A DNA stretch of 28,850 bases, taken from a virus. Lineage: Duplodnaviria; Caudoviricetes. The position numbers and the translations under genes were made by a program. How positions within the stretch are numbered: the stretch's first letter is position 1; the number at the start of each line of letters is the position of its first letter. The notes beneath the pieces are model-generated. The model had not been told where the DNA came from. It did no database searches and saw only the letters and a program-made list of their open reading frames with translations. This document shows positions 1 to 28,850 of the stretch, in pieces. The stretch lies in the IMG/VR virus record IMGVR_UViG_3300032305_000626, positions 1-28,850 of that record, one strand, 5' to 3'.

Positions 1-1
1 A

Positions 2-376
2 ATGGATTGGGCTCAAACTATGCAACGAATAAGCAGGGTAATCGGAAATATTCCGAGTTACTTGGATAGCACAGGCGTAGGAGATCCGATTGTTGAGCAG
101 TTACAAAGAACACACCCACGAGTACAAGGTTTTAAATTTACAAGTCAAAGCAAACAACAACTGATTGAGGGGTTAGTTATGGCAGTACAAAACAATGAGA
201 TTGCGTTTCCCGATGGGATAATTGCAGATGAGATGAAGAATTTTGAATTTGAATATACACGCACAGGCGTAAAGTACACCGCACCGCAAGGATTGCACGA
301 TGACGCTGTATGTTCGTTAGCGTTGGCGTGGGATTGTAAACAACATAATCGTAAAGGAATTTTTTATTTTGGATAA
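2..376 (+). CDS. terL: Terminase large subunit, C-terminal nuclease domain (5'-truncated by window edge)
   Basis: Motifs YLDSTGVGDPI, FKFTSQSKQQLI and GLHDDAVCSLALA are typical of the RNase H-like Terminase_6C domain; frame open from window start. Confidence 0.9.
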   Translation: MDWAQTMQRISRVIGNIPSYLDSTGVGDPIVEQLQRTHPRVQGFKFTSQSKQQLIEGLVMAVQNNEIAFPDGIIADEMKNFEFEYTRTGVKYTAPQGLHDDAVCSLALAWDCKQHNRKGIFYFG

Positions 377-917
377 TATGAATTGGAATAATATAACAAT
401 CGAAAAACTACAAGAGATAAGCGAATTAGATGACTCGTTTAACGCTATTGAAAAAACAGCGCACATAGTATCAATACTTAAAGGCATACCATACAACGAA
501 GTTGAGCAATGGACATTAGACGAACTGCGTAAAGTAGATATTAGTTTTCTAAACGAAATACCTAAAAGCAAATTAAAGTTCAGATTTAAACACAACGGCA
601 AAAGATACAAGTTAGTACGTACTGCAAAGGAAATGAAAGCACATCACTTTATTGAGTTGCAGGAGTTGATGAAAAAGGACACTATTGAGGTGCTACCCGA
701 AATTATTGGGTGCTTATCATACCGAGTTAATATTTTTGGGCGCAAAGTAAACGATGACTTTGAAGACAAAGTAAAGGAATTTAAAACACTTCCTGTAATT
801 GCCTTTTACAACTATGCGCTTTTTTTTTCGGCACTTTATCCGAAATTATTGGATGCTACCCGAATCTATTTGATGGAGAAGATGACGGAGGCAAGGGCGA
901 TGCTTTCGGATGGTTAG
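369..917 (+). CDS. Tail assembly chaperone (lambda gpG-like, non-shifted product)
   Basis: 182 aa ORF ending just after a T9 slippery run (820-828) that leads into an open -1 frame; G/GT-type architecture. Confidence 0.7.
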   Translation: MDNMNWNNITIEKLQEISELDDSFNAIEKTAHIVSILKGIPYNEVEQWTLDELRKVDISFLNEIPKSKLKFRFKHNGKRYKLVRTAKEMKAHHFIELQELMKKDTIEVLPEIIGCLSYRVNIFGRKVNDDFEDKVKEFKTLPVIAFYNYALFFSALYPKLLDATRIYLMEKMTEARAMLSDG

Positions 918-1105
918 CGTTAATCGACAAACTCGCAGGAGGTCGACGTGCTGAATGGGATATAATTCTAAATATGCCAATTAAGGAGTTTTTAAACACT
1001 TTGTCATACCACGTTACAATAAAGCGAGAACAACAAAAGCGATTAGAAAAGAGTGCTACATCGTTTGAAAGTAGTGTAATAGCAGTATTAAATGAGTTGA
1101 TTTAG
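369..1105 (+). CDS. Tail assembly chaperone -1 frameshift fusion (gpGT-like, about 245 aa)
   Basis: T TTT TTT at 821-827 in correct phase; -1 frame open 785-1105 with no ATG until 974, reading FGTLSEIIGCYPNLFDGEDDGGKGDAFGWLALIDKLAGG...NELI*; fills the otherwise empty 918-1105 gap. Confidence 0.75.
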
Positions 1106-1134
1106 GACACTTTACCCGAAACGCTATTTTATAG
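1106..1134 (+). promoter_or_regulatory. Candidate phage late promoter, copy 1
   Basis: GACA at 1106, CGCTATTT at 1122; same spacing as copies at 7171, 8095, 10187. Confidence 0.55.
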
Positions 1135-1135
1135 C

Positions 1136-2800
1136 ATGGGGATATTGACAGTAGTTGAGCAAGTTGCAACAACTTACAAACCAAGCCAAAACGATAACAT
1201 ATTTGTAGTTACTGCACCTACGGGAGTAACAAGTCAAAACAACGTTAAAATACTTGCAGACGTTAAAGATGGAAGCGGTAATTTACTCGCACGATTAAAA
1301 GCACCTATTTACTACGGCACAACAAACAAGGCGGTGTTTAACATTAGTCAAATACTTTGCGACTACGTTGGAACGGATTGGGATTTCAACGATACTGAAT
1401 CAAAGGATTGCCAAACTCAAAGGTTCGGTTATCAGGTTGCATTTGGTTACGAATATAGCACAGGCACGACATCGCCAATAGTTCCCGTGAGTGGAGATAC
1501 TACGATTTCAAGTAGAACGGTGTTTAATGCAGTATTAGATCCTTTTGAGTGGTTGGATTACGACCAAGCCGACTACTTAATGGCTTCGGGTTCAACTGCG
1601 AATTTTCTAACTAATAACTTTAACAAACGTATTCACATTGATCAAAAAGAATGGGTTTACGCTTTACACGGCAGTAGTATTTCACGTTTAGAAGTCATTT
1701 ACGGTGCTTTACAAGATAACTTAATTAGAAATTCTTTAAATAGTAATGCAGTTATTGGTACGCCTGGCACTTTACCTACGTTATGGTCGGGGACATATAA
1801 TGCAGGGTTATCAAGACAAATAGTAAGTCTAGGGGTAGAAAATAATTTACCCTATATGGACATTAGATTTTTTGGTACTGCAAACGATGTACTTTGCACT
1901 ATTATTCCCGATGCGAACATTCCAGCATCATTAGGGGATAGCATTAATTTAAGTGGTTATTTTAAATGGGTTAATGGTTCACGACCAACGCAGTTGAATT
2001 TTGACGAATTTAATGGCGCAGGGTATTTGAATACTCAATTTGAAAATATCACTATAACTTCAACACTCACAAAATTTACAAGTAATAAAACTATAACAAA
2101 CGGAAGCACTACTAATATAATGCCTTATTTAGTTATGGTATTGACAGTTGGGCAAACGTATGATTTTACAATTAGAGTTGCAGGATTTCAACTAAATAAA
2201 AATAATAATACTAATTTCATAGGTACATCGGTTGAACTTGCAAAGAGTGGGACAATTTGTCGTTTCCCTATCGGAGCGAATATTCCGAGCGGTATTCCAG
2301 TAGGTACTAAATCATACACTATCAGTCCAAAGAATAGCGGAGGCGTTGCCGTTGGTAGTCCTTACACGATTACTATTGATGACCGTTGCAGTAAGTACCC
2401 AAGCATTTATTTATTCTTTGTTAATCGTTTAGGGGCGGTGGAATCATTTAGATTTGATATGATACACACGAAGACGCATAATGTCGAGCGTAAAACCTAC
2501 CGAAAAAATCCGTATAGTTTAAATGTAAACACGTACAACTACTCTAAACAAGGGCATACGCTTTCTAATTACCTAAACGAAACACGTGAGCGTTTAGTGT
2601 TAAACTCAAACTTCATTACAGAAGAAGAAGCGGAATGGTTGCAGGAATTAGTTAGCAGTCCGAAAGTATGGATGTACGATGGGCAAATAAAAGGGGTGAC
2701 TATCGTGACAAATACATATGAAGAAAAGCAACACGTAAAAGACAAAGTGTTCAATTTAACATTAGAAGTTGAAGTGAGTTATTATGATGTAAGAAGATGA
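1136..2800 (+). CDS. Virion tail protein (possibly distal-tail type) with an internal carbohydrate-binding-like insertion
   Basis: 554 aa, beta-rich, between tail chaperone and large tail protein; FVNRLGAVESFRF and ELVSSPKVW resemble Bacteroidota phage tail proteins. Exact role inferred. Confidence 0.6.
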   Translation: MGILTVVEQVATTYKPSQNDNIFVVTAPTGVTSQNNVKILADVKDGSGNLLARLKAPIYYGTTNKAVFNISQILCDYVGTDWDFNDTESKDCQTQRFGYQVAFGYEYSTGTTSPIVPVSGDTTISSRTVFNAVLDPFEWLDYDQADYLMASGSTANFLTNNFNKRIHIDQKEWVYALHGSSISRLEVIYGALQDNLIRNSLNSNAVIGTPGTLPTLWSGTYNAGLSRQIVSLGVENNLPYMDIRFFGTANDVLCTIIPDANIPASLGDSINLSGYFKWVNGSRPTQLNFDEFNGAGYLNTQFENITITSTLTKFTSNKTITNGSTTNIMPYLVMVLTVGQTYDFTIRVAGFQLNKNNNTNFIGTSVELAKSGTICRFPIGANIPSGIPVGTKSYTISPKNSGGVAVGSPYTITIDDRCSKYPSIYLFFVNRLGAVESFRFDMIHTKTHNVERKTYRKNPYSLNVNTYNYSKQGHTLSNYLNETRERLVLNSNFITEEEAEWLQELVSSPKVWMYDGQIKGVTIVTNTYEEKQHVKDKVFNLTLEVEVSYYDVRR

Positions 2801-5478
2801 TTGAGATAATAGTAAATAATCAGGCATTAGAATTTGACGAAATAGACCTGCAAATAACTAAAAACATTGCAGATATACGTGAGCCACAACAAAGGCAAAG
2901 CGAATGGAGTAAAACAATAACTATTCCAGGTACACCAAATAACAACAAACTATTCAATCATATATTTGATGTAAACAAAAGTATCACGCAATTTCAGTAT
3001 AACCCGAATAAGAAAGCCAGTTGTTTACTTTTGGTGGATGGTGCGGTTCACCTGCAAGGGTTTATCAGGTTAACGGATATTGTTGCAAATGATGAACAGA
3101 TTTCGTATAACATCACGATTCACGGGCAGTTATCTGATTTATTCAATGACATCAAGAATTTAAAATTATCGGATTTAGATTTCAGCGAATACAACCACAC
3201 TTTAAATAGGGACAATGTTATTAATTCGTGGGACACTTCAATTATTGTAAATAGTAGCACGACACCTTTTGAATACGGCAAAGGGTATGTTTACTCACAG
3301 ATAGCACCAAAACGAGAAACGCAAAATTCAAATATCAGATTTTGGAGGGTGGACGATCATATTCCTTGCCTTTACGCTAAAACGATTGTAGATAAGATTT
3401 TTAGCAATGTAGGGTACACGTATACATCGGATTCTTTCTTTAATACAGACCGATTCAAACGCTTAATAATCCCATATACTAATTTAGGATTTCAAGCAGA
3501 CGAAACAACACAGAACACAAGGTTATTTCAAGCACAAGTATCGGGTGCAACTACTCTAAATGCTGGGAATATAATACCAACGTCAAACGATAGCACTGGG
3601 GGCAACTTTGACAATGGTGGTAACTTCAATAATAGCACTTACAAATATACTGCTCCTGCAAGTGGTAACTTTATGTTCTTTGTGGCGTTGAGTGGTTCGG
3701 TTACTATTACAGGTGCATCAAGTAATGAAATAGCAGACGCATTTTTTGGTGTGTATATAAATGGAGTTAAAACATCAATGATAATGTGTGAAACCTTATC
3801 CGTTGGTAATGTATTCACGTTTTTAACAACACAAGGTGTATCAGTTAACGTATTAAGTGGGGATGAAGTGGACATTAGATTTGAATATGTATTATACAAA
3901 GCAAATCCGTCACTTCCTATTGCAACTTATAATTCAATGCAAATAACGGGGGACACTTACATATTTAACAAGGTATCTGCAAATCAATACTTTTATAACA
4001 ATGTTGTAAACTTTGAAGCTTTCTTTTCGGGTAGCGAATACACTCAAAGCGAAATATTAAGCAACTTAGTTAAAATGTTTAATTTGTACGTTGAGGATAA
4101 CGGAAGTAAAGAGTTAAGATTTGTACCACGTGATCAATTTTACAACGGTGTTGGATTAGATTGGAGCGAGAAACTGGATTACGATCAACCACAAACGATT
4201 ATTCCGATGGGTGAACTACAAAGCAACCCGTATGTATTTACTTTCAAAGATGGCAAAGACACGACAAACACGGAGTACAAAGAAACGTATAACAGAACGT
4301 ACGGCGATAGGATTGTACGAATTGACAATGACTTCGTAAAGAGCGAAAAAAAGATAGAAGTTAGTTTCGTTCCAACGCCAATAAGACAATTACAAGACAA
4401 GATTTACAGCGTAATTGAAAGCAAAGATAGCACAGGCGAATTAAGAGTGTTGTATTTCGGTGGTGTGCAGTCAACAAGCGCATACAAGGTGTACGAAACA
4501 ACCACCACGAGCGTAACACCAATTACCGAGTACCCTTTGACATTGCATATAGATAGTATTTCAAATATGCAGTTTGATTTAAACTTCGGTGCGCCTTTGT
4601 CTATTGATGTTGAGTTGAATTTGGAATACAGCAATCAGAATTTAGTTAATCAGTACTATTATAAAATGATTAGCGAGATTGCAGATAAAGACTCTAAACT
4701 ATTTAGGGGATATTTCCGCATCACTAAAAAAGATTGGTTAACGCTTAAATTCAGCAATCAGTATTTCTTTGCTAATAACTATTGGAAACTACAAAGTATT
4801 TCAAATTATAATCCCGATGTAGATGGATTGTATGAGTGCGAATTTGCACTATCGAAGTATTATGAACCATCTTTAAGCGTTGTTAAATCAGTAGGCACAA
4901 ATTGGGCAGATACATACAACGGAGTAAATCCAAGTGGGCGCAAAACAAACAACCTTTCAAGTGATAATAGAGGGGTATATATTGGGGATAACTTAGGAGG
5001 TACTGGGGATAACATTGTAGTAGGGGATTTAAACAACATTAATGGAACACATAACACCGTTTTAGGAAGTGAGCGTGTATTTATCCCCGACAATTTCAGC
5101 AACACAACGGTAATAGGTAGTACAGATTACACGCCAAAAGTAGAGGGATTTCACGTTGGTGGCTATTTGATGTACCCTAACTGGTTGGCAAGTGGAAACA
5201 TTGTCAGTAAAACTGCAAACTACACGGCAACCAAAGAAGATTGGATGATTGTTTGCAATACAAGCGGTGGAAATATTACAATTACACTACCCGATGCGAC
5301 TACCAACAAAGGGAAAATGTTTGTGATTAAAAAGGTTAATTCAAACCATAGAGTAACAATCGGAACAGAGGGCGGATTAATTGACGGAAGCGCAACACAC
5401 ACACAAACAAGTAATCATTCGTGGGATCAAATAGTATCAGACGGAACTAATTATCATATAATTTCAGAAGGACACTAA
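2797..5478 (+). CDS. Large tail tip/hub protein with C-terminal receptor-binding-like domain
   Basis: 893 aa; N-terminal SKTITIPGTPNNNKLF tail motif; G/N-rich beta repeats and C-terminal SKTANYTAT...ITITLPDA...FVIKK fibre-tip-like domain; adjacent to tape measure. Confidence 0.7.
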   Translation: MIEIIVNNQALEFDEIDLQITKNIADIREPQQRQSEWSKTITIPGTPNNNKLFNHIFDVNKSITQFQYNPNKKASCLLLVDGAVHLQGFIRLTDIVANDEQISYNITIHGQLSDLFNDIKNLKLSDLDFSEYNHTLNRDNVINSWDTSIIVNSSTTPFEYGKGYVYSQIAPKRETQNSNIRFWRVDDHIPCLYAKTIVDKIFSNVGYTYTSDSFFNTDRFKRLIIPYTNLGFQADETTQNTRLFQAQVSGATTLNAGNIIPTSNDSTGGNFDNGGNFNNSTYKYTAPASGNFMFFVALSGSVTITGASSNEIADAFFGVYINGVKTSMIMCETLSVGNVFTFLTTQGVSVNVLSGDEVDIRFEYVLYKANPSLPIATYNSMQITGDTYIFNKVSANQYFYNNVVNFEAFFSGSEYTQSEILSNLVKMFNLYVEDNGSKELRFVPRDQFYNGVGLDWSEKLDYDQPQTIIPMGELQSNPYVFTFKDGKDTTNTEYKETYNRTYGDRIVRIDNDFVKSEKKIEVSFVPTPIRQLQDKIYSVIESKDSTGELRVLYFGGVQSTSAYKVYETTTTSVTPITEYPLTLHIDSISNMQFDLNFGAPLSIDVELNLEYSNQNLVNQYYYKMISEIADKDSKLFRGYFRITKKDWLTLKFSNQYFFANNYWKLQSISNYNPDVDGLYECEFALSKYYEPSLSVVKSVGTNWADTYNGVNPSGRKTNNLSSDNRGVYIGDNLGGTGDNIVVGDLNNINGTHNTVLGSERVFIPDNFSNTTVIGSTDYTPKVEGFHVGGYLMYPNWLASGNIVSKTANYTATKEDWMIVCNTSGGNITITLPDATTNKGKMFVIKKVNSNHRVTIGTEGGLIDGSATHTQTSNHSWDQIVSDGTNYHIISEGH

Positions 5479-5480
5479 AA

Positions 5481-7169
5481 ATGAGTATAAATACAGCAGT
5501 AAATATTGACGTTAATGTCGATGGAACACAGACGGTAAAACAGGCAGCAGTTGCTTATGAGGATTTAGGTGATGCGTTTGCCAAAACCCAACGACAAGCG
5601 GAAGAACTTGCGTTGCAGTATGGCGTTAACGATGAACGTACACAAGAAGCAATCAAGACGGCAGGACGTTATAAACAACAGTTAGAACAATTAGACCAAG
5701 CAATTGACGCAAATCGTGGAAGTTTTGAAACATTGTTTAGAGCAACCCAAGCCGTAACGGGTGGTTTACAAGTTGCAACGGGAGCAATGGCGTTATTCGG
5801 TTCTGAAAGCGAAGAACTAAATAAGATACTTGTTAAAGTGCAAGGCGCAATGGCATTTAGTCAAGGATTAAAAGACTTGAAAGAATTTGCCCCTGCTATT
5901 AAAGCCGTTAACGGACAATTCCTAAACATGATTAAAACGCTTAAAGGCGTTAAACTTGCATTGGCTGCAACGGGTATCGGTGCTATTGTTGCGGTTATTG
6001 GATTATTTGGGGAACAGATAGGACAGTTATTTGATAAACTTGCAGATAAGTTCAAAGGATTTACTGATAGTTTAGGATTAACTCAATTCGCATTAACTGA
6101 TTTAATTAACGCACAGAAAGAACTTGTAGCACAAGGAGAACGTGAACTTGCAGTACTTGAAGCGCAAGGCGTATCAGAAGAAGAAATTTACCGAAAGAAA
6201 GTTGAGAACGCAAATGCGGTTATTCGTTTACGTGAACTTGAATTACAAAAGTTAAAAGAGGGTGAAGACGGTTACAAAGAAGGGGTTGAAGCGTTAAAAG
6301 ATGCACAGAATCAAATCAAAGTTTTAGAAGCAACCGAAACGCAACGATTAAAAACGAATAGTGAGGAACAGTTAAAAGCGCAACAAGACTTCACTCAAAT
6401 GATGATGAATTTGAGATTGAAAGAAGTTCAAGAGCGTACAGATATTTTAAAACAAATTGAAGCGTTAGAAAAAGAGTACGCAATCAAATCAAACAATCAG
6501 TTATCCGCTCAATTTTCTGCACGTGCATTGGAACGCCAAAGAGCATTAGACGAAGAACAAAAGATTTTAGATGATGCCTACTTAAAGGAGTACATATCTA
6601 CTGAAAGATACGAAGCAGATACAAAAGCGTTAAGTGATAAATATAACGCTATTAAATTACAAGATGAACAAGCATACCAACAATCAAAAAGAGATATTCA
6701 AGAAAAGTGGGCAGTTGAATCATTACAAGCGTTATTAGACCTTAATAGTATATTTCAAGGGCAACGTGAACAACAAAGTAAAGAAGAATTTGAGCGTGAA
6801 AAGGCGGTTAACATTGCAAAGACATTAATTGAAACTTACTTTTCAGCACAAAAGGCGTATAATTCACAACTTGTTGCAGGAGATCCGACATCGGTAATAC
6901 GTGCAAGTATTGCAGCAGGATTTGCAGTAGTTAGCGGTTTAGCACGTGCCCAAGCGATTAGACGTGTTCAATACAATTCTCCAAACGTAACAAGTAGCGA
7001 AAATTCATTAGGGGGCAATGTATCAGTTCCAACAACATTAAGAGCATCCAGCGTAAACGTAGGCAACGAATTTGTAACTGCGGATAGGCGTGTATATGTG
7101 TTACAAGGGGATATTACCCGAACAATCAACAACGTCAACAACACACGAGCGGTTAGCGTAGTAGAATAA
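5481..7169 (+). CDS. Tail tape measure protein
   Basis: 562 aa, Ala/Gln/Glu-rich helical coiled coil, hydrophobic LAATGIGAIVAVIG segment, C-terminal RVYVLQGDIT motif. Confidence 0.85.
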   Translation: MSINTAVNIDVNVDGTQTVKQAAVAYEDLGDAFAKTQRQAEELALQYGVNDERTQEAIKTAGRYKQQLEQLDQAIDANRGSFETLFRATQAVTGGLQVATGAMALFGSESEELNKILVKVQGAMAFSQGLKDLKEFAPAIKAVNGQFLNMIKTLKGVKLALAATGIGAIVAVIGLFGEQIGQLFDKLADKFKGFTDSLGLTQFALTDLINAQKELVAQGERELAVLEAQGVSEEEIYRKKVENANAVIRLRELELQKLKEGEDGYKEGVEALKDAQNQIKVLEATETQRLKTNSEEQLKAQQDFTQMMMNLRLKEVQERTDILKQIEALEKEYAIKSNNQLSAQFSARALERQRALDEEQKILDDAYLKEYISTERYEADTKALSDKYNAIKLQDEQAYQQSKRDIQEKWAVESLQALLDLNSIFQGQREQQSKEEFEREKAVNIAKTLIETYFSAQKAYNSQLVAGDPTSVIRASIAAGFAVVSGLARAQAIRRVQYNSPNVTSSENSLGGNVSVPTTLRASSVNVGNEFVTADRRVYVLQGDITRTINNVNNTRAVSVVE

Positions 7170-7170
7170 A

Positions 7171-7200
7171 GCCAAAATACTAAAAACACTATTTATATAT
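7171..7200 (+). promoter_or_regulatory. Candidate phage late promoter, copy 2
   Basis: GCCAAAA at 7171, CACTATTTATATAT at 7187, directly abutting ATG 7201. Confidence 0.7.
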
Positions 7201-8094
7201 ATGCTACCTATTTACAAGTTAGTAATTAACGAAGAAGACGAAACGGGGGTGGAATTTGTTTCACTTGTTACAAATCCTGCAATCGAAAAGGACTTTTTAT
7301 ATTTCAACAGACACGAGTTTTTTAACGACTATCCGCAAAGTGCAAGTCAAAACGCACAACGTGGAATTAACCTAAATGCAAAAGTCAATAACGATTGCGC
7401 TACGTTGGTAGGGAAAAATCGTTCAAGGCAATTAGTAGCACGTGAAAACCTATCCATTGAAACAATAAAACGCACTTATTCTTATTTGAGTAGAGCAAAA
7501 GAATACTACAATCCAAACGACACAAAAGCGTGTGGAACTATTAGTTATTTATTATGGGGTGGTGATGAGATGTTGAGATGGACTGAAAGAAAGTTAGAAG
7601 AGTTGGAATTAAGCAAAGCACGAAAGAAGTTCAGCATCCAAGACGAAGAGAAAAGGATAATATCTGGACCTGCAATGATTGCTGATTTACCAATTTATCG
7701 CTATGACGAAGCACGTGGGGAATACTATGTGGTATTTGACAAAGAAACCATTTTTCAAATTGCAAAGAAGTGGGCAATGGGGGATAAATACGATAGTGTT
7801 AACATACACCACGACAAAGCAACAAATGGACTTTCATTGTTTGAATCATTCATCATTGATCGTGAGCGTGGAATAATGCCACCAAAAGGATATGAAGAAG
7901 TAGCGGATGGAAGTTGGTTTTTGTCATATATCGTTAATGACGAAACTATTTGGCAAAAGGTAAAAGACGGAGAGTTTAAAGGGTTTTCAGTAGAGGGGTA
8001 TTTTGACTTTGACGAATCGCAAGAAGATAAAATAGTAAACGCTTTGATGAGCAAGTTAAAAACCATTGCAGGGAAATGGAACGGAAAAAATTGA
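7201..8094 (+). CDS. XkdF-like putative prohead serine protease with inserted helical domain
   Basis: RIISGPAMIAD, VNIHH, GSWF and VKDGEFKGFSVEG match the XkdF-like phage protease pattern; sits upstream of scaffold and capsid. Confidence 0.75.
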   Translation: MLPIYKLVINEEDETGVEFVSLVTNPAIEKDFLYFNRHEFFNDYPQSASQNAQRGINLNAKVNNDCATLVGKNRSRQLVARENLSIETIKRTYSYLSRAKEYYNPNDTKACGTISYLLWGGDEMLRWTERKLEELELSKARKKFSIQDEEKRIISGPAMIADLPIYRYDEARGEYYVVFDKETIFQIAKKWAMGDKYDSVNIHHDKATNGLSLFESFIIDRERGIMPPKGYEEVADGSWFLSYIVNDETIWQKVKDGEFKGFSVEGYFDFDESQEDKIVNALMSKLKTIAGKWNGKN

Positions 8095-8124
8095 GCCAAA
8101 AAAACCAAATCACTAATTATATAT
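8095..8124 (+). promoter_or_regulatory. Candidate phage late promoter, copy 3
   Basis: GCCAAAA at 8095, CACTAATTATATAT at 8111, ATG at 8129. Confidence 0.7.
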
Positions 8125-8128
8125 AAAA

Positions 8129-8680
8129 ATGAACAGTAAAGAAGTAATTCAGGAAATACGCTCATTGTTGGGGTTTTCCGATGAAACTAAAACAGAAATG
8201 GCAACAGCCACATTGATTGACGGAACTATTGTTGAATGGGAAGGCGAACTTGCCGTTGGAACTGCAATCTTCGTTCAAACTGGCGAGGGGTTAATCCCAG
8301 CACCTGACGCAACTCACGAAGTTGAAGGTGGGATGCTTGTTACAACCGTTGATGGAATCGTTACCGAAATCGTTGAAACTGAAACAGAAGTAGAGGTAGA
8401 AGTAGAAGCATCTGAATTTGCATCACTTGAATCGTTCAACTCGTTAATGTCAGCATTTAATGACGCAGTTAGCCGTTTAGAAGCACTTGAAAAGAAATTA
8501 GTTGAAACAGAATCCAAGTTCAACTCAATGAAATCTGTATTTAGCAAAACAGTTGATTTGGTAGAAGCGGTTGCAAACCTACCATCAGAAGAGCCAACAA
8601 AAGCACCATCAAAAGAATTAAGTAAAAAAGAACAACAATTCGCAAACATCGTAAAATTAGCACAACAACTAAAAAAATAA
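8129..8680 (+). CDS. Putative capsid scaffolding protein
   Basis: Very acidic 183 aa protein with C-terminal coiled coil, between protease and capsid genes. Confidence 0.6.
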   Translation: MNSKEVIQEIRSLLGFSDETKTEMATATLIDGTIVEWEGELAVGTAIFVQTGEGLIPAPDATHEVEGGMLVTTVDGIVTEIVETETEVEVEVEASEFASLESFNSLMSAFNDAVSRLEALEKKLVETESKFNSMKSVFSKTVDLVEAVANLPSEEPTKAPSKELSKKEQQFANIVKLAQQLKK

Positions 8681-8685
8681 AAAAA

Positions 8686-9624
8686 ATGTCATTCGTAGTA
8701 TCATCATTAGCAAATTACACAGACGAGCAAAGAACCGATCTTTTGACTCGTTCACTTTTTGGAAGCAAAACAGCAGAAATGTTGTTTAACGCAGGTCAAG
8801 TACAAGTAGGGGTTAAGAGTGCATCTGCACTTAATATCTTGACTTCAACTGTATTTTTCCAAGCGGATGGATGTGGTTACAACCCAAGTGGTTTGACTAC
8901 TTACACACAGCGTAATATCACAGTAGGAGCGATTAAGGTTGAAGAAACTTTGTGTCCAAAAACTTTGGAAGCAAAATGGATGCAAACACAAATCGCACCA
9001 GGTTCAGCAGTTGAAGTTCCTTTTGAAGAGCAAATCGGGCGTGAGAAAGCATCACGCATTGCACGTTTGATTGAAATAGCAATGTGGCAAGGTGATACCG
9101 CTTCGACTAACACTAACCCTAATACTAACCGTTTCGATGGTTTTAATAAAATCATTGATGCTGCTTCTGCATCTACTATCGCAGGTAACACAATTTCAGC
9201 AACTGCAATCACTACTTCAAACATTGACGATATTTTAGACGCAATGTATGCGGTTATTCCATCAGACATAGCAACTGAATCTGATTTGGTGTGCTTCTGT
9301 GGTATCGATACTTACAAGAAGTATTTGGTTAACTTGAAAAATGCTAACTTGTTCCATTATATGGCAGATGCAACTGCTGAAATGGAAACAATCATTCCAG
9401 GTACTAATGTTAAGTTAGTTGCAGTAGGTGGATTGGATGGCACTAACCGCTTGTTCTTAGGTCGTTTGAACAACTTTTTTGCAGGTACTGACTTGGCAAA
9501 CGAAGAGGAAGAGTTTAAGTTTTGGTACTCACAAGATAACGACGAAGTACGTTACAGAGCATCAATGAAATACGGTGTTCAAATCGGTTTCCCTGATCAA
9601 TTAGTTCAATTTAAATTAGCATAA
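8686..9624 (+). CDS. Major capsid protein
   Basis: 312 aa, IAMWQGDT and RFDGFNKII motifs typical of HK97-fold capsids, position after scaffold. Confidence 0.85.
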   Translation: MSFVVSSLANYTDEQRTDLLTRSLFGSKTAEMLFNAGQVQVGVKSASALNILTSTVFFQADGCGYNPSGLTTYTQRNITVGAIKVEETLCPKTLEAKWMQTQIAPGSAVEVPFEEQIGREKASRIARLIEIAMWQGDTASTNTNPNTNRFDGFNKIIDAASASTIAGNTISATAITTSNIDDILDAMYAVIPSDIATESDLVCFCGIDTYKKYLVNLKNANLFHYMADATAEMETIIPGTNVKLVAVGGLDGTNRLFLGRLNNFFAGTDLANEEEEFKFWYSQDNDEVRYRASMKYGVQIGFPDQLVQFKLA

Positions 9625-9625
9625 T

Positions 9626-10129
9626 ATGTGTACTTTAACCGCAGGTTTCACCCTTGACTGTAAAGATGCAGTCGGGGGTGTAAAATCAATACACTTGATA
9701 AATTGGGCGAAGACTGGTTTTAGCATTGGCGGTGGCGAAGCAACTGCTACAACTGTTGCAAGTGGTAGCGTATATACTTACGAAATGCCAAAAGCAACGG
9801 GTAGTATGACAATCACTACTAATGTTTCGCAAGAAAACGGCACGGTGTTCAATCAAACGGACATTGTAGCGAGATTGCGTAAATTGTCAACTGCTAAACG
9901 CAACGAGTTAAAATTGTTATCACAAGGACGTGCATTTTGCATCGTGCGAGATAACAGTGATAACTATTGGTTGTGTGGACGTGAGTACGGTTGCGATATT
10001 ACTGCACTTACGGGCGAAACGGGAACTGCAATGGGGGATAACGTAGGATATAACTTCACATTGTCTGCTATTGAAGCGGAAGCACCCTACAAATTAACTG
10101 CATCAGTAGTAACTGCATTAGGTATATAG
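9626..10129 (+). CDS. Putative major tail tube protein
   Basis: 167 aa, CKDAVGGVKSIHL N-terminus and TGTAMGDNVGYNFTL C-terminus; co-transcribed with capsid and followed by a terminator. Confidence 0.65.
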   Translation: MCTLTAGFTLDCKDAVGGVKSIHLINWAKTGFSIGGGEATATTVASGSVYTYEMPKATGSMTITTNVSQENGTVFNQTDIVARLRKLSTAKRNELKLLSQGRAFCIVRDNSDNYWLCGREYGCDITALTGETGTAMGDNVGYNFTLSAIEAEAPYKLTASVVTALGI

Positions 10130-10152
10130 TTTCTTTGTTTTTCATGATTCGG

Positions 10153-10184
10153 AGGGGATAAGTTAATTCTTATCCCCTTTTTTT
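10153..10184 (+). terminator. Rho-independent terminator
   Basis: Perfect 10-bp stem AGGGGATAAG/CTTATCCCCT, loop TTAATT, followed by a T tract. Confidence 0.9.
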
Positions 10185-10186
10185 AT

Positions 10187-10216
10187 TCCAAAAAGTTAAA
10201 AACGCTAATTATATAT
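10187..10216 (+). promoter_or_regulatory. Candidate phage late promoter, copy 4
   Basis: TCCAAAA at 10187, CGCTAATTATATAT at 10203, immediately after the terminator and before ATG 10218. Confidence 0.7.
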
Positions 10217-10217
10217 A

Positions 10218-10577
10218 ATGCTACAAATAAACAAGGGCGAAACGAAGTCGTGGTACTTGACACTTACTGAAAAGGTTACTATCGCTAATCCGAAGTTTTT
10301 ATTTGTATTTGTCAATCGTTTAACCAATTCAGAAACAGCCGTAATACTTACAGACGTTTCCAACTATAAAGAGCGTTACAACCAGTTTAACGTAATAGAG
10401 GGAACTACATTCACACTTGATCCGTGTGAACATTTATATCAAGTTTACGAGCAAACAAGTAACAGCAATTTAAACCCTTTAAACGCTACATTGATTGAAG
10501 TAGGGGTTTTAAAGGTAACAGAGATTTTTCAAGGTCAAACAGAATATAATCCCACACTAATAGAAAAAACATTATGA
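10218..10577 (+). CDS. Hypothetical virion protein
   Basis: 119 aa beta-rich ORF in structural region, coupled to next gene. Confidence 0.6.
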   Translation: MLQINKGETKSWYLTLTEKVTIANPKFLFVFVNRLTNSETAVILTDVSNYKERYNQFNVIEGTTFTLDPCEHLYQVYEQTSNSNLNPLNATLIEVGVLKVTEIFQGQTEYNPTLIEKTL

Positions 10578-10840
10578 GTTCAAGTACAGAATTTTCAGCA
10601 GGTTTCACGGGTTGCACCGTTGTTTCAGATACTAACGCAAAAACAGGGCGTTATAGAGGTTTTGTTGTTAATAGCGATGCGGTTGTTTCCGCTTGTTTGA
10701 GTGGTGCGACAAGTTTGATGACACCATTAGGACTTACGGGAGTTACTTTAAAACAAGGCATTTACATTTCCGTGAGCGAAGAATTGGTAATCACTTCAAT
10801 CACATTAACATCGGGTTCAATCGTACTTTATAACGAATAA
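10574..10840 (+). CDS. Small hypothetical virion protein
   Basis: 88 aa, ATGA overlap upstream, TAATG overlap downstream; ends ITSITLTSGSIVLY. Confidence 0.6.
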   Translation: MSSSTEFSAGFTGCTVVSDTNAKTGRYRGFVVNSDAVVSACLSGATSLMTPLGLTGVTLKQGIYISVSEELVITSITLTSGSIVLYNE

Positions 10841-11625
10841 TGTTTGTTGGCATTGGAGTTGGAGTAGGTCGGCAACGTTTTGGCGGTAGTGGCTTTGATG
10901 CTGACTATCAAACGATTTTAAATCTCGCCACAACGGCAGGTTATACATTGCCATCGTCTGCAAATCAAACAAAGCAAAATCAATTATTACTTGATTTAAA
11001 AGTGGGTGGTATTTGGAGTAGATTAGATACGTTTGCGTTATTTTCAAATGACGGAAGTTCACAATTTGCTTTAATAGATTGGAAGCGTACTATTGCAACG
11101 GGTTCACTTGTACTTTATACTGCAACTAATTCGCCAACGTGGAGTAGTGGTGGTGGCTTTACCACTAACGGAACATCTTCATTCATTAATACAAATTTTA
11201 ACCCATTTAGTGGAGTGTTTAATTATGTTCGAAATGACGCTGGTAGATTTTTTTGGGTAGATAATCGCACAAATTCCCAATACTTTGAAGGATTAATGAA
11301 TGCGACTAGTAACGGAACATACAACGGTAATGCAAATGACCAACAAATCAATCAAGGTAATAATATTTTAAATACTTTTGCAAATCTTGGTTCTGATGGC
11401 TTTAAATCAATTAATAGAACATCAGCGTCTATTGTTGAATTATTTAACAACACAACGCAAATTTCAAGAACTGCAACATCACAGGCATTGGGTAATGGCA
11501 ATCAAACTATTGGGCGAAGGTCTGGAAATTACGGAGCGCATAGATTTAGATTTTACGCAATGGGGGCGAATTGTGTGAGCCAAAATACATCTTTTTACAA
11601 CGCTATTAATACATATTTATCATGA
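10840..11625 (+). CDS. Putative virion fibre/decoration protein with lectin-like beta-sandwich
   Basis: GIGVGVG N-terminus, N/T/S/G-rich; GFTTNGTSSFINTNFNP resembles concanavalin-like phage domains. Confidence 0.55.
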   Translation: MFVGIGVGVGRQRFGGSGFDADYQTILNLATTAGYTLPSSANQTKQNQLLLDLKVGGIWSRLDTFALFSNDGSSQFALIDWKRTIATGSLVLYTATNSPTWSSGGGFTTNGTSSFINTNFNPFSGVFNYVRNDAGRFFWVDNRTNSQYFEGLMNATSNGTYNGNANDQQINQGNNILNTFANLGSDGFKSINRTSASIVELFNNTTQISRTATSQALGNGNQTIGRRSGNYGAHRFRFYAMGANCVSQNTSFYNAINTYLS

Positions 11626-11825
11626 TAGTATTACACCCAAATAAAGAGCAATATAACGCACTAAACGGCTACACAAATGGTTCAAGTAAATTGGAATTTG
11701 TAATTGATGGTAGTGGGCGTTACATCGTTGGTTTAGAGGTTTTAGAAGATACTAATTTTAGCGAAATACACGAGCAGTTAAACGAGTTAGAGAGAATTGA
11801 ATATACACCAAATGAAATTAACTGA
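11622..11825 (+). CDS. Hypothetical protein (possible fibre chaperone)
   Basis: 67 aa acidic ORF coupled by ATGA overlap to the fibre-like gene. Confidence 0.5.
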   Translation: MIVLHPNKEQYNALNGYTNGSSKLEFVIDGSGRYIVGLEVLEDTNFSEIHEQLNELERIEYTPNEIN

Positions 11826-11982
11826 TACAACGGCTAACGCTCTAACCACAACATCTTTTGTAGGTGCATTTAGTTCGATTGCAACTACTTGGAATCCTAT
11901 TATTTCCGCAATCGGTGGACTGATTGCAATTATAACTGGTGTACTTGGGGCGATATATTACGTTAAAAAATTACGCAAATGA
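11812..11982 (+). CDS. Small membrane protein, holin-like
   Basis: ATG at 11812; hydrophobic PIISAIGGLIAIITGVLGAIYYV followed by basic KKLRK tail. Confidence 0.55.
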   Translation: MKLTDTTANALTTTSFVGAFSSIATTWNPIISAIGGLIAIITGVLGAIYYVKKLRK

Positions 11983-12140
11983 TTGACAGAATTTTTAACA
12001 ATTGGAAAAGTACAATATTTGGGATGGTAGTTATTGCTACTGGATTTTTATTTGTGTGGTATGGAAAAGCATCAATGACCGAACTAACCGCATTTATAGC
12101 AGGTGGAATGGTTTTAATATTTAGTAAAGATGGAAAATAG
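11979..12140 (+). CDS. Two-TM holin-like protein (53 aa, absent from ORF track)
   Basis: MIDRIFNNWKSTIFGMVVIATGFLFVWYGKASMTELTAFIAGGMVLIFSKDGK; ATGA overlap with previous gene and overlap with portal start. Confidence 0.65.
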   Translation: MIDRIFNNWKSTIFGMVVIATGFLFVWYGKASMTELTAFIAGGMVLIFSKDGK

Positions 12141-13878
12141 TATATACAGGGTAAATTTCGCTGAATCTTCATTGCCCGTTTTCAAAGAGAACAAGGCAAA
12201 GGGTTACATTACTTTTGGCGAGAAAAACGATTACCCAAATAAATTAATAGACCTTTATAACAAGTCCCCTAAACACGGGGCAATTGTAACGCAAAAAGCA
12301 TCGTATTTGGCAGGGGACAAAACGGAGGTTATTGCAATTAACACCGAAGACAAAGCGAAAGCAGAAAAGAATATGAACAGCATCAACGCTTATGAAAGTT
12401 TTGATGACTTAAAAGCGAAGATTTGTCAAGATGCTGAATTGTTTAACGGGTTTGCATTAGAGGTTATTTGGAATAAAGCGAAAACAAGTATTGCTGAATT
12501 GTATCATTTGCCATTTCAAAACGTGCGTTGTGCGATTGATGGTGGTTATATGTATAGCGAGGATTGGAACGACAGAAGATGCGAGATAAAGGAATATCCG
12601 TCTTTTAACCCAACTACAAGGGAAAATAAACAAGTGTATTACTTTAAATTTTATCGTGCAGGACAAGAGGAATATCCATTGCCTGAATACGTTTCTGCTT
12701 TAAAGTACATTGAGATTGACACAGAGATTGCAAATTTCCATTTGAATAGCATTAAGAGTGGATTTTCTGCACAAACTTTAATTCAGTTGTTTAAAGGTCA
12801 ACCAACACCCGACGAAGCACGTAAAACGATTAAACGCTTTAAGGAAAATTTTACGGGTACGGACAACGCAGGGAGTGTAATTATTCAGTTTAACGATCCG
12901 AATGAAACACCATCTCAAATAAACAACCTAACTCCGAGTGATTTTGACAAGTTGTTTTTGCAATTAAATCAAAGCGTACAACAAGAGATTTTTAGCGGAC
13001 ACCGTGTTACCAGTCCGATGTTGTTCGGTATCAAAACAGAAGGACAATTAGGTGGTAGAAGTGAATTAATTGAAAGTTACGAAGCGTTCCAAACAAGTTA
13101 CGTTGAACCAAGACAAAATCAAATAGACAGAGCGTTAACAAGCGTGTTTAAATACATTGCACCCGTTAAACTCGTTACCAAAAATAAACCCGTTATTGGA
13201 TTGGATTATGTTGTTCTATTTGAAAAGGGATTGATTACCCAAGACGAAGCACGTAAGGAATTAGGGATGGCAACTTTGCCCGTACAGATGTCGCAACAAA
13301 ATCCGTTTAATTGGAATGATGACAAAGATATAGCCGTATTTAATCAATTTGGCGAAGATGCAAGTAACTTTGAAGAAGTACCTTTTAAATTCGGTACTGC
13401 ATTAGATTTAATGATTTTGCAGTATTTAGGACAAAACGGACTTATTAGCGTTGCGGATGTTGTGAACTTTATCAAACAAGACGCAGACGTAATTCAAACG
13501 GCAGTAGATGACTTGATTGCACGTGGGTTAGTTGAAAGCGTAAACGGACAAATTCAGAATACACCCGATGGATTAAGAGAATTGAGTAATTCAAATTTAG
13601 GAACTGAAATCGTAGTACGTTACAAGTATGGAAAAAGTTCAGGAATAAGCGGTGGCGATATTATACCAACTTCAAGAGATTTCTGTAAACGAATTATCGG
13701 ATTTAATAAATTATATACACGTGAAGAAATAGACCAAATGACTAATATTTTAGGTTATGACGTTTGGCGTAGGCGTGGCGGTTGGATGACTGTAAAAAAT
13801 TCAGATCCAGCGTTACACGTACCATATTGCCGTCATAGTTGGATTGCACAAACAGTAAGGAGAAAGATTAATGGCTAA
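12130..13878 (+). CDS. Portal protein with C-terminal winged-helix-like and MuF-like extensions
   Basis: SPKHGAIV, YPLPEY, FTGTDNAG, GHRVTSPMLFGI and EARKELG are portal motifs; tail carries SRDFC...GGW...PYCRHSW. Confidence 0.85.
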   Translation: MENSIYRVNFAESSLPVFKENKAKGYITFGEKNDYPNKLIDLYNKSPKHGAIVTQKASYLAGDKTEVIAINTEDKAKAEKNMNSINAYESFDDLKAKICQDAELFNGFALEVIWNKAKTSIAELYHLPFQNVRCAIDGGYMYSEDWNDRRCEIKEYPSFNPTTRENKQVYYFKFYRAGQEEYPLPEYVSALKYIEIDTEIANFHLNSIKSGFSAQTLIQLFKGQPTPDEARKTIKRFKENFTGTDNAGSVIIQFNDPNETPSQINNLTPSDFDKLFLQLNQSVQQEIFSGHRVTSPMLFGIKTEGQLGGRSELIESYEAFQTSYVEPRQNQIDRALTSVFKYIAPVKLVTKNKPVIGLDYVVLFEKGLITQDEARKELGMATLPVQMSQQNPFNWNDDKDIAVFNQFGEDASNFEEVPFKFGTALDLMILQYLGQNGLISVADVVNFIKQDADVIQTAVDDLIARGLVESVNGQIQNTPDGLRELSNSNLGTEIVVRYKYGKSSGISGGDIIPTSRDFCKRIIGFNKLYTREEIDQMTNILGYDVWRRRGGWMTVKNSDPALHVPYCRHSWIAQTVRRKING

Positions 13879-14362
13879 TTTTGTACCTATTAAGAACTTT
13901 GAAAATCTATACGCTATAAATGAAAATGGCGAAGTGATGATTTTAAAAACAAAAAAAATAAAAAAGGCTCATATTGGCACTTGGAAATATTATACAATAT
14001 GTTTGTATAAAGACAAGAAGAGTTATAAATTTTTATTGCATAGATTAATAGCAGAAACATTTTTGCAAAACAAGGATAATAAGGAACAAGTCAATCATAA
14101 AGATGGCAACAAGCTGAATAATTATTTAAATAATCTTGAATGGACATCAAGAAGTGAAAATTTGTTACACGCTTACAAATTAAATTTATGTAATACTACA
14201 ACTGAAAAGGCTCACGAATCAAGAAAACAAATTATAGTAAATTTAGAAAACGGAATTTTTTACAATGGTTTAAAGGAATTTGCTCAATACAATTATTTAC
14301 CTAAACCATATACTATTGATAATTTTAATAAAACCTATAAAAGCAAATTTAAATTAGTATAA
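13871..14362 (+). CDS. Free-standing HNH homing endonuclease (NUMOD4-like N-terminus)
   Basis: LHRLIAETF...VNHKDGNKLNNYLNNLEWTSRSENLLHA; visibly more AT-rich than flanks. Confidence 0.9.
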   Translation: MANFVPIKNFENLYAINENGEVMILKTKKIKKAHIGTWKYYTICLYKDKKSYKFLLHRLIAETFLQNKDNKEQVNHKDGNKLNNYLNNLEWTSRSENLLHAYKLNLCNTTTEKAHESRKQIIVNLENGIFYNGLKEFAQYNYLPKPYTIDNFNKTYKSKFKLV

Positions 14363-14916
14363 TGTCCAATTTTGTATATTTAATCGGTACGGCGTATTTA
14401 AAAGAGAATACGCCACTTAATGATAACTTAGACGATAAGTTGTTAAAGGGTGCAATTAAAGAAGCACAGGAGATATATATAAGGGATATTATTGGAAGTG
14501 GGTTATATAATGAGATTCAATCCCAAGCATTTGCGAACACCTTAACCAACTTAAATCAAACCTTAATTGATAACTACATTGCACCTTGTTTGAAATATTA
14601 CACGTTGGTGGAATCAATGCTACCTTTAACGTTTAAATTCTTGAATAAAAGTGTAGCAACTCGCACCGCTGAATTTGCAAATCCTGCAACTCCAAGTGAT
14701 TTGAGTTTGATTGAACACCGTTACCGAGACAAAGCGGAATATTACGCTGAAAGATTACGTGATTACCTAAAAGAGAACACAACCCAATATCCGTTGTTCC
14801 AAAATCCTGGTAGTGGTTTTGATGTTATCAGACCAAGTAACACGGCATTTTTCGGAGGTATGTATTTACCAGGTGGCGAAGATGAATGTTTTTTTAATTA
14901 CGACTATGACAAATAA
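14362..14916 (+). CDS. Putative head completion/adaptor protein
   Basis: 184 aa helical protein following the portal; role inferred from position. Confidence 0.55.
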   Translation: MSNFVYLIGTAYLKENTPLNDNLDDKLLKGAIKEAQEIYIRDIIGSGLYNEIQSQAFANTLTNLNQTLIDNYIAPCLKYYTLVESMLPLTFKFLNKSVATRTAEFANPATPSDLSLIEHRYRDKAEYYAERLRDYLKENTTQYPLFQNPGSGFDVIRPSNTAFFGGMYLPGGEDECFFNYDYDK

Positions 14917-14954
14917 GTGGAGGCAAAAAAACGAGCAAAAACTAATTAAACTGT

Positions 14955-15386
14955 ATGACACTAAACCAAATAATCCAAATAATCCAAAGCCAAGCACAAA
15001 GCCACAAAATGGTAAATAAAGTTGCCGTTGGTGCTGACTATGATTTTGCAGTAGATGAAGTCAAATATTACCCTATTGTTTGGATTATCCCTAATGGATT
15101 TAATTTCAGCACAGATAACAGAACGGTTGACTATCAATTTGCAATGATGGTAATGGATCGTAAGTGGGAAGATGATTCTAACACTATTGATGTGCTTTCA
15201 GATAGTGCAGGGATTATTTTAGACATTGTCACACTTCTGCGAAGATATGAGGCAACCTTTGAAATGATTGTGAACGGAACTGCTGAACCTTTTTTCGATA
15301 GTTCAACTGATGTAGTTGCAGGACACGCTATTGATTTTACCATTAGAACGGCTTATTTAGAAAGTTATTGTGACATTCCAGTTTAA
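14955..15386 (+). CDS. Putative tail terminator/completion protein
   Basis: 143 aa acidic protein with YPIVWI and EPFFD...VAG motifs; position-based. Confidence 0.55.
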   Translation: MTLNQIIQIIQSQAQSHKMVNKVAVGADYDFAVDEVKYYPIVWIIPNGFNFSTDNRTVDYQFAMMVMDRKWEDDSNTIDVLSDSAGIILDIVTLLRRYEATFEMIVNGTAEPFFDSSTDVVAGHAIDFTIRTAYLESYCDIPV

Positions 15387-15717
15387 AGATGCGGTTTACA
15401 TCACTATGATTATAGTGTTGTTTGCTATTATTCCAAAGCACAAAGTTGTAACTAATTATTATTACAACGATACGGCATATTTTAGAGATAGTATAATTCG
15501 CCAAAACTACACAAAACAGATAAATGAAATTGAAACTATTTACGACACTATTCGCATTGATGGTAGTGTTAACACCACGCAATGGCTACTCGCAATTCAC
15601 AGATACATTGATTCAGGAGGTCAACTATCGACTTTTACAAGGAGCAGAAGCACGGGAAAAGATACGAGTTTACCAACAACTATCAAAGCACGACAGTATC
15701 ACGATACAACGCTATAA
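15370..15717 (+). CDS. N-terminally anchored membrane protein (i-spanin-like)
   Basis: N-terminal TM AVYITMIIVLFAIIP; 3' half overlaps the next ORF out of frame. Confidence 0.45.
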   Translation: MTFQFKDAVYITMIIVLFAIIPKHKVVTNYYYNDTAYFRDSIIRQNYTKQINEIETIYDTIRIDGSVNTTQWLLAIHRYIDSGGQLSTFTRSRSTGKDTSLPTTIKARQYHDTTL

Positions 15718-15841
15718 GAGCGATTTAAATCAATTATCTGAACAATATGAAGTAAGTATGTCAGATAACAGAAAAAAGTGCAGTATAATTCAAGTTTTGG
15801 GGATTTATTCTTTGTTAGTTACTATATTAGTTTTAAGATGA
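15524..15841 (+). CDS. Signal-peptide coiled-coil protein with C-terminal TM (spanin-like partner)
   Basis: MKLKLFTTLFALMVVL signal-like N-terminus, central coiled coil, C-terminal IIQVLGIYSLLVTILVL; ATGA coupling to next gene. Confidence 0.5.
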   Translation: MKLKLFTTLFALMVVLTPRNGYSQFTDTLIQEVNYRLLQGAEAREKIRVYQQLSKHDSITIQRYKSDLNQLSEQYEVSMSDNRKKCSIIQVLGIYSLLVTILVLR

Positions 15842-16818
15842 CACTCCGAGATTTAGCGTTTGACTATGTACAAAGATACCCCGACTACCCAAAAAGGACT
15901 TTGGCAAAATTAATAGTTGAAGAAAACCCAAGTGTTGCAAGTATTGAAAGTGTCAGGAGTGCTATTAGATTAGTAACTGGTTCAATTGGTAAAGCACGAT
16001 TTTATGAAGCAAGAATGATTAACAAATCTACTATACAAGAGGGGTTGAATAAACTCAAAATTGTATCTCATAACAAAGAGATGCAAAACGTACATTTAAA
16101 GGAAGGACGCTATTTAATTCTATCCGATGTACATATACCTTACCACGATGAGGACGCTTTAACAACTGCTCTTGAATGGGGTTTAAATAATGACATTGAT
16201 TGCATTATTCTAAATGGCGATATAATGGATTGTTACCCAGTTAGTTCGTTTATTAAAGATGTTGGGCAACCGTCATTAAGAGAAGAGATTGAAATGACAA
16301 AGGCGTTTTTTACTTATTTGCGTGAGTTGTTTCCAGTTATTCCAATTTACTATAAGTTAGGCAACCACGAAGAGAGGGTAAAAAATTATTTACTTCGTCA
16401 AGCGAAAGAGTTTAGCGATGTTGACAACTTGAAATTTGAAAACTTGCTTTCATTGAACGAGTTTAACATACACTTGGTAAATAGAGAGATAATCAAGTTA
16501 GGTAAATTAAACGTGTTGCACGGTCACGAAATGGGTGAAAGCGTATTTAGTCCCGTTAACCCTGCACGTGGTATGTTTTTGAAAGCAAAGAGTTCAACTA
16601 TTTTCGGACATAATCACCAAGTTTCACACCATAGCGAAAATAATATAAATGGAGAATCTACGGGCGTTTGGTCTATGGGTTGCCTTTGTTCGTTATCACC
16701 CGATTATAGACCTTACGCATATACTAAATGGTCGCACGGGTTCGCTTGTGTAGATGTAAACGAGGATTTGACATTTCACGTTAATAATATGAAAATCATT
16801 AACGGCAAACTTATATGA
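15838..16818 (+). CDS. Calcineurin-like metallophosphoesterase
   Basis: All five motifs present: SDVH, GDIMD, GNHE, HGH, GHNH; start moved to the ATGA-coupled ATG at 15838. Confidence 0.9.
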   Translation: MTLRDLAFDYVQRYPDYPKRTLAKLIVEENPSVASIESVRSAIRLVTGSIGKARFYEARMINKSTIQEGLNKLKIVSHNKEMQNVHLKEGRYLILSDVHIPYHDEDALTTALEWGLNNDIDCIILNGDIMDCYPVSSFIKDVGQPSLREEIEMTKAFFTYLRELFPVIPIYYKLGNHEERVKNYLLRQAKEFSDVDNLKFENLLSLNEFNIHLVNREIIKLGKLNVLHGHEMGESVFSPVNPARGMFLKAKSSTIFGHNHQVSHHSENNINGESTGVWSMGCLCSLSPDYRPYAYTKWSHGFACVDVNEDLTFHVNNMKIINGKLI

Positions 16819-17054
16819 GAATAGTTCCCGTTACTTATGTATTTCAAGATGACGGAGTTGATCCGTTATACAAAGAGATAGGACTTGAACAAGATGCCGA
16901 TTTTGTTGAAATACTTGAAGATGGCTATTTAAACCTTGATAGTGTCATTGGTGCGTCACAAAACTATGAAATGACACAGGTATATTGCAGTAGTGGACAT
17001 ACTTTTATTATAGATTTGCCAATAGAAGAATTTTATTATTTATGGATAGCGTAA
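16815..17054 (+). CDS. Hypothetical acidic protein
   Basis: 79 aa, overlaps both neighbours. Confidence 0.6.
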   Translation: MRIVPVTYVFQDDGVDPLYKEIGLEQDADFVEILEDGYLNLDSVIGASQNYEMTQVYCSSGHTFIIDLPIEEFYYLWIA

Positions 17055-17254
17055 ACAAACCACCACATTATCAGGGTAAAGTAGAAGCGATTGACGCTAT
17101 CGAATCCGCAATGAGTTATGAAGCATTTAAAGGTTATCTACACGGGAATTGCATTAAGTATCTTATGCGCTTTACTCGTAAAAATGGACAAGAAGATCTG
17201 CTCAAAGCAGAATGGTATCTCAAAAAACTTATCGAACACAATGGCAAAAATTGA
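17042..17254 (+). CDS. DUF3310 family protein (T7 gp1.7 nucleotide kinase-like)
   Basis: DSVNKPPHY, EAIDAI, GNCIKYLMR, EDLLKAEWYL. Confidence 0.85.
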   Translation: MDSVNKPPHYQGKVEAIDAIESAMSYEAFKGYLHGNCIKYLMRFTRKNGQEDLLKAEWYLKKLIEHNGKN

Positions 17255-17813
17255 TAAATTTAACATCGACTATATTCTCAAATGGGAGGGTGGTTTAAGC
17301 AAACATCAAAAAGATAGTGCATCAGCGTTTCCCGTTCCTGATGGTAGCGGTTATCACACTAACAAGGGTGTAACGTGGCGTGTATGGTCGTCGGTTTTTG
17401 GCAGTTCAAAACAATCTATTAAGGACTTTTACGAGATGACAGATGACAAATGGCTTGTTATCTTTAATGGGTTTTGGAAAGGTGTAAAAGCGGATTTAAT
17501 CCAAGAACAGATTATTGCTGACTTATGGGCAGATTTTGCGTGGGGTTCGGGTGTATCACGTGCATCAATTGAAATGCAACAATTTTTAAACAAACACGGT
17601 TATAGCGTTGTAGTTGACGGAGTTGTAGGTAGAAAGACAATTGAGCAGTTAAACAAATTCGTTAAAGATAAGGGCGTTAAATGGGCATTTGAAGCAATGT
17701 ATAACCATAGAGTTGACTTTCTGCAATCTTTGAAATCGTTTAAGACATTCGGAACGGGGTGGATGCGTCGAATGAGTGATTTTTATTTATATGCCAACAA
17801 ACAAATCGATTGA
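17241..17813 (+). CDS. Endolysin, glycoside hydrolase family 108 with peptidoglycan-binding region
   Basis: ILKWEGG catalytic motif, TNKGVT, VDGVVGRKT, FGTGWMRR; start at ATG 17241. Confidence 0.85.
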   Translation: MAKIDKFNIDYILKWEGGLSKHQKDSASAFPVPDGSGYHTNKGVTWRVWSSVFGSSKQSIKDFYEMTDDKWLVIFNGFWKGVKADLIQEQIIADLWADFAWGSGVSRASIEMQQFLNKHGYSVVVDGVVGRKTIEQLNKFVKDKGVKWAFEAMYNHRVDFLQSLKSFKTFGTGWMRRMSDFYLYANKQID

Positions 17814-18318
17814 GGAATTAGGCGAGGACTTTGCAAACTTTAACCCGTCGGGAGATGGGTTACTTCGTATTGTGCAGAATTGGGGCAACGAGGTTTCAAA
17901 TCGTATGCGTATAGATTTGCGTAAAAACAAAACAAACGCTTCACAGACGCTTTCTCAATCAATCGCATCAATAGCAAAGCCAACACCAAAAGGATTTAAT
18001 TTAAAGGTTGAAATGCAGGATTACTGGTATTGGATTGAATACGGTAGAAAGCCAACCCGTACAAAATCCCCAAGCAATCCGACATTAGTTCAATCGTTAG
18101 AGCAATGGATTGTAGAAAAGAAAATACAAACCCGTACAAGTTCAACTCAAAGCCGAGCCGAAACGGTTAAAGCGTTAGCGGTAATTATTGCCCGAAAGAT
18201 ACACCGCAAAGGAACGAAAGCACAACCATTCGTTGCGCAAAATGTAAACGATAAAATGCGACAAATACTATCCGATAGGATGGGCGAGTATATAGCAAAG
18301 TCATTAGGAGGGGATTAA
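17791..18318 (+). CDS. HK97 gp10-like tail completion/neck protein
   Basis: DYWYWIEYGRKP and IARKIHRKGTKAQPF motifs; basic; start at ATG 17791. Confidence 0.65.
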   Translation: MPTNKSIEELGEDFANFNPSGDGLLRIVQNWGNEVSNRMRIDLRKNKTNASQTLSQSIASIAKPTPKGFNLKVEMQDYWYWIEYGRKPTRTKSPSNPTLVQSLEQWIVEKKIQTRTSSTQSRAETVKALAVIIARKIHRKGTKAQPFVAQNVNDKMRQILSDRMGEYIAKSLGGD

Positions 18319-18333
18319 TTTCCCCTTTTTTTT
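18309..18333 (+). terminator. Rho-independent terminator closing the late region
   Basis: AGGGGA-TTAATT-TCCCCT followed by T7; stop codon lies in the loop. Confidence 0.85.
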
Positions 18334-18353
18334 GCTATTTTTTGTAAAATAAT

Positions 18354-18384
18354 TTTGCAATATTGAAAATAGTTTTTATATTTG
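18354..18384 (+). promoter_or_regulatory. Bacteroidota housekeeping-sigma promoter (early, P1)
   Basis: TTTG 18354-18357, 19-nt spacer, TATATTTG 18377-18384; ATG at 18388. Confidence 0.85.
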
Positions 18385-18387
18385 CAT

Positions 18388-18567
18388 ATGGAATTACAAG
18401 AAATCATAAAACAAATCAAATTAAAGAAGAAGCACGGTTTAAACAAAATCGTTGCTCAAAAAACGGGTGTATCGTTACCCACAGTTAAAAAGTACTTGGA
18501 CGGTAATGTTATATCAGAAAAGGCGTTAATTGTTATTAAAACAGCATTAGAGGAGGTTAGCAAATGA
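18388..18567 (+). CDS. Small HTH DNA-binding protein (Cro-like)
   Basis: [22 protein letters not shown] helix-turn-helix; first gene after P1. Confidence 0.75.
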
Positions 18568-18568
18568 A
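18550..18568 (+). repeat. 19-bp direct repeat, left copy
   Basis: GAGGAGGTTAGCAAATGAA, identical to 19050-19068. Confidence 0.95.
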
Positions 18569-19067
18569 ACAAGAACAATTAAATGAAATATTGAATTTAC
18601 ACAAGAAGTGGTTAAATTCAGAAGTAGGAGGAAAACGTGCTTATTTGATATGTGCTGATTTGGAACGTGCTAATTTGAAAGGTGCTAATTTGATAGGTGC
18701 TAATTTGGAAGGTGCTAATTTGGAAGGTGCTGATTTGGAAGGTGCTAATTTGGAAGGTGCTGATTTGGAAGGTGCTAATTTGATAGGTGCTTATTTGAAA
18801 GGTGCTAATTTGAAAGGTGCTAATTTGATAGGTGCTTATTTGAAAGGTGCTAATAAAATACCTATTTTTTGCAAATGGTCTATCGGTATAACAGATGGTC
18901 AAATACATATTGGGTGTAAAAAGATGTCAATTGAAGATTGGGATGATTTTTTTGCATCAGATGAAGTATTTCAAACTGAAAGAAATACATATGAATTTAA
19001 TCAGATACAAGCGTGTTATAATGCTTACAAGGCGTATTTATTAACTTTGGAGGAGGTTAGCAAATGA
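18564..19067 (+). CDS. Pentapeptide repeat protein
   Basis: 14 A(N/D/Y)Lx(G/R)-type pentapeptides followed by a C-terminal IHIGCK...EDW domain. Confidence 0.9.
18636..18854 (+). repeat. 15-bp tandem coding repeat (about 14.5 units)
   Basis: Unit close to GGTGCTAATTTGGAA, nearly homogeneous at DNA level. Confidence 0.95.
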
Positions 19068-19068
19068 A
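19050..19068 (+). repeat. 19-bp direct repeat, right copy
   Basis: GAGGAGGTTAGCAAATGAA, 500 bp from left copy. Confidence 0.95.
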
Positions 19069-19159
19069 CGTATATACATATGCAGAATGGGGCGAAATTA
19101 TTTGCATTGGTTATGTTGTTGAAACAACAGATGGTTATATAATTAAATACTACAACTAA
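19064..19159 (+). CDS. Small hypothetical protein (31 aa, absent from ORF track)
   Basis: [31 protein letters not shown]; ATGA-coupled and fills the gap up to ATG 19161. Confidence 0.5.
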
Positions 19160-19160
19160 A

Positions 19161-19433
19161 ATGAGAATTGATTACACATTTCACGTAGAGTTAGAACACT
19201 TTGTGTTTACTACTACATTTGGAAAATACTATTATGATCGTGACGAAATCGAAACAACCGCTTACAAGCATTTTAAAGACGATTATCCTAATGAGTGTGT
19301 TGAAGATAGGTTAGAAGTACATAAATTATACGCACGTGATAGATTTGATGTGTTTAACGAATTAACACACACACACGACATTAACCCGAGATATATTGAA
19401 ATCGGAAAAAAAAGATACTATAAAATATATTGA
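19161..19433 (+). CDS. Hypothetical protein
   Basis: 90 aa ORF with A-rich start context. Confidence 0.6.
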   Translation: MRIDYTFHVELEHFVFTTTFGKYYYDRDEIETTAYKHFKDDYPNECVEDRLEVHKLYARDRFDVFNELTHTHDINPRYIEIGKKRYYKIY

Positions 19434-19460
19434 AATCGGAAACAAAATATACTACATAAA
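19391..19460 (+). repeat. Imperfect 34-36 bp tandem duplication
   Basis: ATATATTGAAATCGGAAA at 19391 and 19425, each followed by A-run/ATACTA/TAAA. Confidence 0.85.
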
Positions 19461-19997
19461 ATGAAAACAAGTGAAAAAATTACCAATTTGACAAAAGCAA
19501 TGTTTGCGTTTCAGTCAAAAGTTAGTGCAGTTAAGAAATCTGCTAACAACCCACATTTTAAATCAAAGTACGCTGACCTTTCGGCTATTCTTGAAGTGAT
19601 TAATCCTATCTTAATTGAGTGCGGATTATTTGTAACTCAACACCCAAATGAAGATAGTTTAGTAACAACCGTTTACCACGCTGAAAGTGGCGAATGGATG
19701 CAAAGCAACCAAGTACTTCGTATGAAAGATGAAAACAACCCACAGCAACAAGGTAGCGCAATTACATACGCCCGTCGTTATGCACTTGCATCAATTTTTA
19801 ACCTTAACCAAGAGGACGATGACGCAAATAGCGCAACTGGTTACAAAGTAGAAGCAGTAAAAGAGCAACTAACACCCAAGCACCCATTGTTTAAAAAGGC
19901 GGTTGAACACTTGGAAAAAGGCGGTAACATTAAGGACATTGAAAGCAAATACGTTTTAACCGACGAAGCACGTACAATGTTAGAAGCGATTAAGTGA
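19461..19997 (+). CDS. ERF-family single-strand annealing protein
   Basis: NPHFKSKYADL and GSAITYARRYALASIFNLNQEDDDA signature. Confidence 0.9.
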   Translation: MKTSEKITNLTKAMFAFQSKVSAVKKSANNPHFKSKYADLSAILEVINPILIECGLFVTQHPNEDSLVTTVYHAESGEWMQSNQVLRMKDENNPQQQGSAITYARRYALASIFNLNQEDDDANSATGYKVEAVKEQLTPKHPLFKKAVEHLEKGGNIKDIESKYVLTDEARTMLEAIK

Positions 19998-20020
19998 ATG
20001 ATTAGTAAAGGTAGTAAATT

Positions 20021-20644
20021 ATGGAAATAATAATCACACACAGCGAAGATAACTGGTTAGATGCACGTAAAGGGAAATTTACGGCTTCGGAAATCCACAA
20101 ACTACTTGGTAAAGGTAATCCATTATCAAAGACAGCAGAAACATTTGTTTACGAAAAATGCGCTGAATTATTAACGGGGGAAAGTAAACCAATTTATTCC
20201 CCCGCTATTGATTGGGGTAAACAACACGAAGCCGAAGCGTTTGAATACTTTTCTAAAATAACTTTTGAACCGTTCACGTATTATGGTGGGCAAAGTTACG
20301 TTTTTATACCATATGGAGACCATAGCGGATATTCGCCCGATGGATTAGGTGAAAGTGCCATTCTTGAAATTAAATGCCCGTATAATAGTGCTATTCATCT
20401 AAAAAATTTCAGCATATACGATGCAGATAGTTTAAAGAGCATACACCCCGAATACTACTGGCAAGTACAACTCGGAATGATTGCAACCAATTTAGACAAA
20501 GCGTACTTTGTTAGTTATGATCCACGTATGCCACAGGGTAAACGCATACACGTTGCGGAGATTGAAAGACATTTAGTTCAAGATGAAATAGACGAGAAAC
20601 TATCTCACGCAGTTGAGTTGCTTAATTCTGTCATCTCATTGTAA
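20021..20644 (+). CDS. YqaJ/lambda exonuclease-family recombination nuclease
   Basis: WLDARKGKFTASE, SPDGL, LEIKCP, YYWQVQ motifs. Confidence 0.9.
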   Translation: MEIIITHSEDNWLDARKGKFTASEIHKLLGKGNPLSKTAETFVYEKCAELLTGESKPIYSPAIDWGKQHEAEAFEYFSKITFEPFTYYGGQSYVFIPYGDHSGYSPDGLGESAILEIKCPYNSAIHLKNFSIYDADSLKSIHPEYYWQVQLGMIATNLDKAYFVSYDPRMPQGKRIHVAEIERHLVQDEIDEKLSHAVELLNSVISL

Positions 20645-20658
20645 TAAAGTAAAATAAT

Positions 20659-20689
20659 TTTGTAATATTAAAAGATAATTGTATCTTTG
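20659..20689 (+). promoter_or_regulatory. Bacteroidota housekeeping-sigma promoter (P2)
   Basis: TTTG 20659-20662, 19-nt spacer, TATCTTTG 20682-20689; ATG at 20694. Confidence 0.85.
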
Positions 20690-20693
20690 AATC

Positions 20694-20900
20694 ATGGAAA
20701 TATCATTTGTATTCGCAGTATTAGTAACAGTAGTTTACGTACTCATTAATTTCTTTTGGTGGTTAATTAAAACGCACCCAGTTAACGAGGTTGAACCATA
20801 TAAAGAACAGGAGCGTCCTTACGTTGATCCGAAAGTATTTAACGATGTAATGAAGCATCAACAACAACAACGTGTTAAAATGTATAAGGGGAAAATATAA
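20694..20900 (+). CDS. Small single-TM membrane protein
   Basis: Hydrophobic N-terminal ~25 aa; first gene after P2. Confidence 0.65.
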   Translation: MEISFVFAVLVTVVYVLINFFWWLIKTHPVNEVEPYKEQERPYVDPKVFNDVMKHQQQQRVKMYKGKI

Positions 20901-20901
20901 T

Positions 20902-21243
20902 ATGCCGTGCGAAAGTTGTTATAATGTAAAACAAGAAAGATATTCAAATGATGGAACAGAATATCGTGAAGTAATTGTTGAAAACAAAATAGATAAAAGA
21001 TTAATTGAGCAACTAAAAAAAGAAAATCAATTTTTAGAGGCTGGATTATGCGCTGTTATTCGTGAATTGGATAAACGTAAAATATCGAAAGAAATTATTG
21101 AAGAAGCGAATAAAAACGGTATTATTGATTTAAATTTATTTTGGTGTAAACATAGTATTGATGACGAGGTTAGAATATCTAATGTATTAAAGAATTTTTC
21201 ACAACACGAAAAGGAAATAATTAAAGATTTATTAAATAGATGA
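20902..21243 (+). CDS. Hypothetical protein
   Basis: ATG at 20902 (MPCESC...), coiled coil, ATGA overlap downstream. Confidence 0.6.
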   Translation: MPCESCYNVKQERYSNDGTEYREVIVENKIDKRLIEQLKKENQFLEAGLCAVIRELDKRKISKEIIEEANKNGIIDLNLFWCKHSIDDEVRISNVLKNFSQHEKEIIKDLLNR

Positions 21244-21452
21244 AACAACAAACGGCAGTGGAGTGGTTGGTAGAGCAACTACCATTAATTCAACAAGAGG
21301 GGTTAAGGGATGTTATTGAACAAGCCAAAGAAATGGAGAAGGAGCAGATAATTAAAGCACATAGTATTCAATTTGATTATTCATATAGCCAAATTGATCC
21401 TAAAAAAATAACTGGAGAACAATACTACAACAAAACATACGGAGGTAACTAA
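21240..21452 (+). CDS. Hypothetical protein (QTAVEWL-type small phage protein)
   Basis: QTAVEWL...QAKEMEKEQI...EQYYNKTY pattern familiar from Bacteroidota phages. Confidence 0.65.
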   Translation: MKQQTAVEWLVEQLPLIQQEGLRDVIEQAKEMEKEQIIKAHSIQFDYSYSQIDPKKITGEQYYNKTYGGN

Positions 21453-21673
21453 TGAAACAAGTAATAACACCAAGTCAATACGCAAACGATTTGCTTATTT
21501 CAATGACAAAAGACGAATCCATTAAATTTGTTCACGAGGTAATGACGTTGTATGAAAAAACACATATTTTGCACAGTCACTTTGACGGAGATACCTTAAA
21601 CCAAATAACAGCAGAAGAGTATTTTAACGAGGTTATTAAATGTATTGGAATAAAGACGAAGACAGATATTTGA
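21452..21673 (+). CDS. Hypothetical protein
   Basis: 73 aa, TAATG overlap with upstream gene. Confidence 0.55.
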   Translation: MKQVITPSQYANDLLISMTKDESIKFVHEVMTLYEKTHILHSHFDGDTLNQITAEEYFNEVIKCIGIKTKTDI

Positions 21674-22137
21674 TGCAAAACTATCAAAAGCAAAGCATAG
21701 ATGAATTATGCGGTGCATTGAATAGAACAAAACATTCAGTTAGATGGCGTTTGCACTATTTGGGTTTAGTAAATGTTAAACGATGGACTGCAAAGGAAAT
21801 TGAATACCTTACAAAGAATTACGCTAAAACTAAAAACGAAGATTTAGCTAAAAAGTTAGGTCGTACACGATTAGCAATAGTAGACAAGGCGTGTAAATTA
21901 CGACTTGAAAAGGATGAAGCGTTTTTATATGACTTGCATAAACGACCAAATAGTGGGCAATTTGTTAAAGGATATAAAACGTGGAATAAAGGAATGAAAT
22001 TTGAAAACCCACCTTTTTGTTCATCTTGGTTTAAGAAAGGTCATCAAACTTGGAACAAGATTCCAGTTGATTTAAGAGAGTTAGTAGTAACATTAAGAAG
22101 ATTAAAAAGGAAGTTAAGCAATAAGAAATTAAACTAA
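21640..22137 (+). CDS. Putative DNA-binding protein with two Myb/HTH-like repeats and FxKG repeats
   Basis: WNKDEDRYL and WTAKEIEYL repeats, then GQFVKGYKTWNKG and WFKKGHQTWNK. Confidence 0.65.
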   Translation: MYWNKDEDRYLMQNYQKQSIDELCGALNRTKHSVRWRLHYLGLVNVKRWTAKEIEYLTKNYAKTKNEDLAKKLGRTRLAIVDKACKLRLEKDEAFLYDLHKRPNSGQFVKGYKTWNKGMKFENPPFCSSWFKKGHQTWNKIPVDLRELVVTLRRLKRKLSNKKLN

Positions 22138-22343
22138 TGAACTCAGCACAATTAACCAAAGAAAAGGCAAGAGAATTGCTTCAAATGTATATCCGAAATC
22201 ACAACGGTATATTACCTATTTACGATGCTAATATTTCAATTAGAAGTGAAGTGGATAATCAATTCACAATATCTGAATATACATTTAGATATTTGTTACA
22301 AGTTGCCTACGATTTAACACCAATTAAACTAACAGGATTATGA
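22137..22343 (+). CDS. Hypothetical protein
   Basis: 68 aa, overlapping stop/start on both sides. Confidence 0.55.
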   Translation: MNSAQLTKEKARELLQMYIRNHNGILPIYDANISIRSEVDNQFTISEYTFRYLLQVAYDLTPIKLTGL

Positions 22344-22492
22344 AAAACCATCTTAAAACAATAATTACATTAATCATATTTATTGGACTGGCTTCTTTAA
22401 TAGTATTATATCCAATTATATTAGTGATTTGCCTAATTTTTATATCGTATATATGGATTTACGATTTTTTTAATGGAGGGATTAATTTATGA
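22340..22492 (+). CDS. Very hydrophobic 50-aa membrane protein (absent from ORF track)
   Basis: MKNHLKTIITLIIFIGLASLIVLYPIILVICLIFISYIWIYDFFNGGINL; ATGA overlaps at both ends. Confidence 0.6.
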   Translation: MKNHLKTIITLIIFIGLASLIVLYPIILVICLIFISYIWIYDFFNGGINL

Positions 22493-22707
22493 AAAACAAA
22501 ATACAAGATTTACGCAACCATCTATTCGAGCAAATAGAGCGTTTAAGCGACGACGAATTAAATTTAGATAACGAGGTTAAGAAAGCACGTGCAATGGCAG
22601 AAATTGCTTCACAGATAGTTGAAACGGCACGTGTTGAAGTCCAATATATTCGTGCTATTGGTACAACTCAAAAAAGTGATTTTATACGTTTGGAAAGTCA
22701 AAACTAA
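22489..22707 (+). CDS. Conserved hypothetical phage protein (DLRNHLF..ERL type)
   Basis: MKNKIQDLRNHLFEQIERL...ARAMAEIASQIVETA pattern. Confidence 0.7.
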   Translation: MKNKIQDLRNHLFEQIERLSDDELNLDNEVKKARAMAEIASQIVETARVEVQYIRAIGTTQKSDFIRLESQN

Positions 22708-22719
22708 TTAGTATATTTG
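22689..22719 (+). promoter_or_regulatory. Bacteroidota housekeeping-sigma promoter for the replication operon (P3)
   Basis: TTTG 22689-22692, 19-nt spacer, TATATTTG 22712-22719. Confidence 0.8.
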
Positions 22720-22731
22720 TATAGTATTAAC

Positions 22732-22814
22732 GAATCGGGCAGGATTCAAAAAGAACTTTATACCCTCTTTGGGTTTTGTGGACTGCCCTCTGCAAAATTC
22801 ATTGAGGGTTTTTT
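22732..22814 (+). ncRNA. Candidate cis-regulatory leader RNA: two hairpins with complementary loops, ending in a U tract
   Basis: GAATC-[GGGCAG]-GATTC and a 19-pair stem (4 G-U, one 2x2 U mismatch) closing loop CTGCCC; T6 at 22809-22814; ATG at 22819. Confidence 0.7.
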
Positions 22815-22818
22815 ATTT

Positions 22819-23418
22819 ATGCAAGAATTAGGAAAGTACGTTATTATTTATACTGATATGTTAGAAAAACTAACATACAGACAAGCCATATTGTTTGGAG
22901 TATTAAACGGAATGGCAGTAAAAGAAAGTTATTGTTACGCACGTAATAAAACACTATCAAAGATATTGAATTGTAGTGAAGATAGCATACAACGTGATTT
23001 AAACGTTTTGCAGAAATTAAAATACATTCACCGTGAAATTGAACGCAATGATAAAATGGAAGTAGTGTCAAGAAAAATCTATACCCTCACCGCTACTTTG
23101 CACCTACCCCTCACCGCTGAATTGCGGATACCCTCACCGCTGAATTGCGACAACAATAAGAATAATAATAATAATATAAATAATAATAGAGGGGATAAAC
23201 GCCAACACACCAAATTTGTTATTCCAACAATAGAAGAAATACAAAATGAGTTTCCTAAATTAGATGCACAAAGATTTCACGATTTCTACACCGCAAAAGG
23301 ATGGATGATTGGTAAAAACAAAATGAAAGACTGGAAAGCAACTGCACGAAATTGGTTGAGAACAGATAAAAAAGAAACTACTACACAAGGTTATAAAAAA
23401 CTACAATTAGATGATTGA
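22819..23418 (+). CDS. Phage replication initiator / replisome organiser
   Basis: N-terminal wHTH (CYARNKTLSKILNCSEDSIQRDL), internal iterons, C-terminal FYTAKGWMIGKNKMKDWKATARNW; precedes DnaB. Start placed at ATG 22819, not TTG 22717. Confidence 0.8.
   Translation: MQELGKYVIIYTDMLEKLTYRQAILFGVLNGMAVKESYCYARNKTLSKILNCSEDSIQRDLNVLQKLKYIHREIERNDKMEVVSRKIYTLTATLHLPLTAELRIPSPLNCDNNKNNNNNINNNRGDKRQHTKFVIPTIEEIQNEFPKLDAQRFHDFYTAKGWMIGKNKMKDWKATARNWLRTDKKETTTQGYKKLQLDD
23081..23190 (+). repeat. Probable replication origin: three iterons plus AT-rich tract
   Basis: CCCTCACCGCT at 23084, 23108 and 23131 (last two extend to GAATTGCG), followed by an AAT-rich run. Confidence 0.8.
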
Positions 23419-24628
23419 GATAAATATAGTAGCATCGTTGATGCAGAGCGACTATGCAAAGGCATTTCTTGGTAAAACAGATCCTTTATGGTTTAGCGGT
23501 TTTAACCAACACATTGTACGTGCTTTAAAAGATATGTATTATTCAGCGCAACCAATTTCAGTAAATGCGTTGTTTAAGATATTCCCACAACAAGCATACG
23601 AATTAAGTCAAATCTATTCGGCTATCAGTTCCGACAAAAGCATTGAAAGCGATTTGCTGATATTGGAATTTGAATACAAGAAAAAGCAATTAATGAATGA
23701 CTTAATGCAGATTGACGAAAAGAAATCACTTGCAGAAATTCAAAGCGTGTTAACTGAAAGTTTAGAAAAAAGCAGAATAAGCGTTTTAGACCGTTCATTT
23801 ACAATTACCCAAGTTTCGGGGGAAGTATTGGATAGAATAGCGGACGCAGTTAATAGAGGCGATAATTTACAAGGCATAAGCACTGGTTGGAAATACCTTG
23901 ATAAATTTATGGGCGGTTACCATAAAGGGAATTTAATAATTGTTGGTGGAAGACCTGGAATGGGTAAATCTGCACTTGGGTTAAGTTTATCGGTTGACTG
24001 TTGCAAGTGGGCAAATGTTTTATTCTACACGATTGAAATGAGTAAAGAGGAATTAGCGCAAAGGTATATCAGTTATTTCAGTAATGTTGAGAACTACAAG
24101 ATCCGTAACGCTTCAATCACATTAGCACAGATAGAAGATATGAGCAACACTATGTATTCATTAGATAAAGATTTTCACATTATTGATAGCACAAATAGAC
24201 ACATAGACCATATTTCAGCACAAATAAGATTGCACAAGGTTAAATACGGCTTAAACATTGCTATAATTGATTATTTGCAGTTAATTGATGGTAACGCAAA
24301 GAGTAGATATGAAATCGTTTCAGAAGCATCTAAACGGCTAAAACAATTAGCAAAGGAGTTAGGGATAACAGTTATCGCACTGGCACAGTTAAAGCGTGAG
24401 GAAAAGGCAAGTGATAAACCAAGTTTAAGCGACTTAAAAGAAAGCGGACAACTTGAACAAGATGCAGACGTTGTATTGTTTCCATTTAGACCGAGTTACT
24501 ATTTAGAAGACAAACCTGAAATAGAAATGGATAGCGAATTAATTATTGCCAAGAATAGGCACGGACAATGCGGAAGTATTCCGATGGCATTTGAAGGTAA
24601 ATTTACACGATATAAAGAGATATTATGA
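23411..24628 (+). CDS. dnaB: Replicative DnaB-like helicase
   Basis: Walker A GGRPGMGKS, IIDYLQL, LAQL, DLKESGQLEQDAD, IAKNRHG. Confidence 0.95.
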   Translation: MIEINIVASLMQSDYAKAFLGKTDPLWFSGFNQHIVRALKDMYYSAQPISVNALFKIFPQQAYELSQIYSAISSDKSIESDLLILEFEYKKKQLMNDLMQIDEKKSLAEIQSVLTESLEKSRISVLDRSFTITQVSGEVLDRIADAVNRGDNLQGISTGWKYLDKFMGGYHKGNLIIVGGRPGMGKSALGLSLSVDCCKWANVLFYTIEMSKEELAQRYISYFSNVENYKIRNASITLAQIEDMSNTMYSLDKDFHIIDSTNRHIDHISAQIRLHKVKYGLNIAIIDYLQLIDGNAKSRYEIVSEASKRLKQLAKELGITVIALAQLKREEKASDKPSLSDLKESGQLEQDADVVLFPFRPSYYLEDKPEIEMDSELIIAKNRHGQCGSIPMAFEGKFTRYKEIL

Positions 24629-25086
24629 TACAACAAAAAGACTACGTTAAAGAAGCGATTGAGTTAAAGATAAAACTAACACGCTCAAAGCAAAAATACG
24701 AGCACAAAATTGCATCCCTTGAAAGAGAGATTGAACAATTAAGACACGAAATCAAACATCCCTTTAAGCCGTTAATGGTAGATGCTAAATTAGAGGACTT
24801 GTTGATTATTGTTTCCAACGAGTGTGAAATACCTGCTTCAACAATTCTTTGTAAAAGCCGAACACGTGAGTACGCAATAGCACGACAGATATTTTGTTTT
24901 ATCGCTACACGTCATTTAGGATATAAATTAGAACGTGTTGGGTTATTTCTAAACAGACACCATTCAACTATCATTCACGGAGCAAATCGGATAAACGATG
25001 CGATTGATTTGAAATTTAACCCCGAACTTCGTATATATGAAAACTGTATGTCAGAATTACGTGCTATGTCTTCGCAGGGGAATTGA
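24625..25086 (+). CDS. Coiled-coil protein with DnaA C-terminal (domain IV-like) HTH
   Basis: SRTREYAIARQIFCFIA...LERVGLFLNRHHSTIIHG matches the DnaA domain IV pattern. Confidence 0.8.
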   Translation: MIQQKDYVKEAIELKIKLTRSKQKYEHKIASLEREIEQLRHEIKHPFKPLMVDAKLEDLLIIVSNECEIPASTILCKSRTREYAIARQIFCFIATRHLGYKLERVGLFLNRHHSTIIHGANRINDAIDLKFNPELRIYENCMSELRAMSSQGN

Positions 25087-25186
25087 GTATGTACATTGGA
25101 TTACTGAAACAGAAAAAGAAATGATGTATTACTGCAAAAAGTATATGAAATCGGGATGGATAGTTTATTCGATAGATATTGTTTAA
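25037..25186 (+). CDS. Small hypothetical protein (49 aa, absent from ORF track)
   Basis: MKTVCQNYVLCLRRGIEYVHWITETEKEMMYYCKKYMKSGWIVYSIDIV; fills gap after the DnaA-C gene. Confidence 0.45.
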   Translation: MKTVCQNYVLCLRRGIEYVHWITETEKEMMYYCKKYMKSGWIVYSIDIV

Positions 25187-25217
25187 ATAATGTTAATAAA
25201 TACACAAATAATCAAAA

Positions 25218-25225
25218 TAAATTTG
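25218..25225 (+). promoter_or_regulatory. Bacteroidota -7 element lacking a consensus -33 (P4)
   Basis: TAAATTTG, same as the -7 of P5; no TTTG 19 nt upstream. Confidence 0.5.
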
Positions 25226-25229
25226 ATGT

Positions 25230-25781
25230 ATTAAAAAGAACGAGATAATATCGCAACTCGCACGGGAGCAATGGGTGCATGAATTTTGCCAAAAAATAGC
25301 AGGGGAACTCGGGGGCGACTTATACCAAGAACTATTTTTAATCCTGTGCGAGAAAAGCGATGAGTGGGTGGAGGAAAAATACAATAGCGGTTACTGGAAT
25401 GGCTTTGTTATTCGGATAGCGTTAAACCAAGTTTACGGCAAAAGAACGAGTTTTGAAAAGAGTTATTTAAGACCTATTGCATTATACGAAGTAAATGAGT
25501 TTATAGAGCAACCAACAACAGAAGACATAAGCGAATATTTACATAGCAGTATTGAAGCGGTTACAAACGATTTAGAATGGTATGAGTTTAAGATTTGGCA
25601 GTTATATAGAGATGGAGATAAGGACAAAGGAATTAAACCACGAAGCGCACGAAGCATAAGCAAAGTAACTGGAATCAGTAGACAGGAGATTTTAAAAGTA
25701 ATTAACGACATTAAAGAAAAAGCAAATGAATATTTTATTAGCCATTTTGGGCATTGCGTCGATGGGATTGATTTTTGTTAG
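25230..25781 (+). CDS. Phage sigma70/ECF-like sigma factor; probable ATT start at 25230 (track gives GTG 25275)
   Basis: Region 2-like DLYQELFLIL and region 4 HTH SARSISKVTGISRQEI; frame open back to TGA at 25224. Start position is an inference. Confidence 0.7.
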   Translation: MKKNEIISQLAREQWVHEFCQKIAGELGGDLYQELFLILCEKSDEWVEEKYNSGYWNGFVIRIALNQVYGKRTSFEKSYLRPIALYEVNEFIEQPTTEDISEYLHSSIEAVTNDLEWYEFKIWQLYRDGDKDKGIKPRSARSISKVTGISRQEILKVINDIKEKANEYFISHFGHCVDGIDFC

Positions 25782-25932
25782 GGAAATCGGATATAGTTGT
25801 AAGATTAAACCCTTCACTTGTGAACTATGTATGTCGTTTTGGATAGCGGTTTTATACTTTCATAGCATTGAGGGTATTTTGTACGGATTTTTAGCAGGGG
25901 CGATTTCAACATTTATAAGCAGATATATATGA
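25726..25932 (+). CDS. Small membrane protein with PFxCxxC motif
   Basis: Hydrophobic segments flanking KPFTCELCMSFW. Confidence 0.6.
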   Translation: MNILLAILGIASMGLIFVREIGYSCKIKPFTCELCMSFWIAVLYFHSIEGILYGFLAGAISTFISRYI

Positions 25933-26189
25933 CAGATTTAGATTATATCATTCAGGACATTAAGCCACAGTTTGAACGATTTAAACAAGATGGCGTATTA
26001 AGACTATCCCCAAGCGATAGCGTAAGAGTACGAGATATTTATATCCAACATTACGGCAAACCAATGGGAACGTGCAGTCATTGTTTTTCAGAGCAGTTAT
26101 ACTCGTTAATAGTTAGATGCGAGGAATTGCAAAAGGAAGTGAACACGATAGCAACAGATGAACAACCTAAAAGAAGAAGAAGAAGATGA
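25929..26189 (+). CDS. Hypothetical protein with CxxC and basic tail
   Basis: TCSHC, KRRRR; ATGA coupled on both sides. Confidence 0.6.
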   Translation: MTDLDYIIQDIKPQFERFKQDGVLRLSPSDSVRVRDIYIQHYGKPMGTCSHCFSEQLYSLIVRCEELQKEVNTIATDEQPKRRRRR

Positions 26190-26374
26190 AAGCGTGGAGA
26201 GATATAAGCAAACAAGTACCTGCAACAGATGTACAAGTATTAGCATATAGTACAAGCGAGGGATATATAATTTTAACATTTGACGAAGATGAACAACAGT
26301 TTTTTGATGATCAGTTTAGATTTGTAAAAGACGTTGTTTATTGGATGCACATTCCACTTTTGCCTAATGAATGA
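26186..26374 (+). CDS. DUF551-like small protein
   Basis: W-x-x-I...P...VL...VVYWMHIP pattern. Confidence 0.6.
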   Translation: MKAWRDISKQVPATDVQVLAYSTSEGYIILTFDEDEQQFFDDQFRFVKDVVYWMHIPLLPNE

Positions 26375-26634
26375 AAAAGCATACAAAAATCTATTTAGAC
26401 TATTTTGGATATGATAATAGCGACTTTATACCTTGCGAAATGTGTAATGCTGTGGCTGTGGATATACACCACGTCGAAGCACGTTCAATGGGTGGGAGCA
26501 AAAAGAAAGATGAAATAGATAACTTAATGGCATTATGTCGTAAGTGCCACGTAGATTATGGAGATAAGAAGCAATTTAAAGACTTATTAAAGACAGTACA
26601 TTTAGTTAAAATGAATGAAAGAGGTAAACATTGA
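26371..26634 (+). CDS. Zn-binding HNH endonuclease (probably packaging-associated)
   Basis: CEMC, DIHH, NLMALCRKCH; close upstream of small terminase. Confidence 0.85.
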   Translation: MKKHTKIYLDYFGYDNSDFIPCEMCNAVAVDIHHVEARSMGGSKKKDEIDNLMALCRKCHVDYGDKKQFKDLLKTVHLVKMNERGKH

Positions 26635-26815
26635 ATTAAAAGAATACTTTTACGAATGCGGTGACGGATGTTGTACAACCTATGGTACAATAGTCAAAGT
26701 AAACGGAGTTGAATTGGAATGTCAAAACGAAGATGTAGATACTATTCTTCAAAACGTATTAGAACATTTAGGGTATAAAGTAAACATAACAAGAACCAAT
26801 GAAAGCAACCCTTGA
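26615..26815 (+). CDS. Hypothetical protein with CGDGCC motif
   Basis: 66 aa overlapping both neighbours. Confidence 0.55.
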   Translation: MKEVNIELKEYFYECGDGCCTTYGTIVKVNGVELECQNEDVDTILQNVLEHLGYKVNITRTNESNP

Positions 26816-27014
26816 ATTTAACTTGCCCGAAGATCAAACCGAATTTGAAATAGCGACTAATGCTAACAAATACTATTCAGCACTATTTAACTTTCAGCAA
26901 TACTTACGAAACAAGTTGAAGCACGAAAAGTTAACACCCGAGCAAGAATCGGTTGTTGAAGCGATACAAAGCGACTTTTTAGAAATGTTGTACGATGAGG
27001 AAGTAATACTATAA
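26799..27014 (+). CDS. Hypothetical phage protein (MKATLEFNLPED type)
   Basis: 71 aa ORF with a familiar small-phage-protein N-terminus. Confidence 0.65.
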   Translation: MKATLEFNLPEDQTEFEIATNANKYYSALFNFQQYLRNKLKHEKLTPEQESVVEAIQSDFLEMLYDEEVIL

Positions 27015-27031
27015 ACAGAAATAAAACAGTA

Positions 27032-27400
27032 ATGGCAAATAACCCGAATGTATTAGATAATTTAAAGCCGTTTAAACCAAACGACGAGCGTATAAATAAA
27101 GAGGGCAGACCTAAAAAGTTTACAACCCTTTTAAAAGAACACGGCTATTCTCTATCAGAAGTAAACGATAGTATTCAGGCGATAATGTCAATGAATGAAG
27201 TTGAGATAAAAGAAGTGTTAAAGAATACCGATGCTACGATGCTTGAAAAGACAGTTGCAAAGGCAATTATTAAGAGTTACGAAAAAGGTTCACTCTACTC
27301 AATGGATACTTTAATGAACCGAGTATATGGCAAACCAAAAGAAGAAGTGAACGCAACTATTGAGGCGAAAGTAGTCAATGTAACTTTGAATTTAGACTAA
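27032..27400 (+). CDS. terS: Putative terminase small subunit
   Basis: NLKPFKP...NKEGRPKK N-terminus and LMNRVYGKPKE C-terminus. Confidence 0.65.
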   Translation: MANNPNVLDNLKPFKPNDERINKEGRPKKFTTLLKEHGYSLSEVNDSIQAIMSMNEVEIKEVLKNTDATMLEKTVAKAIIKSYEKGSLYSMDTLMNRVYGKPKEEVNATIEAKVVNVTLNLD

Positions 27401-27415
27401 AATTAATTAAATTTG
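27385..27415 (+). promoter_or_regulatory. Bacteroidota housekeeping-sigma promoter (P5)
   Basis: TTTG 27385-27388, 19-nt spacer, TAAATTTG 27408-27415; ATG at 27420. Confidence 0.75.
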
Positions 27416-27419
27416 ATAT

Positions 27420-27674
27420 ATGGAAGAAACTATTTATCTTGGAAATGCGTGGGAAGATCAGTACGGTCTAAACGTAAGTATTAACGTGGAGAAATTTAAC
27501 GAGGCGTTAAGAGCAGGGCGGTTGGAAGTAAACAAATACGGAGATGTTAAAGTTCGTGTAGGTAAACTGAAAACACAGAACGAAAGAAGCAAGGCGACGC
27601 ATTATGTTGCAGTACCGAAAGAACAAAGGGAACAATTCCCGAAAGCGACTACGGTTGATGATTTGCCATTTTAG
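27420..27674 (+). CDS. Putative small single-stranded DNA-binding protein
   Basis: Beta-rich 84 aa ending in SSB-type acidic tip DDLPF. Confidence 0.6.
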   Translation: MEETIYLGNAWEDQYGLNVSINVEKFNEALRAGRLEVNKYGDVKVRVGKLKTQNERSKATHYVAVPKEQREQFPKATTVDDLPF

Positions 27675-27676
27675 TT

Positions 27677-28027
27677 ATGACAGACGCATTAAAAGATTTT
27701 GTACCTTATGAGTTGGCTTGGGAGTTAACTCACATAGGTTTTGATCAAATTACACAAGCTTACTATGACGGTAGAGGCGAACTAATTTCATTTAATAACG
27801 TTCATAGAGCGGAAGTAAAAGCACCAACCTACTCACAGGCGTTTAGATGGTTTAGAGAGAAGCACAACATTCATTCATATATTGAGTGGTTTGATGATGG
27901 GAAATTTGATTACACGCTAACAAGTGCAAAGTTTGAAGAAGAAGTTTGTTATGATGATGGAGCATTTGACACAGAACAAGAAGCGCAAAACGCTTGTTTA
28001 AAACGATTGTTAAACGAAGTAAAGTGA
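27677..28027 (+). CDS. Hypothetical protein
   Basis: APTYSQAFRWFREKH and EAQNACLKRL patterns familiar from Bacteroidota phages. Confidence 0.65.
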   Translation: MTDALKDFVPYELAWELTHIGFDQITQAYYDGRGELISFNNVHRAEVKAPTYSQAFRWFREKHNIHSYIEWFDDGKFDYTLTSAKFEEEVCYDDGAFDTEQEAQNACLKRLLNEVK

Positions 28028-28850
28028 AAGTATTAGTTTTACTTGACGGAAATAACGGGGTTGCCTTTCATAGGTTATATACCCCGTTTGCCCGTTTGCA
28101 GATGGATAATAAGTTGGAAGTAGATGTTTGTTTAGATCCTAACGACTACGGCAATTTAGACTACACGCTATATGATGCGGTTATCTGTAATAGATGGATG
28201 GGTAAACTACAATACAATCTTTTACCTATTTTAGAGAAACACAACATTCCGTTAATTCTTGATGTTGATGACTACTGGGTACTACCTAAACACAACCCTG
28301 CATATAAGTTTTATCGTGCATACCTAAAAAACGCTTGTAAGGACGCAATGGCATTTGCGAGTGCAGTAATGGTAACAACTCCACAACTTGCGAAGAAAGT
28401 ATCTGAAATCAATCCTAATGTATTTGTAGTTCCAAATGCTTTGGACTTGAATCAACAACAATGGAACGAAACAACAGAACACCCGTTGACTATCGGATGG
28501 GTAGGGGGAATATCTCACGTTGAAGATATTAAGTTACTGCGAGGACAAATAGAACCAATTATCAAAAAACACGATGCGAGATTTCTAATGTGCGGTTATC
28601 ACGAGGGGAATAAAATGTGGATGGATATGGAACAAGCGATCACGGGTAAACGAAGATACCAACGCCCTGAATGGTTTGAAACGAGAACGGGAACCAGTGC
28701 CGACAAATACGGTGCTTTCTATTCAGAGATTGACGTAGTATTAGCACCATTAACAAGTGAACATTTTAACCGATACAAATCGGAGTTGAAAATAATTGAG
28801 GCGAGTGCGTACTCATTGCCGATTGTATGTAGTGCAGTTGAGCCGTACAC
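28024..28850 (+). CDS. GT-B fold glycosyltransferase (GT4-like), 3'-truncated; absent from ORF track
   Basis: GTG start overlapping upstream TGA; open to window end: LDVDDYW, VPNAL, IGWVGGISH, APL...FNRYKSELKIIEAS. Confidence 0.85.
   Translation, partial: MKVLVLLDGNNGVAFHRLYTPFARLQMDNKLEVDVCLDPNDYGNLDYTLYDAVICNRWMGKLQYNLLPILEKHNIPLILDVDDYWVLPKHNPAYKFYRAYLKNACKDAMAFASAVMVTTPQLAKKVSEINPNVFVVPNALDLNQQQWNETTEHPLTIGWVGGISHVEDIKLLRGQIEPIIKKHDARFLMCGYHEGNKMWMDMEQAITGKRRYQRPEWFETRTGTSADKYGAFYSEIDVVLAPLTSEHFNRYKSELKIIEASAYSLPIVCSAVEPY

Follow-up and report, generated by a model that had tools for sequence, protein, structure and literature searches.

The leader that precedes the replication initiator gene of the phage described here carries two hairpins whose loops are complementary to each other. 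Judged from sequence comparison across its relatives, this kissing-loop leader is real, widespread and conserved as a control element, and it probably decides how frequently transcription reads through into the replication genes. We know of no RNA control of the replication genes of small aquatic phages. The evidence is laid out from the single locus to the family, and then to the mechanism that the element may serve.

The leader and the replication locus in the window

The window analysed is the whole virus record of 28,850 bases, with an estimated completeness of 92%. Its gene content is that of a tailed phage (portal, head protease, endolysin, Erf and YqaJ recombination proteins and DnaB, assigned with Pfam and PHROG), and the features of the replication locus are collected in Table 1. 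The iteron-like repeats, with spacings of 24 and 23, all lie within the initiator gene, and by analogy these 19-nt repeats and the AT-rich stretch likely form an origin of replication inside that gene; we take the arrangement to resemble an origin of the lambda O kind. The -7 box and the TTTG upstream of it match the Bacteroidetes promoter consensus, which points to a Bacteroidota host. A 72-aa ORF at 22489-22707 matches PHROG 2044, "RNA polymerase beta subunit", a label that looks wrong at such a size.

Table 1. Leader and replication locus of the phage (positions in the 28,850-base window)
Feature	Position	Strand	Basis
-33 promoter element TTTG, predicted	22689..22692	+	sequence; PMC6847099 consensus
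-7 promoter element TATATTTG, predicted start ~22724-22725	22712..22719	+	PMC6847099 consensus
Hairpin 1: 5-bp stem, loop GGGCAG (22737-22742), -3.8 kcal/mol	22732..22747	+	folding
Linker, 14 nt, A-rich then U-rich	22748..22761	+	sequence
Hairpin 2, terminator-like: 6-bp base, 13-bp upper stem, loop CTGCCC (22783-22788)	22762..22809	+	folding
Loop-loop helix, 22737-22742 with 22783-22788, 6 bp	22737..22788	+	covariation
U-tract: T6 (22809-22814) then ATTT, up to ATG 22819	22809..22818	+	sequence
Replication initiator, 199 aa, N-terminal HTH_36	22819..23418	+	Pfam PF13730; PHROG 428 and 270 (replication initiation protein)
Iteron-like 19-nt repeats at 23084, 23108 and 23131, then AT-rich stretch	23084..23190		sequence
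DnaB-like replicative helicase, overlaps initiator stop	23411..24628	+	Pfam PF03796; PHROG 19

The two hairpins and the perfect complementarity of their loops had been proposed in an earlier note on this DNA, and on refolding and re-reading every coordinate given there is right. Hairpin 2 consists of 19 pairs (-24.5 kcal/mol), with a 2x2 U/U internal loop between the base and the upper stem and four G-U pairs in the upper stem. The reading of these G-U pairs as a sign of plus-strand RNA agrees with the fold of the opposite strand of hairpin 2, which reaches just -13.2 against -24.5 kcal/mol. The region of the element has a folding z of -4.2, and none of 200 shuffles equals it. In the window, the consensus terminator scan did not call hairpin 2, because the internal loop interrupts the stem. 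The leader of the window holds no ATG, and a TTG-started frame of 20 codons lies buried in hairpin 2. How often would such a pair of loops arise by chance? Over 20,000 shuffles of one locus, a 6-nt complement is found in the shuffled upstream 45 nt in 3.2% of cases, and within a hairpin loop on a stem of at least 5 bp in 0.065%. Taken by itself, and allowing for a search across the genome, this last figure would be only modest evidence; it is the family that decides.

The leader has a predicted length of 94-95 nt, counted from the position of the promoter. The -33/-7 consensus is that of Bacteroidetes promoters, in which the -33 element is only weakly conserved (PMC6847099). Boxes resembling the -7 element arise by chance about once per 1.3 kb per strand, and the TANNTTTG motif alone is without enrichment in the window (53 vs 43.7 expected). 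Of the 60 retained members of the family described below, 58 have a -7 box 1-25 nt 5' of hairpin 1, a count to be read with the fact that retention itself rested largely on the box. The earlier observation that the other host promoters are nearly leaderless is borne out by the three other intergenic boxes that precede genes (18377, 20682 and 27408), all of them 3-4 nt from the ATG. These boxes predict leaderless mRNAs, and ATG 18388 is probably the true start of the ORF that is listed from TTG 18382. A common motif of another kind, CTAATTATATATA or CTATTTATATATA, stands immediately 5' of ATGs in the structural region (~7180-7203, 8107-8131 and 10196-10220); it is unlike the host -7 box and is a candidate late promoter. 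The window also contains ordinary G-C-rich terminators followed by T runs, at 10151-10178 and ~18308-18335, which have no hairpin-borne kissing partner.

The start codon can be fixed with the help of two sister phages, L161 and L162, whose DnaB proteins are 97-98% identical to that of the window. In L161 the leader is 99% identical and the N-terminus of the initiator is unrelated (47% DNA identity over 300 nt), the divergence beginning directly 3' of the ATG. In L162 the gene start and the upstream DNA are each 93% identical, but the leader is only 66% identical and has another loop pair. Leader and initiator have thus been exchanged independently of each other; this settles the start codon and excludes the loops as sites to which the initiator binds. 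A translation start at TTG 22717 is rejected, since it overlaps the promoter box, since L161 shares the leader and diverges directly after ATGCAA, and since that frame is open through the element in just 13 of 58 members.

A family of kissing-loop leaders

Searches with the initiator and DnaB proteins give 163 loci, of which many are fragments or belong to other phyla; 28 of the 163 share the design but have loops of other sequence. Loop-blind sets were obtained with patterns made of the terminator arms alone, with or without the promoter box. Of the 120 loci in the arms-only scan, 53 form long hairpins, and loop pairing occurs in 19 of the 21 that lie behind a promoter box and in 0 of the 32 that do not. 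With promoter and arms together, loop pairing is found under strict rules in 24 of 40 viral-contig loci and, in a later set, in 19 of 40; the same scan of bacterial genomes gives no strict kiss among 10 long hairpins. Counted over the window and 523 loci, a complement of at least 6 nt at a distance of 12-34 nt accompanies 84 of the 112 distinct long hairpins with the box and 11 of the 171 without it. Clustering at 85% leaves 67 clusters, of which seven (L080, L176, L192, L249, L408, L448 and L516) were left out for lacking a Bacteroidota promoter box, and the remaining 60 leaders are taken as the family. These 60 non-redundant leaders hold 52 distinct loop pairs, and when loops are swapped between members they match in 141 of 3540 combinations (4.0%).

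The pairing of the loops is supported by covariation. Given a plain MAFFT alignment and no structure, RNAalifold picks the loop-loop helix as consensus. In the unfitted alignment all seven loop pairs show double changes, with 82.9% paired as compared with 57.6% after shuffling and 24-52% in slid controls. In the model-fitted alignment (52 distinct rows), where the fitted model covers the two hairpins and not the kiss, the loop helix again has double changes at 7 of 7 pairs and is 96.3% paired; the best-kept loop pair is kept in 47 of 52. Across the family the stem of hairpin 1 has double changes at 5 of 5 pairs (95% paired) and hairpin 2 at 18 of 19, and the whole structure in the fitted alignment is 91.7% paired vs 63.2% shuffled and 38-44% slid. 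Type II leaders, defined below, show the covariation of the loop helix likewise. These percentages lean high because members were partly chosen for the complement, and the loop-blind counts and paired contrasts are the fairer tests. When 26 disjoint nearest-neighbour pairs are compared, pairing is preserved by 30 double changes and broken by 5 double and 6 single ones, and all six of the single changes fall in two of the most distant neighbour pairs. Covariation in homologous leaders had been named in the earlier note as the check to make; the loop complementarity is indeed kept with different letters, and all seven pairs are compensatory. The note had placed a loop-loop element in the leader of the initiator: covariation upholds the intramolecular pairing, and the element is not tied to one initiator.

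The members fall into two subtypes. In type I, to which the window belongs, loop 1 has about 7 nt and the ATG lies a median of 11 nt 3' of the stem (9 nt in the window). In type II, loop 1 spans about 14 nt, the kiss comprises 8-9 pairs, a GAA/GGA internal loop is frequent, and the ATG is found at a median distance of 24 nt. The kiss is 6-9 bp long in most relatives. Each of the 21 distinct examples selected by protein has a hairpin 2 of 44-48 nt, and the length of the linker is 15.7 ± 2.2 nt over 56 members, the doubtful members L418, L387, L301 and L303 being excluded from the geometry estimate. Within the 8 nt 3' of the stem, 59 of 60 members have 6-8 T. G-U pairs account for 18% of the pairs in the stems, and in 54 of 56 cases the sense strand folds more stably than its complement, so the structure is that of plus-strand RNA. 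A Firmicute-type variant with a longer first hairpin and an SD-like purine run after the U-tract is represented by six loci with two loop codes; it is missed by models R1 and R2 and may be analogous rather than homologous. One of the omitted clusters, L249 (299-409, minus strand), is type II-like, with a 7-nt kiss, no Bacteroidota box and GGAGG after the U-tract, and is possibly a version of the element in another host phylum.

Some further regularities can be read from the alignments. The frequent GAA/GGA internal loop of type II occupies columns 63-66 and 87-90 of the alignment, and loop 1 of this type has a conserved AC-A-N-N-AUA tail; we presume that stacked G-A pairs are possible in the internal loop of its hairpin 2. 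In type I, an ATG lies over the stem-loop junction of hairpin 1 (columns 11-16) in 22 of 52 rows, with an immediate stop in 11; it is absent from the window and is probably a by-product of the consensus. Some ATG frame of at least 8 aa lies inside the element in 38 of 60 members, as a raw count.

The model search finds one copy in 32 of the 37 virus records searched and two copies in none, and the five misses are carriers that the model overlooks (three type II, two Firmicute-type). Cultured carriers are the Flavobacterium and Cellulophaga phages tooticki6-1, elemoC_14-1A, phi13:2, phi18:3, phi19:3 and phi46:3, which have harmless environmental hosts and were found through the DUF6291 protein; a direct nucleotide search of cultured phages gave no match. 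Phage tooticki6-1 (L566, MN812240) has two copies 1 kb apart with different loop codes (1098-1196 and 2133-2245), one 5' of an HNH/NUMOD4 endonuclease gene and one 5' of an initiator-primase operon, and phage RAP44 and a Porphyromonas phage have no element at their initiators. The downstream genes, for which 77 ORFs were scanned, are mostly DUF6291, HTH_36 or Lin1244-type initiators, and otherwise encode HNH/NUMOD4, GIY-YIG and T5orf172 proteins, methylases, BT4734-type primase domains, Rha or small ORFs; no transporter is among the 77. When a gene of another kind comes first, it is often followed by an ORF that resembles an initiator, as judged from N-termini. The element thus usually heads a replication operon and sometimes nuclease or methylase genes. 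In bacteria, model R2 gives 0 matches in 128 Flavobacteriales-order genomes, with 32 of more than 1,000 candidates per genome scored, and a pattern search matches 18 of 185 such genomes, about as many as the reversed control. By eye, among the match starts listed, genome G080 alone of the 185 has a real element. Its two copies (L535 and L544, on contigs C146 and C154) are near-identical, of type II, with one loop code and on short contigs, and they are probably binned phage DNA.

A possible attenuator and its alternatives

We turn to what the element may do. The account that we propose, and in which our confidence is about even, is a cis-acting kissing-loop attenuator that makes up the entire 5' leader of the replication operon and in which the kiss would permit read-through. 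Host RNA polymerase would start just 5' of hairpin 1. Loop 2, once it has emerged, would pair with loop 1 while the 3' arm of hairpin 2 has yet to be transcribed, and the short linker would then let the upper stem zip while keeping the G-C-rich base open, leaving the terminator incomplete and allowing the polymerase to read into the initiator and helicase genes. With the ATG close, as in the window, the open base would also free the ribosome-loading region. Transcripts that miss the kiss would complete the terminator and stop at ~90 nt, and the share of read-through would depend on a folding race, itself subject to polymerase speed, Mg2+ and temperature, or on some further factor.

Several calculations bear on this attenuator. 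When the growing transcript is folded, the optimal fold contains the loop 1-loop 2 helix at lengths of 66-78 nt and the terminator from 84 nt onwards, so there is an interval in which the kiss can form first. The full hairpin 2 (-24.5 kcal/mol) far outweighs the 6-bp loop duplex (-10.1 kcal/mol), and the effect must therefore be kinetic. With assumed lengths of 2.8 Å per pair, 6 Å per nt and, if wound, 6.9 Å per pair, a straight linker in the 56 members would barely span the kiss and the full stem together (-1.0 ± 1.8 nt), and a linker wound round the stem would leave 5.7 ± 1.3 basal nt open. The linker might have to wind in this way because the polymerase holds the 3' end, and the open nucleotides would correspond roughly to the 6-bp base of the window. 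Type II leaders, with their distant ATG, and the six Firmicute-type loci, with the SD-like run 3' of the U-tract, all keep the U-tract; since it persists also where the ribosome site is out of reach of the hairpin, the terminator is the common denominator.

Several points count against the attenuator: the searches described below bring up no regulator, many initiators lack the element (it accompanies just 28 of the 163 protein-selected loci and is absent at those of RAP44 and the Porphyromonas phage), a ligand-free kiss of 6-9 bp could simply be constitutive, and the straight-line geometry, on the assumed lengths, allows the kiss and the full terminator to coexist. Put as an explanation of its own, the kiss and the full hairpin would stand side by side in a compact fold without switching, protecting the 5' end of the mRNA or making the terminator uniformly leaky or stronger. 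The strength of a Watson-Crick kiss that needs no ligand, the failure to find a regulator and the just-permissive straight linker all fit with this, as does the finding that none of 15 Bacteroidota-type carrier records has a tyrosine integrase, hence no evident lysis-lysogeny need. A terminator-grade U-tract ahead of essential genes and the fixed combination of a 44-48-nt stem with a 14-18-nt linker are nevertheless better explained by tension between the kiss and the base of the terminator, for which the guanidine-IV riboswitch is a precedent, and we regard a constitutive role as rather unlikely. Control of translation, in which the hairpin at the start codon would set ribosome loading, the kiss would open or lock its base and termination would be minor, is in our judgement simply unlikely. 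It draws on the nearness of the type I stem to the ATG and on the lowering of initiation by structure between -20 and +20 in F. johnsoniae, a non-SD user (PMC6847099), but the median of 24 nt in type II, the U-tract that is always kept and the SD-like run outside the hairpin in Firmicute-type loci all speak against it.

The loops might instead find their partners in other molecules. Released 90-nt leaders could pair with nascent leaders of the same code, giving feedback by copy number or co-infection, with the codes acting as incompatibility groups. Near-identical phages that swap leaders independently of the initiator (L161 and L162; phi18:3 vs phi13:2), the two copies with different codes in tooticki6-1 and the low rate at which swapped loops match would suit such pairing in trans; both loops, however, would be occupied by an intramolecular kiss, and several loop codes recur across clusters. 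Nor is diversifying selection on the loops seen: their rate of change does not exceed that of the remaining positions, the 12 closest pairs holding 2 double changes. A search for a trans partner in 11 genomes finds no complement above cross-genome controls, the longest G+C-containing exact matches (G-U unscored) being 8-13 nt for the own leader and 8-17 nt for foreign leaders. We hold action in trans to be quite unlikely, and give an equally low probability to a composite in which a ligand-free, topologically gated attenuator operates across lytic Bacteroidota phages and its released leader also acts in trans by loop code. Very unlikely, in our view, is control of the kind known from pT181 or IncI plasmids, with an antisense RNA or a protein covering one of the two loops and thereby driving termination. 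The leader of a rep gene with an exposed loop is a classic target (PMC8383071) and the minus strand of the window has a -7-like box at 22958-22965, but antisense -7 boxes are not enriched (12/60 vs 6/43, 6/42 and 11/42), the chance rate of such boxes is the high one given above, and the loop letters vary independently of the downstream protein. Finally, the loops form an inverted repeat of near-fixed spacing beside a gene for a DNA-binding protein, and could be read as operator half-sites for the initiator, or the hairpin as acting in single-stranded DNA. We reject this reading at the level of DNA as exceedingly improbable: L161 joins the shared leader to another initiator N-terminus, L162 joins the shared N-terminus to another leader, the G-U content and the stability of the sense strand indicate RNA, hairpin 2 as DNA reaches just -8.8 kcal/mol, and the iterons are inside the initiator gene.

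The family offers dozens of loop codes, largely orthogonal to one another and all built on one scaffold, as a natural library. It makes testable whether a kiss alone, free of ligand, blocks a terminator by linker tension, as proposed for guanidine-IV, and it may be of use as a phage marker or as a tunable part for gene expression in Bacteroidota. If the reading in trans is true, expression of the replication genes would sense the genome copy number or co-infecting kin, and the swappable loop codes would be RNA incompatibility groups among lytic phages.

Comparison with known systems

In plasmids, the control of IncI-alpha repZ is coupled to the repY leader peptide. Like the phage leader, the repZ leader of ColIb-P9 has a hairpin loop that pairs intramolecularly with downstream sequence ahead of an initiator gene; it differs as a plasmid system that is translational and controlled by Inc antisense RNA, and the partner of its loop is not a terminator loop (PMC8383071). 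The phage family belongs to tailed phages and has neither enrichment of antisense -7 boxes nor a conserved leader peptide. In pT181 and pIP501 an intrinsic terminator in the rep leader gates synthesis of the initiator, as the phage terminator, identified by structure only, might do; these systems as described in PMC8383071 need a countertranscript and two mutually exclusive folds and, unlike the phage leaders, have no loop-loop helix onto the tip of the terminator. The IncI and pT181 plasmids, which the earlier note had offered as comparators, are thus not the closest ones: the counts of -7 boxes, the search for trans complements and the reading frames brought up no antisense RNA or leader peptide of their kind, and the architecture of guanidine-IV is nearer.

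The statement that the element belongs to no named family agrees with Rfam 15, which has no match at the gathering threshold in the window and 18 loci; with relaxed cut-offs, the matches up to E = 10 are chance ones only, and 8 loci give none up to E = 2. In the literature, with limited coverage of subscription journals, no description of the element was found. Fremin et al. 2023 (PMC10690425) list the anonymous candidates DNAVirus_8377, _1270, _4859, _1203 and _3182, which like the phage leaders are 80-106 nt long and have HNH/NUMOD4/GIY-YIG or initiator-type genes at most 25 nt away. Four of these are aquatic and one is from gut Firmicutes, DNAVirus_8377 has a predicted terminator and Bacteroidetes hosts, and the main text of that paper makes no mention of kissing loops. 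Compared by length and gene context alone, parts of the family may already be catalogued there, notably as DNAVirus_8377 and DNAVirus_1270.

The guanidine-IV riboswitch (GGAM-1/mepA motif) shares with the family a small 5' hairpin, a terminator hairpin with a U-tract, kissing loops and a position in the 5' leader. Competition between the kiss and the base of the terminator through a shortening linker was proposed (PMC7736828) and then shown (PMC11611296) for this riboswitch, and the short linker of the phage leaders would set the kiss against the terminator base in the same manner. The full-length RNA in the guanidine-IV study mostly ends as terminator. The guanidine-IV loops, however, are at least 97% conserved and bind guanidine, whereas the phage kiss consists of 6-9 Watson-Crick pairs without a ligand and its loops come in 52 codes in 60 leaders; guanidine-IV sits 5' of sugE/mepA-type genes in bacterial genomes, and the phage family 5' of replication genes. 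Membership in guanidine-IV is rejected on the divergence of the loops and on the 77 downstream ORFs, among which no guanidine-related gene is seen. As far as sequence and predicted fold can tell, the phage kissing-loop leaders are a family absent from Rfam, built like the guanidine-IV riboswitch yet not a member of it.
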